Assembly (NCBI GenBank): GCA_036482635.1
Contig: JAZFWH010000281.1
Location: 1-48,216 of the forward strand
DNA from: Myxococcota bacterium
Lineage (GTDB): Bacteria > Myxococcota_A > UBA9160 > SMWR01
Direction: 5' to 3'
DNA: 48,216 nt
In this document: one piece after another, positions 1 through 48,216 of the stretch
Layout of the letters: every line of letters begins with the position of its first letter
Numbering within the stretch: position 1 is the stretch's first letter
Notes under the pieces: model-generated
The model's database searches: none
What the model saw: only the letters and a program-made list of their open reading frames with translations
What the model was told of the DNA's origin: nothing
Program-made: the position numbers and the translations under genes

Positions 1-280
1 GCACGGTGCGCCAGCGGCGGTAGCGGTGCGCCTGGTTCACCAGGATGCGGTAGAACCAGGTCTCCAGCCGCGCATCGCCTCGAAAGCGGGGCAGGGCGCG
101 GTAGGCGGAGACGAACGCCTCCTGCGCCACGTCCTCGGCCGCGGCCTCGTCGCCCCCCACGAGACGCCAGGCCAGGCGCAGCGCCCGCTCGCGGTGGGAG
201 GCGACCAGCGCGCTGAAGCGCTCCTCCAGCGCCACCGCTGCCGCATCGCGAGACTCCAGGGCCGCGGCCTCCGCCGGCAT
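1..280 (-). CDS. ECF-type RNA polymerase sigma-70 factor, N-terminal part (runs off left edge)
   Basis: Not in ORF track. Manual translation from ATG at 280 (GAGGAG RBS upstream): MPAEAAALESRD...FSALVASHRERALRLAWRLVGGDEAAAEDVAQEAFVSAYRALPRFRGDARLETWFYRILVN, a typical sigma region 2 (AEDxxQExF, F/LxTWxYRIxxN). Confidence 0.88.
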   Translation of the reverse strand, partial: MPAEAAALESRDAAAVALEERFSALVASHRERALRLAWRLVGGDEAAAEDVAQEAFVSAYRALPRFRGDARLETWFYRILVNQAHRYRRWRTV

Positions 281-305
281 CGCACTCCTCTTGCGTTCCA
301 ACCCT

Positions 306-335
306 TTGGACCCCCGACCAGGGGGTTTGGGTTAC
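306..335 (-). promoter_or_regulatory. Possible ECF-type (autoregulatory) promoter
   Basis: Minus strand GTAACC-N18-GTCCAA just upstream of the ECF gene. It resembles AAC...GTC ECF promoters but the spacer is slightly long. Confidence 0.3.
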
Positions 336-357
336 CGGATCGCGCGAGTCAACCTGT

Positions 358-1743
358 GTGGCGAGCCCGCTAGACTGGGGCGCCGTGCCGAGCCCGAAGC
401 CGTCGCACTGTGTGGCTGTGGTCGGCGGTGCCGTCGCCGGCGCCGAAACCGCGGGGCTGCTCGCGGCGCGCGGCGTCGAAGTGGTGGTGTTCGAGCAGAA
501 CGCCCGCCCCTACGGGAAGATCGAGGACGGCCTCCCGCGCTGGCACGTAGCGCTGCGCAAGAAGGAGTACGAGGCGATCGGGCGCAACCTGGCGCGGCCC
601 GGGGTCCACTACGTCCCTCTCACCGCCGTCGGCGTGGACGTCGGCCTGCGCGATCTCGTCGACGGGTGGGGCTTCACCGGCGTGGTGCTCGCCAACGGCG
701 CCTGGCGCGACCGCCCACTCCCCGTCGAGGGCGCGGACGCGTACCTGGACAAGGGGCTCGTCTACCAGAACCCCTTCATCATCTGGTACAACCACGCCAA
801 CGAGAAGGCGTACGGCGGCCCGCGTTTCGAGCCGATGGACGGCGTGCTGGTCGTGGGCGGCGGGCTGGCGTCGATCGACGTGGTCAAGGTGCTCATGCTC
901 GAGACCACGCGCGCGGCGCTGCGCGAGCGCGGCATCGAGTGCGAGATGGTGGAGCTCGAGGTCAAGGGCATCCCCAAGATCCTGGCGCGCCACGGCCTGA
1001 GCTTCGAAGAGCTGGGACTCGAGGGCTGCACGCTCTACTACCGCCGGCGCACCGAGGACATGCCGCTGATGGAGATGCCCGACGGCGCCAGCCCGGAGCG
1101 GCAGAAGAAGGTGCGGGTCGCGCGGGAGCGCATGCTGGCCAAGGCGATGGACAAGTACCGCTTCCGCTTCGAGCCGCTCTGCATGCCCGAGGGCCTGCTG
1201 GTCGAGCAGGGCCGCCTGGCGGGTCTGCGCTTCCGCCGCACGCGCATGGAGGGCGGTCGCCCGGTGCCCACCGACGAGACCTTCGAGCGGCGCGGCCCCT
1301 ACGTGATCAGCTCGATCGGCAGCATCCCGCTTGTGATCGAGGGCGTCGCGATGAAGGGCGAGCTCTTCGCCTTCAGCGACTGGGAGCTGGGCCGCCTGGA
1401 CGGGTATCCGACGCTCTTCTCCGTGGGCAACGTGGTGACCGGCAAGGGCAACATCGTGGTCTCGCGCAAGCACGCGCGGTCGGTGACCGAGGCCATGCTC
1501 GAGGCCTTCCTCGGCCTGGACGAGGACGGACACGCCGGAGAGGAGGGACTGGCCGAGGCGGCGCGCGCGGGCGCGCGCGCGGCGGCGGAGGCGATCGCCG
1601 CCGAGATCAGCCCGCAGCCGCCCATCGACGCGCAGACGCTCGAGGCGATCCGCGCCCGGGTGAGGGAACGCCAGCGGGCCGTGGGCTACGGCGGCGACTA
1701 CGCCGGCTGGATCGAGCGCGTCACCCCTTCCGACCTGGAGTAG
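358..1743 (+). CDS. FAD-dependent oxidoreductase, ferredoxin-NADP reductase/adrenodoxin reductase-like
   Basis: N-terminal Rossmann VAVVGGAVAG, FEQNARPYGKIEDGLP, VVLANGA, second dinucleotide motif VVGGGLASIDV, C-terminal LFSVGNVVTGKG. Confidence 0.75.
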   Translation: MASPLDWGAVPSPKPSHCVAVVGGAVAGAETAGLLAARGVEVVVFEQNARPYGKIEDGLPRWHVALRKKEYEAIGRNLARPGVHYVPLTAVGVDVGLRDLVDGWGFTGVVLANGAWRDRPLPVEGADAYLDKGLVYQNPFIIWYNHANEKAYGGPRFEPMDGVLVVGGGLASIDVVKVLMLETTRAALRERGIECEMVELEVKGIPKILARHGLSFEELGLEGCTLYYRRRTEDMPLMEMPDGASPERQKKVRVARERMLAKAMDKYRFRFEPLCMPEGLLVEQGRLAGLRFRRTRMEGGRPVPTDETFERRGPYVISSIGSIPLVIEGVAMKGELFAFSDWELGRLDGYPTLFSVGNVVTGKGNIVVSRKHARSVTEAMLEAFLGLDEDGHAGEEGLAEAARAGARAAAEAIAAEISPQPPIDAQTLEAIRARVRERQRAVGYGGDYAGWIERVTPSDLE

Positions 1744-1749
1744 GCGAGC

Positions 1750-3672
<1,923 letters not shown>

Positions 3673-3715
3673 GGGGGGGGCTCCTTGTCTGCTCTCCGAT
3701 TGCTGACCTACCGGG

Positions 3716-5479
3716 TCACGGTGGTGACCCCGCAGGGGGACGGTCGTTGAAATCCTCGGCGTCCAGGCGCCGGCGGTCCTTTTCGAGCAACAGCGAGGAC
3801 GCGTCCGCCGCCGGGTCGCGCAGCTGCTGGGTGAGGGCGCGCTGGCTCTCGGTATCGCGACGCCTGCGAAGGCTGGCCAGCGTGTCGTCGACGGTGCGCT
3901 CGGCGTCGGCCCGCTCCAGCCGCACGTCCTCCGCGGCGAGCGCACGCAGCAGGCTGCGGCTCGGGTCCGCGAGGCGTTCGCACAGCGCGTCGACGTCGAC
4001 GCGGCCCCCCTCGCCCGCCTCGATCAGCGCCGCGACCAGGTCGGCGATGGGCGAAGCGGGGGCCAGGGACGTGAACAGCTCGCGGCCGATACGACCGCCG
4101 AGCTCGGGATACTCGAGCAGGCAGCGGGCGAGCCACTCGAGCACGCGCTCGAGCCCGTCCCGGCGGCGCGGGACGCTGGCGATCGCCTGCCCCGGATCCT
4201 CGCCGCGCGCGCTGGCGCGGACGGCGGCTTCGACGTGGCGCGGCTCGGTGCCGACCGCGATGCCCACCTCGACGCACAGCTCCGCGCGCTCGACCGGAGA
4301 GGGAACCAGCCGCAGCAGGCCGGCCAGCGAGGCCACGGCGTCCGCCTTCTGCCAGGGAGTGCGGCAGCCGCGCGCCACGGCGCGGTGGATGATCAGGTCG
4401 AGCGCGGGCGGAGCCGCCTCGACCAACGCGCGCAGGGCATCTGCGCCCTGCGCGGCGAGGAAGGTGTCCGGGTCCTCGCCGGCTGGCAGCGCGGCAGCGC
4501 GTACGCGCAGACCCGTGGGTAACAGCAGCTCCATCGAGCGCTCGACCGCGCGCTGCCCGGCTTCGTCGCCGTCGAATAAGAGCACCACGTGCCGACCGCG
4601 GCGGCGAAGATTGCGCGCGTGCTCCGCCGTGAGCGCGGTGCCGCAAGTCGCCACCACCCCCTCGACGCCGGCGCGGTGCAGCGCGATCAGGTCGAAGTAG
4701 CCCTCGACGACGACCGCGCGGTCCAGGCGGCGGATGGCCTCGAGGGCGAGCGGAAAGCCGAAGAAGGCCTCGCGCTTGCGGAAGATCGGGCTCTCGGGCG
4801 TGTTCAGGTACTTGGGCTCCTGCTCGGATCCCAGCGCCCGGCCGCCGAAGCCGATCACCCGCCCCCGGACGTCGCGAATCGGAAAGACCACGCGACCGCG
4901 CAGTCGGTCGTAGTGTCCCCCGGTCTTGCGCGCGGCCAGCAATCCGGCGCGCTCACCGACCTCCGCCGGAATCCCCTGCTCGCGCAGGGCGTGTGCAACG
5001 AACTCCCAGCTGTCGGGCGCAAAGCCGATCTCGAAGCGCGCGATGGTCGCCGCGTCCAGGCCGCGCTCGGCCAGGTAGGCCGCCGCTGGGTTGCCCGGCG
5101 CGGCCAGCGCCGCCCGGTAGCGCGCCTGCGCCAGATCGTTCGCCTCGAACAGACGCTCGGACAGGCCCCGCTCGCCGCCCCGATTCTCCGGAATCTCGAT
5201 GCCGCACTCCCGGGCCAGGGAACGGGCGGCCTCCGGGAAGGTCAGGTTCTCGGCCTTCATCAGGAACATGAAGGCGTTGCCGCCCTCGTGGCAGCCGAAG
5301 CAGTAGAAGCTCTGGCGGTCCGGATTGACGTTGAAGGAAGGCGTCTTCTCGTCGTGGAACGGGCACAAGCCCTTGTAGTTGCGTCCGGCCTTCCGCAAGC
5401 TGACCGTACGCCCGACGAGGTCGACGATGTCGACGCGGTCGCGGATCTGCTGGATGATCTCGTCGGCGATCCAGCCCAA
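3716..5479 (-). CDS. dnaG: DNA primase
   Basis: CHC2 zinc finger [11 protein letters not shown]...[26 protein letters not shown] and FDGDEAG, DPD motif. Confidence 0.97.
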
Positions 5480-5496
5480 CCGGGAATGCCTCTCAG

Positions 5497-5694
5497 CTAC
5501 CGCGCCATCCGCCTCAGCTTCTTCAGGGCGCGCTTGCGAGCCGCCGCCGCCTTCTTCTTCTTGCGGACGCTCGGCTTGTCATAGTATTCGCGACGCCTCA
5601 GCTCGGTCAGAATGCCCGCCTTCTCGCACTGCTTCTTGAAGCGCTTCATGGCCACTTCGAAGGGCTCGTTGTCCCTCACCTTGACGACGGGCAA
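5497..5694 (-). CDS. rpsU: 30S ribosomal protein S21
   Basis: [45 protein letters not shown] start with AGGAG RBS. rpsU-dnaG-rpoD order. Confidence 0.97.
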
Positions 5695-5861
5695 GTGTCC
5701 TCTCCTGACGCGCGACGGCCGCCGGAAGGCGGCCGCTCAATTCGGTGTCTGTGGTTGGCTCGCTGCAGCCGGCGTCAGGAGCGGAAGCTCCCGGCACACC
5801 CACGCAGCAACAAAAAACGTCGAAAAACAGGCCACTTTTGAGCTTTTCCAGCGCGGCAGGC

Positions 5862-5890
5862 AATCTAGCGTACAGCTGACGGACCATCAA
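5862..5890 (-). promoter_or_regulatory. sigma70-type promoter for rpsU-dnaG-rpoD
   Basis: Minus strand TTGATG-N17-TAGATT, followed by an AT-richer leader of about 160 nt. Confidence 0.65.
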
Positions 5891-6675
5891 GCGACAGACG
5901 GCGGCCGCACTGAGATGCCCAGCTCCAGCAAGCGGCGCTTCACCTGCGCCACCGTGACCTCGCGGAAGTGGAAGATGGACGCGGCCAGAGCGGCCTGCGT
6001 GTGGCCTCCCTCCGGGCCGTCGTCGAGGGCACGCGCCAGGTCCTCTGCGCTCCCGCCTCCCCCCGAGGCGATCACGGGAACGCTGACGGCGTCCGTCACG
6101 GCGCGCAGCAGGGCGAGGTCGTAGCCGCTCTTCGTCCCGTCGCGGTCCATGCTCGTGAGCAGGATCTCGCCCGCGCCCGCCTCGGCCATGCGCGCCGCCC
6201 AGGCGACCGCGTCGATGCCGGTGGGCCGGCGCCCCCCGTGGGTGCAGACCTCCCAGCCCGCGCCGCCCTCGGCGCGCGCGCGCGCATCGATGGCGACCAC
6301 CAGGTTGGCGCTGCCGATCTTGACGGCGGCTTCGCCCACCAGGTCGGGGTTCTCCACGGCCGCGGTCATGATCGAGACCTTGTCGGCCCCGGCGTTGAGC
6401 AGATCGCGCACGTCTTGCAGCGAGCGCACGCCCCCACCCACGGTCAGCGGCATGAACACCGTCTCCGCGGTGCGGGCCACGGCATCCAGCAGGATGTTGC
6501 GGCCCTCGTGGCTCGCCGTGATGTCGAGGAAGGTGATCTCGTCCGCCTCCTGGGCATCGTAGAGCTGCGCGACTTCGACCGGGTCGCCGGCGTCGACGTG
6601 GTCCACGTAGCGCACGCCCTTGACGACGCGTCCCTTGTCCACGTCCAGGCACGGGATGATGCGTTTCAGGAGCAC
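5887..6675 (-). CDS. hisF: Imidazole glycerol phosphate synthase cyclase subunit
   Basis: (V)[58 protein letters not shown]. Start reassigned to GTG 6675. Confidence 0.96.
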
Positions 6676-7412
6676 GCGCCGAACCGGAGCGCGCGGCCGA
6701 GCTCGACGGCGCCGGTGTAGAGCGCGCGCCCGATGATGACTCCGGCGATCCCCCGCTCGGCGTAGGAGACCGCGCGCTGCACATCCGCCTCGTTGCCGAT
6801 GCCACCGGAGGCGATCACGGGAATCTCGACGCGCTCGGCCAGCTCCGCCGTGGCCTCGAGGTTCGGCCCGCTCAGCATCCCGTCCCGCGCGATGTCCGTG
6901 TAGACGAGCGCAGCCACCCCGGCGTCCTCGAAGCGCCGCGCCACGTCCAGGGCGCTGGCCGTGCTCTCGTCCAGCCACCCCTCCACGGCGACGCGTCCGT
7001 CCCGGGCGTCGACACCCACCACGATGCGGCCGGCGAAGCGCCGCGCGCCTTCGCGCACCAGCTCCGGATCGCGCAGGGCCGCCGTGCCCAGCACGACCCG
7101 ATCGACGCCCGTCTCGAGCGACGCCTCGATCGCCTCGACGCTGCGCAGACCCCCACCGAGCTGCACGGGCACGTCGCCCGCGCTCGCCACGATGCGGCGC
7201 ACCGCTTCGGCGTTGCACGGCTGGCCCGCCTTGGCCCCGTCCAGGTCGACCACGTGGAGCCTGGGAATCGGGTGCCGCGCGAAACGCTCCGCCACCTGCG
7301 CGGGGTCGTCGTCGTAGACGGTGGCCCGGTCGTACTGCCCCTGGGAGAGACGCACGCAGCGGCCCCCGAGCAGGTCGATGGCGGGAATGATCTCAAACCG
7401 CACCGGAGCCAC
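6666..7412 (-). CDS. hisA: ProFAR isomerase
   Basis: [53 protein letters not shown]. Confidence 0.96.
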
Positions 7413-8060
7413 TCACTGGCACGTCCTGACCCAGGCGGCGTAGGCGTCGAGCAGCCGCTTGCCGGCGGCCTGACTCTTCTCCGGGTGGAACTGCACCGCG
7501 AACAGCCGATCGGTCGCGACCGCGGCCGCGAACTCGCCGCCGTAATCGGCCCGACCGGCGGCGACCTCGGGCTGGGCCGGCACGGCCCGGAAGGAGTGCA
7601 CGAAGTAGTAGCAGTCCTCCGCGGGCATCCCCTTCAACATGGGGTGGCTGCCGCGGAACGCCACGCGGTTCCAGCCGATGTGCGGGACCCGCAGCAGACG
7701 CCCCTCGGCGTCGCAATCCGGGAAGCGTTCCACGCGACCGGCCAGCAGCCCGAGCCCGTCGGTCCGTCCGTGCTCGTCGCTCTCGTCGAACAGCACCTGC
7801 AGGCCGAGGCAGATCCCGAGGTAAGGGCGGCCCGCCTCGATCGAGTCGCGCAGCGCGCAGTCGAGCCCCGCGGCCGCCAGGCTGCCCACCGCGTCGGCGA
7901 ACGCACCGACGCCCGGCAGCACCACGCCGTCGGCCCGCGCCAGCGCGGCCCGGTCGCTCGTCACCTCCGGTGCCAGACCGGAGCGAGCCAGCGCCTTGGC
8001 GACGCTGCGCAGGTTTCCGGCGCCGTAATCGACGACCGCGATCCGGGGGCTGGACGTCAT
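7413..8060 (-). CDS. hisH: Imidazole glycerol phosphate synthase glutamine amidotransferase subunit
   Basis: DYGAGNLRSV, LPGVGAF, GICLGLQ, PHIGWN, YFVHSF, QFHPEKS. Confidence 0.97.
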   Translation of the reverse strand: MTSSPRIAVVDYGAGNLRSVAKALARSGLAPEVTSDRAALARADGVVLPGVGAFADAVGSLAAAGLDCALRDSIEAGRPYLGICLGLQVLFDESDEHGRTDGLGLLAGRVERFPDCDAEGRLLRVPHIGWNRVAFRGSHPMLKGMPAEDCYYFVHSFRAVPAQPEVAAGRADYGGEFAAAVATDRLFAVQFHPEKSQAAGKRLLDAYAAWVRTCQ

Positions 8061-8070
8061 CGCCTGGGTT

Positions 8071-8670
8071 CTACAGGGCGCCCTTGACCGTCGGCAAGCC
8101 CTTCACGCGGGGATCGCGCTCGACGGCGACTCGCAGGGCGCGCGCCGTCCCCTTGAAGACCGCCTCGACCACGTGGTGCGGGTTCTTCCCGTAGCGGAGC
8201 TCGACGTGCAGGTCGAGGCCGGCGTTCTGCGAGAACGCGTACAGGAAGTCCTCGGTGAGGGAGGCGTCGAAGCTGCCGATCCGGTCGTTGTCCAGCTCCA
8301 CGCGGTAGACCAGGTACGGCCGATTCGAGATGTCCAGCGAGACCTCGACCTTCGCCTCCGCCATGGGCAGCAGCGCCGATCCGTAGCGCCGGATCCCCAC
8401 CGGCGTGCCGAGCGCCTCGCGGACCGCCTGTCCCAGCGCGATGCCCACGTCTTCCACCGTGTGGTGGGTGTCGACGGAGAGATCGCCCTTGGCTGCCAGA
8501 CGCAGGTCGAACAGACCGTGCCGCGCGAACGACTCCAGCATGTGGTCGAAGAAGGGAATCCCGGTGGAGACCTCGTAGTCCCCGGCGCCGTCCAGGTTGA
8601 TCTCCAGGTTCACGTCGGTCTCGCGTGTCTTGCGCTCGACCGTCGCCACGCGTGCCGCCGGCGCGCTCAT
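8071..8670 (-). CDS. hisB: Imidazoleglycerol-phosphate dehydratase
   Basis: RKTRETD, TGIPFFDHML, DTHHTVED, NPHHVVEAVFK, PTVKGAL. Start reassigned to ATG 8670. Confidence 0.97.
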   Translation of the reverse strand: MSAPAARVATVERKTRETDVNLEINLDGAGDYEVSTGIPFFDHMLESFARHGLFDLRLAAKGDLSVDTHHTVEDVGIALGQAVREALGTPVGIRRYGSALLPMAEAKVEVSLDISNRPYLVYRVELDNDRIGSFDASLTEDFLYAFSQNAGLDLHVELRYGKNPHHVVEAVFKGTARALRVAVERDPRVKGLPTVKGAL

Positions 8671-10046
8671 AGCTCGAACTCCGCCTCCTCCGTCTCCCGC
8701 GCGGCTTCGCGCTCGCGGCGCGCGCGCCGGATCTTCTGCAGGCGCAGATCCACCGAACGCGCGTGGCCGGTCAGCCCCTCGAGGTCCGCCAGGCGCATCA
8801 CGTCCGACCCGAGCTCGCGGAGCTTGGGCGGCTCGAAGCGCACCACGCTCATGCGCTTGAGGAAGTCCTCGACTCCGAGCGGTGAGAAGAAGCGCGCCGT
8901 TCCCCCTGTCGGCAGCACGTGGTTCGGCCCGGCCAGGTAGTCGCCGACGGCGACCGGCGTGTAGTGGCCCAGGAACAGCGCGCCGGCGTTGGTCACCTGC
9001 TTGTCCACCGCACTGGGGTCGGCGACCGCCAGCATCAGGTGCTCGGGCGCGTAGCGGTTGGCCAGCTCGATGCACTCGGTCAGGCCGCGGCCCACCACGA
9101 TCGCGCCGTTGCTGGCCAACGCCTTGCGCGCGATCTTCGCGCGCTTCAGCGTCTTGAGCTGCTTGGCGATCTGGTCCTGGACGCGCGAGACCAACCCCTT
9201 GGCCGAGGTGATCAGGACGGCGCAGGCCAGCTCGTCGTGCTCGGCCTGGGAGATCAGATCCGCAGCGATCCAGGCGGGCGTGGCGCTGCGGTCCGCCACG
9301 ATCAGCACCTCGGTCGGACCGGCCTCGCTGTCGATCGCCACCTCGCCGAAGACCAGCCGCTTGGCGGCCGTCACGTAGACGTTGCCCGGCCCGACGATCT
9401 TGTCGACGCGGGGGACGCTCTCCGTGCCGTACGCGAGCGCGGCGATGGCGTGCGCTCCCCCCATCTTGAAGATGCGGTGGACACCGGACACCCGCGCGGC
9501 CATCAGCACCTCGGGTCGCACCGATCCGTCCGGCTGCGCCGGCGTGGCCATCACGATCTCCGGAACCTCGACCACGGAGGCCGGCGTGGCGTTCATGATC
9601 ACGGTCGAGGGGTAAAAGGCCTTTCCGCCGGGCACGTAGATGCCGACCCGCTCCAGGGGCCGTACCCGCTGGCCCAGCGAGGCCCCGCCCTCCTCGCGCA
9701 CCTCCCAGCTGGAGGGGATGCGCTTGCGGTGGAACTCGCGGATGCGCATGGCCGCCTTGCCGAGCGCGGCCCGGTCGGCGGGGTCGATGGTCTCAGCGGC
9801 CTCGTCCCACTCCTCCCGCGTCACTTCGAGCGCCTTGAACTTCGCGCGGTCGAACTTGCGGACGCAGGCCAGCAGCTCCTCGTCGCCGCCCTCGCGGACG
9901 CGCTCGACGATGCGTCGCACGGCCCTCTCCACGTCGGCCGCCTGGCCGTCGCGCCGGCGCTCGAGGCGCTTGAAGGCCACCTCGAAGCCCCGCTCGTCGC
10001 TGCGGAGGACGGGGAGGATTCCCTTGCCGGCGGAACGGCTCGCCAC
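8667..10046 (-). CDS. hisD: Histidinol dehydrogenase
   Basis: GIYVPGG, GGAHAIAALAYGT, KIVGPGN, AGPTE, QAEHD, APEHL, GDYLAGPNHVLPT. Start reassigned to GTG 10046. Confidence 0.96.
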   Translation of the reverse strand: MASRSAGKGILPVLRSDERGFEVAFKRLERRRDGQAADVERAVRRIVERVREGGDEELLACVRKFDRAKFKALEVTREEWDEAAETIDPADRAALGKAAMRIREFHRKRIPSSWEVREEGGASLGQRVRPLERVGIYVPGGKAFYPSTVIMNATPASVVEVPEIVMATPAQPDGSVRPEVLMAARVSGVHRIFKMGGAHAIAALAYGTESVPRVDKIVGPGNVYVTAAKRLVFGEVAIDSEAGPTEVLIVADRSATPAWIAADLISQAEHDELACAVLITSAKGLVSRVQDQIAKQLKTLKRAKIARKALASNGAIVVGRGLTECIELANRYAPEHLMLAVADPSAVDKQVTNAGALFLGHYTPVAVGDYLAGPNHVLPTGGTARFFSPLGVEDFLKRMSVVRFEPPKLRELGSDVMRLADLEGLTGHARSVDLRLQKIRRARREREAARETEEAEFEL

Positions 10047-10048
10047 GT

Positions 10049-11308
10049 TCAACTCTCCCGGCGGATCGAGGCGCCCAGACTTCCCAGCTTCTGCTCGATT
10101 CGCTCGTAGCCGCGGTCGATGTGATAGACGCGATGGATCACCGTCTCGCCCTCCGCGGCCAGGGCGGCCACCACGAGCCCGGCCGAGGCGCGCAGGTCCG
10201 TGGCCATCACCGGCGCTCCCATCAGTCCGGGCACGCCGCGGACGTGGGCCGATCGGCCCGAGAGCGTGATGTCCGCGCCCAGGCGCTGGAGCTCGGGCAC
10301 GTGCATGAAACGATTCTCGAAGACGCGCTCGGTCACCACACTCGAGCCCTCCGCCACGCTCAGCACGGCCATCAGCTGCGCCTGCATGTCGGTGGGAAAG
10401 CCCGGGAAGGGCGCCGTGATCGCGCTGATCCCGCGCAGCGGGGCGTCGATCCGCGCGCGCACGCTGGTGGCGTCCGTCTCGATCTCGGCGCCCGCCTCGC
10501 GCAGCTTGTCGAGGACCGACTCGAGCACCGCCGGATCCACGCCGGTGACGCGCACGTCGCCCCGGGTGACGAGGCCCGCGGTGAGCAACGTGCCCGCCTC
10601 GATGCGGTCGCCGGGCACTCTGTGGCGCGCGGCGCGCAGCGCCTTGACGCCGCGCACGACGATCCTGTCGCTGCCGGCGCCGCGCACGTCCGCACCCATG
10701 CGGTTGACGGCGTCCGCGAGGTCCACCACCTCGGGCTCGCGCGCCGCGTTCTCGAGCACCGTCTCGCCGTCGGCCAGTGTCGCGGCCATCAGCACGTTCT
10801 GCGTACCGTTCACGGTCGAGACGTCGAAGGCGATGTGCGCCCCGCGCAAGCCGCTGGTGGTCGCCTCCACGTAGCCGTGGTCGAGGCGGATCTTCGCGCC
10901 CAGGGCCTCCAGCCCCTTCAGGTGCTGGTCCACGGGCCGTACCCCGATCGCGCAGCCGCCGGGCTCCGACGCGCGCGCCACTCCGAAGCGCGCCAGCAGC
11001 GGGCCGAGCACCAGGAAGGAAGCGCGCATCTTGCGCACCAGGTCGTAGGGCGCCTCGGGGCGGTGCACCGCCGTCGTCTCGATGCGCACGCTGTGGGCGG
11101 CCTCGCCGTCCCACTCCGCGCGGGCGCCGAGCGCCCGCAGGATCTCGAGCATGGTGTCGACGTCGCGCAGCCGGGGGACGTTGACGAGCTGCGTCTCGCC
11201 GTCCGCCAGCAGGGACGCCGCCAGCAGGGCCAGCGTTGTGTTCTTGGAGCCGGAAGCAGCCACCTCACCTTCGAGGCGGGCCCCTCCCCGCACGACGATG
11301 CGATCCAT
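10049..11308 (-). CDS. murA: UDP-N-acetylglucosamine 1-carboxyvinyltransferase
   Basis: SGSKN, KMRAS, PGGCAIGVRPVDQH (active-site Cys present), DRIEAGT, PGFPTDMQ, TDLRA, HIDRGYE. Confidence 0.97.
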   Translation of the reverse strand: MDRIVVRGGARLEGEVAASGSKNTTLALLAASLLADGETQLVNVPRLRDVDTMLEILRALGARAEWDGEAAHSVRIETTAVHRPEAPYDLVRKMRASFLVLGPLLARFGVARASEPGGCAIGVRPVDQHLKGLEALGAKIRLDHGYVEATTSGLRGAHIAFDVSTVNGTQNVLMAATLADGETVLENAAREPEVVDLADAVNRMGADVRGAGSDRIVVRGVKALRAARHRVPGDRIEAGTLLTAGLVTRGDVRVTGVDPAVLESVLDKLREAGAEIETDATSVRARIDAPLRGISAITAPFPGFPTDMQAQLMAVLSVAEGSSVVTERVFENRFMHVPELQRLGADITLSGRSAHVRGVPGLMGAPVMATDLRASAGLVVAALAAEGETVIHRVYHIDRGYERIEQKLGSLGASIRRES

Positions 11309-12265
11309 CTACGCGCTCCCCCCCGCCTCGGAGGACCCCCGAGGACCGCGGGCCGCGACCACGCGGGGGCGGCGGGCGAGGTCGCGGTGCAGCGTCACGT
11401 CTAGCAGGCCTGCCGCGCGGCACCAGTCCGCCACCTGGCCGGCCTGGGCCGGGTCGGTCTCGAAGGCGGCGGCGGCCCCCGGGGCGAGGATGCCGCCCAC
11501 GCCCCCGGCCAGGGCCCTCAGGACGTCCAGGCCGTCCGGGCCGGCGAAGAGCGCCTCGGGCGGCTCGTGGGCCAGCTCCGGCGGAAGGTGCTCTCGGGCC
11601 GTCTCCGCCACGTAGGGGGGGTTCGAGACCACCAGGTCGAAGCGCTCGCCGGCGACCGGCTCGAACAGGTCCCCGAGCCGGAAGCCCACGCGCGCTTCCA
11701 GCCCCAGGGCCTCGGCGTTGCTCCGCGCCAGCTCGAGGGCGGCGGGTGAGACGTCGGTCGCCGTGATCCGCGCACGCGGCCGCTCGCGGGCGATCGCCAG
11801 GGCGACGGCCCCCGAGCCGGTGCCCAGGTCCAGCACCCGGGCCTCCGCCTCGCGCTCCGGCAGCAGCCCGAGGGCCACCTCGACCAGCGTCTCGGTCTCG
11901 GGACGCGGGGCCAGAACGTCGCGCGACACGGCCAGCGGCAGGGACCAGAACTCCTTGCGCCCCACCAGCTGGGCGACCGGCACGCGCTCGTCCGCGCGGC
12001 GGCGCACCAGCTCGCGGAAGGCGGCGCGGTCCCGCTCGTCTACCGGCCGGTCGAACTCCACGTAGAGCCGCAGCCGGTCGCCGCCGAGCGCGTGCGCGAG
12101 CAGGCACTCCGCGTCCAGGCGCGGCCCTTCGATGCCGCGCGCCGCGAAGTGCCGCACGGTCCACTGCAGCAGCTCGAGCACCGTCCAGGTCCGCTTCGAT
12201 CGCGCCCGCGCATCCGCCGCGCCGGCGGGATCGACGCCGCTGGCCCCGGGGTCGGCGGCCCTCAC
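11309..12265 (-). CDS. prmC: Release factor glutamine methyltransferase
   Basis: [19 protein letters not shown]. Directly after prfA. Exact start uncertain. Confidence 0.93.
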
Positions 12266-13341
12266 GCCGCGTCCCCCTCGGACTCGGCCCGCGCCGCCAG
12301 CCGGCTCTGGACCGCGTCGATCATCTCGTCCAGATCGCCTTCGACGATCGCCTCCAGGCGGTGGAGCGTCACCCCCGCGCGGTGATCGGTGACGCGCGAT
12401 TGGGGGTAGTTGTACGTGCGGATCTTCTCGCTGCGCTCCCCCGTCCCGACCTGGGCGCGCCGGGCGCTGGCCCGCTCGTCGGCCAGCCGTTCCTGCTCAC
12501 GCTCGAGCAGACGCGAGCGAAGGATCTTGAGCGCGCGGGCCTTGTTCTTGTGCTGTGACTTCTCGTCCTGGCACTGCACGACCAGCTGCGTCGGAAGATG
12601 CGTGATGCGCACCGCGGAGTCCGTCGTGTTCACGCTCTGGCCACCCGGTCCCGACGCGCGAAACACGTCGATGCGCAGGTCCTTCGGCTCGATCTCCACG
12701 TCGACCTCTTCCGCCTCGGGCAGCACGGCCACGGTGACCGTGGAGGTGTGGATCCGCCCCTGGGACTCGGTGGTGGGCACGCGCTGGACCCGGTGCACGC
12801 CGCGCTCGTACTTGAGGCGGCTGTAGACGCGTTCGCCGCCGATGCTGGCGATCGCCTCCTTGAGCCCGCCCGCGCCGGTCTCGGACAGGCTGAGCGCCTC
12901 CAGCTTCCAGCCGCGCCGCTCGGCGTAGCGCGAGTACATGCGGAACAGCTCGCCGGCGAACAGCGCTGCCTCCTCGCCCCCCGTGCCGGCACGGATCTCG
13001 AGGATCACGTTCTTCTCGTCGTTCGGGTCCCGCGGCGCGAGCAGGGCGCGAATCTCGCCCTCCAGGGCCTCCCGCTCCCCGTCCAGCCGCTCGAGCTCCG
13101 AGCGGGCCAGCTCCTGAACCTCCGCGTCGGCATCGGAGAGCATGCTGCGGGCCTCGTCGATCGCCGCCAGCGAGCGCCGGTAGCGTTCGGCCGCGTCCAC
13201 TGCCGGCCGCAAGGCTGCCAGCTCCTTGCCCAGGCGCGCGTACTCCCCCGGCGATCCCGCCACCTGGGGATCCGCCAGGCGCGCCTCGAAGCCGCGCGCG
13301 CGCTCTTCGAGAGCCGCAAGTCTATCGAGCAGGTCCGACAT
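12262..13341 (-). CDS. prfA: Peptide chain release factor 1
   Basis: [21 protein letters not shown] (RF1 PxT), [19 protein letters not shown]. Start reassigned to ATG 13341. Confidence 0.97.
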
Positions 13342-13518
13342 CCGACGCCCAGACCGCGCATCGCGCGCGCCGCGCTCCATGGCCCGCATCTCCGCGCAGG
13401 GGACGCCGAGCGCGCGCCGCAGTGACGGTAGCACCGCGTTCGACGCGGCCGGGCTGGGAGGGCTCGCGATCGGCTCCGCGTCGCCGCTCTGGCCCCGCCC
13501 GAGCGGGGGCGGGAAACG

Positions 13519-14949
13519 TCAGGAGTTCATCGACTCGAGGAAGTCGTCGTTGGTATCGGTCGCCTTGACCTTCTCGAGCAGGAACTCCATCGAATCGACC
13601 GGGTTCAGCGGCGACAGCACCTTCCGCAGGATGTACATGCGGCTGAGCGTGGTCTCCGGAAGCAACAGCTCCTCGCGACGCGTGGACGAGCGGTTGATGT
13701 CCATGGCCGGGTAGGTGCGGCGGTCCGCCAGCTTGCGATCCAGCACGATCTCGCTGTTGCCCGTGCCCTTGAACTCCTCGAAGATCACCTCGTCCATCCG
13801 CGACCCGGTGTCGATCAGCGCCGTGCCGATGATGGTGAGGCTTCCGCCTTCCTCAACGTTGCGCGCCGCGCCGAAGAAGCGCTTCGGCTTGTGCAGGGCG
13901 TTGGAATCGACGCCGCCCGACAGGATCTTGCCCGAGTGCGGGACCACGGTGTTGTGGGCTCGCGCCAGCCGCGTGATCGAGTCGAGCAGGATCACCACGT
14001 CGCGGCGGTGCTCCACCAGGCGTCTCGCCTTCTCGATCACCATGTCGGCGACCTGGACGTGGCGCGTGGCCGGCTCGTCGAAGGTCGACGAGATCACCTC
14101 GGCCTTCACGGTCCGCTGCATGTCGGTGACCTCCTCGGGCCGCTCGTCGATCAGCAGCACGATCAGGAAGGCCTCCGGATGGTTCTCCGCGATCGCGTTG
14201 GCGATGTCCTTGAGGATCATCGTCTTGCCCGCCTTGGGCGGCGACGTGATCAGGGCGCGCTGGCCCTTCCCGATCGGCGCGATCAGGTCGATGATCCGGG
14301 TGGTGAGACCGCCCGACTTCGCCTCCAGGTTGAACTTCTCCTCCGGATAGAGCGGCGTGAGGTTGTCGAAGAGGATCTTGTGCCGCGCCGCCTCGGGAGA
14401 CTCGAGGTTGATCGAGTCGACCTTGAGCAGGGCGAAGTAGCGCTCGCCCTCCTTGGGCGGGCGGATCTGCCCCAGGACAGTGTCGCCGGTGCGCAGGGCG
14501 AAGCGCCGGATCTGGGACGGCGAGACGTAGATGTCGTCCGGCCCGGCCAGGTAGTTCTGGTCCGGGGCGCGCAAGAAACCGAAACCGTCCGGCAGGGTCT
14601 CGAGCACGCCCTCGGCGTAGATCTTGCCCCGCTTCTCGGTCTGCGCATTCAGGATCTCGAAGATCAGGTCCTGCTTGCGCAGGCCCGCGGCGTTCTCGAC
14701 GCTGAGCGACTCGGCGAAGGTCGTCAGCTCCTCCATCGACTGCAGCTTCAGCTCCTTGACGTGGATCCGCTCGGCGTTGGGATCGTCGTCGACCAGCTCT
14801 TCTTCGTACGGATCGTCTTCCGGGAACCCTTGCATCCGATTCCGCCGGGGATCGTGGGCACCGTTGCCCCCGCCGCGGGAACGCCGGCCGCGGCCGCGGC
14901 GGGATCGTCCATGGGGGGAGGTCGGCTCACCTGTTCGTTGACTGCTCAC
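13519..14949 (-). CDS. rho: Transcription termination factor Rho
   Basis: [55 protein letters not shown]. Start set at GTG 14949 (AGAGGA RBS); the frame stays open to 15189. Confidence 0.96.
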
Positions 14950-15305
14950 GAGTCCTCTCTTGCGTGGGTAGGTAGGTTGATTGCGGGCGTGGGATCCAGG
15001 GGTGTCAGTGTTGCGGCACCGCGGGTGCTTGACCGATCGTGCCGCGTACCACGCGGGGTTCGCTGGGCACCTGGGGCCCGGCCATCGCTGCCGGGCCTCG
15101 GTCCTCCGGATGGAGTGTGAAGGGGTCGGGTCTAGCCTCTCGTTCGGTTGGTCAGGCCCAAAAGTTGACCGAAAACGGGTTGACCCCACACCGCGGCAGG
15201 AACCCGTTCCTGCGGGGACCCACCTTCAATTGGCTGGAAAGGAACGGCCAGTGGGAAGCTTTCAGATCTACTCGCGATTCCCCAGCAAGGCCAAAACTCG
15301 CTCGA

Positions 15306-15334
15306 AGGCTAAGACGCACCTCGCGTGGTGTCAA
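15306..15334 (-). promoter_or_regulatory. sigma70-type promoter for rho
   Basis: Minus strand TTGACA-N17-TAGCCT. The -35 is perfect and overlaps the pgeF stop codon. Confidence 0.7.
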
Positions 15335-16005
15335 CCCTCCCGCGATCGAGCGGCGATGAAGTGGACCAGACGTCCCGCGCGAGGCCCATCGCGCCGGTAG
15401 GAATGAAAGCGCTCGCGATCGCAGCGGGTGCACGCGTCCGGGAGCGCGCCGACCGCGCTCGCCGCGAGGCCCGCCGTGACGAGGGCGAGCCGCACCAGAG
15501 CGCCGAGATCCAGCAGAGCGTGTCCGGCGCGCGCGGGGCGCAGCGCACCTTCGAGATCGCGTGCGAAACGCGGACTCAGCGCGTCGAGCACCGGATCGTC
15601 GACCTCGTAGCAACACGGCCCGATGTGGGGACCGATGGCGGCCACCAGCTCGGGCTCGTCGAGCGCGGCGCCGCGCAGCGCATCCACTCCGGCGGCCACG
15701 ACTCCGCGCGCGAGCCCGCGCCAGCCGGCGTGGATCGCCGCCACGGCCGAGCCCCGGGAGCTCGCCAGCAGGATCGGCACGCAGTCGGCGGTCAGAATGC
15801 CCACTGGGACACCCGCGGCCGCGCAGACCACTGCGTCGGCGGCGGGGGGCTCCGGCCCGCCGCATTGGTCGGCGTCCACCACGCCGGCGCCGTGCACCTG
15901 CCTCGGCCGTCGGATGCCGGGCGGGGCCGCGCTGCCGCGCAGGCCGAAGCCGTGCGCGACCCGACGGCCCGTCAGCAGCGGGTGCGCGAGGGGCGCCGGG
16001 CTCAC
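15331..16005 (-). CDS. pgeF: YfiH/PgeF family (peptidoglycan editing factor / purine nucleoside phosphorylase-like)
   Basis: QVHG, TADCVPILL, HAGWRG, IGPHIGPCCYEV, FHSYRR. Conserved position downstream of rluD. Confidence 0.92.
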   Translation of the reverse strand: MSPAPLAHPLLTGRRVAHGFGLRGSAAPPGIRRPRQVHGAGVVDADQCGGPEPPAADAVVCAAAGVPVGILTADCVPILLASSRGSAVAAIHAGWRGLARGVVAAGVDALRGAALDEPELVAAIGPHIGPCCYEVDDPVLDALSPRFARDLEGALRPARAGHALLDLGALVRLALVTAGLAASAVGALPDACTRCDRERFHSYRRDGPRAGRLVHFIAARSREG

Positions 16006-17078
16006 CCGGAGCTCGACTCCCGCCGCTCCAGCGCAGCCAGCAGCTCCCGCAGATCCTCCGGCAGCGGGGCCTCGTGGCGCACGCGCAGGCCCGTGCGCGG
16101 GTGGGTGAAGCCGAGCACGGCCGCGTGCAGTGCGGGGCGCGCGGGCGCCTGCGGCCCCTTGCCCCGGACTCCGCTCGCCTGGCTTGCGGAAGCCCCCCTC
16201 CGCTCGGCTTCGCCTCGCTGCGCGCCCTTCGGGCTTGCCGCTGAACTCCGCTCGGCTTCGCCTCGCTGCGCGCCCTTCGGGCTTGCCGGCTCACTGGGCG
16301 GCGCCCTGCCGGGCCGGCCGTAGACGGGGTCGCCCACGATCGGCAGGCCGGCTGCGGCGAGGTGCACGCGGATCTGGTGCGTGCGCCCCGTGCCGGGGCG
16401 AACTTCCAGCCACGAGCGCTGGCTGGCCGGGAAGCGCCGCAGCACGCGCCACTCCGTGCGGGCTTCGCGGCCCCCGCTGGCGCGCACAGACATGCGCTTG
16501 CGGTCGCGGGGATGGCGCCCGATCGGGCGCTCGCTGCGACCGGCGTCCGCGCTGGGCAGACCGTGCACCAGCGCGAGGTAGACGCGCTCGACCTCGTGGT
16601 CGCGGAACTGCTCCGCGAGTCGGTGATGCGCCGCGTCGTGCTTGGCCACCACCAGCGCGCCGGAGGTCCCGCGGTCGAGCCGGTGGACGATGCCCGGGCG
16701 CAGCACACCGCCCACCGCGGCGAGCCGGCCGCAGTGGTGGAGCAGTGCGTGGACGAGCGTCCCGCTGGCGTGACCGGGTGCGGGGTGCACCACCATGCCC
16801 GCCGGCTTGTCCACCACGATCACGTCGTCGTCCTCGTGGAGCACGGAAAGGGGAATCGGCTCCGGGGTGAGCGGCGGCGGCAGGGGCTCCGGCGGCGTCG
16901 CCTCGAGCGAGTCTCCCACCCGCACGCGCTGGCTGGGGCGACAGGCCTCCCCGTTCAGGCGCACCAGGCCGGCGTCGATCCAGCGGCGGGCCTGGGAGCG
17001 CGAGATGCCGGTGACGGCGGCCAGGACCAGATCGAGCCGTTGCCCGCCTTCCGCTTCGCCGACGACGAGGCGGGTCAC
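16002..17078 (-). CDS. rluD: RluA-family 23S rRNA pseudouridine synthase with S4 domain and a repeat-derived C-terminal insertion
   Basis: S4 domain (RLD...SRSQARRWI), KPAGMVVHP, HRLDRGTSG, TGRTHQIRVH, GDPVYG, ALHA. Confidence 0.9.
   Translation of the reverse strand: MTRLVVGEAEGGQRLDLVLAAVTGISRSQARRWIDAGLVRLNGEACRPSQRVRVGDSLEATPPEPLPPPLTPEPIPLSVLHEDDDVIVVDKPAGMVVHPAPGHASGTLVHALLHHCGRLAAVGGVLRPGIVHRLDRGTSGALVVAKHDAAHHRLAEQFRDHEVERVYLALVHGLPSADAGRSERPIGRHPRDRKRMSVRASGGREARTEWRVLRRFPASQRSWLEVRPGTGRTHQIRVHLAAAGLPIVGDPVYGRPGRAPPSEPASPKGAQRGEAERSSAASPKGAQRGEAERRGASASQASGVRGKGPQAPARPALHAAVLGFTHPRTGLRVRHEAPLPEDLRELLAALERRESSSG
16198..16288. repeat. Two identical 43-nt direct repeats (48-nt period) inside rluD
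   Basis: ctccgctcggcttcgcctcgctgcgcgcccttcgggcttgccg at 16198-16240 and 16246-16288. Encodes ASPKGAQRGEAER twice. Confidence 0.95.
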
Positions 17079-17689
17079 CCGAGCGAGTCGTAGAGCGAAG
17101 CGCCCCCGTCACCCCCCAACGCACACTCGTAGCGCCTCATGTACGCACTCGCGGCGCGCCCGGAATCGAGCCCCAGGCACGACGCGTAGGCGGCGACGAA
17201 GCCGCGCACGTAGACGCGCGCCGGCAGATCGGCGAACCGCTCCTCCTCCAGGCAGCGCAGGAAGGTCGAGCTGATCTTGGTCTTGTCGGCGACCTCCTCG
17301 AGGTCGAGACCGCGGCGCAGCCGCGCGCGCCGCAAGCGGGACCCGTCGAAGTCGCCGCCTTCCTCTTCGAGTCCCTCGAGCGGGTCGCGCGGTCGCTCGC
17401 GCTCCGCGCTGGCTGCAAGGGGTACGGGCGCGGCGCGCGGCGCGTCCGGGCCGGCCAGCGAGACGTCGTACGCGCGGCGCGCCTCGCCGTTGGAGAGCAC
17501 TCGATAGGCGGCCTCCACGCGCTCCAGGATCGCCACGGCGTCGCCCTCGGCGAACACCGAGTAGCCGGCCAGCGAGTCGTTGCCGTAGGTCATCCGGGCC
17601 ATCCGGTAGGCGCGCTCGATCTGGTCGCCGTTCGCGTCCCGAGAGACCTCGAGGACCTCGTAGTAGCTCTGCACGGGAAGCGGCTTCAA
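17075..17689 (-). CDS. J-domain-like (no HPD) plus Xre/RodZ-type helix-turn-helix protein
   Basis: YYEVLEVSRDA..QIERAYR and AYRVLSNGEARRAYD (J-like). GSRLRRARLRRGLDLEEVADKTKIS..LEEE..LPARVYVRGFV..YA..LGLD (RodZ-like HTH). Confidence 0.8.
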   Translation of the reverse strand: MKPLPVQSYYEVLEVSRDANGDQIERAYRMARMTYGNDSLAGYSVFAEGDAVAILERVEAAYRVLSNGEARRAYDVSLAGPDAPRAAPVPLAASAERERPRDPLEGLEEEGGDFDGSRLRRARLRRGLDLEEVADKTKISSTFLRCLEEERFADLPARVYVRGFVAAYASCLGLDSGRAASAYMRRYECALGGDGGASLYDSLG

Positions 17690-18663
17690 TGGCCCTTCTC
17701 CAGGCGGTCGCTCTCCACGGACGGTTGCGGCGCCGCCAGCTTGGCCGCGATCCGCGCGATGTAGACCGCGGCGTCGGACCGAGGTTGCTGCTCCACCACC
17801 GGCGAGCGGGCGCGCACCGAGCGGCGCACTGCATCGTCGTGGTTGACGTAGCCCAGGTACTCGGAGTCGATCCCGAAGTACTTGCGGCAGATGCTCTGCA
17901 CCGAGAAGCCGAGGCGGATGTCGTCCGCCGTCCGCGCATCGTTGATGACGATGCGCGGACGGAAGGCGCGCACCGTCTCCACGAAGCGCGCCCCCTCTTT
18001 CGCGTCGCTGGCGCGGATCTCGCGCAGCAGGTCCAGCGGCGTGCGAATGCCGAGCTCGTTGCGCTGGTCCATGGCCAGCGTCACCAGCCTGCGCACCTCG
18101 TGGGACACCATGGCCAGGCGCAGCCGGCGGTAGAAGGCGGCCCGCACGAAGGCGTAGGCGTTCTCGACCGACGTGGGCTCCGGCGCGATCACCACCAGCC
18201 CGCCCTCGCCGATCATGAAGTAGTCCATCACCGCCGGGGATGTGCCCGCTCCCAGATCGACGAGGACGAAGTCGGTGGGGAGCTCGCGCAGCGCGCGCAG
18301 CAGGCGCAGGCGCCGCGAGTGGCCCGGCTGCGGGGTCGCCAGGTTGCCGTGGGTGGCGGCGATCAGCTGCACGCGGGGAATCGGCGTGTCGAGGACCAGC
18401 TTGCGCAGGTCGTCTTCGCGCTGGGCGACGAAGTCCGCCAGGCTGCAGCGCGGCTTCGCCACCCCGAGACAGGTGTGGAGGTTGGCCCCCTCCAGGTCGC
18501 CGTCGACGGCGACGACGCGGTAGCCCTCGCGGGCCAGCGCCGCCGCCAGGTTGGCCACCAGGAAGGTCTTGCCGACGCCCCCCTTGCCACCACCCACGGG
18601 AATCATGCGAACGCCGCTGAGCGGCCGGCCTCGCACCGAGGGGCGGCGGGCACCGGAGGTCAT
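17686..18663 (-). CDS. MinD/ParA/FlhG-family P-loop ATPase
   Basis: Deviant Walker A GGGKGGVGKT, VDGDLEGANLH, VDLGAGT, PEPTSVENAY. Start at ATG 18663 or 18606. Confidence 0.85.
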   Translation of the reverse strand: MTSGARRPSVRGRPLSGVRMIPVGGGKGGVGKTFLVANLAAALAREGYRVVAVDGDLEGANLHTCLGVAKPRCSLADFVAQREDDLRKLVLDTPIPRVQLIAATHGNLATPQPGHSRRLRLLRALRELPTDFVLVDLGAGTSPAVMDYFMIGEGGLVVIAPEPTSVENAYAFVRAAFYRRLRLAMVSHEVRRLVTLAMDQRNELGIRTPLDLLREIRASDAKEGARFVETVRAFRPRIVINDARTADDIRLGFSVQSICRKYFGIDSEYLGYVNHDDAVRRSVRARSPVVEQQPRSDAAVYIARIAAKLAAPQPSVESDRLEKGH

Positions 18664-18722
18664 CAGCAGGCCGAGGCCGGAGCCCAGCGACGCACCGCTG
18701 GAGCCCTCGCCCTGCTGGGCGG

Positions 18723-19322
18723 CTATCCGGCTAGGCCCATGCTCCGCCGACCCCCGTCGACGATGGTCAAGAAGGGTCTCCACTCCTCGTAGCGCACGCT
18801 CGATGCGATCACGTTCAAGAGCGGCGTCCAACGAGGACGTGCCGGCCGGCGCTGCAGAAGCAGCCGCGCTTGCTCCGGGGTGCGACCCCCTTTGCGTCGG
18901 TTGCACTCGACGCAACTGCACACCACATTTTCCCACGTGGTCTTCCCGCCCAGCGAGCGGGGAATCACGTGGTCCAGGTTGAGTTGTGATCGGTGGGGGG
19001 TGGCGCCGCAATACTGACAGGTAAACCGGTCTCGTGCAAACACGTTGACCCGGCTGTAGCGTACGTGGCGGCGTGGGATGCGATCGAAGACCAGCAGCAC
19101 GATCACCCGGGGCAGCCGGATCGCTCCACTCGGCGTCCCGACGGCCTCGGCCGCCCCGCGCGCCCTCACCCGCCGCCAGCCGTCGAAGTCGAAGGTCCGG
19201 TACTCCGCGTTCACGACCAGCGCCGACCCCTGGTAGACCAGCGAGAAGGCTCGCCGCGCCGTGGTCACGTGGACTGGCAGGTACGAGCGGTTCAAGACGA
19301 GGACGTTCGAGCTCAACATCAC
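18723..19322 (-). CDS. HNH endonuclease (McrA-like)
   Basis: VLVLNRSYLP, PRVIVL, RDRFTCQYCG, DHVIPRSLGG..WENVVCSCVECNRRKG. Confidence 0.92.
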   Translation of the reverse strand: MMLSSNVLVLNRSYLPVHVTTARRAFSLVYQGSALVVNAEYRTFDFDGWRRVRARGAAEAVGTPSGAIRLPRVIVLLVFDRIPRRHVRYSRVNVFARDRFTCQYCGATPHRSQLNLDHVIPRSLGGKTTWENVVCSCVECNRRKGGRTPEQARLLLQRRPARPRWTPLLNVIASSVRYEEWRPFLTIVDGGRRSMGLAG

Positions 19323-19357
19323 GCGATCTTCGGCATCTCGCTCATTTTTGGGCGCTA

Positions 19358-19386
19358 ATTCTACGAAAACGCCCCTCAGCGTTCAA
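19358..19386 (-). promoter_or_regulatory. sigma70-type promoter upstream of the HNH gene
   Basis: Minus strand TTGAAC-N17-TAGAAT. Confidence 0.65.
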
Positions 19387-19398
19387 ACGCGGTCTTCC

Positions 19399-20823
19399 CT
19401 ACGGGGGCGAGCGCGTACCCGCCGGGCGCCCGAGTGCCTCGGCCAGGGCCATTTCGACGGCGACCTCGTCCCCGTCGAGCAGCGTGCGCACGTCGAGCAC
19501 CACCCGGTCGTCGCGGATGCGCGCCAGCACGGGGACCGACGCGTGGCGCAGGCGCGAGACCAGGCGCTCGGCGCCGCCGCCGGCGTCGAGGACCACCACC
19601 CAGCTGTCGAGCTCGAAGCCGGGCAGCGAGCCGCCCCCGACCGCGGTGCGATCGGGGGCCAGCGACACGTCGACGTCCGCGCCCGCCAGCTTGGCGAGGC
19701 GTTCGACCAGGCCGCGGGCCCGCACTTCCAGCTGCGCGGGCTGCGCCAGCAGCTGGCGCAGGACCGGGATCTCGCGTTCGGCGCGGCCGTCGAGGTAGGC
19801 CTCCAGCGTCCAGTCCAGCGCGGCGAGGGTCAGCTTGTCGAGGCGCAGCGCCCGCGCCAGCGGGTTGCGGCGCATCGCGTCGACGCGGCGGGCCGTCCCG
19901 AGCGCGATTCCGGCCTGCGGCCCGCCCAGCAGCTTGTCGCCCGAGAAGCAGACGACGTCGGCGCCCTGGCGCAGCCGGGCGCGGGCGTCCACGTCGGGCG
20001 GAAAGCCGCGCTGCGACAGGTCCACGAATGTCGCGCTGCCGAGATCCTCCACCACGGGCAACCCGCGCCGCTGGCCGATCTCGGCCAGCTCGGCCAGCGA
20101 CACCTCGGAAACGAAGCCCCGCACCTCGAAGTTGCTGCGGTGCACCTTGAGCAGGAGCGCGGTGCGCTCGCCGATGGCGCGCTCGTAGTCCTCGGGGTGG
20201 GTGCGGTTGGTGGTGCCGACCTCGACCAGGCGCACGCCCGCGCGCGCCACGATGTCGGGCACCCGAAAGGAGCCCCCGATCTCGACGAGCTCCCCGCGCG
20301 ACACGACGACCTCGCGGCCGCGGGCCAGCGTGTCCAGCGCGAGCAGCACGGCGCCGGCGTTGTTGTTCACCGGGTGGGCCGCCTCGGCGCCGCTCAGCAG
20401 CACGAGCTTCTCCGCCACGGCCGCCGCGCGGTCTCCCCGGCGGCCGGTCGCCAGGTCCAGCTCCAGGTCGCCGTAGCCGGCCGCCGCGGCGGCGGCCGCG
20501 GCGGCGCCGGGCGCCAGCGGGGCGCGCCCCAGGTTCGTGTGCAGCACCACCCCGGTCGCGTTCACCACGCGGCGGGGGTGGGGGGCGCACAGGCTCGCGC
20601 CGCGCTCGGCGGCGCGGCGCAGCAGCTCGGTCTCCGCGCCCGGTGCCCCCGTGGGATCATCCGCGGCCAGCCGCTCTCGCTCTCCGGCCAGGACCTCCCG
20701 CACGGCGCGGGTAGCGGCCCAGACGGGGAGCTCCGGGTGCGTCCGCGAGAGCTGCCGGATCAGCCGATCCGCAGCCGGAAGGCCCCTCCTGGGGTCGGTC
20801 TTGACCGTGCGCTTTCGATCCAT
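19399..20823 (-). CDS. selA: L-seryl-tRNA(Sec) selenium transferase
   Basis: VVNATGVVLHTNLGRAPL, VNNNAGA, SRGELVEIGGSFRVPD, EVGTTNRT, HRSNF, FSGDKLLGGPQAG (PLP Lys). Confidence 0.96.
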   Translation of the reverse strand: MDRKRTVKTDPRRGLPAADRLIRQLSRTHPELPVWAATRAVREVLAGERERLAADDPTGAPGAETELLRRAAERGASLCAPHPRRVVNATGVVLHTNLGRAPLAPGAAAAAAAAAGYGDLELDLATGRRGDRAAAVAEKLVLLSGAEAAHPVNNNAGAVLLALDTLARGREVVVSRGELVEIGGSFRVPDIVARAGVRLVEVGTTNRTHPEDYERAIGERTALLLKVHRSNFEVRGFVSEVSLAELAEIGQRRGLPVVEDLGSATFVDLSQRGFPPDVDARARLRQGADVVCFSGDKLLGGPQAGIALGTARRVDAMRRNPLARALRLDKLTLAALDWTLEAYLDGRAEREIPVLRQLLAQPAQLEVRARGLVERLAKLAGADVDVSLAPDRTAVGGGSLPGFELDSWVVVLDAGGGAERLVSRLRHASVPVLARIRDDRVVLDVRTLLDGDEVAVEMALAEALGRPAGTRSPP

Positions 20824-20972
20824 GATCCTGTGTCTCAGGTTTGTCGTGCGGTCTGATCGGCGGTCCGCCCTCGTGGGGAGTAAAGACCCAATGCGAGGCG
20901 GGTCCGGAGCCGACGCGAGCCGGACGGGCGGCGGGGTGCTGCGCGGGGCTCCAGAGTCGGATCAACGGCCGC

Positions 20973-21001
20973 ACAGTAGATTGGCTTCCTGTGCGAGTCA
21001 A
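20973..21001 (-). promoter_or_regulatory. sigma70-type promoter for selA, overlapped by an inverted repeat
   Basis: Minus strand TTGACT-N17-TACTGT. Inverted repeat cgcacag (20970-20976) / ctgtgcg (20989-20995). Confidence 0.65.
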
Positions 21002-21283
21002 CGTTTTTCATAGTGTTTTCGGGACATTAGCGAGTGGTCCCGTCGGGTCGGAGGCCCTGAGAGCGGCTCCAGACCCCCGCTAGCCCCGCCACGCCGGCGC
21101 GTTCCCAGGCGCGCGGGCGTTTTCACTCTGACTGACTCCCGATGCGGCTCGCCAACGCCGGAGGGCACCGGTGCGGACGGCATCCCCACAGGGGATCCCA
21201 ACGCCGGGCCGAACGTGCTCGCCCCGCGCCCGCGCGGGGCGGCCCGACCCGAACACCGCCCCCCGCGGCATCGGAAAGGACCC

Positions 21284-23079
<1,796 letters not shown>

Positions 23080-23080
<1 letters not shown>

Positions 23081-23391
23081 TGTACGCGGTGGTCCGCACG
23101 GGCGGAAAGCAGGTGCGCGTCGAGGCGGGCCGGGCCTTCCGCTTCGAGAAGCTCGAAGGCGCCGTGGGCGACCGGGTCGAGCTGAACGAGGTGTTGCTGC
23201 TCGGTGGCGAAGGCGCCGCGCGGGTGGGCACGCCCCTGCTCGACGGAGTGAAGGTCGTGGGCACGATCACGGCGCAGGGCCGCGCGCGCAAGATCACGGT
23301 CTTCAAGATGAAGCGCCGCAAGGGCTATCGACGCAAGAGCGGGCATCGCCAGTTCTACACCGAGGTCCGCGTGGACGGGATCGAGGCCTGA
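23080..23391 (+). CDS. rplU: 50S ribosomal protein L21
   Basis: MYAVVRTGGKQ, FKMKRRKGYRRKSGHRQ. Confidence 0.97.
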
Positions 23392-23394
23392 GCC

Positions 23395-25973
<2,579 letters not shown>

Positions 25974-25977
<4 letters not shown>

Positions 25978-27230
25978 AGCTCGACCGCCTCATCCACGAC
26001 CTCGCGCTTCGGGCGCGCGCCGCTGCCGAGCTCGCGGGCGAGCTCTCCACGCGCGACAAGAACGCCTGGCTGCTGCGCTGCGCGGAGCGGCTGGAGGCGG
26101 CGCGCTCGAGCATCCGCGAGGCCAACGCCGTCGACCTGCGCGAGGCGGAGGCGAAGGGCGTCGCGGCCCCACTGGTGAGACGCCTGGAGCTCTCGGACTC
26201 CAAGTGGAGCGACATGATCGCCGGGTTGCGCGACGTGGCGGCCCTGCCGGATCCCGTCGGGCGCGTCGAGCGCATGGAGGTCCGCCCCAACGGCCTGCGC
26301 GTGGGCCGCATGCGGATCCCGCTCGGGGTGATCGGAATCATCTACGAGTCGCGCCCCAACGTCACGGTGGACGCCGCCGCGCTGTGCGTCAAGGCGGGCA
26401 ACGCCGTAATCCTGAGGGGAGGCTCCGAGGCCCTGCACTCGAATCTCGCCCTCGCCGACGAGCTGCGCGCCGCGGCGCGCGAGACGCACGTCCCGGAGGA
26501 CGCCGTCTGCATCGTGCCGCTGACCGATCGCTCGGCGATCGACCACCTGCTGCGCGAAGACCAGTGCGTGGACCTGATCATCCCGCGCGGGGGGCCGGCG
26601 CTGATCCGCAAGGTCACGGAGGACTCCCTCATTCCCGTGATCAAGCACGACCAGGGCATCTGCCACGCCTTCATCGACGCCGACGCGGACCCCGAGATGG
26701 CCGAGCGCATCGTCATCGACTCGAAGATCCGGCAGATGGCGGTGTGCAACGGCGTCGAGACCCTGCTCGTGCACCGCGATGCGGCGAAGACCGTCATGCC
26801 GCGCGTGCTCAAGGCCCTGCACGAGGAGGGCGTGGAGCTGCGCGGCGATGCGCAGACCTGCGAGCTCTTCGGCGACGCGCAGCCCGCCGTTGAAGCCGAC
26901 TGGAGCGAGGAGTACCTGGCCCCGATCCTGGCGGTGCGCGTGGTCGAGGACCTCGACGCGGCGATCGACCACATCCGTCGCTACGGGTCGAACCTCACCG
27001 AGATCATCGTGACCCGGGACTACCGAAGCGCCCAGGAGTTCCTGCGCCGGGTGAACTCCTCGACGGTGGGCGTCAACTGCTCCACCGCCTTCGCCGACGG
27101 CTACCGCCTCGGGCTCGGCGCCGAGATCGGAATCTCCACCTCGAAGCTGCACGCCTTCGGTCCGATGGGCCTCGAGGAGCTCACCACGCGGAAGTTCGTG
27201 CTCTACGGCGACGGCCAGCTGCGCGAATGA
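25974..27230 (+). CDS. proA: Glutamate-5-semialdehyde dehydrogenase
   Basis: PLGVIGIIYESRPNV, LRGGSEA, IPRGG, VCNGVET, GAEIGIST.KLHA.GPMGL. Start reassigned to ATG 25974. Confidence 0.96.
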
Positions 27231-27922
27231 CCGAGCGCCCCAGGGTCGGGATCCTCGGCGGGACCTTCAATCCCATCCACATAGGCCACCTGCACGGCGC
27301 GGAGGAGACACGCGAGGCCCTCGGGCTCGAGCGCGTGATCTTCGTGCCCTGCGCGCAGCCGCCCCACAAGCGAGCCACGCGGAGCGACCCGATCGCGCCC
27401 GCTGCCGAGCGGCTGGCCTGGGTCCGCGCCGCCACCCGCGACAACCCGTGCTTCGAGGTCGATGCCCTGGAGATCGAGCGCGGGGGCGCCTCGTACTCCG
27501 TCGAGACCCTGCGCGCGATCGGCGCGCGGATCGGGCCGGAGCGGCCGGTCTTCGTGCTGGGCCAGGACGCATTTCGCGAGATGGGCTCCTGGCGGGAGCC
27601 CGAAGCGCTGTTCGCACTGGCCCACTTCGCCGTGATCACGCGGCCGCCGCTCGACAAGGGCTCCCTCGCGGAGTGGCTGCCTGAGGCGGTGCGCAACGAC
27701 GTGGAGCTGGCACCGGACGGTCTCTCGGGGCTCCACCGGCCGGCGGGGACCTGGCTGCGGATCCTGGAGATCCGCGCCCTCGACGTGTCGGCCTCCGACA
27801 TCCGGGCTCGACTGCGCGGGGGCCGCTCGGTGCGGTACCTGGTTCCGGAGGTGATCCGCGAGGCCCTGGTGGAGAGCGGCGTCTACGGCGGGAGCCGAGT
27901 GGAGCGGAAAGCGCGCGGATGA
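27227..27922 (+). CDS. nadD: Nicotinate-nucleotide adenylyltransferase
   Basis: GGTFNPIHIGH, PPHK, SYSVETL, VSASDIR. Confidence 0.95.
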   Translation: MTERPRVGILGGTFNPIHIGHLHGAEETREALGLERVIFVPCAQPPHKRATRSDPIAPAAERLAWVRAATRDNPCFEVDALEIERGGASYSVETLRAIGARIGPERPVFVLGQDAFREMGSWREPEALFALAHFAVITRPPLDKGSLAEWLPEAVRNDVELAPDGLSGLHRPAGTWLRILEIRALDVSASDIRARLRGGRSVRYLVPEVIREALVESGVYGGSRVERKARG

Positions 27923-28293
27923 GCGGCCTGGATCGGCTGTCGAAGGCCTCGGTCGTCGCCGAAGCGGCCCTGGATCGAAAGGCCGAGGACCTGGTCGCGC
28001 TCGACGTGCGCGAGGTCGTGTCCTTCGCCGACACCTTCGTCCTCGCCACCGGCACCTCGGACCGCCACGCCCGCGCCATCGCCGACTCCGTCGAGGCCGC
28101 CGTCACGGCTCGCGGAGAGGCGCTGCTGGGCGTAGAGGGTTACGAAGAAGGCCGCTGGGTGCTGATCGATCTCGGCGACGTGATCGTGCACATCTTCCAG
28201 CGAGAGGTGAGGGAGAAGTACGACCTCGAGCGGCTGTGGAGCGACGCGCCGGTCCTGGAGCTCGAGGACCGCGCCGCGCGGACGGTGGGTTGA
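27919..28293 (+). CDS. rsfS: Ribosome silencing factor
   Basis: DRKAEDLVALDV, WVLIDLGDVIVHIF, YDLERLW. Follows nadD. Confidence 0.95.
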   Translation: MSGLDRLSKASVVAEAALDRKAEDLVALDVREVVSFADTFVLATGTSDRHARAIADSVEAAVTARGEALLGVEGYEEGRWVLIDLGDVIVHIFQREVREKYDLERLWSDAPVLELEDRAARTVG

Positions 28294-29837
28294 TGAGCGG
28301 ACCGGTCGTACTCGTCATACTCGACGGCTTCGGGATCGGCGACGGCGGCGCCGCCGACGCCACGGCCGTGGCGCACACGCCCTTCTTCGAGCGCGCGCGG
28401 CGCAGCTATCCCACCGCGCGCATCGAGACCTCGGGAGAGTCGGTCGGACTGCCGCCCGGCCAGATGGGCAACTCCGAGGTGGGGCACATGACGATCGGCG
28501 CCGGGCGCATCGTCGAGCAGGACATGACCCGCATCGGCAAGGCCATCGAGCAGGGCGAGCTCGAGCGGAACGCCGCCGTGGAGCAGGCGCTGGCCGCGCT
28601 GGAACGCAGCGGAGGCACGCTGCACCTGATCGGCCTGGTCTCCGACGGCGGCGTCCACAGCCACATCGAACACCTGAAGGCGCTGCTCGCCCACTGCGGC
28701 CGCCGCGGGGTGCGCCCCGCCGTGCACGTCTTCCTCGACGGGCGCGACACACCGCCGCGCTCGGGCCTGGGTTACCTGCGAGAGCTACTGCCCCACGTGG
28801 AGCGCGTCGGCGGCCACGTGGCCACCGTGATGGGACGCTACTACGCGATGGATCGCGATCGGCGCTGGGAGCGCATCTCGGCCGCCTATCACGCGATGGT
28901 GTGTCGAGAGGGAATCCCCGCCACCGACGCGCTCTCCGCCGTGGAGCAGGCCTACGCGCGCGACGAAAGCGACGAGTTCGTGAAGCCCTGCGTGATCGAG
29001 GGCGGGGCGCCGATGGCCGACGGCGATGCCGTCATCTTCTTCAACTTCCGCGCGGACCGGGCGCGGCAGATCACGGCCGCGCTCAGCGACGCCAAGCCGG
29101 AGCTCTTCCGGGGCGAGCTCGAGCGCAAGCGGGTCCTGAAGCCGGCGGTCTTCGTCTGCCTCACCGAGTACGACGCGGACTACGACCTGCCCGTCGCCTT
29201 TGTCTCCGAGGCGCCGACGCACATCCTGGGAGAGGTGCTGGCCAGCGCCGGGCTCTCACAGCTGCGCATCGCCGAGACCGAGAAGTACGCCCACGTGACC
29301 TTCTTCTTCAACAACGGGCTGGAAGAACCCTTCCCGGGCGAGGACCGGGTGCTGATCCCGTCGCCGCGCGAGATCCCGACCTACGACCACAAGCCGGAGA
29401 TGAGTGCGCCCGAGGTGACCGAACAGCTGCTCCGCCGCCTGGCCCAGGAGGAGTACGCCTTCGTCCTGCTGAACTTCGCGAACTGCGACATGCTGGGGCA
29501 CACCGGGATCCTGGATGCCGCCGTGAAGGCGGTGGAGACCGTCGACCGCTGCGTCGAGCGTGTCGCCGACGCGGTATTGCAGCGCGGCGGCCGCGCGCTG
29601 ATCACCGCGGACCACGGAAACTGCGAGATGATGGTGGACCCGCGAACCGGACAGGTGCACACGGCCCACACCACGAATCCGGTGCCCCTGCTCTGGATCG
29701 TCCAGAACCCGGAGGGCCGGCGGCTGCGCGACGGCGGCCTCGCCGACCTCGCCCCCACGGTGCTCGACCTGCTCGGTCTGCCCGCGCCGCCGGAGATGAC
29801 CGGCCGCTCGCTGATCCGTACCCCCGACCGGAGCTAG
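28293..29837 (+). CDS. gpmI: 2,3-bisphosphoglycerate-independent phosphoglycerate mutase
   Basis: LVILDGFG, GQMGNSEVGH, SDGGVHSH, DGRDTPP, AETEKYAHVTFF, DMLGHTG, TADHGN. Start ATG 28293. Confidence 0.97.
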   Translation: MSGPVVLVILDGFGIGDGGAADATAVAHTPFFERARRSYPTARIETSGESVGLPPGQMGNSEVGHMTIGAGRIVEQDMTRIGKAIEQGELERNAAVEQALAALERSGGTLHLIGLVSDGGVHSHIEHLKALLAHCGRRGVRPAVHVFLDGRDTPPRSGLGYLRELLPHVERVGGHVATVMGRYYAMDRDRRWERISAAYHAMVCREGIPATDALSAVEQAYARDESDEFVKPCVIEGGAPMADGDAVIFFNFRADRARQITAALSDAKPELFRGELERKRVLKPAVFVCLTEYDADYDLPVAFVSEAPTHILGEVLASAGLSQLRIAETEKYAHVTFFFNNGLEEPFPGEDRVLIPSPREIPTYDHKPEMSAPEVTEQLLRRLAQEEYAFVLLNFANCDMLGHTGILDAAVKAVETVDRCVERVADAVLQRGGRALITADHGNCEMMVDPRTGQVHTAHTTNPVPLLWIVQNPEGRRLRDGGLADLAPTVLDLLGLPAPPEMTGRSLIRTPDRS

Positions 29838-29841
29838 TCCG

Positions 29842-30591
29842 CTGAAACTCCGCTCCGCTCGGCTGCGCGGCGCACTGCGCGGCCTGCTCGACCTCGCGGC
29901 GCCGCCGTGCTGCGCGGCCTGCGCGGGCGCGCTGGACGCTGGCGCCGCCCTGTGCCGGGCCTGCAACGCGGCGCTGCCCCACATCTCGCTCTCGCGTTGC
30001 GCGCTGTGCCAGCAGGCCCGGGGCTCCGAGCCCGGCGGTCGCTGCGCGGCGTGCGAGCGGGCGCCGTCGCCGCTGGAGGCTTGCGTCGCGGCCGTGGCCT
30101 TCCGCGGCGAACTGGTGCGCTGGATGCACCGCTTCAAGTACCCGAGCCCAGGCCTGGCGGGGCTCGACCCGGCGCCCCTCGCCGTGGTGCGAGCGTGCAT
30201 CCGGGAGGCCGGCGCCCGGGCCCCCGGACCGCGTCCCCAGCTGGTGGTCCCGGTTCCCCTCCACCCTCGTCGTCTGCGGACCCGGGGCTTCAACCCCGCC
30301 GGGCTGCTGGCCCGCGAGCTCTCCCGACGGCTGGCCGTGCCCTGGGACGCGGTGGCCCTGCGCCGCATGCGCGACACCCCCAGCCAGACGGGGCTCGAGC
30401 GGAGTGCGCGGCGGCGCAACGGGCGCGGCGCCTTTCGCGCGCAGCCCGGGCTGCGCGCCCCGGCGCGCGTCTGGCTGGTGGACGACGTGGTCACCACCGG
30501 AAGCACGCTGAGCGAAGCGGCGCGCGCGCTGCGCCGAGCCGGTGCGCGCCAGGTGATCGCCGTCTGTGCCGCACGAACTCTCAGCGAGTGA
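29842..30591 (+). CDS. comF: ComF family protein (double zinc ribbon plus PRTase-like domain), probable CTG start
   Basis: Frame is open from 29815 and encodes LLDL..PPCCAAC..LCRAC..CALC..CAAC upstream of the track's GTG 30094. Also FKY, PVPLH..R...RGFN, LVDDVVTTGST. Confidence 0.85.
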   Translation: MKLRSARLRGALRGLLDLAAPPCCAACAGALDAGAALCRACNAALPHISLSRCALCQQARGSEPGGRCAACERAPSPLEACVAAVAFRGELVRWMHRFKYPSPGLAGLDPAPLAVVRACIREAGARAPGPRPQLVVPVPLHPRRLRTRGFNPAGLLARELSRRLAVPWDAVALRRMRDTPSQTGLERSARRRNGRGAFRAQPGLRAPARVWLVDDVVTTGSTLSEAARALRRAGARQVIAVCAARTLSE

Positions 30592-30638
30592 ACGACACCG
30601 GCAAACCCGAGGCGGGGGCCGCCCGCCTCCTGTGCCCG

Positions 30639-31727
30639 TCAGGAGCGGGGCTTCGCCCGCCCCCCCTTCGACACGGTTTCGGCGATCACCTGGCGCAGCC
30701 GCTCGGGATCGACGGGCTTCTTGAAGACCACCCCCTCCAGCCCCTCGGCCCGGCTGCGCTGGATGATGTGGTCCTTGTCGTAGTGGAAGGCCGTCATCAT
30801 CAGCACGGGCAGCTGGGGGTGGCGCTCGCGCAGCGCGTGGTGGAGCTCGTAGCCATCCATGTTCGGCATCACCACATCGCTCAGGACCAGGTCGAACTCC
30901 GTCGCGTCCACCCGCCGCAGCGCCTCCAGCCCGTCGCAGGCCGCCTCCACGCTGCAGCCCTGGGCTTCGAGGATCTCCTCGAGGGTGCGGCAGATGCCCA
31001 GGTCGTCGTCGACGACCAGGATCCTCAGCCCGGCCAGGCGGGCATCGCGCGGTCCCGCAGGCGGACGATGGCGTCGCAGGTCGATCATCTTGGTCGGCCC
31101 TACGTACTCGACAGTCTGGTACTGCTCGCTCTCCACCATCTCGCTCAGCCGCGCCAGGATGTCCGAGATGCGTGCAATCTCGCGGCGCGTGGCGTGCAGC
31201 CGTTCCGACTCGACGGACGTGTCGCGGTCGCCCGCCAGGCGATCGATCTCTCCCTCCAGCAGCTCCACCTGGTTGAGGATCACCCCGAGCGGGGTGTTGA
31301 TCTCGTGGGAGAGACCGACCACCACCTCTCCCAGGGTCGCCAGCTGGTCCTTGCGCAAGATCTCGCGCAGGTCCTTGGCGAAGCCGATGGTTCCGTCCTC
31401 TTCGCTGTTCTCGTCGTAGCTGAGGGTGCCGGAGATGGCGACCGGGATGCGCTCACCGGCCTTGGACAGGAAGGTGGTCTGGAACGTCTCGACGATGCCC
31501 GCGCCGCCGTGGCCTGGATCTCGCATCGCGGCCATGACCCGTTTGGCCTCCGCCAGATCGGGGTAGAGCTGCGCGGCGTACTTGCCGAGGATCTCGTCCT
31601 GCGTGTAGCCGAGGCTGCGCTTGGCACCGTCGTTGTAATAGACCACCTCACCCTTGCGGTTGGTGGCGACGACGATGTCGGTGGACCGGGCGATCAGCCC
31701 CTCGAGCCGCTCCTTGGAGAGCGCCAT
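30639..31727 (-). CDS. PAS - HisKA(DHp) - receiver protein lacking a HATPase domain
   Basis: PAS (GEVVYYN..A...LGY...E, GERIPV..S, IGFAKD), H-box LSHEINTPL, then YVGPTKMIDL, then REC (ILVVDDD, LSDVVMP, MTA, KP). Confidence 0.85.
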   Translation of the reverse strand: MALSKERLEGLIARSTDIVVATNRKGEVVYYNDGAKRSLGYTQDEILGKYAAQLYPDLAEAKRVMAAMRDPGHGGAGIVETFQTTFLSKAGERIPVAISGTLSYDENSEEDGTIGFAKDLREILRKDQLATLGEVVVGLSHEINTPLGVILNQVELLEGEIDRLAGDRDTSVESERLHATRREIARISDILARLSEMVESEQYQTVEYVGPTKMIDLRRHRPPAGPRDARLAGLRILVVDDDLGICRTLEEILEAQGCSVEAACDGLEALRRVDATEFDLVLSDVVMPNMDGYELHHALRERHPQLPVLMMTAFHYDKDHIIQRSRAEGLEGVVFKKPVDPERLRQVIAETVSKGGRAKPRS

Positions 31728-31791
31728 GCCACGCCAGCCTAGATCCCCGCTTGACGGCCAGCAAGCCCGCGCGGGGATCCTGTTCGCTGCT

Positions 31792-32994
31792 CTACGCGAT
31801 TCCCCGCTCGCCGAGCCAACGCTCGGCGTCGATGGCGGCCATCGAACCGGTGCCGGCCGCCGTGATCGCCTGCCGGTAGCTGGGATCCATGACGTCGCCC
31901 GCGGCGAACACGCCCTCCACCGAGGTGCGCGTGGTTCCCGGCTCCGTCTTCACGTAGCCCACCGGGTCGAGCTCGACCTGCCCGCGCACCAGCAGTGTGT
32001 TCGGCTGGTGGCCGATCGCGACGAAGAGCGCCTCGACGGGAAGCTCGCGCACTTCGTCGCTCAGCAGGTCGCGGACGCGCACGCCCGTCACGAACTGGTC
32101 GCCGAGCACCTCCTCGACCGCCGAGTTCCAGACGAACTCGATCTTCTCGTTCGCCCGCGCCCGCTCCTGCATGATCCGCGAGGCGCGCAGCCGATCGCGG
32201 CGATGGATGACCGAGACCCGGGTGGCGAAACGCGTCAGGAAGAGCGCCTCCTCCATGGCGGTGTCGCCGCCGCCCACCACCGCCATGGCCTTGCCGCGGA
32301 AGAGGGCTCCGTCGCAGGTGGCGCAGGCGGAGACGCCGTTGTTCTGCAAGCGCGTCTCGGACTCCAGCCCGAGCCACTTGGCGGACGCCCCCATCGCCAG
32401 GACCAGCGCGTCGGCGCTGAAGGAACGCTCGGCCGTCCTCACCCGGAAGGGGCGCTGTGTCAGGTCGAGCTCGGTGGCGTCCTCCGCGTGCACGTCCGCT
32501 CCGAAGCGTTCGGCCTGCTTCTGGAACATCTCCATCATCGCCGGGCCCGTCACACCGTCGGGGAATCCCGGATAGTTCTCGACGTCGGTCGTCAGCATCA
32601 GCTGGCCGCCGAACTGCAGGCCCGCCAGCACCACCGGCTTGAGCTCTGCGCGGGCGGCGTAGATCGCGGCCGTGTAGCCCGCCGGCCCGCTTCCCACGAT
32701 CACGACCCGGCGGTGCTCCTCCTCCACGGGGGAGTGGCTGCGCAGCTCCAGCAGGGGGTCGAGCTCGCCGGCGTCTTCCAGGGCCGCCAGCTCATCGAAC
32801 CCCCCCACGTGGCGCTCGCCGATGAAGATCTGCGGCACAGTCCGGCGCCCGCTCCGCTCGATCATCTCCTGGCGGCGGGCGGGGTCGGCCTCGACGTCGA
32901 TCTCCGTCCACTCCTGGCCCTTCGAGGCGAGCAGCCGCTTCGCCATCGAGCAATACGGACAGCTCTCCTTCGAGTACATCACGATCGAGACCAC
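31792..32994 (-). CDS. trxB: Glutaredoxin (CPYC) - thioredoxin-disulfide reductase fusion
   Basis: N-terminal Grx3-like (CPYC, TVPQIFI, GGFDEL) contiguous in frame with TrxR (GSGPAG, CATCDG, GGGDTAMEEA, HRRDRLR, FAAGD). GTG 32994 with AGGAGG RBS. Confidence 0.93.
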   Translation of the reverse strand: MVSIVMYSKESCPYCSMAKRLLASKGQEWTEIDVEADPARRQEMIERSGRRTVPQIFIGERHVGGFDELAALEDAGELDPLLELRSHSPVEEEHRRVVIVGSGPAGYTAAIYAARAELKPVVLAGLQFGGQLMLTTDVENYPGFPDGVTGPAMMEMFQKQAERFGADVHAEDATELDLTQRPFRVRTAERSFSADALVLAMGASAKWLGLESETRLQNNGVSACATCDGALFRGKAMAVVGGGDTAMEEALFLTRFATRVSVIHRRDRLRASRIMQERARANEKIEFVWNSAVEEVLGDQFVTGVRVRDLLSDEVRELPVEALFVAIGHQPNTLLVRGQVELDPVGYVKTEPGTTRTSVEGVFAAGDVMDPSYRQAITAAGTGSMAAIDAERWLGERGIA

Positions 32995-33015
32995 GAGACC
33001 TCCTGTTTCGGGTCG

Positions 33016-33045
33016 ACTGTACCGGTTGGATGCCCGGGCGACCAA
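33016..33045 (-). promoter_or_regulatory. Possible sigma70 promoter for grx-trxB
   Basis: Minus strand TTGGTC-N18-TACAGT just upstream of the RBS. Confidence 0.4.
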
Positions 33046-33069
33046 GAGGATACGCCCGCGCCCACGGGG

Positions 33070-34599
33070 TCAGAGCGGCTCGGTGATCGGGATCTCCTCC
33101 CAGAGCAGCTGCAGGAAGGTGCCGATGAAGAACGAAAGGAAGGTCATCACGAAGATCGCCGCCGGGAACGTGTACAGGGGCTCCACCCCCAGCACCTTCG
33201 GCAGCTCCCCGATGAACGGCGGCAGGGTCCCCTTGAGCGACTCGATCGAGGCGGTCGGATCGTTTCCCCAGTTGCGGGCGGCCATGAAGCGGCCCACCAG
33301 ACCGGTGATCACCAGGCCGATCCCGAAGGACTGGAGGACGCCCAGCAGGAAGATCTGACGCGCCCGGCCGAAGGACTCCGTGGGGTCGCCGAGGCGGCGC
33401 TGGACCTCCACGTAGAGATAGAGGAGCGTGGTGAATCCGATCAGCAGCACCACGCTGCCCAGGGCGGCCCAGGAGCGTTCCGCCAGGTACCAGACCTCGT
33501 CGATGAAGAAGATCGGCAGGTAGCCCACGATGATGCCCGCGGCGATGCGCGGAACCGAGGCGCGGAAGAACGTCAGGTCTCGCTTCCAGCAGAAGCGATA
33601 CAGCATGAACCACGCGACGGCCGCGTAGGCCAGCGTGAGCTCGAGTGCACACAGCGCGTCGAACAGCAGCGGTGCCCGCTCGTAGAACAGCGCAGCGCCC
33701 GCGAACGGCGCCGCCAGGCCCGCCAGGGCCAGCAGGTAGTTCCGGGACGCGTGGCGGGTGAGCACCCGGTCCGCGTCGATCACCCCGCGCGCCACGTTGT
33801 CCTCGTGGTGGATCATCGCCGCGGCGTGGTAGACGTCGTACTGGCGCAGGAACCAGGCCTCGAGCTTCTTGAGCACCCGCAGGCAGTCGCGATTGCGGAG
33901 CCGGCACAAGAAGGGAGTCAGATCCCGGCCCCGGCGGATGTGGAGGCCGGCGTCGGCGCTGACCGCGCGCCGCACCTCGGTCTCTCGGCCCTCGAAGGGG
34001 GAGTCCTCGTTCTCGAAGGCGCGATTGTCCTCGTCGAGGCAGACGTCTTCGAGCCAGCGGTAGAAGGCCCGCTCGGCCAGGCGCACCAGCGAGCGGTTCA
34101 CCGCGTCGGGCTGGCCGCTCGCCATGGTGTAGAAGAATCCGGCCTCCGACAGGTCGTCGGCCGCGTCGACCGGATCCACCGTCCCGCGCACGTACGCGGC
34201 CAGGTAGTCGGGCGCGACGCGTCGCTCCATCAGGGCGAGCAGGGAGCGAAACGTCAGCTTCCGGAAATGGAAGGTCGCCATCTGGATCCCGGAACTCACC
34301 TCGCCGGCCCTGCCCGACACGAAGCGGAGCAGGATCTGGGACAGCAGCGCTACGTCCTCGTACACCCGGGTGAGCGCGCCCTCCGCGAGCCGCCCCTCGC
34401 CCTCCAGGCGCTCGAGAAGCGCCTCCAGGTAGCGGGGAATCGCCAGCACCAGCCGGGTGGTGAGCAGCTCCGCGTCGCGCCGGTTCGCGCGAGCCGAAAG
34501 CAGCCGGGGCTTGCGCGACAGATCGTCGAGCTGAAGGTAGATCTCGGCCGGGTCGTGGCGCTCGGCGTGAAACGAGAAGGTCTCGGGAAAGACGCGCAC
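33070..34599 (-). CDS. Hypothetical membrane protein (large soluble N-terminal part, about 6-7 C-terminal TM segments)
   Basis: Hydrophobic stretches in the C-terminal half (YLLALAGLAAPFAGAALF, IAAGIIVGYLPIFFI, VVLLIGFTTLLYLYV, IFVMTFLSFFIGTFLQLLW). Family not recognised. The start may lie further upstream. Confidence 0.75.
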   Translation of the reverse strand: MRVFPETFSFHAERHDPAEIYLQLDDLSRKPRLLSARANRRDAELLTTRLVLAIPRYLEALLERLEGEGRLAEGALTRVYEDVALLSQILLRFVSGRAGEVSSGIQMATFHFRKLTFRSLLALMERRVAPDYLAAYVRGTVDPVDAADDLSEAGFFYTMASGQPDAVNRSLVRLAERAFYRWLEDVCLDEDNRAFENEDSPFEGRETEVRRAVSADAGLHIRRGRDLTPFLCRLRNRDCLRVLKKLEAWFLRQYDVYHAAAMIHHEDNVARGVIDADRVLTRHASRNYLLALAGLAAPFAGAALFYERAPLLFDALCALELTLAYAAVAWFMLYRFCWKRDLTFFRASVPRIAAGIIVGYLPIFFIDEVWYLAERSWAALGSVVLLIGFTTLLYLYVEVQRRLGDPTESFGRARQIFLLGVLQSFGIGLVITGLVGRFMAARNWGNDPTASIESLKGTLPPFIGELPKVLGVEPLYTFPAAIFVMTFLSFFIGTFLQLLWEEIPITEPL

Positions 34600-34732
34600 G
34601 AAGCCGTTTCCGTCGTCGCGCTCGAAGCGGACTTCCCGCGCGTGAAAAGCGTACGTGAAGCGGAACCTGAGTTGCAGCCGCTCGATGCGCAGCTCGAGGC
34701 GATCCAGCGCCGAAGCGGCGCGCTGCGGAAGC

Positions 34733-35881
34733 TCAGAGGACTCGTTGCTTTGGGTTTTCGCCGGACTCGTAGTACTCCTCCACGCGGCGGGCCAGCTCGC
34801 GAACGCGCTGCGGCACCTCTTCGGGAAGCGGCCAACGCGTCAGGGCGACACGCATGCGATCCTGGAGGAGCTGCGCGTCCGGGAACTCCTCGCGCGCGAG
34901 GGCATCGTCGACGTCGAGCCAGTTCTCGACTGCGGTGAGGGTGCGCGTCAAACGCTCCGCCAGCTCGACCATGCCGGGCGAGTGGATCCGGGAGCTGCGC
35001 ACCTTCTCGGCCAGACCCGGCAGCTGGTCGCGCGCCTCCTCCAGCTTCGCGCGCACTCCCTCTGCGTCCTGGGCCAGGTTCGTCACCAGCTCGTGGAAGC
35101 GGCGCTGGATCGGCTCGTGGGAGATCTCCCGCAGCAGGATCACCCGTCCCAGGCTCGCATTCGATTCGTCCCTCAGGTCGTGGCTGGTGACGCGCAGGCG
35201 CCGGCGCTGCTCTCCCATCTGCACATCCACGTCGTCGTAGCTGACGGCGTCGTCTCCCGCGACCTGATAGGCGGCTGCACCGACCCCTTCGAGGCCGTGG
35301 TGCTCGATCACCTCCTGAAGGGGGCGCCCGCGCAGGTCGCCCTGCAGGGCCAGGTAGTCGCGGGCGGGGCGATTGACCGCCTGGATGACGCCGGCTCCGT
35401 CCACGGCCAGAGCGCCGGTGTCGAGCTGGTCCATCACCGCTTCGAGAAAGACGTTCGCGTGGCGCAGTTCCGTCAGCAGGCGGTCGTTCTCGACGCTCAG
35501 GTGGTAGTGCTCGACCGCCTGCTTCATCAGCTGCTTGAGCTGCTCGGGTTCCCAGGGCTTCGTGACGTAGGCGTAGACGTGCCCGTCGTTGATCGCCTGG
35601 ATGATCGCCTCCATGTCCGAAAAGCCGGTGAGGATCATGCGCACCGTGGCCGGGTGTCGCTTGCACACCTCCGTGACGAACTCGACTCCGCTCATCTCGG
35701 GCATGCGCTGATCGGTGAGAACGGCGGCGATCGGAGCCTTTTCGTCCAGGATCTCGAGGCCGCGGCGCGCATCGCGCGAGGTGTAGACCTCGTAGCTGTC
35801 CTGGAACGTGAAGGTCATCGTCTCGAGGATCGCCTCCTCGTCGTCGACGACCAGGATGCGGGCGGGAGAGGGGTTCGCCAT
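34733..35881 (-). CDS. Response regulator: receiver - coiled coil - PAS - unknown helical C-terminus
   Basis: ILVVDDE, LTDQRMPEMSG, ILTG, VTKPW. PAS (AVDGAGVIQAVN..A, GRVILLREIS). No recognisable output domain. Confidence 0.85.
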   Translation of the reverse strand: MANPSPARILVVDDEEAILETMTFTFQDSYEVYTSRDARRGLEILDEKAPIAAVLTDQRMPEMSGVEFVTEVCKRHPATVRMILTGFSDMEAIIQAINDGHVYAYVTKPWEPEQLKQLMKQAVEHYHLSVENDRLLTELRHANVFLEAVMDQLDTGALAVDGAGVIQAVNRPARDYLALQGDLRGRPLQEVIEHHGLEGVGAAAYQVAGDDAVSYDDVDVQMGEQRRRLRVTSHDLRDESNASLGRVILLREISHEPIQRRFHELVTNLAQDAEGVRAKLEEARDQLPGLAEKVRSSRIHSPGMVELAERLTRTLTAVENWLDVDDALAREEFPDAQLLQDRMRVALTRWPLPEEVPQRVRELARRVEEYYESGENPKQRVL

Positions 35882-36451
35882 TCACCAACCGAGGTAGCCG
35901 CGAAATCTCTTCTTCTCTTGGTCGGCTGCCAGACGCCTGGAGATCTCGGCACGCATCTGCTTGCGGTAGTCACGAAGCCGCTTCGGCAGGCGCTCGCGAG
36001 ACACACGGGTCCACGGCCGCTGCTCGGCGCCGTCGCGGAAGCGACAGAACTTGCGGTAGCCAGCCAGCTCGTGCTTGAATTCGTCTTCCACGAACTTCAC
36101 CATGATCGCGTCGTCCAGGAAGCCGAGGCCCGGTATGTTGTCCGGAATCAGGTCCTCGGGGTTCGAAAAGTAGGCGAGCGCCGCGAGCACCTGATTCACC
36201 ACGTTCTTGGGCGCGTCGTAGCTCTGGTCCTCGATCAACCGGGTCAGGTCCTCCAGCACCGCGATGGCCTCGGTGACGAAGCGAGGCGTCTTCTTGGACG
36301 CGCGCACGCGTTCGACCAGCGCCATCGCTTCCTTCACGATGCGCTGCGGATCCTGCCCGGCGGCGTTCTTCTTCGCCTTCCGATAGAGATTGCGGAAGTA
36401 GCGCGCGTCCTCTTCATCGAGCGTAAACGAAACCTTGAACTTCGAAGACAT
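35882..36451 (-). CDS. YkvA/DUF1232 family protein
   Basis: ALAYFSNPEDLIPDNIPGLGFLDDA signature. Confidence 0.85.
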   Translation of the reverse strand: MSSKFKVSFTLDEEDARYFRNLYRKAKKNAAGQDPQRIVKEAMALVERVRASKKTPRFVTEAIAVLEDLTRLIEDQSYDAPKNVVNQVLAALAYFSNPEDLIPDNIPGLGFLDDAIMVKFVEDEFKHELAGYRKFCRFRDGAEQRPWTRVSRERLPKRLRDYRKQMRAEISRRLAADQEKKRFRGYLGW

Positions 36452-36526
36452 CCGCCAGGCCTCCCAGCCGTCGCGGTCGGCTCCGGACGGCGCGCGCAGC
36501 CCCGCCGGGCCTTCCCCGGACGGGCG

Positions 36527-36556
36527 ACTGTATCAATACCGCGCGTATTCAATCAA
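36527..36556 (-). promoter_or_regulatory. Possible sigma70 promoter (extended -10) for ykvA - REC/PAS - membrane protein
   Basis: Minus strand TTGATT-N18-TACAGT with TGn before the -10. The spacer holds the inverted repeat aatac-cgcgc-gtatt and overlaps the end of the ligase gene. Confidence 0.5.
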
Positions 36557-37900
36557 GCGGTCGACCGCACCCGCCCACTCGCCTTCCCAGCGCTCCAGGA
36601 CGACCTGGCCGGGGCTCCTGCCCAGCTCGAGCTGCTCGAAGACGGGATCCAGATACGCGGTCTCGTCCGGATCGGAGCGCCCGCCGTGCCGGATGCGGCG
36701 CAGGCCGTCGCGGCTGATCGCCGCCAGCTCCCGCGCCAACTCGAGCACGGGACGATCGCCGAACCGCGCCGCGAGGCCCCGCACGGCGACGTCGGAGCGG
36801 GCCGCCTCCCGCTCCTCCTGCCTGCTGAAGGCGACCAGCTCCCAGGCGGCCGCGCGGGCCTGGGTGTCGTAGAGCACCCCCTTCCAGAGCGCCGGCAGGG
36901 AGCAGGTGAGTCCCGGAGGCACGGCGTCGGCCCCGCGCACCTCGATGATGTGCTTGAGGCGTACGTCCGGGAAGAGGGTGGTCAGGTGCCGGTCGAAGTC
37001 GCCCACCGTGGCCCGCAGCTCGGCGTGGCCGACCCGCAGGAACTCGCGGAACGTCTTCCCGTCCGCGGGATGGTGCCGACCTCCCCGCAGGATGAAGAAC
37101 ATGGGCACGTCGAGCGCCCACTCGATGTAGCGGCGGTAGCCGAAGTCCGGCTCGAACACGCTGGACAGCACGCCGGTGCGGTCCGGATCCGTGTGCTCCC
37201 AGGTGTGCAGCCTGCGCGAGATGAAGCCGTTGGGCTTGCGCTCGGAGAGGCTCGAGTTGGCGAAGATCGCCGAGACGACGGGCGACACACCCATCGCGAC
37301 GCGCATCTTGGTCACCATGTCGGCCTCGTCCGCGTAGTCGAAGTTCGCCTGGACCGTCGCCGTCGCGTACATCATCTCGAGCGCCAGCTGCCCGCGCGCC
37401 GGGAGGATCCGCCGCATGATGTCGTAGCGCTGCTTGGGCATGCGCGGAATCTCGTCGACGCTGTGGATGGGGTTGCGGCCGAGACCGAGCCAGACGATCC
37501 CCAGGGGCTCCGAGACGCGCTTCATCAGCGCCAGATGTCCGTGGAACTCGTCGCAGGTCTCGTGGATGGTGCGCAGCGGCGCGCCCGAGAGCTCCAGCTG
37601 GCCGCCGGGCTCGAGGGTGATGCTCGCCCCGTCCTTTTCCAGGGCGATGACGTGGTCCCCCTCCCGGACCGGGGTCCAGTCGTCGGCCTCGGCGACCCGC
37701 CCCAGCAGGGCGCCGATGCCGCGCTCCCCCTCGAAGGGGACCTGGCCCCAACCGTCGGCGTAGATTCCGATCTTCTCGTGTTCGGTCCCGACGCGCCAAC
37801 GCTCCGGCGGCTTCTCCCAGCGGCGCAGGAAGTCGACCAGCTCGTCGATCGACTCGATCGGCTCGTCCTCGCCCGTCGCGGAGCGCCGGTCCAGACTCAC
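36533..37900 (-). CDS. gshA: Glutamate--cysteine ligase (GCS2, plant/alphaproteobacterial type)
   Basis: WRVGTEHEK, ITLEPGGQLELSGAP, MPKQRY, TVQANFDY, FANS, DPDRTG, HLTTLFPDVRLK, IEVRGAD. Confidence 0.9.
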   Translation of the reverse strand: MSLDRRSATGEDEPIESIDELVDFLRRWEKPPERWRVGTEHEKIGIYADGWGQVPFEGERGIGALLGRVAEADDWTPVREGDHVIALEKDGASITLEPGGQLELSGAPLRTIHETCDEFHGHLALMKRVSEPLGIVWLGLGRNPIHSVDEIPRMPKQRYDIMRRILPARGQLALEMMYATATVQANFDYADEADMVTKMRVAMGVSPVVSAIFANSSLSERKPNGFISRRLHTWEHTDPDRTGVLSSVFEPDFGYRRYIEWALDVPMFFILRGGRHHPADGKTFREFLRVGHAELRATVGDFDRHLTTLFPDVRLKHIIEVRGADAVPPGLTCSLPALWKGVLYDTQARAAAWELVAFSRQEEREAARSDVAVRGLAARFGDRPVLELARELAAISRDGLRRIRHGGRSDPDETAYLDPVFEQLELGRSPGQVVLERWEGEWAGAVDRLIEYARY

Positions 37901-37937
37901 CGCTCATCGACTCCGGAGCGCGGATCGGCGGCGCCGT

Positions 37938-38390
37938 TCACGGCGTGGCCGCCTCCTCGAGGAACCGTTCGAGGAAGTCGCCGAGCGCGCTCTCGAGCTC
38001 CGCCTCGGCGTCGAAGGGAAAGCTCAGACAGGGACCCTCCGGCTTGCCGCTGCGGAAGGGCCCCACCAGCGTGACCTCGCCGCGGCTCTTGGCCGTCACG
38101 ATCGCCTTGTGACCCCCGCGAATCAGGTCAAACTCGACGGCCCGCAGGTGCTTGTCGTCGGTGCGCAGCTCGCTGAGCTCGACGCACAGGTGGGGCGCGC
38201 CGGCCTCGGCGGCCCCGCGGTGGAACCGGGTCAGTGCCTGCTGGATGCGCTCGCGCAGGGACTCGGCGCAGGCGCGGGCCTCGTCCAGGCCCGCGCGGTG
38301 GGGCGCTTCGCGGGCGCCCAGGCTGCGGCCGAGCTCTTCGAGCCGCGCGCCCAGGCCGGCGTCGCGTCCGGCACGGGGGGATGCGGACAT
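37938..38390 (-). CDS. Hypothetical protein (about 150 aa)
   Basis: Co-oriented ORF with a protein-like core (RTDDKHLRAVEFDL.RG.H...VTAKSRGEVTLVGPFR.GK.EGPC). Family not recognised. Confidence 0.7.
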   Translation of the reverse strand: MSASPRAGRDAGLGARLEELGRSLGAREAPHRAGLDEARACAESLRERIQQALTRFHRGAAEAGAPHLCVELSELRTDDKHLRAVEFDLIRGGHKAIVTAKSRGEVTLVGPFRSGKPEGPCLSFPFDAEAELESALGDFLERFLEEAATP

Positions 38391-38448
38391 CCCGGGAATG
38401 CTCGCACATTCGGGGGGCACCTGCTCCGCGCCGCCGAGCTCCTGCGGG

Positions 38449-39813
38449 CTAGAGCGCCCCGTCGGTGGCCGCCAGCAGGCCGGAGAGTTCGGCCAGCAGC
38501 AGGTCTCGGCGGGCCACGAAGACGTGCTGCACGTCGAGCGGCACGGGCTCGCCGACCCGGCTGGGGCGCAACCGAGCGGGATCGAGGTAGCGGCCGTCCT
38601 GCGCGATGCGGAAGCAGACGTGGGGTCCGGTGGCCAGGCCGCTCGAGCCCACGTAACCGATCACCTGCTTCTGCTGGACCTGCTGGCCCACGCGCAGGCC
38701 CTTCGAGAAGCGGGAGAGATGCGCGTAGTAGGTGACGTAGCCGTCCTCGTGTCGGATCTTCACGAGATTTCCGAAACCGCCGGCCCAGCCGCGGTAGACC
38801 AGCTCGCCGTCGCCGACCGCCCAGACGGAGGTGCCGACGGGGGCCGCGTAGTCGATGCCGTGGTGGGGCCGCGTGATCTTGAGGATGGGATGCCGGCGGG
38901 CGGCGCTGTAGCGCGAGCTGATGCGCGCGAAGGGCAGCGGAGCGCGCAGGTACGAGCCCTCCACGGAGCTCCCGTCGGGTCGGTAGTAGGCGCCGCGCCC
39001 GACTTCGGGCTCGAAGTAGAGCGCCTTGAACGACCCCGCCTGCCCGTCGAACTGCGCGGCCAGGATGCGGCCCGGGCGCACGTACACGTCCTCCCCGTCC
39101 TCGTGGGTCCGGTAGAGCCGCTCGTACAGGATGCGGAACTCGTCGTTCGGCTGGACCGCTCGGGAGAAGTCCACGTCCCAGGCAAAGATCTCGCCGAAAT
39201 CGCTGGCGAGCTGCGGATCCTCGCCCAGCTCCACGACCGCCTCGTGCAGGCTCGTGGAGACCACCCCGGCGATCCTCGCCGTGCGGGTGGCGAGCTCCGA
39301 CTGCTCGCGGCGGGAGACGTAGTCCTCTCCTTCGAGGGAGAGATGGTAGTTCTGGACCTGCGAGGTCCAGTAGCGGAAGTCGACGACGCGGCCGTCGTCC
39401 GCCTGGACCAGCCAGTAGCTGTGACCGGGCTGCGCGCGGCGGAAGTCGAAGAGCGGTGCGAGCTCACTGGCGATCAGGACGGCCGCCTCGGGCGAGACCT
39501 GCTGGCGTCGCAGGCTGCTCGCGAGCGTCTCGCCCGGCTCGATCACGCCCTCGGTGACGCGCAGCACTTCCTCTGGCTTCGGCGCGCTGAACGGGTCGCT
39601 GCCCGCGGCGACGTCCGGAAGTGCGGGTGTCGTCTCGAGCGCCGCCGCGGTGAAGGACTCTTGCGCGGTGTCTCCACCCACGACCGTCGAGAAGGCGACC
39701 ACGCAGCCCACGGCCGCGAACAACGCCAGCCCGGAGAGCAGGAAGAAATGCTGGAGAAAGGCCAGCGAGTGCGAGGCAGAGGGGCGTGTGCGGGGCGCGC
39801 GCTCGTCCATCAA
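38449..39813 (-). CDS. M23 family peptidoglycan endopeptidase (MepM/OapA-like)
   Basis: N-terminal TM segment, FAWDVDF, RISSRY...RRHPI, HHGIDYAAP.GT, YAHLS, GYVGSSGLATGPHVCF. Confidence 0.92.
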   Translation of the reverse strand: MMDERAPRTRPSASHSLAFLQHFFLLSGLALFAAVGCVVAFSTVVGGDTAQESFTAAALETTPALPDVAAGSDPFSAPKPEEVLRVTEGVIEPGETLASSLRRQQVSPEAAVLIASELAPLFDFRRAQPGHSYWLVQADDGRVVDFRYWTSQVQNYHLSLEGEDYVSRREQSELATRTARIAGVVSTSLHEAVVELGEDPQLASDFGEIFAWDVDFSRAVQPNDEFRILYERLYRTHEDGEDVYVRPGRILAAQFDGQAGSFKALYFEPEVGRGAYYRPDGSSVEGSYLRAPLPFARISSRYSAARRHPILKITRPHHGIDYAAPVGTSVWAVGDGELVYRGWAGGFGNLVKIRHEDGYVTYYAHLSRFSKGLRVGQQVQQKQVIGYVGSSGLATGPHVCFRIAQDGRYLDPARLRPSRVGEPVPLDVQHVFVARRDLLLAELSGLLAATDGAL

Positions 39814-40002
39814 TGCTCCTTCACGGCATCGGTGGGGGCCCCGCCGTCAGACCGCGTATAGGTAGCCGTCAAACTATCCCTCCGCACGGTAGGCGCTTCC
39901 GGACCACCGGAAAGTGAGTGCCATCACAGCCAGTTTGGTTATGTCCCCGGGGGGATGAAGTGCGCGTGCGGGCGAGCCCGGCAGGCCCACCCTATCGGGC
40001 GC

Positions 40003-41352
40003 CTACTGGAGCTCCTGAATCGCCTTGTGGAGGGCCTCGAACAGAGGCTCGACCTGCTCGACCTCGAGGCAGGAAAACGCGATGCGCAGATCCGTGGGCG
40101 CCGTGGCGATCAGGCCGATGCCGTACTCGGCGAGCAGGTGGGTGCGGACGGCCTCCGCCTCCACACCCTTCACCCGCAGGCACATGAAGTAGCCGCTGTT
40201 GAAGGGGTAGGGCTCCCAGCTCTCCCGGAAACGCGGGGCGCGCACCACCTCGTGGAGCTTCGCGACCCGCGCCCGCAGGGCCTCGCGCTTCTGCTTGCGC
40301 TCCTCGGGCAGCGAAGAGGACGCGAGCGCCATCTCCACCAGCGACTGCGAGAGGTGCGAGCTGTTGGAGATGCCGCTGCGAATGGCTCCGCGCAGCTTGG
40401 CTTCGAGGACCGCCAGCACCTCTTCCGCCGTGTCGGGCCGCCCCGGCGCGAAGGTCACGAAGCCGCAGCGCAACCCCCAGGCGAACAGCTCCTTGGTCGC
40501 ACCGTCCAGCTTCACCGCCAGCAGGTTCGGCTGGCGATTGGCCAGCGCGCCGAACAGCGACTCGGTCATCGAGCGCTGCTCCAGGTGATAGAACAGGCCG
40601 AAGTAGGCGTCGTCCAGCACCGCCACGATGCGGGTGCCCCGCTCGGCCTGGCCCGCCAGTGAAGTGACGATGGCCTCGCCCTCGGCCGGCGTGGGCATGT
40701 AGCCGGTGGGGTTGTTGGGAAAATTGAGCAGCACGACGAGCTTCTCGCGGCCCGCCGCGTTCTCCTCCAGCGCCCTGGCGAACCCCTCGCAGTTGAAGCC
40801 GTCTCCGGCGTAGAAGGGGAACGTCGCGAGCTCGGCTCCCAGGCGCAGCTCGTAGAGCAGCCGGTAGTTCCCCCAGAACTGGTCGGGCAGAAGCAGGCGA
40901 TCACCGGGCTCGACGAACAGGTCTCCGACCAGCGCGAGGCCGTGGGTGATGGCGCTCGTCACGGCGGGCAGCCCGAACTGCTTGCCGCGCAGCGACGGGT
41001 TCTCCTCCAGCTGCTTGTCCCGCCAGCGCTCGCGCAGCTCCACGCGGCCGGCCGGCGGCGCGTAGGAGAAGGCGTCGGCGGGATCGACGCCCTTCAGGTG
41101 GCGGGCGATGGAGGGCAGGGTCATCGGCCTGCCGCCCTCGGTGGCGATCCCGATGGTCGCGTCGAAGCGGTGCGCCCGCTCGGCCGCCTCGGCGGTCTGG
41201 GAGAGGATGCCCCGCGGAAAGTAGAGCCGCCGGCCCAGCGACGAGAGCATCGCCAGCACCTCGGGCGCCGCGCTCTCGAGCCTCTGGTTGAGCGCCTGCG
41301 CGAGGGGCTGGAGCTCCTGCTCGGCGAGCCGATCGGATCGCTTGGAAGCCAT
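40003..41352 (-). CDS. Class I/II PLP-dependent aminotransferase
   Basis: DATIG, LNFPNNPTGY, LDDAYFG, KLDGATKELFAWGLRCGF, NSGYF. Confidence 0.92.
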   Translation of the reverse strand: MASKRSDRLAEQELQPLAQALNQRLESAAPEVLAMLSSLGRRLYFPRGILSQTAEAAERAHRFDATIGIATEGGRPMTLPSIARHLKGVDPADAFSYAPPAGRVELRERWRDKQLEENPSLRGKQFGLPAVTSAITHGLALVGDLFVEPGDRLLLPDQFWGNYRLLYELRLGAELATFPFYAGDGFNCEGFARALEENAAGREKLVVLLNFPNNPTGYMPTPAEGEAIVTSLAGQAERGTRIVAVLDDAYFGLFYHLEQRSMTESLFGALANRQPNLLAVKLDGATKELFAWGLRCGFVTFAPGRPDTAEEVLAVLEAKLRGAIRSGISNSSHLSQSLVEMALASSSLPEERKQKREALRARVAKLHEVVRAPRFRESWEPYPFNSGYFMCLRVKGVEAEAVRTHLLAEYGIGLIATAPTDLRIAFSCLEVEQVEPLFEALHKAIQELQ

Positions 41353-41391
41353 GGGCCTCGGGCCCCTGTGTCGGGGGGGCGAACGCGGAAG

Positions 41392-41874
41392 CTACAGCCG
41401 GCGGTGCAGGACGTCCATCAGGTCGTCGAACCCGAGTGCGCGCCAGAATCCCTGACCCTCCGGGTTGCGCGAGGCCACGCGCACCTCCACGCGCCGCACA
41501 CCCCGGGAGGCAGCCCAGTCGAGGGCCGCCTGCACCAGGGCGCGCCCGACCCCGCGGCGGCGATCGCCCTCGCGAACTCCGAGGTCGGTGATCTCGGCGC
41601 GCTCCGTCTCTTCGAGGATGGGCGGGGCGCGGTCGATGCGCGCCGCGCAGAAGCCGGCCAGATCGCCCGCGCGCTCCCACACGAAGACCGCCCCGTCCGG
41701 CTCGCGAAGCTGCGCGGCCAGCAGCCGGCGGATCCGGTGTTCCGAGTCGACCCGCGGGGTGAAGAGGGGATCGAACGAGGTGTGATGCAGGGCCACGGCG
41801 GTCCAGAGCGCCGCCAGCCGGTCCAGGTCGCGCGGCAGCGCCGCGCGCACGGACCCGTCGGGGCCGCGGGTCAC
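41392..41874 (-). CDS. GNAT family N-acetyltransferase
   Basis: VRAA...D, EITDLGV...RRRGVGRAL, V...N.....FWRALGF. GTG 41874 overlaps the upstream stop. Confidence 0.88.
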   Translation of the reverse strand: MTRGPDGSVRAALPRDLDRLAALWTAVALHHTSFDPLFTPRVDSEHRIRRLLAAQLREPDGAVFVWERAGDLAGFCAARIDRAPPILEETERAEITDLGVREGDRRRGVGRALVQAALDWAASRGVRRVEVRVASRNPEGQGFWRALGFDDLMDVLHRRL

Positions 41875-42884
41875 GGCCCGAGACTGCCGTCTCTGAGCAT
41901 CTGGCCGATCTCCTCGAAGGAGCGGCCCTCTTCGAGGATCTGCTGCTCGATCGCGCGCGTCAGGCGATCCACCTCTTGCGCGTGCTCGCGCGGATCGACC
42001 CGCTGCTCGCGCATGTGGCTCTCGATCGCCGCGCGGATCTCGCGGCGCAGCTCTTCGCGCACCTCCTCGGGCACGTCCTCGCCGGCTTGGATCCTGCGCG
42101 CCACCTCCTCTTGCAGCCCCGTCTCGCCGCGCAGCATGGCCTTTCCGAAGTCGCCGAACCACATCTCGAACAGGCGCTCCGACTGGGTCTTGCCGCTGCC
42201 CTTGACGTTCTCGACCGGGCCGGCGCGCAGCAGGCGGAAGGTCCCGTGGCGCGTGCTGTCGCGCTCGAAGCTCCCGCGCAGCACGCCGTCGGCCTCGATC
42301 TGCGCGGTCGCGTACTGCGTGACGCCTTCCAGCGACTCGCTGAGCGCGGAGCCCAGAATGTCCTCCCGCCTGAACACGGGCAGCGCGGACAGGCCCTCGA
42401 TGCTCCAGTTCTCGACGTAGGTGATCACCGAGGCCGAGGCGGCCGCAGGTCGCGACGCCGAGCTCCAGCCGTCCCCGGACTTGCGCAGGGTCTTCGACTT
42501 GCTGCCGCGGGGGTTCACCTCGAGCCCCTGCTGGATCTGCGCGAGCTGGCGCCCGTTGGGCTCCCAGGAGTGGGGGACGCGGCTGGCGGCGCTGGTGCCC
42601 AGGCGCTCGAAGCGGCCCGAGGAATCCCCGAACACCACGATCGGGTACTCCGTCCAGCGCAGTCGGCTCCCCTTGCGCTCGAAGACCCAGACCTTGTCGT
42701 CCCAGCGCTCCTGCTGCGGGTCGTGGGCGTTGTCGTCGCGGTAGTGGACCAGGACGTGCCAGGTGCCGACCAGGTCCGTCGCCGAAGCCGTCGCCGCGGA
42801 CGACGCGAGCGCCAGCCAGGCCAGCCAGGCACCGAGCCGAAGCGCCCTCAGATCGAGCGCGCGGTGGCGGGAAAGTCTCGCCAT
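41871..42884 (-). CDS. Hypothetical exported protein
   Basis: Signal-peptide-like RALRLGAWLAWLALASSAATASA followed by DLVGTWHVLVHY. Trp-rich beta-type core and acidic helical C-terminus. This is the C-terminal part of the track's 923-aa ORF. Confidence 0.72.
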   Translation of the reverse strand: MARLSRHRALDLRALRLGAWLAWLALASSAATASATDLVGTWHVLVHYRDDNAHDPQQERWDDKVWVFERKGSRLRWTEYPIVVFGDSSGRFERLGTSAASRVPHSWEPNGRQLAQIQQGLEVNPRGSKSKTLRKSGDGWSSASRPAAASASVITYVENWSIEGLSALPVFRREDILGSALSESLEGVTQYATAQIEADGVLRGSFERDSTRHGTFRLLRAGPVENVKGSGKTQSERLFEMWFGDFGKAMLRGETGLQEEVARRIQAGEDVPEEVREELRREIRAAIESHMREQRVDPREHAQEVDRLTRAIEQQILEEGRSFEEIGQMLRDGSLGP

Positions 42885-44383
42885 ACGGGAATTCCGCAGA
42901 AGTGGGACCCCTCGGTGCAGCGGGGTCGGGCCAGGCCGGTCCTCACGAAGCACGGCGGGCCCACGTGGCGCACGAGCTGGGGATGGACGGCCCGCACCTG
43001 CTCGAGCTCGTCCATGGACGCCTGCCAGATCTCGCGCTGGGCGTTCAGGCAGGTTCGCATGACCCACTTGTGGTGCAGGTCGAGGAGCGTGCCCGACTCC
43101 TCGAAGCGCACGGCCAGGGCGTTCGGCAGCACGTAGAGCGCCAGCTCCGGCTCGACACCGCTCTGGAGCAGGCGGGCGCGCGCATCCCAGGCCGCCTCGA
43201 CCGCCTCCGTGAACAGCGCGTGACACTCCGGGTCCTCCCGGATCAACTCGGGCTCCACGACGTCGACGTAGGCCGGCGTCGTGCGGGTGAGCAGTGGCCG
43301 CGAGCCCGGCACCGTGCGGTGGCGCTGGTCCTGCGAATCCGCGGTGTGCGAGAGCTTCTTGCGGAAGGTGTAGTGCGCGTGGGCGAGCGCGCGCATCAGC
43401 GGCGCGTGTGCCGAAACGTTGAGGGCGCCCAGCAGATAGCGGTTCTTGGCCGGGTCGAGGGCCAGTTCGAGCGCCGCCTCTCCGTCCAGGTCCGGCCGGC
43501 CCAGCACGTGCCGGATCGCGTCGGCGACCACCTCCGGGGCGCGCGCGCCGTAGTCCACCAGCCGGGAGCTGCGTCCCCCGAGCGATTTGTCGAAGGCCTC
43601 GGCGGCCTCCCCGTCGCCCACGCCCGGCGCCGCCAGCTCGCGCTCGACGACTTCGTCCGCCTCGAGCGGCGCCTCTCCCACCTCGCGGAAGAAGGCCGGA
43701 TCCACCCGCTCGACGGCCGCCAGCATGCGGCCCACGACGTCCACGGCTTCGCTCGCCGCGTCGCTGGCTCGCGCCATGCGGCGCAGCCGGTGCAGCACGA
43801 TTCCGGAGATCGTGTAGACCATGGCGGTGTGGCAGGCGATCGGGATCACGTAGCGAGCCGTCTCGATCGCCTTCTTCTCCGCTTCGCGCGCCACGTTCTT
43901 GCCGAAGGCGGTCGACTTCCTGTCCGGGAGCCGCCACAGCTCGGAGAGAATCCCCAGGGTCAGCGGCGTGAGGCGCGCCGTCAGCTCCCGGTACGCGCGC
44001 CAGGCGCCCTCGACGGCCGACTCGTAGACCTGGCGGTCCCGGCCCTGCAGCGCCGGGGGCACGTGGGCCGCGACCCGGTCGAGGCGCACGTAGCGCTGGC
44101 TCTGCTGCTCGGTGTTGTAGTAGGGGAACGCGTGCAGGAACGACCACACGAGCTGGCGCGAGATTCCGGAAAGCGCGAACTCGAAGGTGGCGTGCTGGTA
44201 GACCGTGTGGTGCCCGGCCTCGAACGTCAGGGGTCCGATGCGCCGGCGCTGGCCCTCGGTGACTTCGTCGGGCGCGATCACGCGGGGCGAGTAGCAGGTG
44301 CGCGCCGCCGAGATGGCGCCGTCGTAAGGGCGGTCGAACCAATTGCGCAGGCGGACGTCGGGTCCGCCGTCGATCACGGCCAC
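42848..44383 (-). CDS. thyX: FAD-dependent thymidylate synthase, tandem two-domain form
   Basis: Domain 1: AARTCYS, GHHTVYQHATFEF, SR, EQQSQRYV, ARYVIP. Domain 2: HAHYTF, SHTADSQDQRHR, YVLPNA, RTCLNAQREI, GPPC. Confidence 0.85.
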   Translation of the reverse strand: MAVIDGGPDVRLRNWFDRPYDGAISAARTCYSPRVIAPDEVTEGQRRRIGPLTFEAGHHTVYQHATFEFALSGISRQLVWSFLHAFPYYNTEQQSQRYVRLDRVAAHVPPALQGRDRQVYESAVEGAWRAYRELTARLTPLTLGILSELWRLPDRKSTAFGKNVAREAEKKAIETARYVIPIACHTAMVYTISGIVLHRLRRMARASDAASEAVDVVGRMLAAVERVDPAFFREVGEAPLEADEVVERELAAPGVGDGEAAEAFDKSLGGRSSRLVDYGARAPEVVADAIRHVLGRPDLDGEAALELALDPAKNRYLLGALNVSAHAPLMRALAHAHYTFRKKLSHTADSQDQRHRTVPGSRPLLTRTTPAYVDVVEPELIREDPECHALFTEAVEAAWDARARLLQSGVEPELALYVLPNALAVRFEESGTLLDLHHKWVMRTCLNAQREIWQASMDELEQVRAVHPQLVRHVGPPCFVRTGLARPRCTEGSHFCGIPVWRDFPATARSI

Positions 44384-44647
44384 GTGGGCTCCCCGAGGAA
44401 CGTCTGGCGAGGACGCCGGCCCCCCCGTCCCCGAGCTCCAGCTCCGAGGAGCTTAGATGATCGATTCCCCCACCGCCGAAGCGACCGCGGCGGGCCGGCG
44501 TGTGAAAACATTTTCCCATTATGAGCGAAGTGCTGGGACGCGTCGCCCCTCTCCACCCGCCGGGCCAGCCGCCCTGGGGCGGCGGATCCCGCCGAATTCC
44601 CGCAGCTTGCCGCCGATGCTGCGGACCGGTTTCCGGGCCCACGCGTT

Positions 44648-44662
44648 TGGCACACGGTTTGC
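44648..44662 (+). promoter_or_regulatory. sigma54 (-24/-12) promoter
   Basis: TGGCAC-ACGGT-TTGC, an exact TGGCAC-N5-TTGC match, about 55 nt before ATG 44717. A sigma54 activator is encoded two genes downstream. Confidence 0.85.
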
Positions 44663-44716
44663 CGCAGGCACTGAGTGGGTCCGTCTAGGCGAGCGCCGGC
44701 GGGCCGAACGAACCCT

Positions 44717-46696
44717 ATGCCCATACTCTGGATCGTACATCGCGACCCGCGCCGCCGCGCCGCCATCGCGCGCCTGGCGGCAGCTCCCGAGGACACGGTT
44801 CTCGGCGCTCCCGGCGATCCGCTCTTCGACGCGGCGCCCACGCCCGAGGTCGTCCTGCTCGGACCCGCGGGCGACTTCGAGGCGGAGCTCCAGTTCGCCC
44901 ATCGCGCCGCGCCGCGCGCGGGCCGCGCTGCCTGGATCCTGCTGCCCGAGCGCGGGCACCTCGAGGAGGTCGCGCGCCTGTTCGACACGCTCGACGCCGA
45001 CGTCCTGGCCTTCCCCCCGGACCCGGACGTGCTGCGCTCGCGCATTCTCGCCGCGCCGGAGCGCGCGCACCCGCTGCCGCTCTCCCAACGCCCCGCCCGA
45101 GAGGCGCTCAGCGGCCGCTTCGGGCGCTGGTTCGCCGACCTCGAGCTTCCCCAGCTGATGCGCGCGCTCGACCCCGGCCTCGCGGACGTCCCCGTGCTGA
45201 TCCGCGGCGAGCGGGGCACGGGCCGCGGGTTGCTGGCCCACTACCTCCACGCCTTCGGCGGCACCTCGGACGGCGTCCTGATCCATGTCGCCTGCACGCC
45301 CCGCGCCTCGGCCGAGGAGATCCGCGAGGCGCTGCGCGCCGGCGCGCGAACGGAGCGGGCGCACAGCGCCTGCGCAGTCTGGCTCGAGGATGCGGACAGC
45401 CTGGCGGCGCCGGTCCAGCGCCAGCTGCTGCGCTGGATCGAGTTGGCGGCGCCGGAGGGCGCTCTGCCCAGCTATCGCGTGCGCTGGATCGCCACGGCGG
45501 CGGACGAGCCGGGCGGGCCGCTCGACCCGGACCTGCAGCAGGCGCTCTCGGGCATCGCGATCCGCATCCCCCCGCTGCGCGACAGGACGCCGCTGGTCGC
45601 GACGTTCGCCAACGAGACGACGCGAGCCTGGTGCGCAGCCCGAGGGGAGCGGCCGCGTCGCTTCGGCGAGGACGCGATCGCGGTGCTCGAGGAGTATCCG
45701 TGGCCCGGCAACCTGCGCGAGTTCGAGGCCGTGGTGGTCCAGACGCTCCGCGCGGGTTCGGCAGACCCGGTGCGCGCCGCAGACCTCGAGTACGACGGCC
45801 GGGCCTTCGCGCCCCTGAACGCGCTCGAAGTGGGCGCGCTGATCGCCGAGGCGGAGGAAGGCGGCGCGCCGGCCGCCGGCCACCCGCCCCCCGCACCCCC
45901 GCTGTTGGACGCCGAGGCGATGGCCGCCGAGCTCGCTCCCGAGCTGCTGGACCCGGAGGCGATGGAGGCCGCGCTGCTGGAGGAGCCGCCGGGCGCCGAG
46001 CGGTTCGAGCCGACGCCCGCCGCGGAGCCGAGCGTCGGCGACGCCGCGCTGAAGCGCCTGCTGGCCGCGATCGATCACGAGCTGCGCAACCCGCTCTCGA
46101 CGATCCGCACCTTCGCCGAGCTGCTACCCGAGCGCTACCAGGACGCCGAGTTCCGCGGGCGCTTCTCCGAGCTCGTGCTCCAGGCGGTGCAGCGCATCAC
46201 GGGTGTGGTGGAGCGGCTCTCGCAGCTCGCCTCCCTGAGCGAGCCCTCGCGCGAAGCGGTCGACGTGGCGGGCCTGCTCGAGCAGCTCCTCGACGAGCGG
46301 CGCGAGCTCATCCACCGCCGGCGCCTGCTGGTCCTCAAAGAGCTCGACGCGAGCCAGCCCTACGCGCGCGGCGACGCCGAGCAGCTGCGGCTGGCCTTCG
46401 AGGCGCTGCTGCACAAGTGCCTGGACCTGGTGCCCGAGCGCGGCGACGTCTACCTCGCCTCGAAGCACCACCCCAGCGGGCTGCGCGGCGAGCCCTCCGT
46501 CCGGGTCCTGGTGCGCTTCCACGGACCCGCGGCCGAGGGCGCCGGCCCGCGCGTGCCCGGCCTGTCCCCCGCCGATCACGCCGTCGAGTTCGCCGTGGCC
46601 GAGACGATCGTGCGCAGCCAGGGCGGCGTATTCGCCATCGATGCCAGCGAGGGCAACGAGACCGTGATCGTCCTCGACCTCCCCGCCCCCGGCTGA
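44717..46696 (+). CDS. Multidomain protein: pseudo-receiver, degenerate sigma54-activator AAA+, HisKA(DHp), degenerate HATPase
   Basis: VPVLIRGERGTGR, IPPLRDR, YPWPGNLRE (AAA+). IDHELRNPLSTI (H-box). GDAEQLRLAF...IVRSQGG...TVIVLDLP (CA-fold remnants). Confidence 0.82.
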   Translation: MPILWIVHRDPRRRAAIARLAAAPEDTVLGAPGDPLFDAAPTPEVVLLGPAGDFEAELQFAHRAAPRAGRAAWILLPERGHLEEVARLFDTLDADVLAFPPDPDVLRSRILAAPERAHPLPLSQRPAREALSGRFGRWFADLELPQLMRALDPGLADVPVLIRGERGTGRGLLAHYLHAFGGTSDGVLIHVACTPRASAEEIREALRAGARTERAHSACAVWLEDADSLAAPVQRQLLRWIELAAPEGALPSYRVRWIATAADEPGGPLDPDLQQALSGIAIRIPPLRDRTPLVATFANETTRAWCAARGERPRRFGEDAIAVLEEYPWPGNLREFEAVVVQTLRAGSADPVRAADLEYDGRAFAPLNALEVGALIAEAEEGGAPAAGHPPPAPPLLDAEAMAAELAPELLDPEAMEAALLEEPPGAERFEPTPAAEPSVGDAALKRLLAAIDHELRNPLSTIRTFAELLPERYQDAEFRGRFSELVLQAVQRITGVVERLSQLASLSEPSREAVDVAGLLEQLLDERRELIHRRRLLVLKELDASQPYARGDAEQLRLAFEALLHKCLDLVPERGDVYLASKHHPSGLRGEPSVRVLVRFHGPAAEGAGPRVPGLSPADHAVEFAVAETIVRSQGGVFAIDASEGNETVIVLDLPAPG

Positions 46697-46761
46697 TCGC
46701 CGCTCCATCCAGAGCACGAGCGCCGCGGTCGAAGCGCGCGGTTTGGTAAGTTTCCCGTGGG

Positions 46762-48141
46762 ATGATGGCTCGCGTGCTGGTGGTCGACGACGAGCCCGGG
46801 GTGAGGGAATCCCTCCGGATGCTCCTCAAGGGCGACTGCCAGGTCGTCACGGCGGAGAACGTGGAGCAGGCGCGGGCCGCCATCGCCGAGACCCCGCCCG
46901 ACCTGGTGCTGCTGGACATGGTCATGCCCGGCGGCAGCGGCCTCGACCTGCTCGCCGAGCTGTCGGAATGCCCCGATCCCCCGCCCGTGGTGGTGCTCAC
47001 TGCGACCCGCACGGTCTCGTCGGCGGTCGAGGCCATGAAGCGCGGCGCCGCCGACTACGTGACCAAGCCCTTCGAAGTCGACGCGCTGCGCATCAAGGTC
47101 CGCCAGCTCCTGGAGCGGCGCGAGCTCGAGCGCGAAGTGGAGCGACTGCGTGCGAAGGTGGAGGAGCGGGATTGCCTGTGCGGCCTGGTGGGGCGAAGCG
47201 AACGCATGCAGGAGATTTTCCGAACCATCCGCAGGGTCGCGCAATCCCGGGCGACCGTGCTGGTGCTCGGTGAGAGCGGGACGGGCAAGGAGCTGGTCGC
47301 CCGGGCCATCCACGACCTCGGGCCGCGCTGCGAGGGACCGTTTGTCGCCGTCAACTGCGCCGCGATTCCGGACAGCCTGATCGAGAGCGAGCTGTTCGGC
47401 CACGAACGAGGAGCGTTCACCGACGCGGTGGAGCGCCGCATCGGCAAGTTCGAAACGGCTTCGGGCGGTACGCTCTTCCTCGACGAGATCGGTGACCTGG
47501 GCGGGAACGTCCAGGCGAAGTTCCTGCGCGCGCTCCAGGAGCGCTGCATCGAACGGCTGGGCGGCTCGGGTCCCATCGACGTCGACGTGCGGGTGGTTGC
47601 GGCAACCCACCGCGACCTCGAGAGGGAGGTCGCCGCCGGTCGCTTCCGCTCGGACCTGTACTACCGCATCCACGTCGTGCCCCTGGTGCTCCCACCGCTG
47701 TGCGAGCGGCGGGACGACATCCGCCCCCTGGCGCAGGTGTTCCTGGAGCGGATGCGCGCCGAGGCCGGCCGCGGTCCGAAGCGCATCGCGCGCGACGCGC
47801 TGGCGGCTCTGGAGCGCTACCCCTGGCCCGGAAACGTCCGCGAGCTCGAGAACGCCATCGAGCATGCGGTCGCACTCTCCGAGCGGGAGGTGTTGGAGGT
47901 GGCCGACCTGCCCCCGGCCGTGGTGCGCTCCACACGCACGGAGGCGCTGCGCGACGGCGTGCGGGCGGGGCGCCTGGGCCTCGAGCAGGCCGTGGCGGAC
48001 TTCGCCCAGGAGATCCTGCTGGAAACCCTCGAACAGCTGGGTTGGAACCAGACGCGCGCCGCCGAGCAGCTCGGCATCACGCGGCGCTCCCTCAAGCTCA
48101 TGCTGGACCGCTACGGACTGAAGCCCCCCGAGCGAGGCTGA
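46762..48141 (+). CDS. sigma54-dependent response regulator, NtrC/AtoC family (REC-AAA+-Fis HTH)
   Basis: VLVVDDE, LLDMVMP, TKPF. GESGTGKE, ESELFGHERGAFTDA, LFLDEIGD, FRSDLYYR, WPGNVREL. NQTRAAEQLGITR. Confidence 0.96.
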   Translation: MMARVLVVDDEPGVRESLRMLLKGDCQVVTAENVEQARAAIAETPPDLVLLDMVMPGGSGLDLLAELSECPDPPPVVVLTATRTVSSAVEAMKRGAADYVTKPFEVDALRIKVRQLLERRELEREVERLRAKVEERDCLCGLVGRSERMQEIFRTIRRVAQSRATVLVLGESGTGKELVARAIHDLGPRCEGPFVAVNCAAIPDSLIESELFGHERGAFTDAVERRIGKFETASGGTLFLDEIGDLGGNVQAKFLRALQERCIERLGGSGPIDVDVRVVAATHRDLEREVAAGRFRSDLYYRIHVVPLVLPPLCERRDDIRPLAQVFLERMRAEAGRGPKRIARDALAALERYPWPGNVRELENAIEHAVALSEREVLEVADLPPAVVRSTRTEALRDGVRAGRLGLEQAVADFAQEILLETLEQLGWNQTRAAEQLGITRRSLKLMLDRYGLKPPERG

Positions 48142-48150
48142 CCCGGGCGG

Positions 48151-48168
48151 GTGTTCCATCCGGAACAC
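48151..48168. promoter_or_regulatory. Palindromic site, candidate enhancer-binding-protein UAS
   Basis: GTGTTCC-ATCC-GGAACAC, equivalent to TGT-N10-ACA, immediately after the activator gene. Confidence 0.4.
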
Positions 48169-48216
48169 TCTCGAGTTCCACTTCGATTCCAAGGCGTTGC
48201 GTTCACGGAGCGGACC

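Follow-up and report, generated by a model that had tools for sequence, protein, structure and literature searches.

The window, by which we mean the whole stretch of 48,216 nucleotides that was analysed, contains an open reading frame of 1,980 nt with no internal stop, whose 659-residue product, here called P0001, combines a receiver-like domain, a AAA+ domain, a DHp hairpin and a CA-like domain in one chain. A GTG at 44675 would extend the protein by 14 residues; its relatives start at the equivalent of the ATG ('M..LWIVHRD'). The gene is preceded by a sigma54 promoter and an inverted repeat, and is followed by an activator gene that probably shares an operon with it. The features are:

44501..44518, no strand assigned: AT-rich inverted repeat TGTGAAAACATTTTCCCA, a candidate UAS (enhancer) lying roughly 140 nt before the -24 element
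44648..44662, + strand: sigma54 promoter, -24/-12 elements TGGCACacggtTTGC, a perfect match 55 nt upstream of the ATG
44717..46696, + strand: gene for P0001 (pseudo-receiver, pseudo-AAA+, DHp, pseudo-CA), from translation, Pfam, AlphaFold2 and relatives
44717..45064, + strand: receiver-fold domain, residues 1-116, in which H8-R9 replace the acidic pair, G49 the phospho-Asp and P100-P101 the Lys-Pro
45137..45796, + strand: degenerate sigma54-type AAA+ core and lid, residues 141-360, from Pfam and alignments to NtrC1 and the neighbour
45818..46030, + strand: disordered acidic and Pro-rich linker of varying length, residues 368-438 (pLDDT 32-38)
46034..46231, + strand: DHp (HisKA) hairpin, residues 440-505, with the H-box H454-E455-L-R-N458-P-L (His codon 46076-46078)
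46253..46693, + strand: CA-like alpha/beta domain, residues 513-659, with K567, R600 and HAVEFA in place of the ATP-binding residues (ZraS alignment)
46762..48141, + strand: intact NtrC-like activator gene (REC, AAA+ with GAFTDA, HTH_8), starting 65 nt downstream of the P0001 gene

The promoter is the sole exact sigma54 match within the window. Of the 12 loci L001-L012, 11 carry the exact pattern ahead of the ortholog, as does L013; in L015 it is present too, but downstream of the cut gene piece. A relaxed motif is found in 17 of 20 loci and in four of six further same-order loci (21/26), and the sigma54 gene rpoN is present in genome G000. The inverted repeat is a candidate binding site of the operon's activator. 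Each of the 17 promoter-anchored related loci has a similar element, of the TGGGAAA-N2-4-TTTCCCA type, at a distance of 120-170 nt upstream of its -24 element, and ten of the 17 carry the exact 8-mer TGGGAAAA. A regular expression allowing three substitutions or fewer recovers it in 3/6 further same-order loci and in 0/7 loci of a sister family.

Domain anatomy of P0001

The AlphaFold2 model (mean pLDDT 81) divides P0001 into a (beta-alpha)5 unit (1-116), a AAA+ domain with its lid (140-346), a disordered stretch (368-440), a helical hairpin (440-505) and an alpha/beta domain (513-656). Pfam identifies HisKA (445-508, E 2.7e-12) and AAA_lid_14 (296-359, E 8.4e-08) and gives weak or partial matches to Sigma54_activ_2 (27 bits) and Sigma54_activat (24.7 bits), the latter profile covering the protein at positions 21-60 of its 168 only; Response_reg, HATPase_c and HTH families, including HTH_8, are absent from the scan. 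In Foldseek searches the N-terminal ~395 residues match NtrX, NtrC1, NtrC4, LuxO, VpsR and FleQ, and the C-terminal ~225 residues match ZraS, RetS, DivL and HK853. Judged by its motifs, P0001 is a copy of a sigma54 activator fused to a sensor-kinase core, with the ATP-using sites lost and the phospho-His site kept.

The first 116 residues have the receiver fold, with five strand-helix units assigned by DSSP on the model (residues 4-116, pLDDT 85-96), and the receivers of both NtrC1 and NtrX align to them. The acidic pair, the phospho-Asp and the Lys are missing (motifs IVHRD, VVLLG and FPPD); when the protein is profile-aligned to NtrC1 (1ny5), G49 occupies the position of the phospho-Asp and P100 that of the Lys. 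The helix that links this domain to the AAA+ core is strongly conserved, L122, S123, R125, R128, R134, W138, F139 and D141 being invariant in 28 sequences. Within the AAA+ core, the Walker A motif GERGTGR (45206-45226) has exchanged its catalytic Lys for Arg, an 11-residue deletion opposite the neighbour's GAFTDA removes the L1/GAFTGA loop, Walker B reads WLED (WLEDAD) as against FLDE in the neighbour, and the Arg fingers are lost (PLDPDLQQAL versus FRSDLYYR), a pattern that the relatives share. The fold itself, with lid and sensor II region, is present (AAA_lid_14; Foldseek matches to NtrX, NtrC1 and NtrC4), as are PPLRDR and WPGNLRE, which the family conserves as PPLR(D/E)R and WPGNLRE.

The C-terminal DNA-binding HTH is missing, and HisKA stands after the lid. 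The linker between them is the least constrained part of the protein, with a column conservation of 0.23 versus 0.57-0.62 elsewhere and dN/dS of 0.39-0.70. In the hairpin, the H-box carries an Asn at His+4, which is the phosphatase residue of HisKA kinases. CA domains bind ATP through a Mg-binding Asn, an adenine-binding Asp and a glycine lid; a colinear alignment to ZraS (9jfj) places K567 on the N-box Asn, R600 on the G1 Asp and HAVEFA on the G2 motif GTGLGL. HATPase_c was matched neither in P0001 nor in 12 distant relatives (Pfam). A preliminary description of this DNA had read a receiver without its phosphorylation site, a AAA+ domain degenerate at Walker A, GAFTGA, Walker B and the Arg finger, a DHp with HELRNP in place of the HTH, and a CA-like domain without N, G1 and G2 boxes; the alignments to NtrC1, the neighbour and ZraS and the Pfam scan bear out each of these.

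Conservation, gene order and the neighbouring receiver

Conservation was counted over 221 full-length relatives, among which the degenerate receiver, AAA+ and CA motifs recur family-wide. G49 is found in 199/221 (Asp in 2/221) and H8 in 198/221; the Walker A position holds Arg in 206/221 and Lys in 10/221. The ATP-binding residues of the CA-like domain are replaced likewise in all 221, R596 being present in 215 and R600 itself in 216. Orthologs are spread across the whole class. A sample of the phylum shows a single-copy family that is nearly universal in the order (f1 8/8, f7 6/6, f10 19/19), with no matches in families outside the class. The pseudo-receiver, AAA+, DHp and CA-like parts each show dN/dS of 0.12-0.25 in three of four congeneric pairs. 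The recurrence of the degenerate motifs in 221 relatives and the ratios in these pairs indicate that the motif loss is ancient and under purifying selection, and not recent decay. This agrees with the earlier view that the frame is intact and no pseudogene, and the orthologs, in which retained catalytic motifs would have pointed the other way, have not kept them.

The H-box presents a more graded picture. H, E and N are found in 193, 196 and 188 of the 221 relatives, and 177 retain H, E/D and N/T together; 11 keep H and N/T without the acidic residue, and five keep H and the acid without N/T. The Glu after the His is retained in 182 of the 193 His-bearing members. Among same-order loci with a readable H-box, the ortholog has the His in all except L108 (His to Pro). 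In a sister family of seven loci with no response-regulator gene, the His is lost in 6/7, the Asn in 7/7 and a P-loop glycine in 6/7; the P-loop glycines GxxGxG are retained in the regulator-linked subfamily. H-E-x-x-N is thus retained where response-regulator genes follow, and has been lost in the sister family, whose loci have none. The conservation of the His, which the preliminary description had made a test of its proposal, holds for most members and where regulators follow, and fails for some relatives and most of the sister family. Because about 28 of the 221 relatives, and L108, lack the His, the core function of the family does not need it.

The gene downstream encodes a complete activator, as had been proposed, with REC, Sigma54_activat (236.6 bits), lid and HTH_8 (Pfam). 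All 14 activator orthologs checked keep DD, the phospho-Asp, GESG[TS]GK, GAFT[DG]A and FRxDL[YF][YF]R, and an intact NtrC-like gene lies downstream of the family member in 25/28 same-order genomes. The position of the P0001 gene behind a sigma54 promoter was likewise upheld. In 9 of the 15 genomes with enough sequence beyond, a REC-HD-GYP gene comes next after the activator, and its alpha1 specificity helix is nearly identical to that of the activator ('GPRESLRMIL' versus 'GVRESLRML'). Our contig stops 75 nt past the activator's stop codon, and the REC-HD-GYP gene is seen in relatives, not in this genome. In the related loci, which are annotated in part, no other kinase gene was noted and no linked hybrid kinase was seen; in G000 (92% complete), none of the HisKA kinases has a similar alpha1 and acetate kinase was not found. 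The REC-HD-GYP partner in relatives, the upstream palindrome and the His-less relatives are observations beyond the preliminary description.

That description had also suggested modelling a hetero-complex. The predicted complex of P0001 with the activator's receiver reaches an ipSAE of 0.65 versus 0.16 for the best control, in a control set that held no non-cognate receivers; in a benchmark, 0.65 is reached by 116 of the 157 solved complexes and by 2 of the 215 mismatched pairs. The runs share at least 87% of contacts, with partner pLDDT of at least 83. The modelled interface is canonical, DHp alpha1 packing against alpha1 and the beta5-alpha5 loop of the receiver, and the predicted contact surface on P0001 comprises residues 453-469 and 473-490. 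The model thus places the activator's receiver on the DHp, although this result may merely mirror resemblance to solved complexes of the HK853-RR468 type.

Possible roles of P0001

The anatomy, conservation, promoter and gene order of P0001 are established, and all of its activities are what we infer. As the ATP-using sites are lost and the phospho-His is kept, P0001 probably inactivates or redirects the two downstream regulators, the second of which is known from relatives. The form of this idea that we tentatively favour, at somewhat less than an even chance, is that P0001, dead as a kinase and induced through sigma54, is a feedback partner of phosphatase type for its neighbour regulators. 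The sigma54 promoter would drive the operon, most likely when the operon's NtrC-like activator is bound to the palindrome upstream. P0001 would dimerise through its DHp and dock the activator's receiver and, in relatives, also the REC-HD-GYP c-di-GMP phosphodiesterase with its almost identical specificity helix. It would be incapable of loading its own His, because the CA-like domain has, by its motifs, lost every ATP-binding residue, and the retained His-Glu-x-x-Asn would remove phosphate from the regulators. Such removal would provide a sigma54-induced negative feedback by which the activator is reset, and which might also keep the two outputs in balance for phosphate. The frozen receiver/AAA+ half would be a non-hydrolysing image of the partner, serving as a dimeric input or assembly module, and may still bind nucleotide.

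Several considerations tell against this reading. A P0001 that only removed phosphate would need a donor elsewhere; the partly annotated loci revealed no other kinase gene, and G000 neither a HisKA kinase with a similar alpha1 nor acetate kinase. The His-less relatives, the possible bias of the docking model and the REC-HD-GYP gene not seen in this genome weaken the reading too, and motif loss is no proof of lost kinase activity. The Glu next to the His, moreover, is said to have been found by Willett and Kirby in 2012 to be needed for kinase and transfer chemistry and not for phosphatase activity; as it is kept in most members, a role in phosphotransfer fits as well. P0001 could then be a phosphotransferase hub like ChpT or Spo0B, which we consider rather unlikely. 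Phosphate would reach its DHp His from one of the two regulators or from an unlinked hybrid kinase, through the receiver of the latter, and would be handed on to both the NtrC-like activator and the REC-HD-GYP protein, while the pseudo-CA domain merely aids docking. A DHp followed by a CA-like domain without ATP-binding residues fits, at the motif level, the ChpT layout, the two co-encoded regulators with their near-identical alpha1 helices suggest a branched output, and an outside donor is needed anyway because the operon holds no other phosphate source. However, the locus showed no linked hybrid kinase, the Asn at His+4 is retained as well as the Glu, and the large pseudo-REC/AAA+ module has no counterpart among known phosphotransferases.

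A non-catalytic scaffold or anti-activator, acting through mixed dimers or poisoned rings of its pseudo-REC/AAA+ half with the neighbour's REC/AAA+, or through DivL-like receiver binding by the DHp, with no chemical role for the His, strikes us as unlikely. In structure the N-terminal half mirrors a complete NtrC1/NtrX-type REC-AAA+ unit (Foldseek), the linking helix has its eight invariant residues, the pseudokinases RetS and DivL are among the Foldseek matches, and the His-less members are conserved elsewhere in the protein. The regulator-linked subfamily, however, keeps H, E and N far beyond the needs of a docking surface, and L108 is the one readable same-order ortholog without the His. 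More doubtful is a 'substrate-shaped' regulator, in which a frozen replica of the partner's REC-AAA+ would join the activator dimer or ring and might read ATP/ADP through its surviving P-loop, and the DHp would take phosphate from, or redirect that of, only those activator molecules that are in a certain state of assembly; through the REC-HD-GYP protein, sigma54 transcription would be coupled to c-di-GMP breakdown. We know of no two-component system with a full regulator mimic as the input domain of a kinase.

We think it improbable that P0001 is an active but atypical kinase, autophosphorylating its His with ATP bound non-canonically in the CA-like domain or in the AAA+ P-loop. It is the only kinase-like gene seen beside the regulators, its kinase-first, activator-second order resembles that of nla28S-nla28 and nla6S-nla6 of Myxococcus, and the P-loop glycines are kept in the regulator-linked subfamily; Nla6S, reportedly an active kinase with an atypical CA domain, offers a precedent. 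Against it, K, R and HAVEFA stand where a CA domain has its Mg-binding Asn, adenine-binding Asp and glycine lid, likewise in all 221 relatives, and the AAA+ domain is without its catalytic Lys and both Arg fingers. A decaying pseudogene or chance open frame, for which the loss of all catalytic motifs might speak, has a negligible chance and is refuted by the open frame of 1,980 nt, 197 representative clusters of relatives at E <= 1e-30, class-wide orthologs and dN/dS of 0.12-0.25 in three of four pairs.

Relation to known systems and significance

P0001 resembles several known proteins in part. ChpT of Caulobacter and Spo0B of Bacillus join a His-bearing DHp-type hairpin to a CA-like domain unable to bind ATP, a layout that P0001 fits by its motifs, but they lack the receiver/AAA+ module at the N-terminus, their H-box differs from the HisKA H-E-x-x-N type, and neither is among the fold or sequence matches listed for P0001. 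ChpT feeds two regulators and has a known phosphodonor, CckA, whereas no donor was seen for P0001 in related loci. RetS of Pseudomonas and DivL of Caulobacter share the kinase fold (the C-terminal half matches RetS/DivL chains 6dk7 and 7n0e at TM by target of 0.63-0.70, and 4q20 at 0.64) and act through partner binding and not autophosphorylation; RetS differs in its periplasmic sensor, C-terminal receivers and a target that is another kinase, DivL in a Tyr that replaces the His, and both lack a AAA+ module and stand outside sigma54 operons.

For residues ~40-360 the best matches are VpsR (7v2b, E 2e-25) and NtrX (5m7p, Foldseek E 1e-16). NtrX and VpsR lack the sigma54-contact loop (GAFTGA), as P0001 does, and FleQ is also grouped as an atypical enhancer-binding protein. 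All three, however, retain the Walker A Lys, an N-terminal domain that can be phosphorylated or binds a ligand, and an HTH for DNA binding, none of which P0001 has; a kinase core stands where they have the HTH. In Myxococcus, nla28S-nla28, nla6S-nla6 and mrpA-mrpB are operons of a kinase followed by an NtrC-like activator, with an autoregulated sigma54 promoter (PMC9765219, PMC3892784), an arrangement like that of the P0001 operon. Their kinases have ordinary sensor inputs, are reported active and, unlike P0001, are not known to have a pseudo-REC/AAA+ input. NmpS, also of Myxococcus, has an N-terminal receiver before HisKA-CA and pairs with an NtrC-like regulator (PMC11841059). Its receiver is phosphorylatable, its CA active and a AAA+ domain absent.

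In open-access text we found no description of the domain architecture of P0001, in keeping with the preliminary description, and no characterised regulatory system in the host's class of uncultured bacteria. The pseudo-enzymes DivL, RetS and ChpT each showed a new wiring principle in bacterial signalling. P0001 combines four domains without catalytic residues in one chain, all under purifying selection, and its retained His tracks the presence of regulator genes across lineages, a natural experiment on a kinase core without ATP use. Together with the sigma54 activator and the c-di-GMP phosphodiesterase, this pseudo-kinase forms a defined three-protein module for studies of feedback and phosphate partitioning.

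Degenerate motifs of P0001 and their conservation

The features of the window on which this part centres are:

44501-44518: AT-rich inverted repeat TGTGAAAACATTTTCCCA, about 140 nt 5' of the -24 element
44648-44662: sigma54 -24/-12 element TGGCACacggtTTGC, a perfect match, 55 nt 5' of the ATG
44717-46696, forward strand: P0001 gene, a frame without stops that encodes 659 aa
46762-48141: neighbouring activator gene, with Pfam matches to REC, Sigma54_activat (236.6 bits), lid and HTH_8

The P0001 gene has a GC3 of 0.93, like the adjoining genes. Pfam identifies a HisKA domain (residues 445-508, E 2.7e-12) and AAA_lid_14 (296-359) in the protein, matches the sigma54-interaction models only weakly and in part (27 and 24.7 bits), and finds no Response_reg, HATPase_c or HTH. 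The AlphaFold2 model, which draws on 28 relatives, has a mean pLDDT of 81 and consists of a (beta-alpha)5 domain (1-116), the AAA+ domain and lid (140-346), a disordered linker (368-440), a helical hairpin (440-505) and an alpha/beta domain (513-656). Foldseek relates the first ~395 residues to the REC-AAA+ structures of NtrX (5m7p, E 1e-16), NtrC1 (1ny5), NtrC4, LuxO, VpsR and FleQ, and the last ~225 residues to the kinase cores of ZraS (9jfj, TM by target 0.70), RetS, DivL and HK853. The densest stretch of invariant residues is the helix connecting the receiver and the AAA+ domain (residues 122-141, window positions 45080-45139), where L122, S123, R125, R128, R134, W138, F139 and D141 are the same in 28 sequences; this helix might bind a ligand or mediate dimerisation. 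The disordered linker differs widely in length within the family, and in the relative P0101 it is lengthened by ~100 residues of AEPELVAEAELV-type repeats (alignment columns 470-600).

The preliminary description had portrayed P0001 as a protein that lacks catalytic motifs in its receiver, AAA+ and kinase parts, and our alignments bear this out in every particular. In a profile alignment with NtrC1, the acidic pair of the receiver is replaced by H8-R9, the phospho-Asp by G49 and the conserved Lys by P100. Compared with the neighbouring activator, the AAA+ domain has GERGTGR for GESGTGK in Walker A, WLED for FLDE in Walker B, PLDPDLQQAL for FRSDLYYR in the Arg-finger region and an 11-residue gap opposite GAFTDA, and retains, as had been claimed, PPLRDR and WPGNLRE. 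Alignment with ZraS shows K567 in place of the N-box Asn, R600 in place of the G1 Asp and HAVEFA in place of the G2 GTGLGL. The Pfam matches likewise agree with the description of a DHp in place of an HTH and of a complete REC-AAA+-HTH activator in the following gene.

These losses are widely shared. A word-indexed protein search with P0001 scored 8,000 candidates and returned at least 517 proteins at E <= 0.001. The 120 listed range from 628 to 761 aa in length and show 50-61% identity in the best segment; the best BLASTP segment covers at least 97% of the query in 111 and 33-59% in nine. An exhaustive search of representatives gave 197 clusters at E <= 1e-30. Of 267 proteins, the family alignment contains the 221 with lengths of 580-900 aa, 46 shorter fragments being left out; in its rows, which are not independent because 90% and 50% clusters are mixed, the Walker A residue is Arg in 206 cases and Lys in 10, and position 49 is Gly in 199 and Asp in two. 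The same alignment conserves H454 (193), E455 (196) and N458 (188) of the H-box and R596 (215) and R600 (216) of the CA-like domain. No HATPase_c or Response_reg match was found in 12 of the most distant relatives. Of four congeneric genome pairs, three have a Nei-Gojobori dN/dS of 0.12-0.25 in every folded domain and of 0.39-0.70 in the linker, and the fourth, which is more diverged, has 0.14-0.45. The open frame, the family-wide motifs and the low dN/dS in the three pairs confirm that the gene is not a pseudogene, and the recurrence of the degenerate motifs across the 221 relatives rules out the recent decay that had been considered; the degeneracy is a trait of a family. Full-text searches covering open-access papers and bioRxiv turned up neither a REC/AAA+/HisKA fusion nor any account of the P0001 family, in agreement with the preliminary description, which did not recognise the protein as described.

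Promoter elements and co-encoded regulators

The element TGGCACacggtTTGC is the sole exact match to the sigma54 pattern within the window, and sigma54 itself is encoded in the host genome, G000. Eleven of the twelve loci L001-L012, and also L013, carry the exact pattern 5' of the ortholog, and a relaxed pattern is present 57-184 nt 5' in 17 of 20 loci and in four of six further same-order loci (21/26). Each of the 17 promoter-anchored loci inspected has a repeat similar to TGTGAAAACATTTTCCCA at a like distance from the -24 element, and ten contain the exact 8-mer TGGGAAAA; a loose regular expression for it matches in 3/6 further same-order loci and in 0/7 loci of the sister family, f13. The position and form of the repeat at 44501-44518 are as expected for an activator binding site, and the activator encoded in the operon is inferred to bind there. 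A search for the palindrome 5' of 58 sigma54-like sites in G000 gave a few loose matches, on short contigs (C184, C298, C329, C341, C356 and C22) where the genes 3' of the sites are unclear.

A second conserved element, TACTCTCGCAGA(G/C) with variants, is found farther 5', in the direction of the divergent gene, in many relatives (L002, L003, L006-L008, L010, L012, L014, L092, L093 and L099), and was not recognised in the window copy. At 510 aa, the product of the divergent gene (42848-44383, reverse strand) is roughly double an ordinary ThyX in length and contains two Thy1 (ThyX) stretches; the gene is kept at the same place in the relative L099.

The co-occurrence of P0001 with the activator extends beyond the window: of 28 different same-order genomes, 25 carry an NtrC-like gene directly 3' of the ortholog. 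In two of the 28 the contig or locus stops before that place (L008, L110), and in G020 (L092:3077-7744, reverse strand) the place is taken by a 1,556-aa ORF with Pkinase (Ser/Thr-kinase), Guanylate_cyc and AAA_16 domains, which is followed by a gene for a REC-HD-GYP regulator. The acidic pair and phospho-Asp are present in all 14 activator orthologs inspected, as are GESG[TS]GK, the GAFT[DG]A loop and the Arg fingers; the orthologs are 58-73% identical to one another, compared with about 50-55% for the P0001 orthologs. The loop is GAFTDA in the window copy; among the 14 orthologs (L002-L099) it reads GAFTDA in 11 and canonical GAFTGA in three.

Among 15 genomes in which the sequence reaches far enough, nine have the REC-HD-GYP (HD_5) gene 3' of the activator, often followed by tatC and a gene for a small PilZ-like protein. 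The window contig stops 75 nt past the activator gene, before the place of this third gene, and the sole tblastn match of a REC-HD-GYP ortholog in G000 is a paralog of 37% identity on contig C195. Helix alpha1 is nearly the same in the two receivers, with VDDE.GPR(E/D)SLR(M/L)IL in REC-HD-GYP and VDDE.GV(R/Q)ESLRM in the activator. It is well established that alpha1 is the chief determinant of kinase-regulator pairing (see PMC3892784), and both receivers are therefore predicted from their sequences to dock on one DHp.

A complex was modelled from two copies of P0001 436-659 (alignment A1) and the activator receiver 1-125 (alignment A2). It gave ipSAE values of 0.64, 0.65 and 0.67 versus 0.16, 0.00 and 0.00 for controls, which contained no non-cognate receivers; because such complexes have been solved, the score may reflect only likeness to known structures. 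Among solved complexes 116 of 157 reach the ipSAE mark, and among mismatched pairs 2 of 215. At least 87% of contacts are common to the runs, with partner pLDDT of at least 83. Predicted contacts involve the DHp (453-469, 473-490) and the former ATP-lid region (603-621) of P0001, and alpha1 (11-23), 53-61, 81-90 and 101-107 of the receiver; the modelled docking geometry is that of HK853-RR468.

Distribution and the sister family

G000 is a 3.63-Mb MAG of 407 contigs, and the window is one entire contig. P0001 is matched at E <= 5.8e-63 in 38 of 41 genomes drawn from its family and order; G035 has a weaker ortholog in two pieces, with gene order unchanged. In a phylum sample of 301 genomes, 48 have a match at E <= 1e-40, all within one class (f1 8/8, f7 6/6, f10 19/19, f12 3/9 and f13 7/10), and no match occurs in families outside it. 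The named public contigs with true relatives (L013-L015) are labelled as Myxococcota or Deltaproteobacteria MAGs. In a contig scan for the architecture, among the matches listed and checked, a single ORF is present only in the Myxococcota-labelled MAGs L013 and L014, and the scan itself is unfit for estimating distribution because it covers a limited set of matches and is swamped by the generic H-box pattern. Matches in Acidobacteriota, Thermodesulfobacteriota, Firmicutes and others had looked as if they covered both halves of P0001; ORF inspection of 15 such loci showed none to be a single-ORF fusion, most having full-length ORFs of kinase size and activator size side by side. The ESM Atlas contains a second cluster with the P0001 architecture, most commonly labelled Candidatus Binatota.

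Seven genomes of f13 encode a relative of P0001 at 30-33% identity in the same chromosomal block, with tatA/tatC 3' and a GNAT gene 5' (one locus checked, L101), and both regulator genes are absent from these loci. The H-box His, conserved in the family alignment, is here replaced in 6/7 (Q, Q, Q, Q, E and D), the Asn at +4 is lost in 7/7 and a P-loop glycine in 6/7; the CA-like, lid and pseudo-receiver parts remain recognisable. Directly after the His-less protein, four of five f13 loci checked have an unrelated conserved ORF of ~170 aa (L101:3403-3924, L102:3461-3985, L103:3452-3979 and L105:3525-4031), with 46-55% identity between genomes and no Pfam match. In same-order loci with a readable H-box, all orthologs have H-[EAQ]-x-R-N-P-L except L108 (1509-3524, genome G287), where Pro replaces the His (SLAPEIRNPL); two congeners retain the His, and the Pro could be a true loss or a sequencing error.

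Possible roles of P0001

We tentatively rank as the likeliest reading that P0001 is a kinase-dead, sigma54-induced partner that takes phosphate off its neighbours and so provides negative feedback. The main gap in this reading is where the phosphate comes from. In the loci examined, which are annotated in part only, a second kinase gene was not noticed. A six-frame scan of G000 for HisKA H-boxes matched at 15 places, roughly twelve of which look like plausible kinases; an alpha1 like NPLSTIRTFAELL is present in none, and another G000 kinase of matching specificity was rejected on this ground. Acetyl phosphate was set aside as well, a search of the 92%-complete G000 having given no match to acetate kinase (PF00871).

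A ChpT-like phosphotransfer hub, which comes second and is rather doubtful, fits the retained Glu and the two regulators with like helices. Next, and unlikely, is a scaffold or anti-activator that acts through its pseudo-REC/AAA+ image of the partner, which fits the His-less members of the family. An atypical active kinase is less probable still; motifs alone do not decide the matter, and Nla6S is reportedly a precedent.

The contrast with f13, a natural experiment that has no statistical weight because it is essentially one evolutionary split, is as expected if the His and Asn serve chemistry on the co-encoded regulators. The loss of the His in f13 also shows that the core function of the family can do without it.
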